Assembly: GCF_964355755.1 (NCBI RefSeq)
Contig: NC_092672.1
Location: 5,394,001 to 5,458,000, forward strand
Reading direction: 5' to 3'
Length of the DNA stretch: 64,000 nt
From: Antedon mediterranea
Taxonomy: Eukaryota; Animalia; Echinodermata
The translations under genes were made by a program, and so were the position numbers. The stretch's first letter is position 1. The number at the start of each line of letters is the position of its first letter. The notes beneath the pieces are model-generated. The model was not told the DNA's origin and searched no databases. It saw nothing but the letters and a program-made list of their open reading frames with translations. Shown here piece after piece: positions 1-64,000 of this stretch.

Positions 1-1474
1 TGAAGGCTTCAGATTGCTTGAGTTCTGTAACTTCAATTCGATGATCTTCAGAGGTACAGTAATCTCTAGTAGTGGCATTTGCATTCACAACATTGATAAC
101 ACCATTTCCTATTTAAATAATGTATCAATGTTTTCATTAGGTTCAAGTAACTTTGGGTATTACAAAAAAGTGCCTATTTATACTCCTGTGAGACTTTAAA
201 CACTGTGCCCTGTGACGACAGACAATTGCTTGATGGTTTAACATGTTTTTGCCTTTCAACCTCAAGATCCAGCGTTCAATCCTGATCTAGTGCTACAGTA
301 GGGCCAGGTTGTAGCTCACAATTGTTAACTCAACTCCCTAAAGCTTTGTCCACACTATCAAACTAGTTTGAAAACAACAGTGTGATGTGCCCAAATATAA
401 TAGTGATGTGCCCAAATATGGTAGTGATATGACATCATCATGTCCATATGGGCACATCAAATTTGTTTTTGTCAAATAAAGTTTGATAGTGTAGACAGAG
501 CTTTAGCTTCAAATGAGAATTATTATCAATATAATAATCTGCCAACTCCTTCCCTAAACTGTTTAAAATTCTGTTTCACACCTGGAGCAAGGGCAAGCCA
601 ATCTGTTAGCCCATCATTCACAGTATCATAAGCAGTGTGAGGCGAGTATATTGCAATACGATTTTCAATCGCTTTTACAATAATACGTTCTTTAAAGGTG
701 GCCATAGTCAGACGTTTCAAAGCTGTAAAAATCGGTGGATGGTATGACAGTATCATGGACGACTTCTCAACAATTGCTTCTTCCAAAACATCTTCGGTCA
801 AGTCATTTGTTAAGAACAATTTAGTAACTGTGTGAGGTGGTGTTGGTTCCACAAGTAGCCCTACGTTGTCCCAGCTTCCAGCCAGAGACGGTGAGGCAAG
901 CTTGTTGAGACGTCCGACACACTCTTGTAAGTTCATTTCAGTTGGTATTGTAGTACACAGTGCTTTCTCCTTTTTAAAATTAAGACAAATAAATTAAATA
1001 TTCAATTATTATTTTAATATATAGGGCCTACAGTTGTTTAAGAAATTATGATATAAGATTACACTTAAACAGGATCCATACTATATAAGTCAAGAAAGGC
1101 CTGTGAGGTCTCCCTGGTCCCTGTAGTCATCTAACTACCTGTAGCTAGTTGAAAGTAATCACTACATACAGTAGCAGGCCTAACCATTCACATGCCTGGC
1201 TGGAGTTTATACCTCCATCCATCCATGCCAGCAGTACTGTTGACCTAGCTCTACTTAGCTACTACTAGTATTAGTACTGGATAGTACTAACTAACTAGTA
1301 CTAGTAGGCCTAGGCCTAGCTAGTAGTAGCATAATTTAAGTTTTCTGAAAGACGCTTTACTTTTAGAAAATAAAACTCTTCGTGTTTAATATATTATTTA
1401 ATTCTTACGGAGTTGCTGATCAATTTACTTCGAAGTTGATAACCAAATCTGAAATTTCTAAATATTAATGTCAT
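1..1474 (-). CDS. NIF3L1: NIF3-like protein 1, 5' part (exons 1474-1409, 969-582, 108-<1; continues beyond window start)
   Basis: ORF 526-936 has the NIF3 motifs LAGSWDNVGLLVEP, TNDLTEDV, ILSYHPPIF and IAIYSPHTAYD. An upstream 66-nt exon (MTLIFRNFRFGYQLRSKLISNS, donor GTAAG) joins in phase 0 to the acceptor at 969. The phase-1 donor at 582 joins an open exon starting at 108. Confidence 0.93.
342..502. mobile_element. MITE family A (Harbinger/Tourist-type), copy 1
   Basis: TIR AGCTCTGTCTACACTATCAAACT, internal tgtgatgtgccc/gggcacatcaca, TWA flanks. Confidence 0.85.
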
Positions 1475-1771
1475 TCCAGTCCAAGTACTTTCAGGTCTAG
1501 CCTAGACCCTATCTTTGTTTACAAAAACTTGAGTGGACACGCATGTTGTCACACACGCTTAGAGGGTGAAAGGTCATTATCTACTAGAGCGTGACAGACA
1601 GTGTGAGAGCGACTTTTACACAAACACGAAGCATTCAGGCTAGAGAAACCACAACTTGTAAACTTTACAATTTAAAGTTAATTCTTAAGTCAGCTTATCC
1701 ACTTCTGGTGACATTATTACACAATTTTGTTTGAACTAACATTCCAGTAAAAAGTTATCTACAGACCAAAG
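1475..1771. promoter_or_regulatory. Compact bidirectional promoter region between NIF3L1 and paxillin
   Basis: Divergent ATGs at 1474 (minus) and 1772 (plus) are under 300 bp apart; the region is locally richer in CpG than its flanks. Confidence 0.7.
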
Positions 1772-4700
1772 ATGGAAGACCTCGGTAAGTCAATTTATTT
1801 TGTAGTTCGAGCACTCCCAATAATTTACTTCCGGAGTTTTTAGGCCTCACCACAACTCCATGATGGTATCACGATGGATTTTATACACAGGTGGGAGGAC
1901 TCAAATTAACTGATACTGATGAATAAAGATTTCAACAGGAGGCCTAACCTAACCTTGGAATTTAAATTATTGATGATATAGTTGTTTGTGTTATACTAAT
2001 AATTATTACATATAAATTGAGAAGAATAATATTATTAATTAATAAACAAAACTAGAAAGTAGAAATAAGAAATTGATTATATATTATTTAATATTATAAA
2101 CAAATCAGGCAAAGAACATTAATTCTAAACCGCCCGGTGATATACTGAAATTTAATTAATTAATTTGAAACGATAAAGATGAGGAAATCTGTGAGAATGA
2201 GAAAAAGTCGCCCCAACCGAGACTCGAACTCGGACCGCCTGCTTGATATGCAGATGTACTAACCATTAGACCACTGAGGCTTTCATGGTATTGTTTGAAC
2301 TCGATTGGATTATTTTATATTATTAAAAATAAGCCTGATTGATTGATAAAATTTCCTACTGTATGTCATATGTTATTCACGACAAATCTGCAGTATATAT
2401 TTACACTACAGTCCGTATGAACGGTTAAAGTCAGTATCAATTTGTGTAAGTACAGTAATACTGCATCTATGATGCGCCATGTTTTCTCAATCAGAGATAT
2501 ATACTTTTGTTTAGGTTGTTTATTTGAGCATCTGATTTTCCATTAAAAAAAATTCAAATCAAACTTAAGAATGTATACAGTACTGCAGTCAGAGTCAAAT
2601 CTGCAAAAAAGGGTCTTTGAAATGAGTTTTTGATTTAAATGTTTAAAGAAAGAGCAAAAAAATAATTAATTTCATTATTGTACAGTACTTCCATTGCATT
2701 ACCATAATGTTTTTGAAACAATTTACTTTATTTTCATGTACTGTATGATGCGTAGGATGTTATACCTAAACTTTAAATATTTCCTCAACGTGTAATACCA
2801 GACATTGAAACCCTAAACAACATCCTGGCAAAGGATTTGTGGTTTTCCAAAAAAAAAAATCAATGCATATAGCAATTTGTGTCTGGTCCTATACCAAAAT
2901 GTTAAACTTTATCTACAGTTTTTATGCCATGTTTAAAGCATGCAATACATTGATTATCTCATACTACTTTTTTTAAAGTAACCTTGATAAAGTCTCCCTG
3001 ATTTAATGTACTTGTTTACAGTAGGTTAACAGGCCAATGATTAAACACCCCTACAAAAGTGGTATAAATCCATACAACAAAAATTTCATATCATTTGTTA
3101 CTTATTTTTAAGCCTTATAAAAATACATAATTTTAAAATTCATAATAGGCATTGGAAATTCTCAGTTCTGTCATAGTATCAATGAAGTGTTAATAAAATT
3201 TGCAGACACTTAGAATGTGCTAACTGAACTGTACTTATTCTATTAAAGTTGTTTGTTATTTCACTTACGGTACAGTACAGTATGACACTGTATTCAGTAA
3301 CTATTCAGGACTTTTTGATTTCATGTTGCAGGACTAAACACATTTTCTCTCGATGATTATCTGAAATAGCAGTGAATAGTTGTTGTGATAATTATATGTT
3401 TCAACCATGGACTATAAATTATTCAATGATTTAAGAAACTATTTATTGCTGATCTGAGATTATCCCAATGTTTAATCATTGGGCTGTAGATCCTGTAGGT
3501 GGAACAAAGGTTTTGTCTACAGTTAAATAGTTTGTATTCAATCTTCAATTTGTTTGAAAGACACTTTTTTTTCAAGTGAAGACTCAATTGTTATCTACTA
3601 ACTGTACAGTACATTAGACCAGTGGCCTTATGCCGTATAAATAATTATCTCTCCCTATTTTGTATTGTTTCAAGTTACAAATTAAAAAAAAAAATATTTT
3701 ATTATGAGAGACTCATTAGTGATAACATAGATAGTTTGACGATTATTAAATTTTTTATATACTTTTTTCTATATTTAGATTACAGTATTCTAGATGGTTT
3801 TAACTTTGATTATCTTTGTCACCCAGATCTTTTGGAGACCGTTGGAAATAAGTTATTATAAAACTGTTACAGTACTTAATGTTATGGGTTATCCTAGCAA
3901 GATACTGTATCTAGGTTGTTTCTGTTGTCTTGCTGTCTTGTAAATTGTTTCTTGTTTTTATGCCAAATTAAAGAATAAAATGCAATACAAGTTTCAATAT
4001 ACGAATTATAGGCCTGGTGAACTCATGTGGGAATCTAGGTCTGGGATGTTTGTAGAATGTCAATATTAGAAATTCACAAACATACAAATCAAGCTTGCTC
4101 TACAGACCAATTACAGGCACTGTTTGTCATCAGTGGTTGGCTGATGTTGATCATTAAAACTAATGATTTGATCTTGAATGTGATGGGCGGATGTGGTATC
4201 TGACAGTTCATCCTTTTAATTGACCAATTTACATACAAGTGTACATGTCTCAACTGAAGTGATGGTTGTTTAAAACATGTACATAATAATTCAATTCGTT
4301 CACTTGCACTGATGAAGGGCTAGTGTTGCCCGAAAGCTCTGCTAACTTTTTTGGCGGTTTTACTTTAGATTAGGTACTGTATGTAACATGTACAGTAAAT
4401 ATGTAGCTTGTGGGGTTTAAAAAAAACATGCAGTACCTATAGGCTACAGTACAACACTGTAGATACCATCAGATATTTAATTTCAATACTTCTTTCTCAA
4501 ACTGTGTATAGATACAGTAAGGCTTCATTTATGTGCCTCGGGCACATCAATTAATGATGTTCAATTCAGGTATATATGTATAATAGAGAAGTCTAGAGAT
4601 GGTAAAGTATGACTTACAGTACTGCCCTAACATTACTGATACTAAACATGAACCATACTAATACTATTAGTAACCTTTGGAATTATGCTATGTTTTATAT

Positions 4701-7700
4701 GCTAACTACTATCATATTTTTATATATCATTGGAGCAATAGATAAAACTGGATGTGTGTCATAAACTTAAATGACATGAAGTGTATCACATGTAGAATAT
4801 GCAGATTTTGCGGTTTACTACTGTCTGTATAAACTATATGAACTCTATGATGATAAGTACTGTGAGATAAACATACTGAACCATAAGCAGATGTTTCCTA
4901 TGTCATGCCCTCAATTATGATTCTGTTTTTCTATTGGTTTTAATATGGAGGTATAAAATAAAAATATTATTATACCTCCATGGCTAAACTTGATTAGTTT
5001 AACTATTTTTTAGCCCTTCCCCCTTGATTATATACAGTATTGCATATTTTATTTATGTTACAATGTTTATCTTATATTTATGGGTAAATAAAAGAAAGGA
5101 AAAAAAGAAAGAATATGCAATTGTTTCTTTTCAAGTAGAAACGATGCAAGTTGCAATTGTCCCAAAGTTTGAATAGTGTTCATTCAAGTGATTCTTTTCA
5201 CCATATTTTGCAAATAAAACTAGATTTTGACCTATAGTTACAAAAAGTCAACTACAGTATCTTAATTGATACATAAAACCTAACTCATTAGATACAGCGC
5301 ACATTCTGGCAATCGATCAACAACTGAATTCTTGTTATTCTAGATAGAATGTTGAAATTGTATCCTAAAGCTAGGCTGCTTCATCTTACAGGTTGGGAGT
5401 GCCTTGAGATATATACCTCCAGGTACTCAGCCAATCCAGGGTCAAGTACCTTCCAGCACATTGCTACATTCTAGTTTCATCTCCATGGTTATAGAACACA
5501 GTGGTCTGAAACCTGAAACGAGTTCTCTCAGAGGGATGCCACGGTTTTTACTGTTTAAATGCATTGTTGTAGGCCTATGTTAAAATAAAATTTATAATAT
5601 TCTAGTAAAAGAAAGAAATAGTACTATAATATAATAGTAATAAAGTGGTATGATCGTACTGTTTTGTTTAATTTGGTACAATGTTATGATGAAACTACTT
5701 CTTCCATGGAAATCTTTAAAATTTTATATGAAATTGTTTCTAAGATGGTTGCAAACAAAAATGTCTTGCATACAATATATTACAATGTAAAGTAAAAGGT
5801 CTTAATAAATAGTGTTCAGTCTTTTTAAGACGGAAAATTATTCAATTTAATATTTATCGTCAATTTTTTTTTAAATGGCACCACACTAATTGTTTAAGAG
5901 GGAGGGAGGGTTTTTGGGACATACTACTGTAACTAACTATACTGTATCAATTGGTGATTTTTTTTGCAGAATAATTTGCATCAACAACATTTTTTTTTGT
6001 AAATTAATGCATTTTATTGAAAATAAACTAAATGGTTTATATGCAGATTGTTTAGTCTGAGTAATGTAATTGATTGATGTTCTGAAAAAAAGGTGACACC
6101 ATACAAAACGGAGAAAAAAAAGATTTACTACAGTAACCTTCAGTTTGATTTGAATTTATTAGGAAAATCATCATAAAAAATATCAATAAAAATACTTATT
6201 ATGCCAGAAAGCTTTATTAGCTTATTTCCATTTGGGATCCTTTTATTATAAATCTAAAAGGCAAAACATACAAAAACAAAGAAGAAACATGCATCAAAAA
6301 TGCCAGGAGAAATTAACTGTAAAAGTTTATGCATTTCTAAACAGGGTCCAGTCAATCTGAAATATACAGTACTCTAATAGGATATAAGGAAAATAACAAT
6401 ATTTTAAGACTTTTAAACAATACATTGTTACAGTGTTTTATACCATGCTATACTTTTCTACTATCTACTACTGTTAATGTACAGTACATTACTTTTTAAA
6501 GTTTTTATCTGTAAAATTGTACTCATCTCAGCCTTTGGCTGCCTGTACGATTTCTATAGATGAATAAAATATACATTGAATATACCTGAGTACAGTACGT
6601 ATATAACAGTAAATGTTGAAGATAAAACTTGTTGTGGTTCACCACCACCTTTATTCATTCAATGTTTCATTACATAATTTATAAACATTTTGATATACTG
6701 CACTTTATTTTATTTTTTATCTTTTGTGGTTCACCACCACCTTCAATGTTTCATTACATAATTTCTAAACATTTTCTGTTTTTTTTAATTATTTTCTGTT
6801 TTTCCTCATTGATATCATAATTTTAACCTTTAGTATCATACCATTAATACAAAGTATTTACTTCTTAACATTCTTTTTTTGTGTTAAATCTTCTATTTAC
6901 AAGTATTTTAGATATATGGTACAGATGTACAAACTATACAAACGATACTAAAAGCAGTCAAATGTAAAACGGATCAATTTTATTTGGAAGTGAAGCGGAG
7001 AAACCCAATGGAGGTCGCCAGCTTTAATTTTCGTGCACTGCGATTCAAGTTTATTTTGAATTATGGCGTGCATTCTTTGAATAATTTCTCAGATATCTAT
7101 GCCAATTGTTGACATTTAGGATACTGTCTGTAGTATTTCTGTTTAGATCAGTATGACAACCTGACATATTCTGTTTACCTTAGAAATTTGAATCCGAAAT
7201 ATAAATACGTTTTCAATTTAAAATGTCTGATACCATATATTGTTGTATTTCTGTCAATTTTATATATTTATTGAATGTATAATTTGACAATGAAGTTTTT
7301 CTTGTATAATATCTTGTGTACTGTATGTAACATTTATAATTTACATGATACAGTGAAGTTTTTCTGCTTGTATAAACTCAATTATTGAAGATATCTTTTC
7401 TTTAACGTATAATTTTCAATTTTCAAGTAATATTTTTTTGGATTTGATCTTCTTTCGACTAGTGAAAATGCTTTTTATTATGTAACTAAAGCGATTTCTT
7501 GTTACAGTAATTCTGGAAGATTTAATTGATGTTTCTGTTAGTTTCTTTGCTGTTTAAGAATATTTGTATTTCTTATCTGATGCGCCTTGAAGCTAAGGTG
7601 GTTTTACCTTGTGTGGCGCCTCGGTGTAGAATATTGAATTAAAAAAAAACAAAGTTTTTACAGTACAATAATTTTGTTTGACGCATTCTACTAACGTAAC

Positions 7701-10700
7701 CATGTTTTTTGACACCTGAAAGTGTGATTAAGGGGATGTAAAATGTTTCCCTTGTGATCATTTCAATCGTCTTCCTTCATCAGGTGTTTTTTACTTCCTG
7801 TCAACATCCCACGCAGTGACTACATAGTGTCGCAATGGTGATGTTATCCCACATCTTGTGGTTTAAATCCCTTCACAGGTGAAATTGAAAAATGTTGCAT
7901 ATTTTCTGACTAAGTTGAGTTTTATTAGGTGTTATTAATACATCCTGGGTTATTACCAATACCCATACTTCCGCCTAAGCAATGCATAGTTTGTAACATG
8001 TGTTGCTATGTATGGCCTTTATTGGGTCAACTCATGAGAATCTACCATTTTAAACGGCCACTCACCTGAACTTAATTTCAGTAAAATGATAATTGATATG
8101 CTATCAAAATTATTTCCATAATAGCATTTATGATTAATACACAGATCCTACTACTATACAAACTGTATTGTTTTTAAAACAAATGTACAGTAGTAGGCTA
8201 CAGTAGGCCTAACTATACTTTGTATACTGTTTTATAGAAAGTTATTATTAAGATTTTAATAAAAACTTAAACTAAGTTTCTATTAGTTTTGAGATATAAT
8301 CATGGTCTGGGATCAACTTAAAGAAGTGTTTATTATTTTAGAAAACATTTGTATTTAAACACCCCTATTAAGAATGGAAGATGCCTGATTTGGGTCAGTG
8401 TCTTGGTATGTATGCTCACTGCATACCAAGTGAAGAGGTAGCCCTATTGCACAAATAAGGCCATCTCAGATCAGATCCTCACAAGGTGCTTCCCAGCAGT
8501 ATATCAAGCCCTCTTTAGCTGGAAAATAGGTAAATATTCCTACAAATTACGTTATGATGATGGTGTCACATTTCATGATGTGTTGAGGAGGATGTTGATG
8601 ATTCAGTGAGGTGTGGAAACGGAGGGGAGTTCTCTCGGTATCAATTCAAGAGCTTAATAACGTTCTGTTTGGTCTCTGTCAGTTTCGGAAATAGGAGGAC
8701 GTGGTATATTATTTTAAGGATTGGAACAAGCTATTTAGTTTTGACATAATATTGTGCTAGTGTTTATGTTGTTTGAGGGTTTTAAACAAGAAGACCTTTA
8801 ACATTTAAAGTTAGGTTTTATTTCCTGTTTCTGTTTTTGGAATTTGTTTTCGATCTTCTCGTCACCTTTCATTTTCATCAGGTATGTCATCTTTCCGTTT
8901 TGAATTATTTTACTAGGTAATATAAAACTTCATTTTGATATTATGTAATCATGGAGTGTTTCGTTTGATAGGGAAAGTAGGTGTACATATTGTATAGTAC
9001 CTTCAAGTGGTTTAGTTTAGTAGTTTCAAGTCTACAGTATATCGTGTGATATTAATCATATAAATCAATGAGTGTTTTTAAATTATTTTCGGTTATACTG
9101 TGTTAGTTACCAAACACCAAAGTTTATTTTGCTAAGTACTTTATGTTTGTCTGTATAGTAGTATCATTGGTCGATATGGCCTCATGGCATTAAGAAAAAA
9201 GTGGGAAGTTTTTAAGGGAGATTCTTAGGGTGGGTCCTACAGTATTGTGTTTAGGAGAATGAAAACAATGTATGTTCAATAAAACCAATACTCTATCTAA
9301 ACAGTTTGTTATAAATGTAAATAAATAGAAACAGCAGTAAACATACTGAATGTTAATTATGAGGCATGAATATATTTCTTTAATTAAACAAAGCCTTCAA
9401 AATATGCATTTTGACATCACAAGTTGATTAGGAAAGATATGAATTAATACTTATTAAATGCTTCAGCTAAATTCAATGTCAGGGTCAATGCCATGCTTAT
9501 CAGTTTGTCAAGGACACTATATAAAGTTTGAATTGACAGAATAACAATGTACTACAGTATAATTGAACATTTATTGTTTATTTTTGAGGAATGCCCCTGT
9601 CATCTCCACCCCCTCCAACTATAACTCCGCCCTCCCCCCCCCCCCATATCACGAAATTAGGCCCTCTTTACGGGTTTTCGGACTATACCTGAGAAATCCC
9701 TGATTCAGGGAAAAAAATTCTTGTAAATACTCATGTGAACTCACTAGAGTCAATACTAGGACTATACCCGGGGATATGCCTGTTTGTGAAATCAGACATA
9801 AAGTAGGGAGTGGGATTAGACCCGAAGTGGGATAATACCCGAGGATGGTAGTTATATCCTGGGGAATGTTCCAGGGGAATGTTCCAGGGGAATGTTCCAG
9901 GGGAATGTTCCAGGGGAATGTTCCAGGGGAATGTTCCAGGGGAATGTTCCAGGGGAATGTTCCAGGGGATATAACACTGTATTTACCCAAAGAGAGGTAA
10001 TATTGCAGAGATAGTGTTTTATACTGTCGTTGTTCAATCAAAGGACTGGTTCTGTCATTGTCAATTTTAAAACTGTCTTAAAAATTATCATCCATGTTTT
10101 TATGTCTGCAAAACTCATTATTCACTTCAGTAAAATGCCTAGATAAATGTTTCATTAACTGGTAATACATGTATCTGTTATAAATGCAAATGAACCAAGT
10201 AGCTTAATAAATAAATGATGTGAGGAATAATATGATCTGATTCCTGATTAAAATATCCATCAATTTTGTAAGTACTTTACGAATGACTCATCGATTTCAC
10301 ACTGGGGAAATTATTCATAAACACAATGTTGCTGTAGTAGTAAATATAAACATCAACATTTCCTTGGTTTTTTACCAAGAACAAAACACAACTAAATCTG
10401 AGGTTTACTATTCTATGTAGTGTATACAGTAGTACTGTAGTGCTTACACAGTATAATAAGACATTTAATAAAATATAAGACGAAGTATAATACAGTAGAT
10501 ACTGCACATAGTACAGCACTGTAATATAAGACATAGTCAACATATGAGACATAATAAATATTATAAGCATGGACCTAATTTATAGGTTCATGGTATAAGA
10601 CATAGTCGACATATGAGACATAATACAGTATACAGTAAGCATGGACCTAATTTAGACATAGTAATAAGTATATTGTAAGACATACAGTAGTCAACATATG

Positions 10701-13700
10701 AGACATAATACATATTATAAGCATGGACCTAATTTATAGGTTCATGGTATAAGACATATTAATAAGTATATTGTAAGACCTACAGTAGTCACATACTTGG
10801 TTTAAATAAATACCTTACAATATTCTGTGTATACACTTTTATGTTTTACACATAATGTTATATTACATTACAGTACTGTACATTCTTTTGTCCCTGTTAA
10901 AAACTCCCACATACCCAGCAGGAACATTCCATCAGGCACATACTCTTAATGTAATTAGAGGGGCGAGGCAGATGTGTTGCAGCACATACTTGTACCTTTA
11001 ATGTTATATTACATTATTTTTTCCCTGTTAAAACTCCCACATACCCAGCAGGAACATTCCATCAGGCACATACTCTTAATGTAATGAGAGGGGCGAGGCA
11101 AATGTGTTGCAGCACATACTTGTACCTTTAAGAAAACAAGGGCATTACTGTATGTTTATATTTTGGTAACAGTAGTGCTGCTATAGTCTAGTTTTTTTTT
11201 AGCACAAAGTGGTTTACAGTATCCTTCTACATGCTTCACCTACTGAGGATATTAAGTACACATAAACATCTCTTCCTATTGTTATTGTTATCTATTTTTA
11301 ATCTATTTAAAAATAACCGTTTAAATTGCGTTATGCAGCAGAAACAGACCCTATGTAAAACTAGACATGTAACTCGTCACTTCGACGAGTTTGGTTATCC
11401 GCCGCGCAAGTGGAGCAACATTAACATTAAGGAGATAGGTTGAGGACAAAAAGAAGTGTTCACGTTGGCATTATGACCTGAACTGAAGAATATGATATGT
11501 TGTTATTGCTGAATTTTATTATTTAAATTCATATATAGTATACACAGTATAATCTGTATCCATATCACATACAGTGACATACAGTGTAGAATAGGTGAAA
11601 TTACGGGACCCGCTATTTATTGCAATTTTTAACATGTTGACGGTTTTAAAATGAAACGCGAAGGTAGCAATTCCGAAAGGAAATTATCTCAGCAACAACG
11701 TATTAGCGTGTAGAAGAAATTTGAATACGTGAAATATTGATGCGCGCTCTTTTAAATGTAATGAATTATGACGCAAAAGATGAAAATACGACCTTTTTTA
11801 TTTAACTGGCCATATGATGACGTCACAACATCCGATGGGCAACATTTTTACATAATTTCGTATCTACAATCCAATAGCATCCAGAAAAAGTTTTAATCGT
11901 GATTATCACATTTTATTCTTACGAGCTATAACAGATTAAAATTTACTGTAAAGATGAAATTGATGCCACACGTGATTTAAATTTTTAGGCATGATGACGT
12001 CAAAAAAATTAAAATATTTTTAACTCATGCGAAAGATAGTTGATTGACCTAGACAATATCAAAATCGGGGTGAAAATGGAAAACGAATAAGTGGAGATGC
12101 GCTCTATTCAATGTGATGAGCTATGACGAAAGATACAAAAATCCTAAATTTTATATTCGCGTGGCCATACGATGAAGTCACAATGTCCGGTTAGCCATAT
12201 TAATACCTGATCCGATACCTACAACTCATCTACTTCCAGAATATGTCATCCACAAAAAGTTGACGTCTAGTTTAGAAATTACGACTGTTTAAAAAAAGGC
12301 ATATTTTAAACGAATTTTTTAACCTTTTCATAAAAAACGCGCGCAAATTGTCCAATTCGACGTGCTCGTATGACGTATCTTTAAGTCGAAATTGTTTAAA
12401 ATTTGGTAAAATTACTAGAAAAGGCTGGAAAAACATAAATCACGCGAAAAAAATACGTTTTCAATGCTACGTGCGCACCGCACACGTAAAAATGTGCGCA
12501 CGCGTGGGAATTTTTGACATGCTTAAAACGACATGAAACGCGTAGAAAGTTGATTATAAATTAATTTTGCGCATTTTGAAATTTTAAATGCGCGTGCGCG
12601 CGTAAATTTGTGTAAAACACGCAATTTTTTTTCAACAGAAAGTTAGCGCATGATATAAATTAAACTTTTGCAAAGTTTCACTTTAAAATGTTATTTGGTT
12701 TTCGACATATGTTAAATACGAGAAAATCGTTAAATCGCGCGTACGTCACGTTGCGCAATTGTAAACATCATGAAAAGCTTCGCTTGACGACGTTACATAA
12801 ATGTCAAAATGTTAACATAGTTAACAAAATGTTATGTTTGCAAGTTTTAGAGAAAAGCGTTACACAAAAATCATACAGAAAGAAAGAAGATTAAGAAAAA
12901 GATGTTGATGATGATGATTTCGTACAATCACAAGAGGTTATCCTGCAACTTCGTTGCGGATAACCAATTATCCTAAAGTATTGTTTTGATAGTGTTTTAA
13001 TGGGAATACCGGTATTCCATATAATCTGGAACACTAAAGCTATTAGGGAAGTTGTTAACTACAGAAAAACTAGCTTCTTATAGTTTGTACAGTAACTGTA
13101 AAGGCTAATTCAAGCCTAGCCTTTACATACAGTATATGTACTGTAGATAAACTAACAATATACTTTCTCTAGTTACCCTTTCTCTCTCTATGACATTATA
13201 AATTATGAAAAGAAGAAAATAAGATGATGAAACACCCCTATAGAGGAGGAAGAATAAGCCTTTTTCCTAAATTATTGTCATTACAGATAAATTACTAGAA
13301 GAGCTCCAGAACACTTCAACTCAGTTAAGTTCAGGACGCCTATCAACAGCACAAACCACCCCAGTTCCACCAAGCCCTGTTTCCCCCTTGTACTCAGAAA
13401 TTCCAAACGGTAACCAACAGCCACCCAGAAAACCTCAGGTAAAAAATACAAAATGTTTGTCTCTATTTCATGCCTTCAGTAGCTCGCAATTAAACGCTGT
13501 GATGACGGTAGTGTTCATTATAATGACGCATCCCGGATTTTAAAATAGGGGGGCCCAGGGCCTAAAAATGGTGAAGCTTAATTTGATATCCTATCTTTTG
13601 CATTAATACATTTTGCGACATTTAGGGGGTGGGGGTGGGGTGCGGGTTCAGCTGGGCCCCCCTTGAATCGCCCCTGCATTAGAGCTTGTTCATGTGGTAT

Positions 13701-16700
13701 AGTGGATTACTAATAATTATTGTAAGAGATATTTCAAAGAATTGAATTGAAATGCCATTTCCAGTGCTGATTTACTGTACTCTAGATGACCCAATACCAT
13801 TTTTTTACTGACTAAATTGTGCTTTTCACAGAAAAACACATCAACATTGTTTTCTTTAATTTTAAAATTAGCACCAGGACATTCCAACTAATCACACCAA
13901 CTCCAATCCTCAACACTTCAGCCAACCATCACCCTTATACAGCGAGATCGAGTTGGACTTCAAGACTCAACATTCCAACGCCCCTCCCCCAAAACCAGCC
14001 TATAGAGGAGAAGCAGTGAACAACTTTGCCAATAGTACCTACCAGCCAGGTAACAACATGACGGCCCTAAGCAATCTGTCTGAATTGGACAGTTTACTGG
14101 AGGATTTAGCTGCTGCACAAAATGTATCGGGTAAGCTTCAACTATTTCAAATGAACTACAGAACAGAAACCCTAGGCCTACTCATCATTGGTCTAATAAA
14201 ACCTCCTGGAAACCAAACAGAACTAATCAAAAGAAATTTCATTTCATCTTTAATTTGTTAGTATGAAATAGTGTTTAAATAGTAAGAAAACAATAATATC
14301 TAACAGTAGAGTTTTTAGTTCATTCCTAAGTCAAAGTTTAGATGAAAGGAGTGTATGAACTCTAATACAGGCAATAATATCATTAGTATTGATAATATAT
14401 TGATAGTTTATTGATAAGGCTCATCAAAAACAAACTTTTATACTTACTATAACAACTAAAAGTAAAATAAGGAATTCTTCCTTAAACCACATTACTTACT
14501 ACAGGACTGTTTGGGCATTACAGTTGCTGGGCCCCGATACTACTTTCTTTAATACATTTGAGGGGCCCTGACGTTATTGTGTTTTTTAATACATTTGATG
14601 GGCCCAAATGTTATATGTTTCTTAGAAAAATACATTTGACAGGCCCAAATGTTATATGTTTCTTAATACATTTGCAGGGCCCTGATACTGAAACATTCAA
14701 GAGCCAATAACTATCTATGTTTTTCTTTGCAGCTAAACCAGTTGCAACCAAGGCCCCACCACCACAGACTGCGCCTAAACCTAAAAAGCCATCCCGCCCT
14801 GATGTTGATAATTCTTTCACAGAAGTAGATTCACCTAGAACAAAGTAAGTCATTGTACTACAAATGGTTTTGTGAGGGGTCGTGTTTGTTTACCTTGCTC
14901 CTGATTAAATCAACATAGACTACAACTCTGATTTCTCCACTTGGTCGTTGCGGTGATCTACCTAACGTGACTTGGATAGGCAATAGACTTTATACTTTGA
15001 GGTTATGACCTTAGTTGAAGTGTGGTTATGAATTCAAGTTTACTGTAAGCACAACTCATAAACTGCCAATTTCACAATCAATAAAAAGTATAGTAGTTTT
15101 TTTGTTTTTTTTTGCTTTTCTATATTAGATTTAGGAATCTACTATGTACCTAGCTTACCTTGATAAACCAACAATAGCCTTTCTCCTCGAAGAGTGAGAT
15201 ATAACTCGAAAAGTATAAGTTTTTATTAAATCCCCCTTTCCACAAATGGTATACAGTAGTCCATGAACTATGCCCTCAAGTGGGAGCCTGCCTACAAACC
15301 ACCATCATTAGTTAATTAATTAATCATTCATTTTATGTTTTGAAATGTCATCAAAGTTTATCATAATTGGTAAATCAAACATAAGACTTTTAGTGGTCAG
15401 ATAACAACAAGAAGCTTGAAGGTGGAGGAGGGGAATGGGGCGTAGGAAATTGTCTTCATCCCCACTCCCAACAGCTGTTGAGTATGGCAAGATCTCTAAA
15501 GCTCTGTCTACACTATCAAACTTTATGTGACAAAAAAATGTGATGTGCCCACATGATGATGTCATATCACTACCATATTTGGGCACATCACACTAGTTTG
15601 GTAGTGGAGACAGAGCTTTATGTTCAGTAACCATGACGGTAGACTGGCTCGTTGACCTTGTTTTCCAGCTTGTTTTACAAATCCCTTTTCCTCCCCAAAC
15701 TATTTCCTTAATTACCCCAAATTAGCGCTCATGACGTGTTTCGCTAACTATGACATTGATTCATGACGGAAGGAAGTCGACTTTTTTTTATGCAAATCTA
15801 TACTAGGCTAGGTTATTTTAACAATCCTCAATTCTGACTTGTCTGTCTTGTCTTTGTATACAGTTGAGTATTGTATGAATTCCTATCACGAATGTAGTTG
15901 TACTGAGGCAGTAGGAACATTCAACTTAAATGTGATTTACCCAGCCTTTATAGAGCCACTATCTACAGTATTAACCTATTGTGTGAGGATCATCATCTGA
16001 ACAACTATCTGGCATCAACCCTAAACTTATAGCTCTGTATTTATCATCATTTTGATATAATTAATTTGTATTTGGCAAATAAATATTTGTCACTATTGTT
16101 CTTCTATTCAGATTTGCTATTTTAAAAAGTAAATAGATAATAAATAATAGTTTTAATTGACCTTGTCCTTAGAGACCAGTCTGACCTTTAGTCCAGTTTT
16201 TCCACAGACTCAATTACTCAGCACCCTAGCTATGTGTTGCTATCAGGCACTAAAATGTTACTTTCCTACAAAATACCAAAAAAAAAAGTTAGATGGCATT
16301 GTGCCAGGTATAAATAATTGTTTAGCCTCCCAGTGAACATTTCCTTTTACCGTGTACCAGTCACTGCGAACAAGATGTTTTCAGCTGTCAAGGGCCGCTA
16401 CCCTGAGTACGAGGAGTGTCATTTTGATGGCGTGTATATGACCATGTAAGTTGGTTGTGTTAGGCTTGGTGATTTAGACTTCATAGACAAGCGTACTGTA
16501 AGGATGATCTGTGCTGTAGGTTTTTAGTGCCTCTTTTAATTTTAATTGTATTTTTTGTATTTTAGACTTTTATGTAAGTTTTTTGTAGGATTCAAAATGT
16601 TCTTATCGGGGCATTGAAGTTTTTTTATAAGAGTATGTGCCAATTATATAAATAATATATTATTTTGTGTCAAGTATTTTTCTATTCAGGGCTATTTTAC

Positions 16701-19700
16701 TTTATGTTCCACAAAAAAATGAACCATTAAATAATAATATATAAATTGTGTCCAGTATTTTTCTGCCTTTTTGTTTGTATGCTTTGATATGAATGAATAA
16801 ATATACCTGAATATATAAATACAACATTTCGTTTAAAATTTCTGTACATGATTTTATTTCATAGTGATGCTCAAGAGGTTTTAAAATCGAGTAATGTTGA
16901 GGTTCCATTATACATTATTTAGTTATTTTTACAAAATGTATATCATAACAGTAACAGTTTTGTTTTCATTTTTCTAGTGGACAAAGGTCCCAGCCATTCC
17001 AAGGCGGCAAAACAGTAACAGTGACACAGACTACAAGCTATGGTCAACATGCTCCTAGCTACACTCAGAACCCACCTGCCCCTCTACAGCAACCACCGAT
17101 TAAAAGCCCACCAAACATCAGCTCACCACCCCCTCGCTCTGCATCTTCAGCTACTAAGGAGCTGGATGACCTGATGGAGTCATTATCAGACTTTAAGGTA
17201 AGTAAACAAATAAGAAATGCTTACAAACAGCGCATTTGAGGCTTGGAGAGTGGAAGGTGGTGGAAACGGTAATTAGATACTAGGTCAGGATTGAATTCTA
17301 GACTCTGGATTGAACCCTTGACCTTAGATTGAACCCTCAGCCTTGGATTAAACCCTCAGCCTTGGATTGAACCAGGGACCTTAGATTGAAGCCTGTACCT
17401 TAAGCTCTGTCTACAATATCAAATATCAAAAAGTGTGATGTGCCCATAGTGATATGACATCATGTCCATATAGGGGCACATCACTTTTTGTTATCACATA
17501 AAGTAATAACTGTATGATAGTGTTGACAGAGCTTTAGACGCTATAACCACCAAGCTACAACTTCACTACTTAGCAGAGTTTTGTTTAAAGTAAACATTTT
17601 GGAGGGTTAATTCAATTTGTCAAATTTCATGCTAGTTGAACATGCATTGTATTTAAAATATGATGACGGATTTGTCATATATAAAGACTCGTAAGTATTC
17701 AAGACAATGCATATCAATTAGAGATTGAGGTTTAAGCCTACAAATGTATTATTTTTCTCATAGATGAATCATATATCACCTGTTGAAACAGTACCCCACG
17801 ACCCCATAAGAACAGCACCAATATCACAGCCAGTACCAGCTGAACACAACTCCAGCAATCAGCTAGACTCCATGCTTCGTCATCTAGACTCAGACATGAG
17901 TCGTCAAGGGGTCAACACGGTAGCTAAAGGTCACTGTGCCGCTTGCAACAAGCCGATTGTTGGACAAGTAAGCGTTCATTTTTTACAGTTGTTTTTATTT
18001 ATTTATTCATTTATTATGGCATTCGTCTTGGGTAAGACATTACATTTGCTAATCGTTTCCATAATCTCTTTCGGTGGCCTGATGGTCCGTCTTTAACCTT
18101 TCGATTGATGTAATTTTTGATTATATTCACTTACACCTTATTAATTAAAATACAGTATTGAATTAGAAATATTTTACTTTTTACGTCTCTTTCTCTTTTT
18201 CGTATTCATACCCACAAAAACTTTTTTATAAAATATAACCAAGTTAACAACCTACTGCATTAAACAATATATGTACAGAAACGTTGCAATAAACCTTCCA
18301 ATACAGGTTGTGACAGCTCTTGGCAAGACTTTCCATCCAGAACACTTCACCTGCAGTCACTGCCATCAGGAATTAGGCTCTTGCAACTTCTTTGAACGAG
18401 AGGGAGCTGCTTTCTGTGAGCGGGATTATCATAATCTATTTTCGCCAAGATGTGGTTACTGTAACGGACCAATTCTTGATGTAAGTAACCATCTCAAGTC
18501 TAAGGCAACTAATCAGGTTTGATTTCATGCAGGCGGCGGTAAACACAATTATTGGAAGGGCATTTTCTTACGTTGCGTAGGTTGCGCTGGTGGGAACCAT
18601 GCTTAGCTGTAGTGATTATGTTTATATTCTTGCAATTTTAAAATTTCTCAACATATATTATTAATTTGTAGAAATGTGTTACAGCGTTAGACAAAACATG
18701 GCACCCAGAACATTTCTTTTGCGCTCAATGTGGCCGTGCATTTGGAGAAGACGGCTTTCACGAGAAGAACGGCAAAGCGTATTGTAGAGAAGATTACTTT
18801 GACATGTTTGCACCTAAATGCGGCGGTTGTCACCGCGCAATCATGGAAAATTACATGACTGCATTGAACACTCAGTGGCATCCAGAATGTTTTGTGTGTG
18901 GGGTAAGATTACTTTTATATATTTAAAATGCCAGATTGGCATTTTTAAAATCAAGTGATTATATTTGGCATGGTAGTATGAAACAATTGCAGTAACCAAG
19001 TTGGGACACTTGGCTATCTGGCTAAACCTAGGGGCCCCAGAGCTCAAAGGGCCCCAGATCATGAGCAGTCCAATGCAACTACCCAGTGTTGGAGGGCCCT
19101 TAGGAGTGCCAAAACCAAGGGCCTTTGCACTGTGTGTTACGCCTCTGGCCATCAGGCAGAAAGACTTCAATTCCCAATTAAAACAATTCATGTCAGGCCT
19201 CTTGGCTGTAAATGAGTACCTGGTTGGAAAATACTGGTTAGGAGAAGGGAGAATGAACTGACCACCTTACCACATATTTCTGAAGCTCACTACAATGAGC
19301 TCTAACAGTTCATTAACATATGTTCAGAATTAATGTATACAGTAGTGTAATGTAAAAACAAATCTTGTCAATAGGGAGGTTTCGCAACCTTACAAATACG
19401 ATAACGAAAACGGATACGTCACACTTTTGTGAAACTTTTGAGCTGATCCCCATTTCATATTCGAAAAGCGTATTCGTGTTGACTAATATCACCAGTCATA
19501 TTCGTAAATACAAAACGACTATAGTTTTTGATCTATTTTGCACATTTTGCATTTGAATCAGGAAAGATTCATGATTATAATATAATTATAGATTTATTAC
19601 TAAAGTAATTTACTAAAATGCCAGGTGATGTAAAGGCCAACTCAGACAGCGTCGTACGACGAGGCCCAACGAGACGTCTTGTCTGGACCCGTCTTTCCAA

Positions 19701-22700
19701 AGTCCTACCGACAGATAATCGTGCCAACGCTCCGCGACGGCTCAACTCAGACAGCCCGACGCGACTATATTGCCTGCGCTTCTGATTGGTTGAATTCAAG
19801 ATGACGCAACAAACCATGCAACGCGTACGCACGACGTACGTACGAATACGTTCGTATGATTTGTAAACACGGAAGTAATAGTAAGTTTAATTGATAATTA
19901 ATAAACCGATAAATCCGTTTGTTTTACCTAATAAAAATAACAACAAAATTTAAGCTTATATTTTGTTGAATAATTGAGACTAGGCATATGGGATCCATAT
20001 CAGTACAGAGTTGGTAGGCCCATGTATGCCCCTAGCCAGGCCTTTTAGTAGGCATATTAGTTTAGGCCTAGGCCTAGTATCTAAATATGTGGTCACTTAG
20101 GCTAGGGCCCAAGGCCTAGGTAGTTAGTAGAAACTTAGGCTAGACCCAGATACTTTATCTAGGCATAGTAGTACATACAGAATAGGAAGTCTAATATGAT
20201 ACAGGGTAGAGTCACATGTCGATCGGTTCAATTGCTTTCATTTTTAATTACTAGGCCAATACATAACCTTGGAATATTTATGTAGGCCTAAATTAGGCTA
20301 AGCTAGGCATTTATTTATTTAGAGTACCTATACAATTCAAGTTAAATTTATAATATTGAACACAATTCAATACAAAATTGTGTTCATATATATCATTTAA
20401 AATGTCCGATTGATAAGCATTGTTGAGAGGTATAGATAGATATAACAAACCAGATAGATATAACTTTTTTTAAATTCTTTTTTTTATTATTAATATTAAC
20501 AAATTATGTACAAAAAGTAAGTGGTTCCATTTCGTCTCCATACCTTAACACTGTGGCAATGCGCCATACCAACTTTTTGGACATGTTAGCCTAAAACTCA
20601 ACTCATTAACTAGTGATACAAAATAACAAACAAATAACTAAATTATTTAAATTAAACATAATTATATTACACTTTTATTTATTTACTACATGTATTTGTT
20701 ATTACATATTAAATCACAACATACATCAGATTATATTGATGAAACAAAATGTAACCATTTAATTAAAGATGTATTGCCCCTTTGTCAAATTCCATTTACT
20801 GAATAATGAAATTTCTTAAAAATGTTGTTTTAATTATACAGTATTTACATCATGGTGTCAAATAAACGCAAATCATGTGCTGCTTTACTGCTGTTGCTTT
20901 TAAAAAGAAGGCGGCGAAGACGAAGCAGCAGAATATGGTGTAAGCCCTGGATCCTCAAAAGACAGCAACAAGGAGCATATGGAAATTTGATTCAAGAACT
21001 GCGGCTCCAGGACCAGGAATCTTACAGAAATTTTTTAAGGATGGATACTGGCACATTTGACAACCTCCTGAGTTTGGTCAAGCCCATTATAAAGAAGCAA
21101 AACACCAACTGGCGCCAGAGTATTTCTCCAGGAGAAAGATTAGCGATTACGCTTCGTTTTATTGCAACTGGTGAGTAAACATGTTCAAATCATCAAAAAC
21201 CCAAATTTATTCTATCCCTTATCCTTTCTCAGGTTTTTCAAGTATACTAACAATCTGATCACCTGTAGTTGCAAATAACCATTCATTTGTCAAACAAATT
21301 GTTAATTTCAGGTGAAACATACAAAAGTCTGTCATTTCAATACAGAGTTGGGGCCACAACAATTGGTGAAATTGTACCAGACACATGTAATGCAATATAC
21401 TCTGTTTTGAAAGAACAATACATGAAGGTAAATTACTGTGTACTCTAGGCTATAAATTTAATTTGTTATCCACTAGGAAACTGTAGTGAATGGAAAAATC
21501 AGTGAGGATTTGACTGGCTAGACAGTACATTTTGATATTATATATATTATTTGAAGCTAATCTAGATCTTTTATCTTTACTTCAAAAATATCATTTTGGA
21601 TTTTGTTCATCAGAACTGCTTTGGTTTTTTTATTTTGTATTTGTTTAAGTTCTGATGTAACATACTGACCAAAAAGTAAATCGGCATCTGTTTCTTCGCT
21701 TACGTTTGAAGGAGATTCTAATATTGTTGTAAGATTACGAATCAAATTCAATTCTTCATTGTCTCTCTCTCTTTTTGTTGGTTTTGTTGAACTTTTTTTT
21801 GTCTTAACATCATTTTCTTCGCTCATGTTGGATACATCATCATCGTGATCTGCCTCTAATCCTAAATCTGACAACTGTAACAAAAAAAAGCAATGATCAG
21901 TCAGTTATGATGTATTATTATTATTTTTTATTAGAAAGTTTATCATATTTTTATATTCATATTAACAGACGCCATCAACATCTGAAGAATGGATGGGAAT
22001 AGCAAAAGAGTTCCAAATGAAATGGAATTTCCCCAATTGTTTGGGTGCACTAGATGGAAAACATGTCAGTATTCGGCCACCACCCAATTCAGGCTCGGAA
22101 TATTTCAATTACAAAAATTCATTCAGCCTGGTACTGATGGCCCTTGTAGATTCATCATATAAATTTTTATATGTCGACTTCGGTACGAATGGACGTGTAT
22201 CCGACGGTGGGGTGTTCTCAAAATGCTCGTTGGATAAGGGCCTTAAGAACAAAGCAATTGGAGTACCAACCCCGAGTCCATTGCCTGGAACAAATACGAC
22301 AGTTCCATATATGATAGTAGCAGACGATGCATTCCCATTGCGGGAGGACATTATGAAGCCACATCCTCTAAGGCATTTAACGAAACAACAAAGAGTATTC
22401 AATTATCGTCTGTCAAGAGCTAGGAGGGTTTCTGAGAATGCTTTTGGGATCTTTGCAAATAGATTTGGTGTATTCTTGACGACGATCAAAATACTGCCGG
22501 AACACCTTCAACCGTTAGTGTTGGCATGTGCTGCTTTGCACAACATGCTAAGAAGCAATAGTGCCTACAATCCACCAGGTTTTGTTGACCTGGAAAATGG
22601 GGCGCACAATGTTGTTGAAGGACAGTGGCGACAGCAACCATCCATGGTGCCTGTTCAACTTGATAGGCACAACAATTTTACATCTGCTGCCAAGCAACAG

Positions 22701-25700
22701 AGAGAAATATTAACCACATACTTTTCATCAAAAGAAGGATCCATTGAATGGCAAGACCAAATGATTTAGATACACAGTATACTGTATACGTGCTACATAA
22801 ATTCCAACTATTATGCTTCCTTTTATTTTCACAATTTGTTTTACAGTATTCTCATTGAGGACTCTACTTTATACAACCATATTTAGGCTATAGTATTACT
22901 TACATCTAATGTGGACTGAGACGCCCTCTGCTTAATGTATGGAGTAAGCCAGTCACATCGCTCCAGCACCCATTGCTGCCTAGCTGTTCTTTTCCTGGCA
23001 GCACTCCCACTAGGCAGGCTCTTTCTGTAACGCATAAATTGTGTCCTCAGGGAATTTATATGTTTTTTGATCTCAATGTCTATTAAAATACAAATATATA
23101 TATATAATTAAATCATAATATATTAATAATCTATATAATCACAATCCATTTTTACCATTTATTTTACATTTAGGCCTACTTGGAATATATACTGTGTATA
23201 TGATATATGATATTGATACAAATATTAATAATTAAATTACATTATATTTTATACAATTTATTTTACTTTTACTTGGAATGTATACTGTGTATATAATATA
23301 AATACAATTATTAATAATAAAATTATATCATATTTTACTGTTTATTTAATGTTTACATTTACTTGGAATATATACTGTGTATATGATATATGATATTGAT
23401 ACAAATATTAATAATTAAATTACATTATATTTTATACAATTTATTTTACCTTTAATTGGAATGTATACTGTGTATATAATATAAATACAATTATTAATAA
23501 TAAAATTATATCATATTTTACTGTTTATTTAATGTTTACATTTACTTGGAATATATACTGTGTATATGATATATGATATTGATACAAATATTAATAATTA
23601 AATTACATTATATTTTATACAATTTATTTTACCTTTAATTGGAATGTATACTGTGTATATAATATAAATACAATTATTAATAATAAAATTATATCATATT
23701 TTACTGTTTATTTAATGTTTACATTTACTTGGAATATATACTGTGTATATGATATATGATATTGATACAAATATTAATAATTAAATTACATTATATTTTA
23801 TACAATTTATTTTACCTTTAATTGGAATGTATACTGTGTATATAATATAAATACAATTATTAATAATAAAATTATATCATATTTTACTGTTTATTTAATG
23901 TTTACATTTACTTGGAATATATACTGTGTATATGATATATGATATTGATACAAATAATAAATATTAATAATTAAATTACCTATATAGGGCATATAATAAT
24001 AGGCGCAGTTTTGCTTATTTATTTTTCTTGCCAATGAAAGTGAATGAATTCATGTGAATGTTGCTGATAATTTATAATATGCCTAGGGGCCTCTCTCTAG
24101 GCTAGAACTAGTAAGTAAAGACAAAGTAGTAGAGATTAGTTTATTTGTGGAAATTTTAGGGCCTACTAACTAGGCCTAGGCTAATACTAGCCCATAATAT
24201 TAGGCCTACTATCTATATATTAATGCTACTACTAATAGGTAGGCTAGTTAGGCCTATAATAATAATATTTTACTATTACTACTAGTAGTACTAACTAGTA
24301 CTAGGCCCAGGGAATAATTTCGCCAGTGTAGCATAGCAAAAAGCTATACAAAACAACCTAATATTGCTACACATTTCTAAAATTGTGTAGCAAAATATAC
24401 AATACAAAACTATGTTTCTCGACTAAAAAATAAGTTGGATTAGCAATAATTGCTAAACAAAATTTTAAAATGAAATTTCCTAGTTTAGTCTAGGGGCCTA
24501 CACTACGTACTGTACAGTATAGTAATAAAAGAGCCTAGTTTAGTAGGTAGGCCTAGTCCCAAGCTTAATATTTAATATTAGCCAAACCTAGGCTAGAGAC
24601 TAGCATGCCATAGGGACCTACCTAGGCCTAGCCCTAGGCTTATTAGGCCTAGTTAGTTAATTAATAATATTCTATTAGGCCTAGGCTAGGACTTGTTGTA
24701 GGAAAGTGTTTAGGCTAGTGAGTCGAGTGTGGGTCATTCATTTTTGGCAATAATTAATAATAGGCCTAGGCCTACGTACACTAGCCTAGCTAGGCTATAT
24801 TAATATTAGTAAAATAGCTGTTGTGTTGTGCCTAGCCTATATGCCTAGCCTATCCCTATATGGGACAAACCGCTAATTGGTACAATCCATCTACCCCTAG
24901 TAGGCTAGCCTAGGCTAGGCCTAGTAGTAAATATTTATTATTTTAGGCCTAACCTAGGAGGGGCCTTATTATAGGCCTAGCCTAGTAGGCTAGGCCTACT
25001 ACTTACTAGGCCAGGCTAGTAATTAATAATAATAATATTATTTGTTGGACTTACCACTTTTTCCTAATATTACGGCGAATTCTTCTACTTTTTTTTGCCT
25101 AAGCTGTCGATTGCTATACTCTTTGGAGGTAGTGTCATATAGACACATTTCATTCCTCCAAAGGTCAATAAGGCAAGACTCGGCCTCTTCTGACCATAAA
25201 TCTTCTTCACGTGCACCACCACCACTGACCGCCATGATGATGGAAATAATCCCCGCGAAGCACATTACTTCTTCGCGCTCTTCGATAAAAACTTTTCCCC
25301 TCGTGACCTGCCGTCATAATTTAAACGCCTGTGATTGGTCAATACCCAACAAACGAGTCGTCCCGTCGGGTGAAAATTAAACATGTTTAATATGCTCACG
25401 ACGACCTAAAACTACCCCCGACGCTATCTCACGACGACCCGTCTCGTCTGGATTCAACTCAGACAGCACGGACGAGTCAAGTTCAGACAAGACGTCTCGT
25501 CGGGCCTCGTCGCACGACGCTGTCTGAGTTGGCCTTAACGCTAGGCCTAGACAGCCAAGCGCCAAGCAACACGTACCTGCGCGTCGCTAAAATTTACCGC
25601 AGTCATTTTTTGGACGGCGCCCTCAATATTTAGTTGCCATGCGAAACAGATTTTTACTGGCTTACGAAAACGAATACGTGTGCTTGACGTTTTCGTTATC

Positions 25701-26079
25701 GTATTCGTAAGATTGCGAAACCTCCCTAATACTGATACTGAAAATTGTTTTCTTCTAACAGTCCTGCTAATACTAATAACATCATACATCAATTTTATTT
25801 TTCTTCAAACAGGAATGTCGTATGCCTTTCAATGGTGGTAGTTTCTTCGATCACGATGGTATTCCATACTGCGAGACACATTACCACGCCGTACGCGGAT
25901 CCCTCTGCGCTGGCTGCAGAATGCCAGTCACTGGAAGATGCATCACAGCCATGGGCAAGAAGTTTCACCCAGAGCACTTTTCTTGCGCATACTGCCTGAA
26001 ACAACTCAACAAAGGCACCTTCAAGGAACAGAATGATAAGCCTTATTGCCATACATGTTTTACAAAGTTGTTTAGCTAG
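1772..26079 (+). CDS. PXN: Paxillin (exons 1772-1784, 13287-13438, 13872-14130, 14733-14844, 16978-17197, 17764-17967, 18307-18480, 18672-18902, 25813-26079)
   Basis: A 13-nt first coding exon ATGGAAGACCTCG|GT gives LD1 MEDLDKLLEEL. LD2 [14 protein letters not shown]4 [19 protein letters not shown]5 [13 protein letters not shown], and four C-terminal LIM domains ending [13 protein letters not shown]. All splice phases are compatible. Confidence 0.96.
2209..2280 (-). tRNA. tRNA-like gene or pseudogene with Asp-like ATC anticodon (or tRNA-derived repeat)
   Basis: The minus strand GCCTCAG TG GTCTAATGGTTAGTAC A TCTGC ATATCAA GCAGG CGGT CCGAG TTCGAGT CTCGG TTGGGGC G folds as a cloverleaf with A and B boxes and G73, followed by ACTTTTT. 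Confidence 0.6.
4306..4342 (+). ncRNA. Minimal type I hammerhead ribozyme motif (Penelope-like retroelement remnant)
   Basis: GCA-CTGATGA-A-GGGC-tagtgtt-GCCC-GAAA-GCTC-TGC: intact core, 4-bp stem II, palindromic AGCT stem III, CUC cleavage triplet, 3-bp stem I. Confidence 0.6.
9861..9968 (+). repeat. 13-bp minisatellite (GGGGAATGTTCCA)x8
   Basis: Eight perfect consecutive units plus a final GGGG; the source of the repetitive spurious ORFs 9649-10041 and 9852-10037. Confidence 0.95.
10525..10790. repeat. Imperfect tandem repeat
   Basis: Recurring blocks taagacatagtcaacatatgagacataat and aagcatggacctaatttataggttcatggtataagacat. Confidence 0.8.
10890..11130. repeat. ~131-bp tandem duplication (2 copies)
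   Basis: ccctgttaaaa...cacatacttgtacctttaa starts at 10892 and 11023 and the copies are near identical. Confidence 0.9.
11585..12968. mobile_element. Non-autonomous Helitron/Helentron-like element
   Basis: CpG-rich island in an AT-rich intron; terminal hairpin GGTTATCC-tgcaacttcgttgc-GGATAACC next to a (GAT)n/AGAA microsatellite; internal diverged ~355-bp duplication (around 11740 and 12096); no TIR or TSD seen. The class assignment is an inference. Confidence 0.5.
13525..13677. mobile_element. Small hAT-like MITE remnant
   Basis: GC-rich ends with ggggggcccag / ctgggcccccc inverted motifs and a ...cgcccctg terminus. Confidence 0.4.
15500..15617. mobile_element. MITE family A, copy 2
   Basis: Same TIR and internal motifs. 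Confidence 0.85.
16375..16445 (+). CDS. Candidate alternative paxillin exon (alternative first exon, or mutually exclusive with exon 4)
   Basis: ATG TTT TCA GCT...ATG ACC AT|GTAAGT encodes [23 protein letters not shown]. Its phase-2 donor matches the 16978 acceptor, and the internal tttcag| acceptor at 16385 is phase 1, like exon 4. Confidence 0.5.
17403..17533. mobile_element. MITE family A, copy 3
   Basis: Same TIR; TTA/TTA flanks. Confidence 0.8.
20852..22769 (+). CDS. Harbinger DDE transposase (HARBI1/DDE_Tnp_4 family), exons 20852-21170, 21312-21427, 21969-22769; 411 aa
   Basis: Motifs [50 protein letters not shown] and [17 protein letters not shown]; spliced ORF has no stops or frameshifts. 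Confidence 0.95.
21557..25235 (-). CDS. Harbinger accessory Myb/SANT (MADF) plus BESS protein, exons 25235-25055, 23079-22904, 21874-21557; ~224 aa (an in-frame ATG also at 25265)
   Basis: [21 protein letters not shown]...YSNR, then [12 protein letters not shown]...SGS...[11 protein letters not shown] (MADF) and C-terminal [17 protein letters not shown]...KIQNDIFE (BESS-like). Both donors are GTAAGT and phases 1 and 0 match. Confidence 0.9.
23177..23980. repeat. 183-bp AT-rich tandem repeat (~4.4 copies, each built of two related ~90-bp halves) in intron 1 of the MADF gene
   Basis: acttggaatatatactgtgtatatg recurs at 23178, 23361, 23544, 23727 and 23910. Confidence 0.93.
24308..24480. mobile_element. 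CAGGG-terminated MITE copy inside the Harbinger (same family as 52920-53094, opposite orientation)
   Basis: Reverse-complement match over ~170 bp to 52920-53094; the right end is eroded. Confidence 0.8.
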
Positions 26080-27194
26080 AATAATAGACCTATTTTAGCC
26101 AAAAACATTGTTTAACTGTATATATCGCTTACCATAATACTCAAATATGGTTTTGCAAATAGCAGTATTCTAAAGGCGCTACTTACTGTATTTGAAGTAC
26201 TTATAATAAGAATTTATCATCTTAAAAATTGAGACTGACACTTTTGCACACGCTGAGTGTTAAATTCAAACAAATTTATTATTCTATGCATACATGTGGT
26301 ACAGTATATTCGTATATGATTCATATAATATATGGCTGGGTTTAATAGGAATAATACAAAAAGTAATTGTTATTTAGTTACAACAGTGAGTAGTTCTAGA
26401 TGTAAGACAGTAATGTTCAAAATCACATTACTACAAACGAAAGAATGGCAGATAGAGGAATTGTAATACAGTATTGGGGTGGTCCACCTATGTTATATAG
26501 TATACACTGAACTAATGATGATGTGTTATAGCCTTGTTGTACTAATTATCTTACAACTAAACTGTGTCAAAAACCATATTCTAGAAAACTATTACAGAGC
26601 TGTAACGTAGCAGTGTTTAAAGATTAAAATAGAACATGTACTTGCTTAATGTAGTAATGTACAACATAGGATTCTGTTAGTGTGCTAGATTATATGTAAC
26701 TTTGCATGTCCTAGCTTTGCACTTCGCATCTGTTTTTGTGTATACAGTGCAGTAACCCAACCTATCAACTGCAAACAGCATTTTGATTATTTTCAACTGA
26801 ATGCCGTTGTATGATGTTATACAGATCTTTTTAATAATTGTCTTGATAACAGTATTACTGATAGAGATATGCAAATGAGAGACGGCACTGTATTGTATGG
26901 TAAGAAGATTGTCAGTTGTACAAAAGAATGTTTTAAATTTCCTACCGAAGTGTATTTTAACATTTACTAAAATTTTAATGATGTTGTCTTTAAGTGTCTT
27001 CTACTGTATTATCAGTGGCTAATCATCCTTCATCACAAATTTTAATACTAAATTAATTTTTCTACTTAGTTTTAATAATGTTAATTAAAATGCACTAATA
27101 TATTTTTATTTATTTTTTTGATAGCAATAAGTGATAAATTGCTATAATGGATGAAGGTACTGATTGAAAAAATGTTTTAAAATTATAATTTATT

Positions 27195-27420
27195 TTAATT
27201 GATCAATTATTGATTGTGATTGATCAAATATAATTTGTTACGATTGATTGTATTGATCTAGATAATTGGTTAAAATTGATCAAGTATTTAATGATTGATT
27301 TTATTGATCTAGATAATTGGTTAAGATTGATCAAGTATTTATTGATTACATATTGATCTAGACAATTAAGATCAAGTATTGATCAATTGATTGTAATTGA
27401 TCTCTTATGATCGATTGTTA
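27195..27420. repeat. Degenerate ATTGATC(A/T)-rich short tandem repeat downstream of the paxillin stop
   Basis: Many attgatc/ttgatcaa words at short irregular spacing. Confidence 0.65.
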
Positions 27421-29418
27421 ATTAAAAGTTTTAAGGTTTCTCGTTGCGAATGTGCCAAGTTTTGTGTGCTTTTAGAACAAGATATATATATGAATCTATG
27501 TTTAAGATTTGAATAGGAAAATTGCTAATAATTGTGTATTCTGTAATTGCTACTAAATATGACCAAAACATGATAATGATACGATTGGTTTTCCCATTAC
27601 ATATAATTCACAGTTTATAGGTAGGGTGGTTTTGCTAATTTAAGTATAATATTATAAGGTTTACTAACACAGTATTTGTAGTACATTAAGATACAGAGTC
27701 TGCGATTAGTGTAAGGTCAAAGGTCAAAATCACCGTTGTATTTTAGTTCTATATCAACTCTTAACAAATTACAAGGAAACATTAAATTGATGAGATTTTT
27801 TTAAACCAATTATGCAATCTAAATTTTCTTTGTTTTGGTCAGTTATAGTATAAGAAAGTGTATGTTGGGCTTACAGATTTAGAATATTTTATGTATTTTG
27901 AATCGCATATTCATTCATTATTTATCGTATTCATTTTTTATTATTATTATTATTATAAGAGAAATACTACAAAACCCATCCCAAAGTTTTGAGTAATTTC
28001 CATGCAAATAATCAAGCATTTAACTTCTACGTTTTTGAACTTTAATAATATATAAATTCATGCTTGATTTGCCTTTTGCTTTTATTTAAGAATACTACAA
28101 AATATGATTTGTATGATCTGTTGTTATATTATATACAATTCATTTATGTACTGTAATCTTGGTGCTTCTAAATCTAACTGTAGCAAGGTCACATTTTTTA
28201 ATATGTGAAAAATAATATAAATGCCATTTGAAATTTCAATCTAAATTGCTCTTCACAAAATATTTAATTCTGGTTTTCCAGATTATTCGGAAAGAATTTG
28301 AGAAACCTTAAAAATATCTCAGTTGTGGGAAAGATTATTATCTTCTTTTTCTAAACATTTCAACTTTGTATACATAAAATGATAATTTTTATTCCTTATT
28401 TTACACATGTCACAAAGGTAAAATGAATGTGAAACTGTATAATATGCAAGCTAATTGCATGGCTATACTTAATGATTTTTCCATGTCTTTTATCTGAGCT
28501 CTGATTGGTTAAGTACACTATTATTTCATGTGAGTATTAATGTAGCTCATAAAAAATGTTTTTTTTAAATAGAATTGTACAGGAAATAATAAAAGACAAT
28601 TAGGGATGATTTTTTTTTGTAAAATAAATATCTTAAATATCTTGCAATTACTACTGTTTTTATTATTATTCAATAGATAGTATAAATTATAAATAAAGGG
28701 GGTTTGTTCCGATGCAAACCTACCAATACAAATACCTCAGAAGAATAAACAGATTAATTTAGTTTTAAATAACTGTGACAAATAATAGAAATGAATGTTT
28801 ATGGATAAAAATCATGCTTAAATGGAGAAGAGGAATCAACTTAATAAGTTATGATGTTGAAAAGCAGGCAGGCAGTTGAATTTATTATAACCCTGATAAA
28901 ATGAATACACAGAATAATATGGGCCTCAACAGCAGCTCTAAGCAACAATTTTGTAATAATTTGGCAAACTCGATTGATTTTCTGGCAACGACAAAGTAAA
29001 ATTTATAAATAAAAAACGTGTGATCAAGTTTAGTAGTAGTCGACAGAAGATCCAACAAATAAGTTTTATAAAGGTATGTATTTTAAAAATTGTTATGCTA
29101 CTAAATAAAATTAAGAGTTTATAATGTTATCTTCAAATAAAAATGTTTTAATTTGAGTATTAACTACGGAAAAACCTACCAACAGCATCCTATTCTAGGC
29201 CGACCAAACTTGGCCAGTGTACCTACGGACTTTACAGGAGTTAATACAGGTGCTGGACCTTCGAATTTCGAATAAAGTCGTTTCGTCCTTATTACTATTG
29301 TATACAATCCGTTTCTATCCAAATTCTTTTTATCTGTTGATTACGTAAACCAGATTCTTTTAATTTCGTTTTTAAGGGAATATTTGTAATTTTATATTTT
29401 GTAGGTATTTGTTGGAAA

Positions 29419-32397
29419 ATGCCACGTTATGCTCAGATCGTCATGGGTCCGGCTGGTAGTGGAAAGGTAAGAAATGCAAGAAATCACTGAAGCTTGACTG
29501 AAATTGTACTGTCCTTTACATGATGTGTGTGTTTTTCTTTATACTTTACTTTTGTTATCAAGTAGTCTACCAAACCGACACATGATCGTTACTATTATTT
29601 AAACCATTTTGTTCCTTTTTTTGTAGTCTACCTATTGCAGTCGTATGCATCAACACTTTGAGAACAGTAAGAGGACAGCCTTTATCATAAATCTTGATCC
29701 CGCAGCAGAGTATTTTAGTTATCCTGTACTAGCAGGTTTGTATCATTTTTATGGGTGAGCTCTGGCTTAGTTAAATTACCCGCTAAGTTGGCTTCATGGA
29801 CCAATTATCGCTAACTTTGGTGGGTAGGTGACTAAGCCTACCCATGGTTCCTTTATTAATAAATAGAAATGTAAGCCTTATTATTCATAGATATTCGTGA
29901 GTTGATTGAAGTTGATGATGTCATGCAAGATTCAACACTAAGTCTTGGACCAAATGGAGGTCTTGTGTTTTGCATGGAGTAAGTATCAAAATGTGTTTTC
30001 TTTTTGAAGAGAATTTAATCCAAATATATTTTTTCAATTAATTAATTGATTTCATTTATCAATTAAAACAAAATCTGTTTTCAGATATTTTGCAAAGAAT
30101 TTTGATTGGTTAGAGGAACAAATAGGAGAGACGGACGGTGATTACTTTATCTTCGATTGTCCAGGTAGGACAAATGATTGTCATTGTTTGCTAAAAGCAT
30201 CTATGATGCTTTTTTTTTCTTGTGTGAGTTCATTTATTTGAATTCTCAGTTATAAATATATTGTATACAGTGCATGTACCTTTCTGACAATTAGAGTTTT
30301 TATAGTAATTAAAATAAATGTATATCATAACATGCTTATAGTCAGTATTAACCATATTTGTTTTCATAATAAACATGATGCTACTTTAAGTTTATTATGT
30401 GCTTCAATGTAATATACGTTTCTTTAAATATTTGTTTATCACATAACATTTAACTGTATATTTACATACATATTTTCATCTTTGTTTTAAATTTCCTGCT
30501 TTATAAGCTTAGTTCTGCTTAGTACTCCAAAGCTTTTGGAGGCGTGCCTTTTTAACTATGCCTTGTGTTTGTTAACATCTTTGATTGGCTGATTTGTTTT
30601 ATTATGTAATTTTGTGACTTTAAATATAATAAATGTTATCCTTTGTTCAATTCTCTTCACATGATGATGGGCTATGCCCGAAACATGTCGTAAAAATAAA
30701 CTTATATTGAGGCAATTTTAACATATTTGATCTCTATTTTCATTTTCATTATATTTTTAGGCCAGATTGAATTATACACGCATATCCCTGTTATGAGGCA
30801 ACTGGTGGAGCTTCTGCAGGGTTGGGATTTCAGGCTGTGTGGCCTGTTCCTCATTGACTCACAGTTCATGATTGACACTTCTAAATTCTTTTCTGGTTAG
30901 TCTTTGATAAGCCTTTTTACAGGTATTATTTATTCAAATATTAAGCAGGCATCAGGTCCATAAAATGCTTCAGCATAAAATAGGTTGTTGAGGCAATGGA
31001 GGTCCCAATCAGATACATGCGGTTGTGTTGAAGAAAAACATTTTGTCAACTTTGGTTAAAAAATTAATATAATTTACTGTAATAGATACAATCATTAATT
31101 ATATCCTTTTATTGCAAAGAATGCAACAAAAAAACAGTAACAAGTATGTAGTAAGTAATATAAAGTGAATTTACAAAATGTTAAAATGTTATAGGCCTCC
31201 ACTGATAAAGTTGATCAAATTTTAATTATAAAAAACATTAGAAAATAATGCCACAAAAGAGAGAAAAACAATAAGTATGCAAATACGAGGTCTCTATACA
31301 TGTTTAATGTCCTTTTCCAATTAAAAAGAAAAATAGTATTTTACCCGAGACTGAGAGAAAAAAATTCCTTCATTAAGCTCTGTCTAAACTAGTTTGACAA
31401 AAAAGTGTGATGTGCCCATATATGGCAGTGATATTATACCAAATATAATAGTATGTGGACACATAACATTTTTTTTGTCACATAAAGTTTGATAGTTTAG
31501 AAAGAGCTTAAAGCAAGTTAATAATTTTAATTTTGCTATAGGTACAATGTCTGCTTTATCCACAATGGTGAACCTGGAGATTCCACATATTAATGTCATG
31601 ACAAAGATGGACTTGCTTAGTGCTAAAGATAAACAGTCAGTTGAAAAGTAAGTAAGCATATTTTCTTTTGTTACCAGGATGGCCCCTGTATCAGGATTAC
31701 ACCTATCTGACAGTGATTAATTTACTATTTGTAATCCAAAACATTTGCCTAAAGACATAAAATAAAAAAAATAAAAACTAGTGAATGATTATCAACCAAC
31801 ATCATTTTCCACTACTGATTCAATCATTTCATATCATTATCATAACCTTTATTTTTGTTATAGATTTCTTGACCCAGACACAAATGCATTGATAGGCGAT
31901 CTTCACACAAACAACAAGAAGTTTGAGAAATTAAATCAGGCAATTGCTGCACTGGTAATGACATTTTAGCCTGAAAAAATAAATTTTTAAGGAGCAATAG
32001 CCTACTAAATTCCGTACCCTTTAAAATATCAGAGAAAAAAGTAGAACATGGGTAAAGTGTAAAAGTAAAAGTGTGATATGCCCAAACATGGTAGTGATAT
32101 GACATCATCAAGTCCATACAGTATATGGGCACATCGCATTTTTTTGTCACAAAGTTTGATAGTGTAGACAGCTTTAGAATGAAGAAAAAAATATCTCCTA
32201 AATTTGTTTTCAATTTTTAGATTGATGACTATTCATTGGTGAAGTTCACTCCTCTTAACTACAACGTTGAGGAAACCATAGAGGAGCTACTTCTGAACAT
32301 TGACATGACCTTACAGTATGATGAAGATCAAGAGGTCAGACCTCCACCAGATATAGATCCAGATGATGATGTCGACTCTGGTGTGGCAGAAGGATGA
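29419..32397 (+). CDS. GPN3: GPN-loop GTPase 3 (exons 29419-29466, 29627-29735, 29891-29978, 30085-30164, 30761-30895, 31542-31647, 31864-31954, 32221-32397)
   Basis: [21 protein letters not shown]-loop, [44 protein letters not shown] and IDDYSLVKF; phases consistent. Confidence 0.96.
30658..30692 (+). ncRNA. Degenerate minimal hammerhead motif
   Basis: AC-aTGATGA-T-GGGC-tat-GCCC-GAAA-CATGTC-GT; the first core C is replaced by A. Confidence 0.4.
31376..31508. mobile_element. MITE family A, copy 4
   Basis: Same TIR and internal motifs. Confidence 0.8.
32085..32173. mobile_element. MITE family A, copy 5 (left-truncated)
   Basis: Internal motifs and right TIR only. Confidence 0.7.
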
Positions 32398-33352
32398 AGA
32401 GATCCTGACAAACAATCCTCAGTTAGAAGATTGGGTTGCAGTAGTGGAAATCCTTAAAGATATGCTAGCCTTGATGAAAAGTCACAGGTCAAGTGCTTTA
32501 GCTAGTTGTGTTAGACCTCGAAATAAAGGTGGAAACTACCATTATGGTTTAGGTGAGTGGTGAGGGACAAAAATAATCTGCTTGGAAAATAAGAAAGGTT
32601 ATATAAATGCTTCTGTAATAAGGAAGATGTACCAACTGTCCTTTCACTTTGTCTCTAAAACTTGGTTCCCACTAGCGTTGCAACATAAGCAAATGCCCTT
32701 CTAATAATTGTGTTTGCCCCCACCTACATAAAATCAAACCTGTGATGTTTGCAGCACTATTGCGTCGTCGGTTCCCACTATAGATTTAAAGTCTACAGTA
32801 CTGGCTGCAATAATGTCCATGCAGTTAGTTTTTGTTTTAATTAGTATGCAATTATTCAAAGAATCTCATTTACATATGATTTGCATGCAGTCGGTATTTA
32901 CACTGTATAGTTCTTTTGTTCTGCTCAGTAGCAATTGAGCAGCCACAGAGTAGAGACCATTAAACCAGTACACCATATTTCTTGTGGATTTATTTTGCTT
33001 TACATACCATTGGATTTATACTTTGCCAAATGGATTTACATTGAACATATGTATGTATTATTTACTTTATATTATGTTATATAATGTTGCAATTAAAAGA
33101 TTATAAATTACAGTACCTACATATTCAGTAATGTATTTTGTAAAATTATCGGACAGAAACGTTATATATACAGTATACACAAAAAGCACTACTGTCTGGC
33201 AATTCCATACTTTCGACTATAGAGGGCGTAAATATTTGTAAATTCTACACTAATTTTTTTTAATTTTTGAAAAATTTACTTTCGATTTTGACTACCAAAA
33301 GATTACTAATGATAATTTGATCTTCCATTCGTCTTTGTAATTCGTATCAACG

Positions 33353-36300
33353 ATGGCGTCTTGTAAAAGCTGTGCCAGTCAAATCTTCGTAGGCTTAGAT
33401 TTTTTAGTATTTGTTATTGGTAAGTTATTTTAACCGTTTGGACTTGTTTTGATTATTGATAATTGTGCGGTAGCTATAGGCCTAGTTAGGCCTCTAGGCT
33501 AGCCTAGTAAGGCCTCTAGGCTAGCCTAGTAAGTATGAAGAAGACTAGGCCCGGCCCAGCTAAGTTCCTAGTTAGGCTAGGCGTACTACTACTAGGCCCC
33601 TAGTCTCTAGAGCCTAGGCTAGAAAAAGTATTTATCATTATAAAGCTACTTTATATACTTCTATTCTAGAGTCAGTATGGCCCAGCAAGGTTTATGAAAA
33701 TATCTCAGTATTTAGAAAATATTTTACTTAACAACAATGACAAGAAACTGTTTGATATTAATTTAATACAAATGTTTTGATGTATAAATTTATTATAAAT
33801 ATAAAATTAGCCAGTTAATTTGTGTTTTAAAAGTAAAAAACTGTCAAATCAGGCACCGCTGTCAGCCATTAAATGCATTGTTTCCCGTTGTAATGTAGGC
33901 CTAAATATATAGCCTACTAGGCTTATTGCAATATCATCACAAATTAGAGTACTGTAATCTTTTTTTTTTTGTATTCATAGTTGTAATTATTGCTATTTTG
34001 TTCCGTGTGCCTGGATTGGATCTACCGTTATTCATTCAAGGATTCTATTGTAATGATGAATCAATAAGCTACCCATACATACCATCTACTGTACCTATTG
34101 GAGTGGTTTATGGAGTTGGAATCATTATGAACTGTTTAATTGTAAGTAAGCCTTGTTTTGCCATCCATGGTTTCTTTTTTTTTTTCATACCATTCCAACA
34201 GCGAGCATAAACTTGCCAATTACAGGCATGTACTATTTTATAACTTATCGTGCTTATAAACTAAGTCTTATTTGATGCTTTGGGAGTGGAGTTAAAAAGA
34301 GTTGTGAGCACCACTGTAGGTCAGGATTGAACCTTGGACCTTGTGATTGGAAGGCAAGCACTTTAACCACTAAGAATTAATGACAGCTCAAATACAACAT
34401 TAATTTGAGGATGAAGTCCAGTAAAATTTCTGGGTTTTAACTTTTTGACAACCACTGATATCCCCTAGGCTACATCCTGATTAATACTTTATTGTAGAAA
34501 TATTTTCTTAAAGAATTTAAATAAACTACATTTGACGAAAAAAAATTACAAAATGCTCGAATTAAGAATTAATGAGTAAATCACTAGCCAACTTTACAAG
34601 TCAACTAATAATTCATGAGAGGTGTGAAATCGTAGAAAATTAGTAGCTAAATATTCAGTGGGTTGTTGGATGATTTACCAAATGAAGAGATTTAAGCTAA
34701 AATACTGCATCATAGAGGTAGTGAGCACTCCATTAGTACAAAACTAATAACGTTCATTGTCATCCGTCTTGTGGATAATCTCCTTGAGTGGGAGACTTAA
34801 TGCAAAGAATTATTTAGACTGCATATTTGGCAAACTACACAATACTGTAAACTGAGCTTCTTCTTAAGCCTGTCTACTCTATCAAACTTTAGGTGTCGAA
34901 AAAATGTGATGTGTCCATATATGGACACAATGACATCATATCACTGTCATATTTGGTCATATTACTATCATATTTGGGCACATCATATGTTTTTTGTCAA
35001 ACTAGTTTGATAGTGTAGACATAGCTTTACTATTCTTTAAAGATTTGGAGTTGAGTTGTGGATTGGTGGTTATGATGCTTGGCTACCACTCCAAGGGTCC
35101 TGGGTTCACATGTCAGGATTGTTTCTAAGGACAAAATTACAACTCCACTCCCAAGACTTGTAATAAGACTTTGTTTATGTAGAGCATCTTGTGTATGTTT
35201 GTCTTGTAGATCTAAGGATCCCTAATGATGAGCAATTGCTGGATGTATCACCCTAATTAAATATGGGGAAAAAAAACCCATTGATGCAACAAGGGAAGTT
35301 CTCTGCTGATCCTTGTACATAACGCTAACTGTCAAATTGATTGTTTCCTTTGCAAACGCTTGTTTAGTCACAGCATCAATAATTAGAAGTTGTATTTTAC
35401 GTATGTGAAACACTACAGCATAAATTAAACAGGCAGACCAAATCGTTATTCAGACAGATTATGCCATCAGACTTTGTCCCTTACACTTGCATTATTATAA
35501 AATGATGAATAGTATTGTTATGTACATAGGCAATATTATAATTTAAATTTATTAACATTATTATTTGCTTGCCACCTTCATTAGTAATTTTCTGATTATT
35601 TTACAAAAATCATTAAATATATTTAACAAACATTTTTTTTATTTTAAAGACCCCTTCCCTGCAATTTTGGACGTTTTTTGGAAAATAATACATATATATC
35701 ACTTTAAAAACATTAAACCATGTCATTCCTTGTCTTAAATGTACGTTTTATGGTAAATTATGATAAAAAGTGAGAAACAATGCACTACCTAAGTAGCTCG
35801 CGGCGATCGACCTCTCGTGGACGGTCTCAGGCCTAGCCTAGCTAGGCTTAGTTTTGTAGGCCTAGCTGGTAAACATCGGTAACGTACGAACATCGTACGC
35901 TAGCTATATACCTAGCCTGACGTTGTATAGTTGCTGCATTAATTGTCTTTCTATTTTTGCCAGACTCCGTTGATACAAATTGGGGAAAACCCGGTATTTT
36001 CGCTGAAAAGTTAGGAGTCTTCCATTTGTTTTGGCTTCACGATCGATCGAAAAGTGGGCGAATTACAGGTGAAAAACAACAATATCAATCCGCGCGCAAT
36101 GCATTTTGGGATTTATAGCGGGCCGCTATAATTATTAAAATCGATTTATTTTTCACATTTTTAACCGTTTAAAGACGAAAAAAGTTATCGCAATAGGACC
36201 ATATAGTATTATTTTTACATTAAATATAGTTTGTGATCTTAAATTAGATCTAAAAAACGTAGGGAATGGGGCTTTAACATTGCTAATAATACTAATATTT

Positions 36301-38504
36301 CAAACCTGATTACCAAGGCCAATTTACACAAAAATACAGAATCTATGTTATTCCTTTAATGACCATTTACCCAACGCGGAGCGGACGAGCAGTTTCTGTT
36401 GAGGATACTTCAGATACAGATTTTATTACGGAAGCTACTCAGTTTTCCGCTTACGGTTACCGCTTGTCTGTGTAAATTGGTCTTTATTCATACTTTGTTT
36501 CACAAGGGTAGGAACGTGTTGAACAATTTTAAAATGTCAATTTGTTTTTATCAAAAATTTAAAACTTGCAATGCATGCAAATACAATTTAATTTGTTTCA
36601 TTGACTTTCACTTCAGGTCCTCGTTGCAGAAATCATTACATACAACAAACGTAAGCAACAAGGCATACAATACTTGCAGCCAGACACGGTAAACCGTTGC
36701 TGCTCCATTCCGGTCCACCCCGTACTCTATGAAGTTACCAAATACTGGATCCACTTTGCTTTCGGTCTGTTCCTCACGATGGTCACATTTGACGTCACTA
36801 AGAACATTGTCGGAAGATTAAGGCCAAATTTTCTGGATGTCTGCCAGGCAAATTTCACTCTTGTGGATTGTAAAAATGGGTCGATTCAAGCATATATTGA
36901 GGAGGATGTCTGCACTGGACCTATTGAAGAAGTATTAGCATCAAGGTCTGCATTATGCCTACTTTTTTTAAATAATAATTTGTAAAAAAATACTTAACCC
37001 ATCCAGGGTATTAAATGGGAGTATTTTCTCTCACTTCCTGAACACAATCTTTCACAGAAACATTTGCTGTACTTATAGTATACTACTTACTAAAACTGTT
37101 TGTACTTCAGTTTATAGTTTTATAACAGATTTGTTATGGTTTTACTCTCACTATTTTTTGCAGTAATTACATTTATATAACTGTATTAAGTAACTGTAAA
37201 AATATCTAATTAAAAAAATGCCGTTAGAATATATAAGTAAATATATTGTATTGGGTTTTTTTTTTTCAGGAGGTCTTTCCCGTCAGGACACTCGGCCTTA
37301 GCAGTGTACTTCATGTTATATACAACGGTAAATATACTGTAATCTTTAATTGAAATATAAATATTTCATCCCAATCACTGCCTGTAAAATTTATCTTAAA
37401 CTATAATTATAAAGCTCTGTCTACACTATCTAACTAGTTTGACATAAAAAGTGCCCATGGTAGTGATATGACATCATTATGGGCACATCACATTTTTTGT
37501 CACATGTAGACAGGGCTTAGTAATGTGTCGTTAACTTCTAATTGTGTAATTACTCCAAAACATGAGTTTTTGAACAAAACTATATCCGGAGTTATATTGG
37601 TGCCGGAGGAGGAACAGGGTTATATTTTCAGGGGAGTTGATAGGGCGTTTCCTATGGGGATGAATTCCCATAGATTGTTTTCCTTCTGGATGTTGTTTGC
37701 AGGAGAGGGTGAATTACACGAATGTTGCCCTTTGAAAAATAATTTCTATTTGTTTTTACTTTTATGCTACAGTTATACCTTGAGAGCAGATGGAGTTGGA
37801 ATGGCTCCTACCTATTGAAACCATTCACACAGCTTGGCCTGCTGTACCTTGCTTTCTATGTCTGTGTTAGTCGCATGTTGGACAACAAACATCATCTTGG
37901 CGACGTGTTTGTCGGTGCTCTCATTGGAATTGTTTATGCTGTATTTGTTGTAAGTATTACTAAACAATAAAAAAAATGTCATTGTAAACTTTGGTCTTTT
38001 TCATAAGTGGTAGGCATAGTATCCTTGCACAGTCGTATTCTCTCCTGATTTATGTTTTGTTCTTCTTTGACGTAATATTTTCTATTTTGTTTAATTTCGA
38101 TATTTTTTATGGATTTGATATTTGCATATAATTATAATAATATTCAACAAATTAAAAAGTTGTAATAAAAGTATTTATCAGTTATGAGTTACGATAGTGT
38201 TTTATAGAATAATAATAACATGCAGGTGTCTAATTTTTACACCAACGTCAATTGAAGTTCAATTTTCACAACTTAATTTGAATTTCTAAGGTGGTGTTTT
38301 CTACACTTCAAAGAGGAAAGTTGTTGTTTGCATTCCTATTTATTTTTGAGCATTTGTTTGATTTTTTGTCAACAGGCTTTTCGATTGTCGAATCTCTTTT
38401 ACTATCGTCGACATCAAGAACATCAAGAGCTTGATTTCTGTGGCACTGATACCATGTTGGTTGAAATGAATACAACGAGTAGTAAAAAGTCTAATCGTAA
38501 ATGA
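33353..38504 (+). CDS. Phospholipid phosphatase (PLPP/PAP2, wunen-like) paralog A (exons 33353-33419, 33981-34141, 36617-36945, 37270-37327, 37773-37949, 38376-38504)
   Basis: QGFYCNDESISYPY; catalytic motifs C1 KNIVGRLRP, C2 SFPSGH and C3 SRMLDNKHHLGDV. Confidence 0.93.
34867..35026. mobile_element. MITE family A, copy 6
   Basis: Same TIR and internal motifs. Confidence 0.8.
35046..35275 (+). mobile_element. tRNA-derived SINE, family X
   Basis: A-box-like head tggattggtggtta and an A-rich tail; near-identical to 42847-43091. Confidence 0.75.
35648..36273. mobile_element. Kolobok-like non-autonomous DNA transposon
   Basis: TTAA|AG...CT|TTAA boundaries; imperfect TIR AGACCCCTTCCCT / AGCCCCATTCCCT; CpG-rich core. 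Confidence 0.65.
37413..37517. mobile_element. MITE family A, copy 7
   Basis: Same TIR, internally deleted. Confidence 0.78.
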
Positions 38505-41500
38505 AAGGTCAAGGATGAACCTCTGTCGAAGAAAACTGTCATTACATTTTGTACTGTATACAATACACTACTGCCAAAATATGGTGCCAAAATGTAACTA
38601 TCAGTATATTAGTATCAGTATATATAAGTGCAAATTTGTGTACTGCCTTTACTTAAGAATATTTTTGTAAACTTTGGCTCTGGTAGCCCTATAGTAACAA
38701 CTTTTTTAAATTTTTTATAAATATAGCATTTTTGTTTGTTTGTTCAAAAGCACATCAGGACTTTTGTAGATGTGATGTGACAACCACATAAGGTAAATTC
38801 ATGTAAATATAGGTCATGGTTTTTGTTAAATCGTATAAAGATTGTATGCAATTGTAAAATATGAGTATTCATTTGAGACAAATGTTCACAATATATTTTA
38901 TTATATTATACAAATTCAATTATATATAACTTTTATTTATATATCTTGGCCATAACATTTTAAAATGTAAAATACAATACTGCAATATACAGTAAACTGT
39001 GCACAATATTTTATGCAAAGTTAATTTCAAAGATTTTGATCATGGACATACAATTATAAAGATTTTAATATATTTTAGTATTGATATATTTTAAAATATC
39101 AACATAGTGTATTAGCAAAATTTAACTTTCATTTGAACTTTATTTGACCCCACTGAAAATGTTTTTTAAGTCACAAATTTAAAAGAGAAAATATTTTCTG
39201 TTGTAATTATATGTATGAATAAAACATTTTTTTTGGTCTATATTTCTTAAATATAAAAGAATGTAATAAATTGCACAAGCATGAATACTTGCATCTAAAT
39301 ATTAATATTAAAGAATGCCTCATTTGTGACTGTCTTTTCCAAACATGTTAGGTGGCTAAAAAGGATATCATAAATCATGAATACCACCACCAAACTTACG
39401 AGTTAAAATGACTATAGCAAGGCATTTAATAAAAAGCAAACTGCCTTAAAACCCAGCAATACAGTACATCATATAATCAATGAAAAGTCTTGCCTAGTTT
39501 AAGCTCCAGACGGAGTTTTGTCTTAATATTAGTAAAAATATAAATATTTTTGCACATATGGCGTTTCATACAACGTGTATTACTTGTTTCAGGCAAAATT
39601 CAAAACGACGTGTGGAATGACATTAAAAAAAAGACAATAAATACAGACTTGGAGCAAGTCTAAGTCTTGCCCTTTAATCAAAGCAAATTATATTGCAAAG
39701 TTGTGCATGATCTACAGTTCTACGTGTGAAACCTAGGATGTATGTAGAATTGTAGGAAATTAAATCAGACTCGCTCTCCCATTGGGATCTTAAAGACATT
39801 TCAGCTTACGACACTTTGCTTTAGTTTTATAGAATCCAATTCACTCTGTGTAATTATTTGTATTGAGGTATAAAGGTTTCATAATTGATGTATTATAATT
39901 TTTTAGCAAGAACCTTTTTAAACTAATTCAAATATTTGAATTTGTTAGACATTCTTGTAGGGTTAACTCACTAAAGTTTTTTTAAACGGACCGGGGCGTC
40001 TATTATTCAGGGAAGGCGTTTATTTTTTTGGGTGTAATGTTGTAACGTGTATGATCAAATAAATACCCCATATGTTAAAATACAACATAATTAATATTGA
40101 GAAGTGAAAATACAGTAAAAGTGCTTGGTAAAATTGTAGATCATGTCATTCAAAGAATTCTATTACAAATAGAAATGTGTTATAATGCAATATTGTGTAT
40201 AATGCATGTGGTGGGGAAATAAATAATATTCGAGGGGGTGAGGTGTTTATTCAAAATGATGTTCTATGGCGGGGTTTAAAAAAAAAATAAATATGGTAGT
40301 TCAAATTTAATTTATTGTACATTCTTTTGTAGGGTTAACACACCCAACACATAGTTGAGTGAAGAATTAAAAATGCAAGCCAAGTATATGATTGATATGA
40401 TGTAGGGTCTTGTAACATGTCGGCATCCTGTCGTTGATAATAAAGGAATAATTAGCTAAGAATAATATAATTATGTTTTTGTCTTATTACAGATGAATAT
40501 ACTGTGTGTAAAATTATATGAGCATTTATACCTGTTTGGTGCATGCAGATAGATTTACTTTTAAACAGTATCATGAGAGAAAATCATTTTAAAATTAAAT
40601 ATTCATAATTCCAAATTTATGCTCGTGTAGTTTGTGTTATTTATTTGGTACATTAATTAGCCTATATCAGCATATCTTAACTTAAAGGAAGCTCACATTA
40701 ACTATAAATAGATAAAGGAGGCTGGCGTCGTCGGTGGGTTTATTTATCGTTCAGGTAAAAAGTTTACAGGAAAGGTGTGGCCTTCCTTTTGTAAATCATG
40801 CTTTTTCAAGATTTTAACGACATAATAATGATTTTTTCTATGTATGGTAATATTTGATTATAATTTTGTTATTGGATCAATTCTGGTCGGGTTTAATTAA
40901 TTATATTAATAAGTTTATCTTTAGGCTTTCAAACATATATGGATTTTGATATCTTTGAAATGTTGATACTTTTGCATTTGTTAGTTTGAAGTAAAGGCCA
41001 GGTACTTTCTTTGGTAAATTATGGCTAATTTCCAGGTTTTCTCTATTACAATAAGCTCCATGACCAATTGAAAATTATTATTAATTTCTTTTATTGTTCA
41101 ATTGTTCATTGCCAATTTAAAATAAAATTGTATGAGATGATAAGGTGGAACATAGGGGTGACATAGACATTAAATGTTCAGACATTTTGACTATAGCATA
41201 GGAAACAGTGGTTTTTGAAGGTGTGGTCATCATTTAAGTTGGTGTAATAGGATATACATAATGAAATCTAATTAGGATATTGTGTACGTCTCATAATTAC
41301 AATCATAAACCACAAATCTAGAATGAAAATGCTTGAGCATTGTATTCACCAATCCAGCCACACTTAAGTGAAATCAAATTCAAGAAATGTTATTCACTTA
41401 TGAGACATTGTAAGAGCATTTTTATTTAGCCAATGTGTTCAGAAACAAATACATATACATGCACAAAATACTCTACTAAATCAATGATATCTTTTTAATA

Positions 41501-41741
41501 TTTTATTTATATTATTGTGAACTAATGACACAGTCAACTGTGCATGTAATTTAAAGTTTTCTATTGGCACAGTCGACTGTTTTCTATACCAAGACAATTT
41601 TTACCTAGCACCTAGCATTGTATATACAGTTTAACATTTTCAGCAATGGTAAATATAAACATTCAATCGACTAAATTGTCATCTTGGTTTATATACTCTT
41701 TTTATTGAGTGCCTGCACTTGATATTTCTTTGAATAGAGAC

Positions 41742-42055
41742 GTTTATTCCTTAACAAAAGTTACACCTGTATACTCTACATTCAAATCTAGTTAAATCAC
41801 AGCTCAAAAAGCAAGCAATGAGTTTATTCCTTAACAAAAGTTACACCTGTATACTCTACATTCAAATCTAGTTAAATCACAGCTCAAAAAGCAAGCAATG
41901 AGTTTATTCCTTAACAAAAGTTACACCTGTATACTCTACATTTAACTCTAGTTAAATCACAGCTCAAAAAGCAAGCAATGAGTTTATTCCTTAACAAAAG
42001 TTACACCTGTATACTCTACATTTAACTCTAGTTAAATCACAGCTCAAAAAGCAAG
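41742..42055. repeat. 80-bp tandem repeat, ~3.9 copies
   Basis: gtttattccttaacaaaagttacacc starts at 41742, 41822, 41902 and 41982. Confidence 0.95.
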
Positions 42056-42669
42056 TAGACCATGCATCAACTTGGCCAATCAGATACACAAGTTTAAGGT
42101 TACGCCCCTTCTTACTCGAGCAAGGCGCAGACTAAAGGCCCATTTACACTAGGACATTTCACATTTCATCTACCTTTGCTTCTAAATCCCTTTTTACGCT
42201 GTGAATTTGAGTATTCTGAATGTAATTTTGTGGAAAAGTGACAATGTTGACTGTGTCTTTGTAAATATCTTGTGAATTTAAACTGATCAATCAATATTAC
42301 ACATGCAGTGTAATTATTCATACACAACTTGTTTACACTGTGTAAACAAATTATTGCTGTACCCGACATTTAACCATATTCATAGTACAGTGCATTATTA
42401 CGCAATATGAAATAAAATATTAAACAGTAACTTTGATAGGTTTCAGAATGTAACATTAGACAAGTAATAGGAATAACAGATGTAATTTTTTGGCATTTGA
42501 ACACCGAACAAGCTACAGTAAACCGCAGTGTAACTCCGATAGACCACAATTTAACTAAAGAAAAGATTGCTGTGTGGACATAAGTCTTAATATAATTACT
42601 GTATTTCTGAATTAACACTAGTATAATTTAATTTGTGGTACCCCATGTGTATAAAGTATAGTTGTGAGT

Positions 42670-42709
42670 CTCAATGTTTCAGTTGTTATGCTACAACCAC
42701 CTTCAGAAG
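42670..42709 (-). ncRNA. Degenerate minimal hammerhead motif
   Basis: Minus strand CTT-CTGAAGg-T-GGTTGT-agcata-ACAACT-GAAA-CATT-GAG; one core substitution, stem II intact. Confidence 0.35.
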
Positions 42710-42846
42710 AGTTCTAGGCAAATAAAGATATGAGAGATATAGAAATCTGGTCCAGATTTTAAATAAGCATCATACTGTAGTTAAAAGAACATTTTAAATA
42801 ATTAATTAGCATGTACCTGATCTAATTTTACCTTTCTTGTCTCATG

Positions 42847-43091
42847 TGGAGTGGAGTTGTGGCTTGGTGGTTATGATGCTTGGCTACCACTCTAAGGGTC
42901 CTGGGTTTAAGTCCCGTCACATGTCAGGATTTTTTTCTAAGGACCAAATTACTCCACTCCCAAAGACTTGTAATAAGACTTTGTTTATGTAGAGCATCTT
43001 GTGTATGTTTGTCTTGTGGACCTCTGAGGGTCCATAATGATCAGCAATAGCTGGATGGATCACCCTCATTAATAAATATGGTTTAAAAAAA
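42847..43091 (+). mobile_element. tRNA-derived SINE, family X
   Basis: A box tggcttggtggtta, B-box-like gggtttaagtccc and poly-A tail; paralog of 35046-35275. Confidence 0.78.
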
Positions 43092-43768
43092 GAATAAAAA
43101 AATGTGCAATAGGAATTCTCAATCTAATGAATTTAAATCACTTTTTTTCTCTTTGTCTATTTCGTGTTTGAATGTTTTTTGTATACTGTACATTTGTATA
43201 ACTTGTATTGATATTTTTCTATGTTAATGTTTTTGTGTACATTTTATACAGTTTTTATGTACAGTAAATGCAATACTTTCAGCTTCTGCTGCTTTTTGTA
43301 TATATATGTTTTTTATAACAAAATAAAAAAAATAAATATAAAGATTTAAGTTTTTTTTGTCAAACTTATCTAATATGTTTTTATTTTTTTGTTCTCAGAA
43401 AGTATAAAGTGTTTTGACAACAGATGTATTGGCATGAATGAACAGCTAAATTTACAAGATGCGAATATGATTTTTTTCAAGCAACTTCTTCACGCTCCCA
43501 AAAGTAACCCAAAGGCCAATGAAATCCAGAGTATTCTGCGTGAACTCGATGCACATAGCATGACCTCTGATCATGTGTATCTTCGATTGAAAAGTTTATA
43601 CCGAACTAGTGAACCGTAACAACGCCCCTTAAATGCGGGCTGCATAAAAGATCAATGCAAATTTTATTTATCAAACTGAAATTACTACCAAGGCAACTGA
43701 GGAAAATTTTCAGTTTTAATTTTTGTGGCAGCAATAGACAATTCAAATAGTAATAATAATCTGCGTAA

Positions 43769-44167
43769 AGGCCCATTCACACTAGGACGATAACGATCGA
43801 CGATAAATAGACAAATGTGCATTTTTCATACATAAAACAAAAGAAATATAAAACCTTTTCATTGTAGAACAATAGAATAACCTTCTATGCTTCCTTTGAT
43901 GAAAATTATATTTTCACATGTCCAATCAAATGACGTCATGATTAGTAAGAGCAATAATATCGTGACAATACAATGATTTTATTGTTTTTATTTATCATGA
44001 CGTCATTTGATTGGAATTTTAACAATATTATTTTTATCAAAGACAGCATAAATGATTATCCTATAGTTCTAGAACGAAAACCTTTCTAATTTATTTTGTT
44101 TTATGTAAAAAAAATGCATGTTTATATATTTATCGTCCATCGTTATCGTCCTAGTGTAAATGGGCCT
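43769..44167. mobile_element. ~400-bp fold-back Harbinger/Tourist-type MITE
   Basis: TIR AGGCCCATT(C/T)ACACTAGGACGATAACGAT; inverted symmetry continues almost to the centre; flanks TAA/TTA; a solo end of the same family at ~42136. Confidence 0.85.
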
Positions 44168-44481
44168 TTAGGCAGGCAGCACCAGCCTGTGTTGCAGCAT
44201 TGTATTGAACGCATCAACGCTAACAATGTACTGTATTAACATTTTAGACTTTCGCAAGAGTAAACTACATAACTAATATATTTTTTTTTAAAGTGTCATG
44301 ATTTATGTGGTTCTTAGTAATATTTTAGGTTATTATTTTTATATATTAATATTTTTGAAAATATGTACAGCTGCATTTTATTATTTATAATAATCAGGGA
44401 GTTGTAAAATAACTCCCTGTAATAATATTCTGCTCTTTTTATGTCACTGTCCACAACTTAACTTCAACATTTACTACAATT

Positions 44482-44570
44482 CCGTCTACACTATCAAACT
44501 ATATGTGACAAAAAAATGTGATATGCCCATATATGGTTTTTTGTTTAGTTTGATAGTGTGGACAGAATTT
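44482..44570. mobile_element. MITE family A, copy 8 (degenerate)
   Basis: gtctacactatcaaact...agtttgatagtgtggacaga. Confidence 0.7.
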
Positions 44571-44575
44571 TAAGG

Positions 44576-44772
44576 ACTCTTGAACATTTACTGCAGTACT
44601 TCTAATTTCAACTTCAAGACTCTTCAACATTTACTGCAGTACGTCTAATTTCAACTTCAAGACTCTTCAACATTTACTGCAGTACGTCTAATTTCAACTT
44701 CAAGACTCTTCAACATTTACTGCAGTACTTCTAATTTCAACTTCAAGACTCAACATTTACTGCAGTACTTCT
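44576..44772. repeat. 43-bp tandem repeat (~4.6 copies) overlapping the stop codon of PLPP paralog B
   Basis: catttactgcagtac at 44585, 44628, 44671, 44714 and 44754. Confidence 0.92.
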
Positions 44773-47700
44773 GCTTTCTATCTCTATCGTACCATAATCT
44801 TGTGGTCTAGGTGGTGCAACAACAGAGCTTATAATTCTGTTTTCTATTATACATGAGCGCTTGTATACATCCATAAGACCGCATATGTACAAAGCCTATA
44901 GAAAAATATAAAAATGTAATATTAATATACAGTCAGTTCATAATCTTTTATAGTAAAATAATTAATTACAATTTTGAGAAGGTACAAAGAGGCTTCTTGA
45001 TGTGGGTGAAAATTAATCAGCACAGAAGTCTTAAAACAATATTCTAGATAATAAAAGGGTGCTCCTGGCAACCCCTCCGTGTCCAGTAGGCCTACAATTA
45101 ATTCCTTGTATATTTGTATTAAAAAATTTTCGAGCCAAAAACAACAAAAAATATCGTTGGTGTACTATACAATAGGAGAACCCATGCCATTGTTGTGACA
45201 TAACTTTATTAGGTTTATGTAAACCTTATCAAATATAAGATTTCAATTTTAAAAATGTTTTAACCTCTCAAAAAATCAACCACAAATAAACAGGGTGCAA
45301 TCAAGAAAAATAACCTTTTTAACTTGCCTTGTTTTCATTGTTAACTGATCTCTTATAATTATTATTAAATTGTAGTATTGTAATTTTTATCTTCCTTCTT
45401 TTCTTAAAGGAAGACCTATTAAGATCAATTACCACTACTTACTGTGAGTAATGCTACGGCCGTACCAAGTAGACCGCCCCCTATCACATCACCAGCATGA
45501 TGCTTGTAGTCTGATACTCTAGAGAGTGCTGTTAACCAAGCCAGTGTGAATGAAATAGTTTGTAGTATGCTTCTTAATAAAGAATACCAGTCCATTTTAA
45601 AATGTAGATAAATCTGAAAGAATAAGAAAAAAATCTAGAAATGGCAGCAACAAGTATAGCTTAATTTGAATTACCATTGTAAAAACACATACTAAATATA
45701 TGAATACATGTACGATCTTATAAGTTGTCTATTATTAATTTTCTTTAAGAGTTCTATACACGAATTTGGCTGCAGACAAATAATTGTCTACTGGTCTATA
45801 TTTCAAAATTGATGAATTATTAGACCAGTCATATTTGAGGGATAAGTGTCACTTTTTGCAGAATTTATTTATTTTTTCTAGGGTAATTTTGGCTGTAGAA
45901 TACAAATATGTATGTTGATCACGACGAGGTGGGGGAATATGTTCTCCAGATGCAACTGGTCTATATTGTTATGTCCCATGTTGAAAAAGTCTGTCTTGAA
46001 AAAGTAACTAACTAAAGTAATACTAAAAAAGTCTTTACCACAAGGAATATAAATGCATAAAATGCAAATGATGCATGGCCTGATGGGAAGGATAATCTAA
46101 AAAAAGAAAAACAAAGAGAGAAGTTACTGTATATACCATTTATTTTGTGGTCTCTTTGTATTAAAATATATTTTGTGTACGTTGTCGAAACTTGTCACAT
46201 TTTAAAGGATTGAGACTCATTAAATAGATACTGTTTTATAGACAAAGACACATCATATTTAATGATGTGATTGTGAATGATCTTTCAAATATCATTACAT
46301 AATTACATAAAGTTTCAATAGCAGTACAGAAAGTTTTACAAGGTCTTTGTCTGAGAAACTACACTACTTTGCTCACAGTACCAGTACATATGAAAGCAGT
46401 ATGATTTTCTTTGTTGCTAATTTATTTTATTTTTTATGTACTGTAGCTACAAACAGATATAGATAAAGACTAGGGTTTCATTTTTAATTTTGTTTATTGG
46501 TTTGAGCATGGAGAATTTCTCCATGGTTTGAGGTAACATACAGTAACCAAACCAAAATACAGTGCTGTAAATTATTTGAGCCAATTGAGATTTGTATAAT
46601 ATTGCTTTTTTCTCCGTGATTGGTATCACAAAAGTTCGAATATGAACAGTTCTAATAATGAGCTTTGAGGAATTTTATATAATGTAAAAAAACGTTGCTA
46701 CTGTACAGTAGCCCCTTTAAGGGGGACACCTTCCGGCCCCAACAAAGTGTCTGCGGAATAGGGGTGTCCCAAAGGAGGGGTTCTACTGTGTCTAGCCATA
46801 CCTTGCATCTCTCAATTTATGCTCCGATAAGTTACCATCTCCAGTGCAATTTATGTTTTCAATGTACATAAAAGTATTGTACCCTTGAGGGCAATACTTA
46901 GCATATTCTATAGCACATGCGCTAAGAAAATGAGGTCGTAGACGTCCAATGATAAACTTGGAAGAGTCTGTTAAGGACTGATTAATGAACCCGCCAAACA
47001 TAAAGCCGCCTACGTATTTGTAGAGGGCGACAAAGTAGCCATTCAATTTTAATGTTGGGCTAATGCTCACAGTATCATATAGATATTTGGTTTGGCAACT
47101 GGATCCATGAGACTGGTATTTTACAAATAAAATTCTTTCCCATATTATAATCTGGAAAAAAGAAAATAAATTAAATTATACATTAGTATTTAAGGAATAT
47201 TCGCACCTACTAATTAAACCAATTGTCTCGTCAAATACTAACTAAATAACATTTCTAAAAGGCAGATTATAAAAGGCAGATTATAAATGCAAAATATACT
47301 GTAGGTCATTACTTAATTGTACAATTTTTAGGCCCAGTCTGATGGGTCCCCTATTTCAAAAGCCACTAGACTTATACTAAAAAACATGTATTTACCTCCA
47401 TCCTACAATATACAGTACTAGAAAACCTTTTGTTCAGAGGACACCTCTATTAGAGTACAGTACACTTTTCTTTGAAGGGCATTATTTTTTAATGGTCAAC
47501 CCCTATTTAGGGGACACTTTTGGGTCCCAAAGGTAACCCGGACCTTTGTGGGTTCTAGTGATTCTTTTTAATCAACTAAAAGCATAAGTGACATCTTTTG
47601 AGTGCCATATTCATAAGACCTTAATTTAAATTCATTCAATACTGGCATACCATCAGAAAAACATACAATTGTTTTTGTTATAAATGATATCATGCTGAAT

Positions 47701-49105
47701 TATCTGATATAAGGGAAATATAGCATAAAATAAATACTAATCCATTAGTATTCATAGAACAGGACAAACAAACTAAACCAATACTTGTAGTAGTGTTAAA
47801 GATCATTATCATTGATAATGATATATAGCCTTGGCCATTACAACTATTTTACATGAATGCACATCCACAAATGATCGCACGCAAGTCAATGGGTAATCAC
47901 CACAGTCAAATTAATACAGTAAACAAGCTGAGACTTAACCAAAATCATTGGTTAGCACTGTTTTCTAAAGAAATGCCACCTTAATTTGAAAATTTTGCAA
48001 AAATAATTACAGATTGAATGCCACCAAATATAAAGCAGAAACCTGAATGATTTAGTACATGTTAGGGATCAACAGTATTTTACTGCAGTTACTGCAGTAT
48101 CTAAATTTTTTTGTGAGGCAGTCACTGCAAACAAGTGTCACCCCAAAAAGCTTGCTAAATAATTGGTTAAAGGTTCAAGTGTAAATGTATGAGAACATAG
48201 AGTTAATTTAAGTATCTCCATGATGAGATTGAAGTAACTGCAGTAGAATTTTGAAATAATCCCTACAAACACAATTAGAAGCTCAATGTAATTCTAAGCT
48301 CTGTCTACACTATCAAATTTTATGTGACAAAAAAAATTATCATGTGTCATTATCACAACCATATTTGGGCACATCACACTTTTTTGGTCAAACTAGTTGG
48401 ATAGTGTAGACAGAGCTTTAGCTAAAGCACATACTGATATTATAGGTACGAGTCCACCGACGACAACTAACACCGTTGAAGAAATTGTATCTGGCTTGTA
48501 CGGATAGCGCACACTATGATCATCGCAGTAGAAGCCACGTTGATATGGTGTAGCAGATAAGTTGAGAATGGCTGCAGGAAGAACAACTGAAAGACAAAAA
48601 GATATTAAATATGTAGTTCTCTAGTACCTGTTATAAAAGCTGAATTTGAATGAATAAGATTTTAAAGACTGAGCTCTACTAAAACTTGGTTCCAAGAGCA
48701 TACAGCTTTATTAGCAGGTGTAAACATAAGAATATCAAATCATAGTTCATGTTATTTTATGTCTATTGCTCCAGTCATCTGGGGCAACCTCTCCTTCACT
48801 TTCCTTCCACAGATCCTTAACAGAGCCGTAGCCACCAGTACATGTTGGTAAGGTTTCAACCTGACCACTGTTTCCACTGAGGCCTTTGACAACCCCGTGG
48901 ATTATTTCCTTATCTTGTGAAAACCGTACCACTTGTGGCTACACCACAGCTTAACAGAGGTTTGCGTAAGATTCCAGTAATCTTATAATAAGTATTGCAT
49001 TCATATATTTTTTGGAAATTAATGAAGTACTAACTTACCTAAAACTGCAATAAAGATGTCTAGAGGGATCTTAAACTTCAGCTTTATACCGCTGATGCTA
49101 TCCAT
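44743..49105 (-). CDS. Phospholipid phosphatase (PLPP/PAP2) paralog B (exons 49105-49039, 48586-48435, 47151-46802, 46096-46039, 45613-45443, 44895-44743)
   Basis: PYQRGFYCDDHSVRYPYKPDTI; C1 KFIIGRLRPHF, C2 SFPSGHAS, C3 SRVSDYKHHAGDV; same intron phases as paralog A. Confidence 0.93.
46706..46788. mobile_element. Short Tc1/mariner-type MITE
   Basis: TA|CAGTAG...CTACTG termini with internal ggggacacc/ggtgtccc inverted motifs; related fragment at ~47412-47530. Confidence 0.55.
48297..48417. mobile_element. MITE family A, copy 9
   Basis: Same TIR; lies under 20 bp from a PLPP-B splice donor. Confidence 0.85.
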
Positions 49106-49370
49106 ATTTCAGGTGTACTATTCAAATAATAAAAGAATAGTTTTATCTTAAAGAAAATCGCTGAGAGTAAATGATGAAAAAATGTTATGAGAACTTCCAA
49201 CAAAAGAACCACTTAAGTCATGGTCCAGAGAATATTATTGAAAGGATGTAAGCATGTGAATACTGTTCTCGCATAATATCAATATTTAAACCTACTATAG
49301 GTGGGAGAAACCATTATTGTGTGGGTGATACAACATTATATAAACAAGTATAACAAGTATAAATGTTTAA

Positions 49371-49942
49371 AGCTCAGGTACAGGCATGAATTTTAAATAT
49401 AATATTTGGTTAATTGTACATAAATCAAATATTTGTAACAGAAATCAAGACGAAAAAACATGAATTTCCCTTAATATGGTCAAATACAAAATTTGGCCAA
49501 ATTCTTCCATAAAAACCAGGAAGACTTTTTTTCAGTAGTTAGGTAGTTAAGCTAATGTAATAACATGTCTTGTGACTCCCTAGACGATGAAAAAAGGTGG
49601 TGGATATACGGTGGATAATTTTTGCTATAGCATGAAAATAAAAATCTGAAGTTGAATAAAAATATCAGAAATGTAATATTCAAGTTATAATACCTATATT
49701 TAGTCATCTGATAACTTTTTTTACCACACCGTTTATTTTTCATAGCTTTACAAAATTTGTGTATAAAAGAATAGAGATTTTACTTTGTAATTTGAACTAT
49801 TGAACTGATAAGAAAGTGCTTATTTTTAACAAGCTCGTGTAACACAAATAAAATCCCAAAAATTATGAAACATAGGGGAAACTATAGATCGATAATTATT
49901 GGAATGTATGATCAATAGAAATTTTTTGCCCGCACCTGGCCT
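49371..49942. mobile_element. Kolobok-like non-autonomous DNA transposon
   Basis: TTAA TSD on both sides; TIR AGCTCAGGTACAGGCA vs AGGCCAGGTGCGGGCA. Confidence 0.6.
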
Positions 49943-50279
49943 TTAAAACCATTGTTGGTAGGGCTATATAACAATGAATCACCAATAAATTGATAACAAA
50001 TATCGAAAAACTAAAATAATAAATGTAACTTTATAAATTACTGTAAAGTGTAAGATGTTCAGGATTAGTTGATCAGTTAAGAATTAAAATATGTACTACT
50101 GTAATATAATGTTATCACAAGATGCAATATCTTATGTCTCAAATATTTATTGTTTAGGATTATTTAAAATAATACTGGGAAGAAATTGTGCTGGGTGGTG
50201 TTAGTCGTGCCCTATAAATCAAAGACCTAATTTTCTGAAGATATATTTTCTATGAAGAACGATGAAAAAAGATTTTATT

Positions 50280-50601
50280 GAATTGAATTGAAATTTATAT
50301 TTATACTGGGTAACCTCTTCAGTCAAAGACTGGTCTCCCAGAGGGCCCAGTTGGTGATCAGTGGCTGTGATGTACTAATACACCGGGGTAACCCCCTACT
50401 CGTCTCGAAAGATGTACTAGGTTCTTTAAAGTGCACACGAGCTAGATGTGTACACTGGACCTACGGTTTATAGTCCTTATCCGAGAAGACTCGTTCTACC
50501 ACCAGAACCATGGAGCGAGTGAGCCTCGAACCCTTGCCGATGTTATGGCTACGTAATTACGGTTCCACTGTCTTAACCGCTCGGCCACTCACTCACTCCC
50601 G
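50280..50601 (-). mobile_element. tRNA-derived SINE with Deu/Nin-like central domain
   Basis: Minus strand: A box GTGGCCGAGCGGTTAAG, B box GGTTCGAGGC, core GGATAAGGACTATAAACCG..GCACTTTAAAGAACC..TTTCGAGACGAGTAGGGGGTTACCCCGGTGT, and a (CAATT)n tail. Confidence 0.75.
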
Positions 50602-51586
50602 TTTTAATTACAAATTGAGTAGATGGTAGTAGAAAAAATGAAATGTTGAACTAATTTTTTGTAAAGTATAAAAAATCATAAAATAAAACACAAGTTTTGG
50701 TAAAATTGTAGGCCATAGTCCTGTACACATAAAAATAGAGAAAAGAAAATAATTACCGGTATACACCAATACGTATTAGCCTTGTTTAGACACCCTGATA
50801 TGGAATTGGAACAACTTTAAAGGGCTGGTCCATGACAATCACCGGATATTTGAGAATATATTATTTTTACTTTAAAAGTATTTTTCTCAAAATTGAAACA
50901 TATTTACGAATTGTGTTCAAACATAGAGATATTATACAGTATATCTCTATGGTTCAAAGTACAGTACAATTAAATAGTTCATACAAATTTATACAGTCAT
51001 AAAAAAGACAAATTATAGACTGAAAGTGTTTATAGGCTGGCTATAAATCTAAATTTTGTTGCAAGTTTTTATAATAAAAAAGTTTCCTGCCGGCATCTTA
51101 AAGAGAAGCTCTTAATAAAAAGTTATGAGTCAGACTCATTTCATAGCTAAAAAATAGGCTTACCAATATTATAATTTAGATCAAAGATAGTCTGTCTGGG
51201 CAATTAATAAACTAGTGCCCAAACTAACCTGGTGGCTGTACTCTAGTTTAGTTCCAACTCATTGACTTTTTGGGGTTCCCTGTTTGGAGCTGCTTGACAG
51301 AGCCTCCAGGCAAAATGAAAGGAAACCCCGGAAATTGACAATAATCCAAAATAAACAAAGAAGTAGAATGTTCCACTTTTGTAATGGGTTTAGTTTAGAT
51401 GCGATAAACTTGATTGAAAAAAATAACTAATTATCTAAATTTGTTATGAGTTAGTTTTTATTACCTTAAGGTTTAGTATAATGTTTCATTTTGATTTCAA
51501 TATCTAATCAATGGTTGTTATGAATTAAATATCAAGATGTATTCATTTGAATCTGTTATCCGGTTGAATATTAGTGGAACAGTCGA

Positions 51587-51594
51587 GCGCGAAA
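51587..51594 (-). promoter_or_regulatory. Consensus E2F site TTTCGCGC upstream of the PIMREG-like gene
   Basis: GCGCGAAA about 90 bp upstream of ATG 51684; a second ggcgaaaa at ~51640. Confidence 0.45.
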
Positions 51595-51683
51595 TTTTAA
51601 CTGACAAACACGCCCGATACCGATTTAACAAAAAGAGTCGGCGAAAAAAAAATTGAAAACAAGTATTTTTATCCCAGAAAAAG

Positions 51684-54051
51684 ATGGACTATTACAACGC
51701 AGGAAATATTGATTTAGTTTCTTTCAAACAAGGACAACAAGATCTTCTCAATATGTCAGAATGTTCAGACGACGCTGCTGCAATTTTACCTGCATCTGGC
51801 CAGAGAAAACCGTCTTCAAAACGAGAACCCCTCAGACGAATGAACTCGGGCGGTAGGCTTAGAAACGTTAAGAAGGCATGGGGCGATCTTAAATCGGTGA
51901 GACAATATTCATTGCTAGCCTACTACTACGGCTGGGCCTAGGCCCTCTGCTAGCCTATCTATTAGAATTTCCTAAAAGGGAAAACCTGCTGATGGTAGGC
52001 TGGGTAGGCCTAACTGAACTAGGCCTAGCTAGGCCAGGCACAAGAGATGAATATAATAATATCATATCAATATCATGATGATGGATATAGATAGCCTAGC
52101 TAGCCTATGTCATTGACTTTGTCAGTATTCAATATTATTATTATTATTATTTATTAAATATTAATTAATGTCAACAACATGTCAACACTAAAAATTTGCA
52201 AGGCAATTTTTGGAAATTTTCAGTAGCCTAGAAATCTAGGCCTACTTACTAGTAGGCCTAGGCCTAGCTATAAAATAAAAAAAAAATTAATTAAAAAAAA
52301 ATTGTACTAGTAGTAGGCTAGGCCTAGCCTAAGCCTAAATTACAATTTACTTTGAAATCTTAAATAAAGGATAACAAATTATTTTAAAAAAACATAACAT
52401 GTCTTATAATATTAATTTTATAAATAAGTGCTCTTATCAATTAATGAATGTTCTATTTTTTATTTAGAAAATTAAAATTCCGGGAAAAGGAACAAAGCAC
52501 TCAAAATGGAATGTTCCTCAACACACCAAAACACCTGAATGTCCCCCACAAGTACTCAGAACGCCAAGGTCGATGACAAAGCAACGATTGTTAGACATAG
52601 CATACAGTCCAGACTTCTTCAGGACTCCGGAGCATTGTAGAATCTATCGTAGTTCAAAAACACCAGGAACCGAACAAAGCGAATTCCTGCGGAGATCAGT
52701 TCGTATTGCAAACCGAACCCCAACACCATCTTCTGTAAAGTCACGGAGAAGAAGCGTGAAACCGAGAAGGTACTAAGATAACATATGATACAGAAAACTT
52801 TGGGATGTCCCCTAACTATTTTCATAATGCATATATTTTACTTAGTATTAACTTTGTGAGAGATTGTTATGCTAGCGTAAGAATTCCATCTTCAGGAGTA
52901 ATAAGTTAGTAATAATAAGCAGGGAAAAATTTCATTAAAAAAATTTGTTTAGCAATATTGCTAATCAAACTGATTTTTAAGTCGAGAAACATAGTTTTGT
53001 ATTGTATTTTTTGCTACACAATTTTTAAAATGTGTAGCAATAAGGTTTTTTTGTATAGCTTTTTGCTATGCTACACTGGCGAAAATGTTCCCTGATAAGT
53101 ATTTCTAGAGAACACTTCGCCACCAAATAAACAATCAACACATTCTCAATTATTTTATTTCTTTTTTTTGTACCACAAACCTCACTAGTTTTTTTTCTCA
53201 TTGTCTATATAAAACAAAAGAAAATAATATTAATACATTCATACCATCTTGATGCTTTATTGTTTTATTCAGAATTGAAGCCACGAAAGATTTGAACCAG
53301 GAAGTGAATGATGTAGTTCGAATGACACGCACCATGACAACCATGTCGTCTGCTGTTGATTGCTATAAAGGAATGGCACAGGGATTGCGTGATTCCATCG
53401 AGAAAAATGAAATGTAATTTACAAAAATTCCTCTTTAATAGTTACAATATGAATAAGTGACTAAACATATAAATACTGGTATTTAATATTGAAAGTGTAA
53501 TGCTCATGTTAATTGTATAACCCACTATACAACCCCTGGGAGAGGTGTGTCTTTTACAAATAATAATAAATAAAATAAAAATATGACGACACAGGGATGC
53601 GCCAAAAAACCTAGATGGTATGTCACATCAATGAACAATGGTGTGTCAATGTCCGTCACTTTACCACCCACCATATGAACAACATGGTCACAATGCGTCT
53701 AAATGGGTGCATCATGATCACCTATAGGTAAGTCACTTTTTTTACGCAAGGGTGTGTGTGTCGATGGGTGTGTCATGGTTTTCATATATGGTATCACGCA
53801 CACATAGACAATTGACATACTTCTCCCGGGGGTCGTATAGTGGGTCATACAATTAAGAAGTGCATAATTTAACTATACCATTTAAACTAATTCCTTAATA
53901 AACTATAATTCCTCCATGACTATACTAAGTATGTTATACAAATATTTACATTTTTAGCTCATCTGTTCAAGATACAAGTGCTGATGGAACAGACAAAAAG
54001 GAGGCCAAAGGAAGAAAGAAGAAGCAAAACACTCCACCAAAGGCCAAATAA
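51684..54051 (+). CDS. PIMREG/FAM64A (RCS1)-like mitotic regulator (exons 51684-51896, 52468-52769, 53273-53413, 53958-54051)
   Basis: Phase-consistent 4-exon ORF with D-box-like REPLRRMN, helix LRNVKKAWGDLKSKIK, many S/T-P sites, LRRSVR and a C-terminal helix SSAVDCYKGMAQGLRDSIEKNE. The gene itself is well supported; the family assignment is recalled from motif order. Confidence 0.6.
52920..53094. mobile_element. 175-bp MITE with CAGGGAA termini and 5-bp TSD (hAT5-like)
   Basis: ATAAG|CAGGGAA...TTCCCTG|ATAAG. Confidence 0.8.
53509..53856. mobile_element. Unclassified TIR element, ~350 bp
   Basis: ~42-bp imperfect TIR ttaattgtataacccactatacaacccctgggagaggtgtgtc / gacatacttctcccgggggtcgtatagtgggtcatacaattaa. 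Confidence 0.75.
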
Positions 54052-55447
54052 ATCATCCAAATACCTGTCTACAGATGCCACTAACATTATCTAGAAAAAA
54101 ACAAGAAACTCACATTTTCATGCAAGTAGACTGAAATCTAACGTGGGGGTTGGTGGGGGTGTGAGGAATTGTTTACTTATTTAACAATAATTCTGACTGA
54201 CTGAGAATCTTCTAATCTAAAAAAAATATTTGATTCTGTTTTGATATTTTCATCTGTTTTAATATTTATTTTTTTTAATTCTCAAATGAATAATAAAATA
54301 AATAATTCTCCCAAAAATGTACAGATTTTTAAATCAATTTTTATTCAATTTAGATATTTTAAAAATTGTTTATATTATTTATTTTAACAAATTTATTAGA
54401 ATTACAGTAATAATATACATCAGACTGGGGATAATTTACTATGTGTATGAATTTAATGTAAAATTTATATATTTTTTCTATAAAGATTTTTATTTTGTCT
54501 TTCAAATAAGCTCAGAGGGTTCATTGAAACAATTTGTAATAAGTTGACGTTCCGAATGTCTGTTTTCAAAAGAGCATGTTTTGTATTTTTAAAACTAATA
54601 CATTTATATGTACTGTAAAAACAGTAATAACTAAATATGTATTTTATTTTTAATACCGGAAAAATATGTAGCTAATTAATAGTAATAGTATCATAAATAA
54701 CACATTTCACTAATATCCTGGACATTGCTTCTCAACTACTCTATTAAAATTTATGTATTAATAAAAATGATACATTACACACAAACAAAACAATTAAAAA
54801 GCTAAATGGTGGAAAATTACTTTTTCTATTTTAAAGAAAGATACTAATGATTGGAATATGTGGAGTGGAGTCTTTAGAACCAGTGGTTTTTTCTTGCCAA
54901 AAAATATTTAAGCCTCCCAAGTTTCGTTTGCATGTTTAAACAAAACATATAAAAAAAATTGCAACTCAAATGTATGATGCATTGCTTGTTTATATTTAAC
55001 TCATTTTGAGAGCTTTTTGCATAATTCATCTATTGTCGAACTAACATGCATGTATATGATCTAATCATTTGGTTATATGGATAATAATAAAATACAATTT
55101 AAACATATGCTAAAAGAAAAAAAAGAGAAATAACAATTTATTTTTCTAACTCAACTAAAAATACTGGTATATGTTCATTTGCCATTGACTTAAAATTTAG
55201 TTAAAAAAAAGCATATTAAATGTTCTTGAATTGTAGTTGGAATAGGTTGAAAGGATCTAAAGTTTTTTGTGTTTAGGTTTTCAATTAGGAAATCCTGGAA
55301 AGTTGGTGTCCGGTTAAAAGTCCTTGAATTTTAATTTTCGAAAATGTATATGATATACTGTATGCATGAACAAAACTTTATTTAATTTTCTGGTTTAGGA
55401 AATCCTAGAATGTGTCCGGGGAGAATAGTTCAATTTCAATTGCTTAA

Positions 55448-55601
55448 AGCTTTGTCTACACAAACTTTGTAACAAAAAAATGTGATGTGCCCAAATATGG
55501 AAGTGATATGCACAAATATAGTATGCTATGACATCATCATGTCCATATATGGGCACATCACATTTTTTTGTCCCATAAAGTTTGATAGTGTAGACAGAGC
55601 T
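55448..55601. mobile_element. MITE family A, copy 10
   Basis: Same TIR and internal motifs. Confidence 0.82.
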
Positions 55602-55635
55602 TTAGTGAATACTCAAGGGTTTTTGAAAAATCTAA

Positions 55636-55781
55636 AGCTCTGTTTACACTATCAAACTTTATGTGACTAAAAAATGTGATGTGCCTATTATATGGACACG
55701 ATGACATCATATCACTACTACCATATTTGGGCACATCACACACTTCTTTTGTCAAACTAGTTTGATAATGTAGACAGAGCT
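55636..55781. mobile_element. MITE family A, copy 11 (34 bp from copy 10)
   Basis: Same TIR and internal motifs. Confidence 0.85.
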
Positions 55782-58455
55782 TTTGAATGTTGCATGCAGT
55801 ATCAGGAAAAAGCCCTGAAGTTTGTATGAACTTTGTTTGTGTCAGGTTTATTTGAAAAAATCTTGGGAATTTCAGTAAAATAACCATTATAATTTGGTTC
55901 AGTGTATATGAACCTATTATATAATTAATACAGTATTACGGTAATAATATTATGTTAGTACCTAAATATTCAGGTTATGTTTAATTATTATAAATTTGTT
56001 ATATAATTTTATCATAATTAATAAATGCTGTAATGTAAGTGGTATATTAGATTACTGTAGGATTATAGTAATGGATTGGCGATATCATTCACACTGTGGT
56101 CTCATGTCATTTTAATTACTTTAGTATGACATAATACCATTCTCGTACATAATTGTTGTACGAGAAGGGAAGAGAGAAAACAACAAACGAAACATTTTAA
56201 TTACAGTAATCAATACTGTATTATTATTTTCTATTGTAAAATATTTTGTGCATGTTTTATGTATTGCAATATATCATTTTTTATTAAATTTTTAAATGCG
56301 AGTTTTCAATTGTGTGTTTTTTGTTAGAAAATCTTTTTCATGGCTCACTGTTGCAAAAGTTACTATACTCAGAAGAAATTAGTAAAATATGTGTCACTGA
56401 CCTATATTTTTGTTGAAGCTGGCTTCCTGTACACAGTGGGGACAACACTTTTTTTTATTACAGTACAGCATATATTGTTATACACTGTTAGTTGTCTTTG
56501 TTATAGCTTTGTACATATTATATATAATTTTAACTTCCCATAATAAGTTATATTATACACAGACATGGCTAGTACGAAAGGATATACATTTTTTGGTGAG
56601 ATAAAATATCTCCTGGAAAACTATGTACAGCAATAATAATGTTATAGTAAAATGGCAAATAGATATTTGATGACTAAAAATGAAAAAAATATATATTTAT
56701 TATTATTTTATTTAGTTGAGATGGGTGTCAACTAAATAAAAATTTTTAAAAACTAAGATATCTTTAGTTTTCTAGATCACTAAAGAGGATATCTTAGGTC
56801 TTAGTTTTCTAGACACCCAGTTGAGATATGGAAATTCATTAAAAATATCGTCCTTGGTGATCTAATTCAACAATTTTTTTTCAGACAATTGTCCATATAG
56901 TATAATACATTACAAAAAAAATAAGAAGGAGAGCGGACCAAAACTTTTATCTATTGGTATATAATGCCTCTCTCCATTTGTAGTACATGTTTGAATCCAT
57001 CAACAAATATTTATATCTACAAATTAACATTCTGTTTTCGCTTTTCAGATCTATTGAAGTCTTATTTTACAATTATTTATTATATTTATGTTTGATTGAA
57101 TTATTGAGGAATGCACTTAATATTTATTGTGACTTTATTATGTATAAAATGTATCTGCTGGTGGATTTTCATAAAGCGTAGTAACTTGACAGACTTTCAT
57201 GTCTTTTTATATTAGCGTAATATCAACTCTGAACAAAGAAAAACTATTTAAAATAGAAAAAAAAAAGATATATTCGCCCCTGAAAAATTAATTTGTTTAC
57301 ATTTTTGTTGTTGAATATGCCATTTAATGTCACATAATTTGACATGTATTTACTTTGACCAAAAATTGGATAACAACAAATTACAGTATTTACCTGAATG
57401 AAAAACACTGCAATTTAAAGTAAAAAATAGTAAAATTGGCTGTCAGCCAATGGGTTTTTGGTTTAATGTAGCCTCTGTTTATTTTGTCATTTTATAAGTG
57501 AAAACATAATTTTTTCATGTATTTTTTTGTACGGTAGTTAAAACTACAAAATGGCCTATTAAAGTCTGATTTTATTATTTTTTGAGGCAAATTGGCAACT
57601 TTAAGATGTATTTGAAGCAAAAATATGTACTGTATAAAGCAGTAAAATATGTAAAAATATTATAGGTGCAGTACCTTGCTTTAAATTGTAAATAGCAAAA
57701 TTTACTGTATCTATTAATAACTATATGGAAAGTTTACCCTTGATATAATTGTATTGTATGGCAGGTTATATTTACACAATTTGATATACATCACAATACA
57801 ATATGAACTCTATTGTTATTGTAATATTTGATAAAGGAAGTAATTACGCCATGCATGACAATCTCACATAATACATTAACCAGTACTGTACGCAGTCTGC
57901 TAAGCTGAGAATATTTTGAAAGGAAATCGTATCAGTCTTCAACAAGAGTAAGTTTATACATTATTGAAAGCTAGATAATGTCCAACACTCTTTCCTACTG
58001 CTTAAAAGGCTCATTAACCCAAGGATGTTTTTATTTTGGTAGAAAATATCTTATTTATAGCCTAAAATCAAAGCTACATATGCCATTTTGTTGACCCATA
58101 ATTTTTTTTTATGCAAATCATAGTGTACGGTTTTGCCATTCATAGAACCCAATGAGAGATCCTGGTTAGGCTGCTACAAATAATATAAGCCTATACCAAA
58201 ACTATTACAACAACATTTTAGTAAATTACTAATATTTTCATTATACAGTAGGCCTACCGAAATGTTTTTTGCAAGCCTAAAATATTTTTTAATAACTTTG
58301 TAGAGCTGGATTTAAAGGAAATGTGCATCTGTACATCAAATCCCCCTCCCTAAAATCCCTCTTTCAGTAGGCCTAAGCTGTATTAGAAAAATATCTTTTA
58401 TTATACTTCAACCACAACTAATGTTTAATACTATGTGTATTGTATTATTCTACAG

Positions 58456-58902
58456 ATGTCAAGTCAAGATGAAATACCAGGCAAATGCAAGGACCATCCA
58501 GAAACCACATTAGAAATATTTTGCGTAACTTGCAACAAGAGTACATGTAAGGAATGTACAAATTTTGAAAGTTGCACAGCAGAACACGAAACTAAACCAA
58601 TACTAGTCGCTATAGCGGAGTTTAACAAAAAGGCAAATGAAGTTCTGATGTCCGCAGAGGAAGTAAAACAGCAATTAGAAGCTACGTATCAGGCCTTAAT
58701 GGCGGACAAGGAAGAATTTGATGCACACGTACAGTCATGTAAGGCGGCGATCGAAAGACGTACACAAGAAATTATTGAAAAAGTGAAAGAAGAAAGCCAA
58801 CAAATGTTGATGAATCTTGATAACGTATCGAGACAATCAAATGAGATTGAATCGCAGCAAATAATTGCGAAGTCTAAAGATATCAGATTCAGAAATAATT
58901 AA
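58456..58902 (+). CDS. Short B-box type 2 plus coiled-coil protein (TRIM-like fragment, 148 aa; possibly a pseudogene)
   Basis: CKDH...FCVTC...CKEC...H motif followed by a heptad-rich helix; ATG directly after a tacag acceptor; candidate upstream non-coding exon donor near 57947; no RING or C-terminal domain seen. Confidence 0.7.
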   Translation: MSSQDEIPGKCKDHPETTLEIFCVTCNKSTCKECTNFESCTAEHETKPILVAIAEFNKKANEVLMSAEEVKQQLEATYQALMADKEEFDAHVQSCKAAIERRTQEIIEKVKEESQQMLMNLDNVSRQSNEIESQQIIAKSKDIRFRNN

Positions 58903-59448
58903 AAACTGAAATGAAAATCTTGACTTGAATGTAATTTCTCAACCGCACCTCATGGGGTCGGACAGATGAAAAGAAAGAAGTAAAAAAAAATGATCTTGAT
59001 ATTTGTAACATAAACTGCACAGGTTGGCACTCAATGAGTTCTTTAGAGCAGAAAGTGTCGAAAAATGTGCATTATTGTATGCTACAACATTCTGAACAAT
59101 CAGCTTAGCTAGTTAAGTGCATATTCTTAATTTAATTAATAAAGTTAATCAATATTCATTATTGTATCATTTATATGGTATTTTGATTAAGTATTGTATC
59201 GATGTAAATATTTAAACATAAACATTTTTCCAGATACCTTATTACTTAATTACCGGTTCCAATTATTTTTCATTAATTACTTTATGTTTTGCTGTTCTTA
59301 GTACTTTAGCTTTTATATAATAGACCAAAATGTAATTATCAAATATTGCCATAAAATGTAGCAACTCAATTTTTGGAAAACCTTAGCCCCATGGTTTTCA
59401 TAATATGGGTACAGACAGCATTCATAAAAATAACCTTTTATAACCTTA

Positions 59449-59585
59449 AGCTCTGTCTACACTATCAAACTTAATGTTAAAAATATAAAATTGATTTGCC
59501 CTATATATGGACATGTCATATCACTACCATATTTGGGGCCATCACACTTTTGTTGTCAAACTAGTTATATAGTGTAAACAGAGCT
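59449..59585. mobile_element. MITE family A, copy 12
   Basis: Same TIR; TTA/TTA flanks. Confidence 0.82.
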
Positions 59586-60079
59586 TTAGTTTTAACCAGA
59601 TGAAATAAGGTCTCCATCATACTGGAAGTATTGCATATTATGGTAATTAGAAATGTATGATTTCATTTTGGCCTTTTTGTTAATAAATTATTAATATTGT
59701 ATTGTCCTACAGTATTTTCTATAATTTTAGCAAACATGATATCGTTATGAAATAACGTTCAGAGTTAGGAACGAATGAGGTTCCACCTCACGATGGTTTA
59801 TAGTTCATAATAAATGCTTTGTATATAATCCAGTGTCTTTGTTTTAGTTGTTTTATTATTGTTGTCTTATCATTATTATATCTGGTTTACTAGGATACTG
59901 TACTTGATGTTTAAAAACCAGTAAACACACATAAAATCTTTACTTTATTAAAAGTGTAAATTATTTATTACAATAACAAAGAGTACAGAACAACAAATTA
60001 AGCTTTCCATCAACACAATGGCTAGTATGTATTATATTACAGATATGTACTCAATAATTATAGACTCTGATTGGCCATT

Positions 60080-60235
60080 GTAAGGGCGTGTTGTGCAGTG
60101 TGTTGGACGTGAGATCGAGGTTCGAATCCAACTCCCGCTGCATTGTTTGTATCCTTTAAGGCAAGATACTTTACTAATATGTTTGCCTCTCTTAACCCAG
60201 ATGTATAAATGGGAACCTGGTTAGATCAAGACACA
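60080..60235 (+). mobile_element. CORE-like tRNA-derived SINE remnant
   Basis: B box ggttcgaatcc followed by tcctttaaggcaagatacttta...cccagatgtataaatgggaacc. Confidence 0.55.
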
Positions 60236-60958
60236 ACTTTGCACTAATTACTACCTGCATTATGGGAGTATGTTTCCATACATGTTTGATCCAAAAAAAT
60301 GGGGTAATAATGTTCAGCGCTTGAAGGTTTCACAACATTAGGCGCTATATAATTATTTTTATAAATCAAGGATATTATTATCCACAGCCTTGGTAGGTGT
60401 GTATGGTAAAATGGTATTTTTACATATTTTAGAGCTGAGCACCTACAATGCAAACAGTCAATAAATAAGGACATAGATGCTACTGATGTAACTGAATATT
60501 GGCACAGTCAACTCTGCCAATGGAATGGTAATACATTTTCTACAGACATGGTCAACCTTGTTGTAGTTCACTGTCTATTATTAGACAGAATTAAGGAATT
60601 AGACAAACACTATTCTGTTATAATGCAATTAATTACATACATGGTTTACAGAAAGATTTAAATAAAAGAATTAATTTTACTCTTTTTTTTGCAGATTTGT
60701 TGGTCCCTAACCATCAAAAAGTGTCATAAAAGAAAACTTCTTTACCAATCGGAAATTTAATTTGTTTCTGTGTTTATCTACCAATGGACAATTTAATTTG
60801 TTTTTACATAAACAGTTTCTTTGTTTATCATTATCTCTTAAATTGGAACCATTTAATCCCAGGAAAATTAGAAGAATTTAACCCTAGAATCCATTCATTC
60901 ACTTTGTCAGCCTGTATCCTTTTACAAAAAACATGCACTTCTACTTGAATATAAACGT

Positions 60959-63696
60959 TCAGTCAGCCATGGAGTCTTCTGATGATAGATATTGTCGTTT
61001 CAAAGGAGGTTCTTCACCAGTGTCTTCCTGTCCAGAAAAAAAAAATTCCACACTTTATAAAGCTCTGTCCACACTATCAAACTAGTTTGACAAAAAAAGT
61101 GTGATGTGCCCAAATAAGTATTCCCAAATATAATAGTGATGATATGACATTATCATGCCCATATATGGGCACATCACATTTTTTTGTCACATAAAGTTTG
61201 ATAAAGTTCAGTTAAAAAAACATTTATTTATTCACTAATGGCATATTATTGTACAGTATATCATAGGTGTGTATTTAAAATAACATGGTAATAAACCATC
61301 ATTTGGGATCTTCTCTAGAAGAAATCAAGTTTCTTGTCTCAAAAAAGACCCCAGATACAATTATAACTAAAAAAAATTAAAAATAGAGAGAGCTTTTAAG
61401 TTTTAGTTATTTAAAAAATACATTACTTAAGTTTAAACCCTATTCTATTGTTTACTGAAAATAATTATTTTAAGTGTGTGACTCCAGATTTGTTGAGGCC
61501 TTAATGGTCTTGCAATTATTGAATAGGATTAAATTTAACATTCTTTTTACCCACCTCGGCTGGTCTGATTGATGACTGACATGGTGGTTCTTTTTTATCC
61601 TCTTTTACAAGACTTTGTTCTTTCGTTTGGCTTTCTGGTCCTGAAAAAAATATACACATTTTGTTATGTCTCCAATTAATAACTATCAATTTAGGAAATA
61701 TGAAAGATGACTTTTTAAGTCGCAAGAAAGTTTCATAAATCTGACCACTGCAGTTTTCATAACTTACTAAGGATTGGTGGTTGACTGTTAGAATCGGAGA
61801 TAGCTGATTGGTTGGTGGTATCATCTTCAAAAGCACTTCTGCTATCATTATCTGTAGGTAGCACAAAATATAATATCAATCTATTATTTATTTATTTTAA
61901 CTTTATTTAGAGAGGCCAGCTGATATCCAGGGGCCTCATGTTATACTTATTTAAACTCTTTACAAAATAGAATATAAAAATATAATAAAAATACAATATA
62001 ATAAAAAATACATTACATTTCACAAATTAAATCTACAATCGCCGCAACTTCTTTGCTCCCTTTCACACTACTACCACTTACCTTCGCTCTGAAAGCCAGT
62101 GATACTGCTGGTATCATCACGATCAGAATAGTCATGTGAATCCATCGTTGACTCATCAAGACTAACATTTGAAGGGGAAGCTAAACAACAAAAAATAAAT
62201 AATATTTAAAGATTTACATTTTACAGACAGAAAAAAATTACAGGATAACATTAATCCATTTTGTGCCTTTTACATTCTTTGCTGATGGTTCAGAGCTTAG
62301 AGGTGCCCTGCAATTTGCGCTATATAAATTGAACATTACAGTATTATTACTATAACAATTAGTTACTCATAAGGAGTGACTTGTCGCCAGCACTTTTCAC
62401 TAGACTGTAGATGAAGACTTACCCGTTCTATCTTCATCAATTAGAGCAGTAACATCCCTGTGGCGTAGTGGTTCATGTCTATTGAGGTTTGTTGACATGG
62501 AAGACTCTAAATTTTAAAATATATAGAACTGCACTGATTAAGATAATAGCCCACCACCCTAAAGCTCTGTCTATAAAACTATCAAACTAGTTTGACAAAA
62601 AAACTGTTCCAAAATATGGTAGTGATGTTCCCAAATATGGTAGTGATACTGACATCATAATGTCCATATATGGGCACATCACATTTTGTTTTTTTCACAT
62701 AAAGTTTGATAGTGTAGGGAGAGCTTTAGGACAATACAGTAGCTATTATTTATTTATTTTTTTTAAATATTTTTTTATTTACATACTGGGCTTACAATAC
62801 AGAATATCTGAAAAAATGCTTTTATTGTTTTGGGTTTTTTTTTTCATTAGATAAAATATTAAATGGAAAAGGATGGCAAAAAGAGCAATACTTGTATATA
62901 CAATTGTTTGGCCAATAAAAAAAAGGCACACTTTACTAAACTTATGGTGGACTTGTACCTCCATTGAATTCAAAATATTATTTATATACCATCTTTTTTA
63001 TGTATATTTTCTGATGTTTTGTGTTGACTTGTATTCTCTGAGCTTCCTGGCAGACTGTTGGTGTTCTCATTACTATCAACACCACTTGTCTCTCCTTGCA
63101 CAGTGTCATTACTACTTGATGCCTGACTTCCATTTTCTGCTTTGTCTCCTCTTTCTTTGTTATCTGTAGTTTTTTTCTTTTCTTCTTCATCCTTATCATC
63201 TTTCGTCTCTTGTACTGGAATCCATTTATAGACCTTTAAAGTGGTATCTCGAACCGTAACCCACTTCTTTTCCCTATAAAAATGGAATGGTATCAATTTA
63301 TTTGTTTTCTGTATTCGGAACAAACATAAATTAATAATACACAATTAATAAATATTTGTTTAAAAAATAAATTCAATGCAAGATACTAAGTAAGGTATAA
63401 TAGTTATTGTAGATAGGCTGAAGAACGCTAACTAACAATAGCTGTACAAAAAAAAAAGAGTTCGGGACTAAACGACCTGGCATTTCAATGGCTAGTTCTC
63501 TCAGATCAGGAGAATGCATCGTTTTTGCTTCTTCTTTGTTTGTTAGGCCTAGAGTAGCAGGCTGCCTTAGGCCTAACCTACATTAAATTCAAACTAACCA
63601 TTTTCTAACTTTATCTATAGCTTGCATAACACGTTTGATTTCATCTTTGGCACGACTTCGAGTTTCAGCTCGTACAGAACGAGAAGATGTTAACAT
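60959..63696 (-). CDS. BCL7: BCL7 family SWI/SNF subunit (exons 63696-63599, 63273-62990, 62506-62423, 62180-62082, 61851-61768, 61640-61555, 61027-60959)
   Basis: N-terminal [49 protein letters not shown], an acidic/Ser-rich middle, and C-terminal EPPLKR; phases consistent. Confidence 0.94.
61061..61203. mobile_element. MITE family A, copy 13 (right TIR truncated)
   Basis: Left TIR and full internal motifs. Confidence 0.8.
62563..62725. mobile_element. MITE family A, copy 14
   Basis: Same TIR and internal motifs. Confidence 0.82.
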
Positions 63697-64000
63697 TTTG
63701 ATGTTTAAAAAGACGCCGGTGGTGTTGACACGAACAAAGTAAACTTTAGATTTCTGTATGCTGACCTCTGACATTAAAATAACTAATTCTATTCGCACTA
63801 CGGCCGTGTATAAAATAACAGGGAATTGTATTGTCATTATACACATAGCCGCCGTGCTTATAACCTATGGCCTACTATATGCTAATTTTTGAAAAATAAA
63901 ATGGTTTTCTCTCGCGACACATGTTTTAAAACTTGCTAGGCCTAGCCTAGCTCTATTATTAATAGAGTAATTGAGGTTTGTTTGCTATGTGATGTACTTT

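What the first reader, a model, noticed from the sequence alone, without database searches (positions are those of the whole stretch)
20852..25235. Intact Harbinger whose two genes are mutually interleaved on opposite strands
Seen in sequence: the last MADF-gene exon (BESS-like, 21874-21557, minus) lies inside transposase intron 2 (21428-21968). The transposase catalytic exon (21969-22769, plus) lies inside MADF-gene intron 2 (21875-22903). The two acceptors sit back to back about 94 bp apart. Established: PIF/Harbinger transposition needs both a DDE transposase and a Myb/SANT partner, usually arranged side by side, with simple nesting reported in some insect elements. Inference: this reciprocal interlock forces over 1.2 kb of convergent overlapping transcription (polymerase collision or pre-mRNA dsRNA) while the coding exons share no overlap. 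It could act as a built-in self-limiting or stoichiometry switch and makes the two genes hard to separate by deletion.
Basis: partly seen in the sequence, partly recalled or inferred. Interest (0 to 1): 0.85.

Follow-up and report, generated by a model that had tools for sequence, protein, structure and literature searches.

The report
Jumping gene with interlocked gene pair
This intact animal jumping gene carries two protein genes on opposite strands, each with its last exon inside the other's last intron; both splices appear in public RNA data, distant relatives share the layout, and the partner gene's message likely runs antisense over the start of the transposase gene, which would be a built-in brake that is still untested.

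Summary
Confirmed. An intact PIF/Harbinger element (19634-25535, TAA duplication, ~55-bp TIRs) lies in the last intron of a paxillin-like gene. It encodes a 411-aa DDE transposase (+) and a 224-aa MADF protein (-) whose last exons are reciprocally interleaved. RNA-like contigs show both interlocking splices: 22904/21874 in two studies, 21427/21969 in one contig.

It is not a one-off. Two distant transposase lineages (about 41-50% identity) interlock at the same intron positions. Of 24 related loci, 4 share the layout, 7 are plain tail-to-tail or tandem, 1 shows a second nested form and 12 could not be placed. A single origin is neither shown nor rejected.

'Hard to separate by deletion' is wrong: one deletion kills either gene and spares the other. 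A regulatory switch is untested. Nine literature searches found no description, but Repbase/Dfam and four key papers were not read. The scan noted a similar interlock in an ISL2EU element on other DNA (unchecked). Verdict: new variant of a known kind.

The parts
19631..19633 (.). left target-site duplication TAA
   Evidence: in DNA runs many contigs turn loose at 19631/19633, as TWA sites predict
19634..19688 (+). left terminal inverted repeat, begins AGGCC
   Evidence: 59-nt arms including the TSD, 93% complementary
19742..19754 (+). subterminal copy of a TIR motif; four copies in the element (two in the TIRs, one near each end); candidate MADF binding site (inferred)
20661..21556 (-). likely MADF 3' UTR, unspliced, antisense to transposase exons 1-2 and its start; ends 13 nt past an AATAAA at 20679-20674
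   Evidence: X9 contig of 1655 nt, unstranded, from related organism B; hexamer scan
20852..21170 (+). transposase exon 1
   Evidence: own transposase profile; splice not seen in RNA
21312..21427 (+). transposase exon 2
   Evidence: joint 21427/21969 in X5
21557..21874 (-). MADF-gene exon 3 (acidic linker plus conserved C-terminal helical motif, BESS-like), inside transposase intron 2
   Evidence: joint 21874/22904 in X5 and X9; 41 relatives by phmmer; Pfam BESS not hit
21875..21968 (.). 94-nt spacer holding the two back-to-back splice acceptors
21969..22769 (+). transposase exon 3 (whole DDE domain; D174, D265, E301 by motif), inside MADF intron 2
   Evidence: DDE_Tnp_4 E 3e-27; motif positions
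22904..23079 (-). MADF-gene exon 2 (second half of the MADF domain)
23150..23998 (.). 183-bp tandem array (about 4.6 units) in MADF intron 1
25055..25235 (-). MADF-gene exon 1 (first half of the MADF domain)
   Evidence: X9 loose end matches 25056 onward
25481..25535 (-). right terminal inverted repeat
25536..25538 (.). right target-site duplication TAA
18904..25813 (+). last intron of the host LIM-domain gene (paxillin-like; name recalled, LIM from Pfam), which holds the element

Best explanation
This is an intact two-gene PIF/Harbinger DNA transposon whose transposase and MADF genes are reciprocally interleaved and spliced across each other, a layout likely inherited from an old branch of animal Harbingers, and likely making the MADF transcript a natural antisense RNA that would damp transposase output. 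Steps. (1) Shown: TIRs, TAA duplication, two intact frames, both interlocking splices. (2) Established for the family, not tested here: the MADF protein binds subterminal motifs and brings the transposase into the nucleus for cut-and-paste. (3) Shown by comparison: the same two introns hold the same two exons in two further, distant lineages, while tail-to-tail relatives keep the partner's last exon behind the transposase stop. (4) Inferred: the interlock arose from a tail-to-tail ancestor when the adjacent blocks 'catalytic exon' and 'partner last exon' changed places without inversion, for example by tandem duplication and reciprocal loss. (5) Inferred: MADF transcription crosses nearly the whole transposase gene on the opposite strand, so polymerase interference or RNA pairing over exons 1-2 (435 nt) would lower transposase. 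Whether selection keeps the layout for this is unknown; I put that at about 0.3.
For: Structure. Splices. Selection: 24 of the 27 listed coding differences in the transposase are synonymous, against 22% expected (these come from the 40 of 104 rows that one search showed). Same layout in L002/L004, L005, L003 (part seen) and L015: phase-0 transposase intron just before the 'xP..EW' motif, partner intron just after the MADF domain. In L015 the acceptors are 8 nt apart and each pyrimidine tract is the antisense of the partner's coding exon; predicted, not RNA-checked. 45 of 120 top homologues are genomic ORFs that begin with an acceptor-like read-through at transposase residue 146, so that intron is widespread. 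Long antisense UTR: the X9 contig is spliced as MADF, runs to 20661, and depth falls from 33 to under 3 beyond it. L015 has no poly(A) hexamer between the partner stop and the contig start.
Against: The careful tree needs 2 changes for the interlock label; 30% of 200 bootstrap trees give 1. The quick tree gave 1, and FastTree split the three lineages. L037 and L014 have an intron near residue 146 without a nested exon, so the 45 ORFs do not prove interlocks. The long UTR rests on one unstranded contig from a related organism. It passes five earlier poly(A) hexamers, so its end near a hexamer is modest support. L002 has an AATAAA inside the transposase intron, which would allow a short UTR. The transposase splice rests on one contig with 28 letters on its short side. 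X5 holds both spliced forms, so the two genes do not exclude each other in bulk RNA. No stranded reads, small RNAs or reporter data were available.
Confidence: 0.7

Rival explanations
1. Frozen accident: the interlock came from one chance rearrangement and persists only because undoing it needs two precise events; it has no regulatory value.
For: Plain tail-to-tail and tandem relatives exist (7 of 24 loci). Both spliced RNAs occur in one run. The spacer varies from 8 to about 150 nt. L002 could end its partner mRNA inside the intron.
Against: A second nested form through different introns (L036) sits in another part of the tree, which hints at repeated origin. The long antisense UTR passes several usable poly(A) hexamers.
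Confidence: 0.45
2. The layout is kept because it ties a transposase to its cognate DNA-binding partner: no single crossover can swap one whole gene between families.
For: Follows from the exon order. Fish Harbinger transposase and Myb-like trees are largely congruent, with rare recombination (PMC9179366, abstract and passages).
Against: That congruence was reported without reference to layout. A single deletion still inactivates either gene alone. No recombination rates were measured here.
Confidence: 0.15
3. The arrangement is an annotation artefact: MADF ends after exon 2, and the minus-strand frame in the transposase intron is chance or a separate insertion.
For: Pfam BESS is not hit on exon 3. 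Only 3 listed differences fall in the MADF gene, too few to show selection.
Against: The exact CT..AC joint appears in two RNA-like runs from two studies and in none of the four other runs laid. 3 of 41 relatives of exon 3 carry an N-terminal MADF/Myb domain. The same exon sits in the same intron in distant elements.
Confidence: 0.02

Closest known systems
PIF/Harbinger superfamily (zebrafish Harbinger3_DR, rice Ping/Pong, Caenorhabditis Turmoil)
   Same: DDE_Tnp_4 transposase plus Myb/SANT/MADF partner, TIRs, 3-bp TWA duplication, repeated subterminal motif. Two-protein mechanism as summarised in PMC9710019 (Background read).
   Different: The layouts in passages I read are side by side: head-to-head in Caenorhabditis (PMC13668399); adjacent or dicistronic in domesticated Anopheles pairs (PMC9710019). 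None of the passages describes reciprocal interleaving.
Drosophila DPLT and other insect PIF-like elements (Casola et al. 2007)
   Same: MADF-type partner. A nested partner gene in some elements is recalled, not seen: the paper is not held.
   Different: Simple nesting puts one whole gene in an intron; here each gene holds the other's last exon. I could not check whether that paper already shows an interleaved case.
ISL2EU elements of the PHIS group
   Same: Two-gene relatives (PMC4482050 and PMC4122938, passages). An unchecked scan note reports the same kind of interlock in one (e1-9813892).
   Different: Their partner is a YqaJ exonuclease and the target is AT; here the partner is MADF and the target is TAA.

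Membership tests
PIF/Harbinger | DDE_Tnp_4 (HARBI1/IS5-like) transposase with catalytic acidic residues | tested here: met
   E 3e-27; ALDGKH, VADDAF and RRVSENAF motifs intact
PIF/Harbinger | second gene with a Myb/SANT/MADF domain | tested here: met
   MADF over exons 1-2; spliced in RNA-like runs
PIF/Harbinger | terminal inverted repeats | tested here: met
   about 55 nt; the 59-nt arms with the TSD are 93% complementary
PIF/Harbinger | 3-bp TAA/TTA target-site duplication | tested here: met
   TAA on both sides; loose ends at 19631 and 19633 in DNA runs
PIF/Harbinger | both proteins needed for transposition; partner binds subterminal motif and transposase | not testable with these tools
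   four copies of a 13-nt terminal/subterminal motif are a candidate site only
MADF-BESS proteins | Pfam BESS motif at the C-terminus | tested here: not met
   no BESS hit at E<=1; 1 of 41 relatives has a sub-threshold BESS match. It resembles BESS but is not filed as one.
ISL2EU | YqaJ exonuclease partner and AT target | tested here: not met
   partner is MADF; duplication is TAA
domesticated HARBI1/NAIF1-like gene pair | single copy without TIRs or TSD | tested here: not met
   TIRs and TSD present; 40-57 contigs per DNA run leave the left end into other flanks

The most novel reading that the evidence does not exclude
Two-gene PHIS transposons have repeatedly evolved an interlocked architecture (this Harbinger branch, a second Harbinger form through other introns, and perhaps ISL2EU) because it makes the partner's mRNA an obligatory antisense transcript of the transposase. 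That would be a self-limiting switch hard-wired into exon order and kept across animal lineages.
Probability: 0.25. Interest if true: 0.75.

Novelty: new variant of a known kind. Interest (0 to 1): 0.52.

Why it matters
How two-protein Harbinger elements balance transposase against partner, and how they limit their own activity, is open. An intact, transcribed element with an old, conserved reciprocal interlock makes this testable: untangle the exons and measure transposase and transposition. It also warns annotators, because gene finders and repeat libraries will split such elements into fragments; 45 of 120 top homologues are lone catalytic-exon ORFs. Conserved reciprocal interleaving of two interacting proteins' genes is also a compact model for how sense-antisense overlaps arise and last.

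Tried and rejected
No whole genome is held for the window, so copy number and an empty site could not be checked. The look-up of sequencing runs listed no holder on record as RNA; X5 and X9 are judged RNA only because they splice a host intron. X9 has almost no cover on transposase exon 3; contigs cannot show absence, so this is not used. The transposase intron 1 joint was not seen. Viral contigs gave nothing in two scans. Look-ups of earlier findings by sequence and by relatives were empty. An intron at residue 146 was first taken as a marker of the interlock, then rejected because of L037 and L014. Four seed rows of my second profiles were read in the wrong frame, so I checked L036, L037, L014 and L001 by eye; no partner exon was recognised in the 1.6-kb intron of L001. 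Twelve of the 24 tree loci had no placeable partner gene. L004 (near-copy of L002), L013 and the shorter fragments were left out of the tree. Artefact, ISL2EU and domesticated gene pair were rejected (see membership). No fold or complex job was run, as neither bears on exon order.

Full report
1. The element. Inverted repeats of about 55 nt, flanked by TAA on both sides, bound 19634-25535. DNA runs show 40-57 contigs leaving the left end at 19631 and others at 19633, as insertions into TAA and TTA would give. A 13-nt motif occurs four times, in both TIRs and once near each end. The element lies in the last intron (18904-25813) of a LIM-domain gene on the + strand ('paxillin-like' is my recall). 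The closest named protein is from the crinoid Anneissia japonica at 86% identity, so the host is likely a feather star.

2. The two genes. The + gene gives 411 aa and the - gene 224 aa, both without stops and with GT..AG introns. Pfam finds DDE_Tnp_4 on exon 3 and the MADF domain split over partner exons 1 and 2. The order on the DNA is T1, T2, M3, T3, M2, M1, with 94 nt between the facing acceptors. BESS is not matched. Exon 3 has 41 relatives at E<=0.001; 3 of them carry an N-terminal MADF/Myb domain, 1 has a sub-threshold BESS match and 2 are unrelated. It is therefore a real, conserved C-terminal motif of partner proteins that resembles BESS.

3. RNA evidence. Eleven runs hold the stretch or part of it and none is on record as RNA; I laid six. 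X5 (organism A) and X9 (organism B, another study) splice the host intron 18480/18672 and are taken as RNA. Both show the joint 21874/22904, which skips the whole catalytic exon. X5 also shows 21427/21969, which skips the partner's last exon, in one contig with 28 letters on its short side. X1, X6, X7 and X10 list neither joint. The X9 contig (1655 nt) covers partner exons 2 and 3, has a 176-letter loose end matching exon 1, and continues unspliced through transposase exon 2, intron 1 and exon 1 to 20661, 13 nt past an AATAAA. Read as MADF mRNA, its 3' UTR is complementary to 435 nt of transposase exons and reaches 191 nt upstream of the ATG. The contig is unstranded and passes five other hexamers, so this is likely, not shown. 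Of the coding differences listed (40 of 104 rows shown), 24 of 27 in the transposase are synonymous against 22% expected; the 3 in MADF (2 synonymous) are too few to judge.

4. Relatives. Scans of metagenome and genome contigs returned eukaryotic Harbinger copies. L002 has TIRs with a TTA site and the same order: a transposase intron at the same codon boundary, the partner's last exon inside it on the minus strand, and MADF exons behind the transposase stop. L004 is its near-copy; L005 and L003 (part seen) are the same family. The transposase is about 41% identical to the window's. L015, a degraded copy of another lineage, has both transposase introns at the window's positions and the same interlock, with predicted acceptors only 8 nt apart. 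Of the 24 loci put in the tree, 4 share the interlock, 6 are tail-to-tail with the partner's last exon behind the transposase stop (L006, L007, L009, L014, L037, L042), 1 is tandem (L048), 12 could not be placed, and 1 (L036) shows another form. In L036 the transposase exon from about residue 105 to the stop lies in MADF intron 1; its first exon was not seen. Among the 120 best of 4765 homologues, 45 begin with an acceptor-like read-through at residue 146, 22 begin with Met there, 41 run through, 10 start later and 2 were not classed. That intron is widespread but does not prove an interlock, since L037 and L014 have it without one.

5. Origin. The quick tree put the five interlocked rows on one branch (support 83). 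The careful tree needs two changes, joins the window and L015 at 85/91, and gives one change in 30% of 200 bootstrap trees. FastTree on 133 rows separated the three lineages. One origin is thus neither shown nor rejected; the identical intron positions favour it. L036 falls among the plain elements, which hints at a second origin. From tail-to-tail order (T1 T2 T3 M3 M2 M1) the interlock needs only T3 and M3 to change places without inversion; tandem duplication with reciprocal loss would do it (inference).

6. How it likely works. Transposition should follow the family's two-protein route (PMC9710019, Background); this was not tested here. The special consequence is that MADF transcription crosses almost the whole transposase gene on the other strand, in nascent RNA and likely in mature RNA. 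Polymerase interference or RNA pairing would then lower transposase. I give about 0.3 that selection keeps the layout for this, and more to a frozen accident. The claim that deletion cannot separate the genes fails on the coordinates; only whole-gene swapping by one crossover is blocked.

7. What is in print. Nine full-text searches gave no description of interleaved Harbinger genes. I saw passages of PMC13668399, PMC9392472, bioRxiv 2021.06.13.448261 (15), PMC5741667 and PMC4122938. I saw passages and part 1 of 6 of PMC9710019, passages and supplement part 1 of 8 of PMC9179366, and passages and a term search of the supplements of PMC4482050. Figures are not held, and those of PMC4482050 may draw the layout. 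Casola 2007, Sinzelle 2008 and Smith 2012 are not held. Kapitonov & Jurka 2004 was seen only as a reference, and Repbase/Dfam are not available. Because the layout is likely common in an animal-wide branch, curated consensus entries may already contain it.

8. Verdict. It is a standard Harbinger by every feature I could test, with an unusual, old, shared gene architecture and a likely antisense overlap of mature messages. New variant of a known kind; interest 0.52.

Noticed in passing
window 19373-19412 and 25688-25727: A second pair of 41-nt inverted repeats (95%) with an AAT duplication encloses the Harbinger. The left part is a very high-copy repeat in the laid runs, so the Harbinger likely sits inside or between MITE copies.
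   Followed up: partly
window 24308-24478 and 52927-53094: A 171-bp repeat (91%) in MADF intron 1 has a second, inverted copy in the window.
   Followed up: no
window 20766-20794: Organism B carries 113 other letters in place of 27 here, inside the likely MADF 3' UTR; the spot matches a high-copy repeat with A-rich loose ends.
   Followed up: no
L015 898-905: The two predicted facing acceptors share 8 nt, and each pyrimidine tract is the antisense of the other gene's coding exon.
   Followed up: partly
L036 790-2960: A second nested form: the large transposase exon lies inside MADF intron 1, with facing acceptors under 100 nt apart; the first transposase exon was not found.
   Followed up: partly
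L006-L015, L036-L051: Several bacterial genome bins hold eukaryotic contigs with intron-bearing Harbinger elements (up to 26 matching stretches per bin), i.e. host contamination.
   Followed up: no
window 18904-25813: The host gene is read on the + strand through the whole element, so its pre-mRNA is sense to the transposase and antisense to MADF for this copy.
   Followed up: no
L002 about 3579: The partner's intron 2 donor reads GC rather than GT.
   Followed up: no
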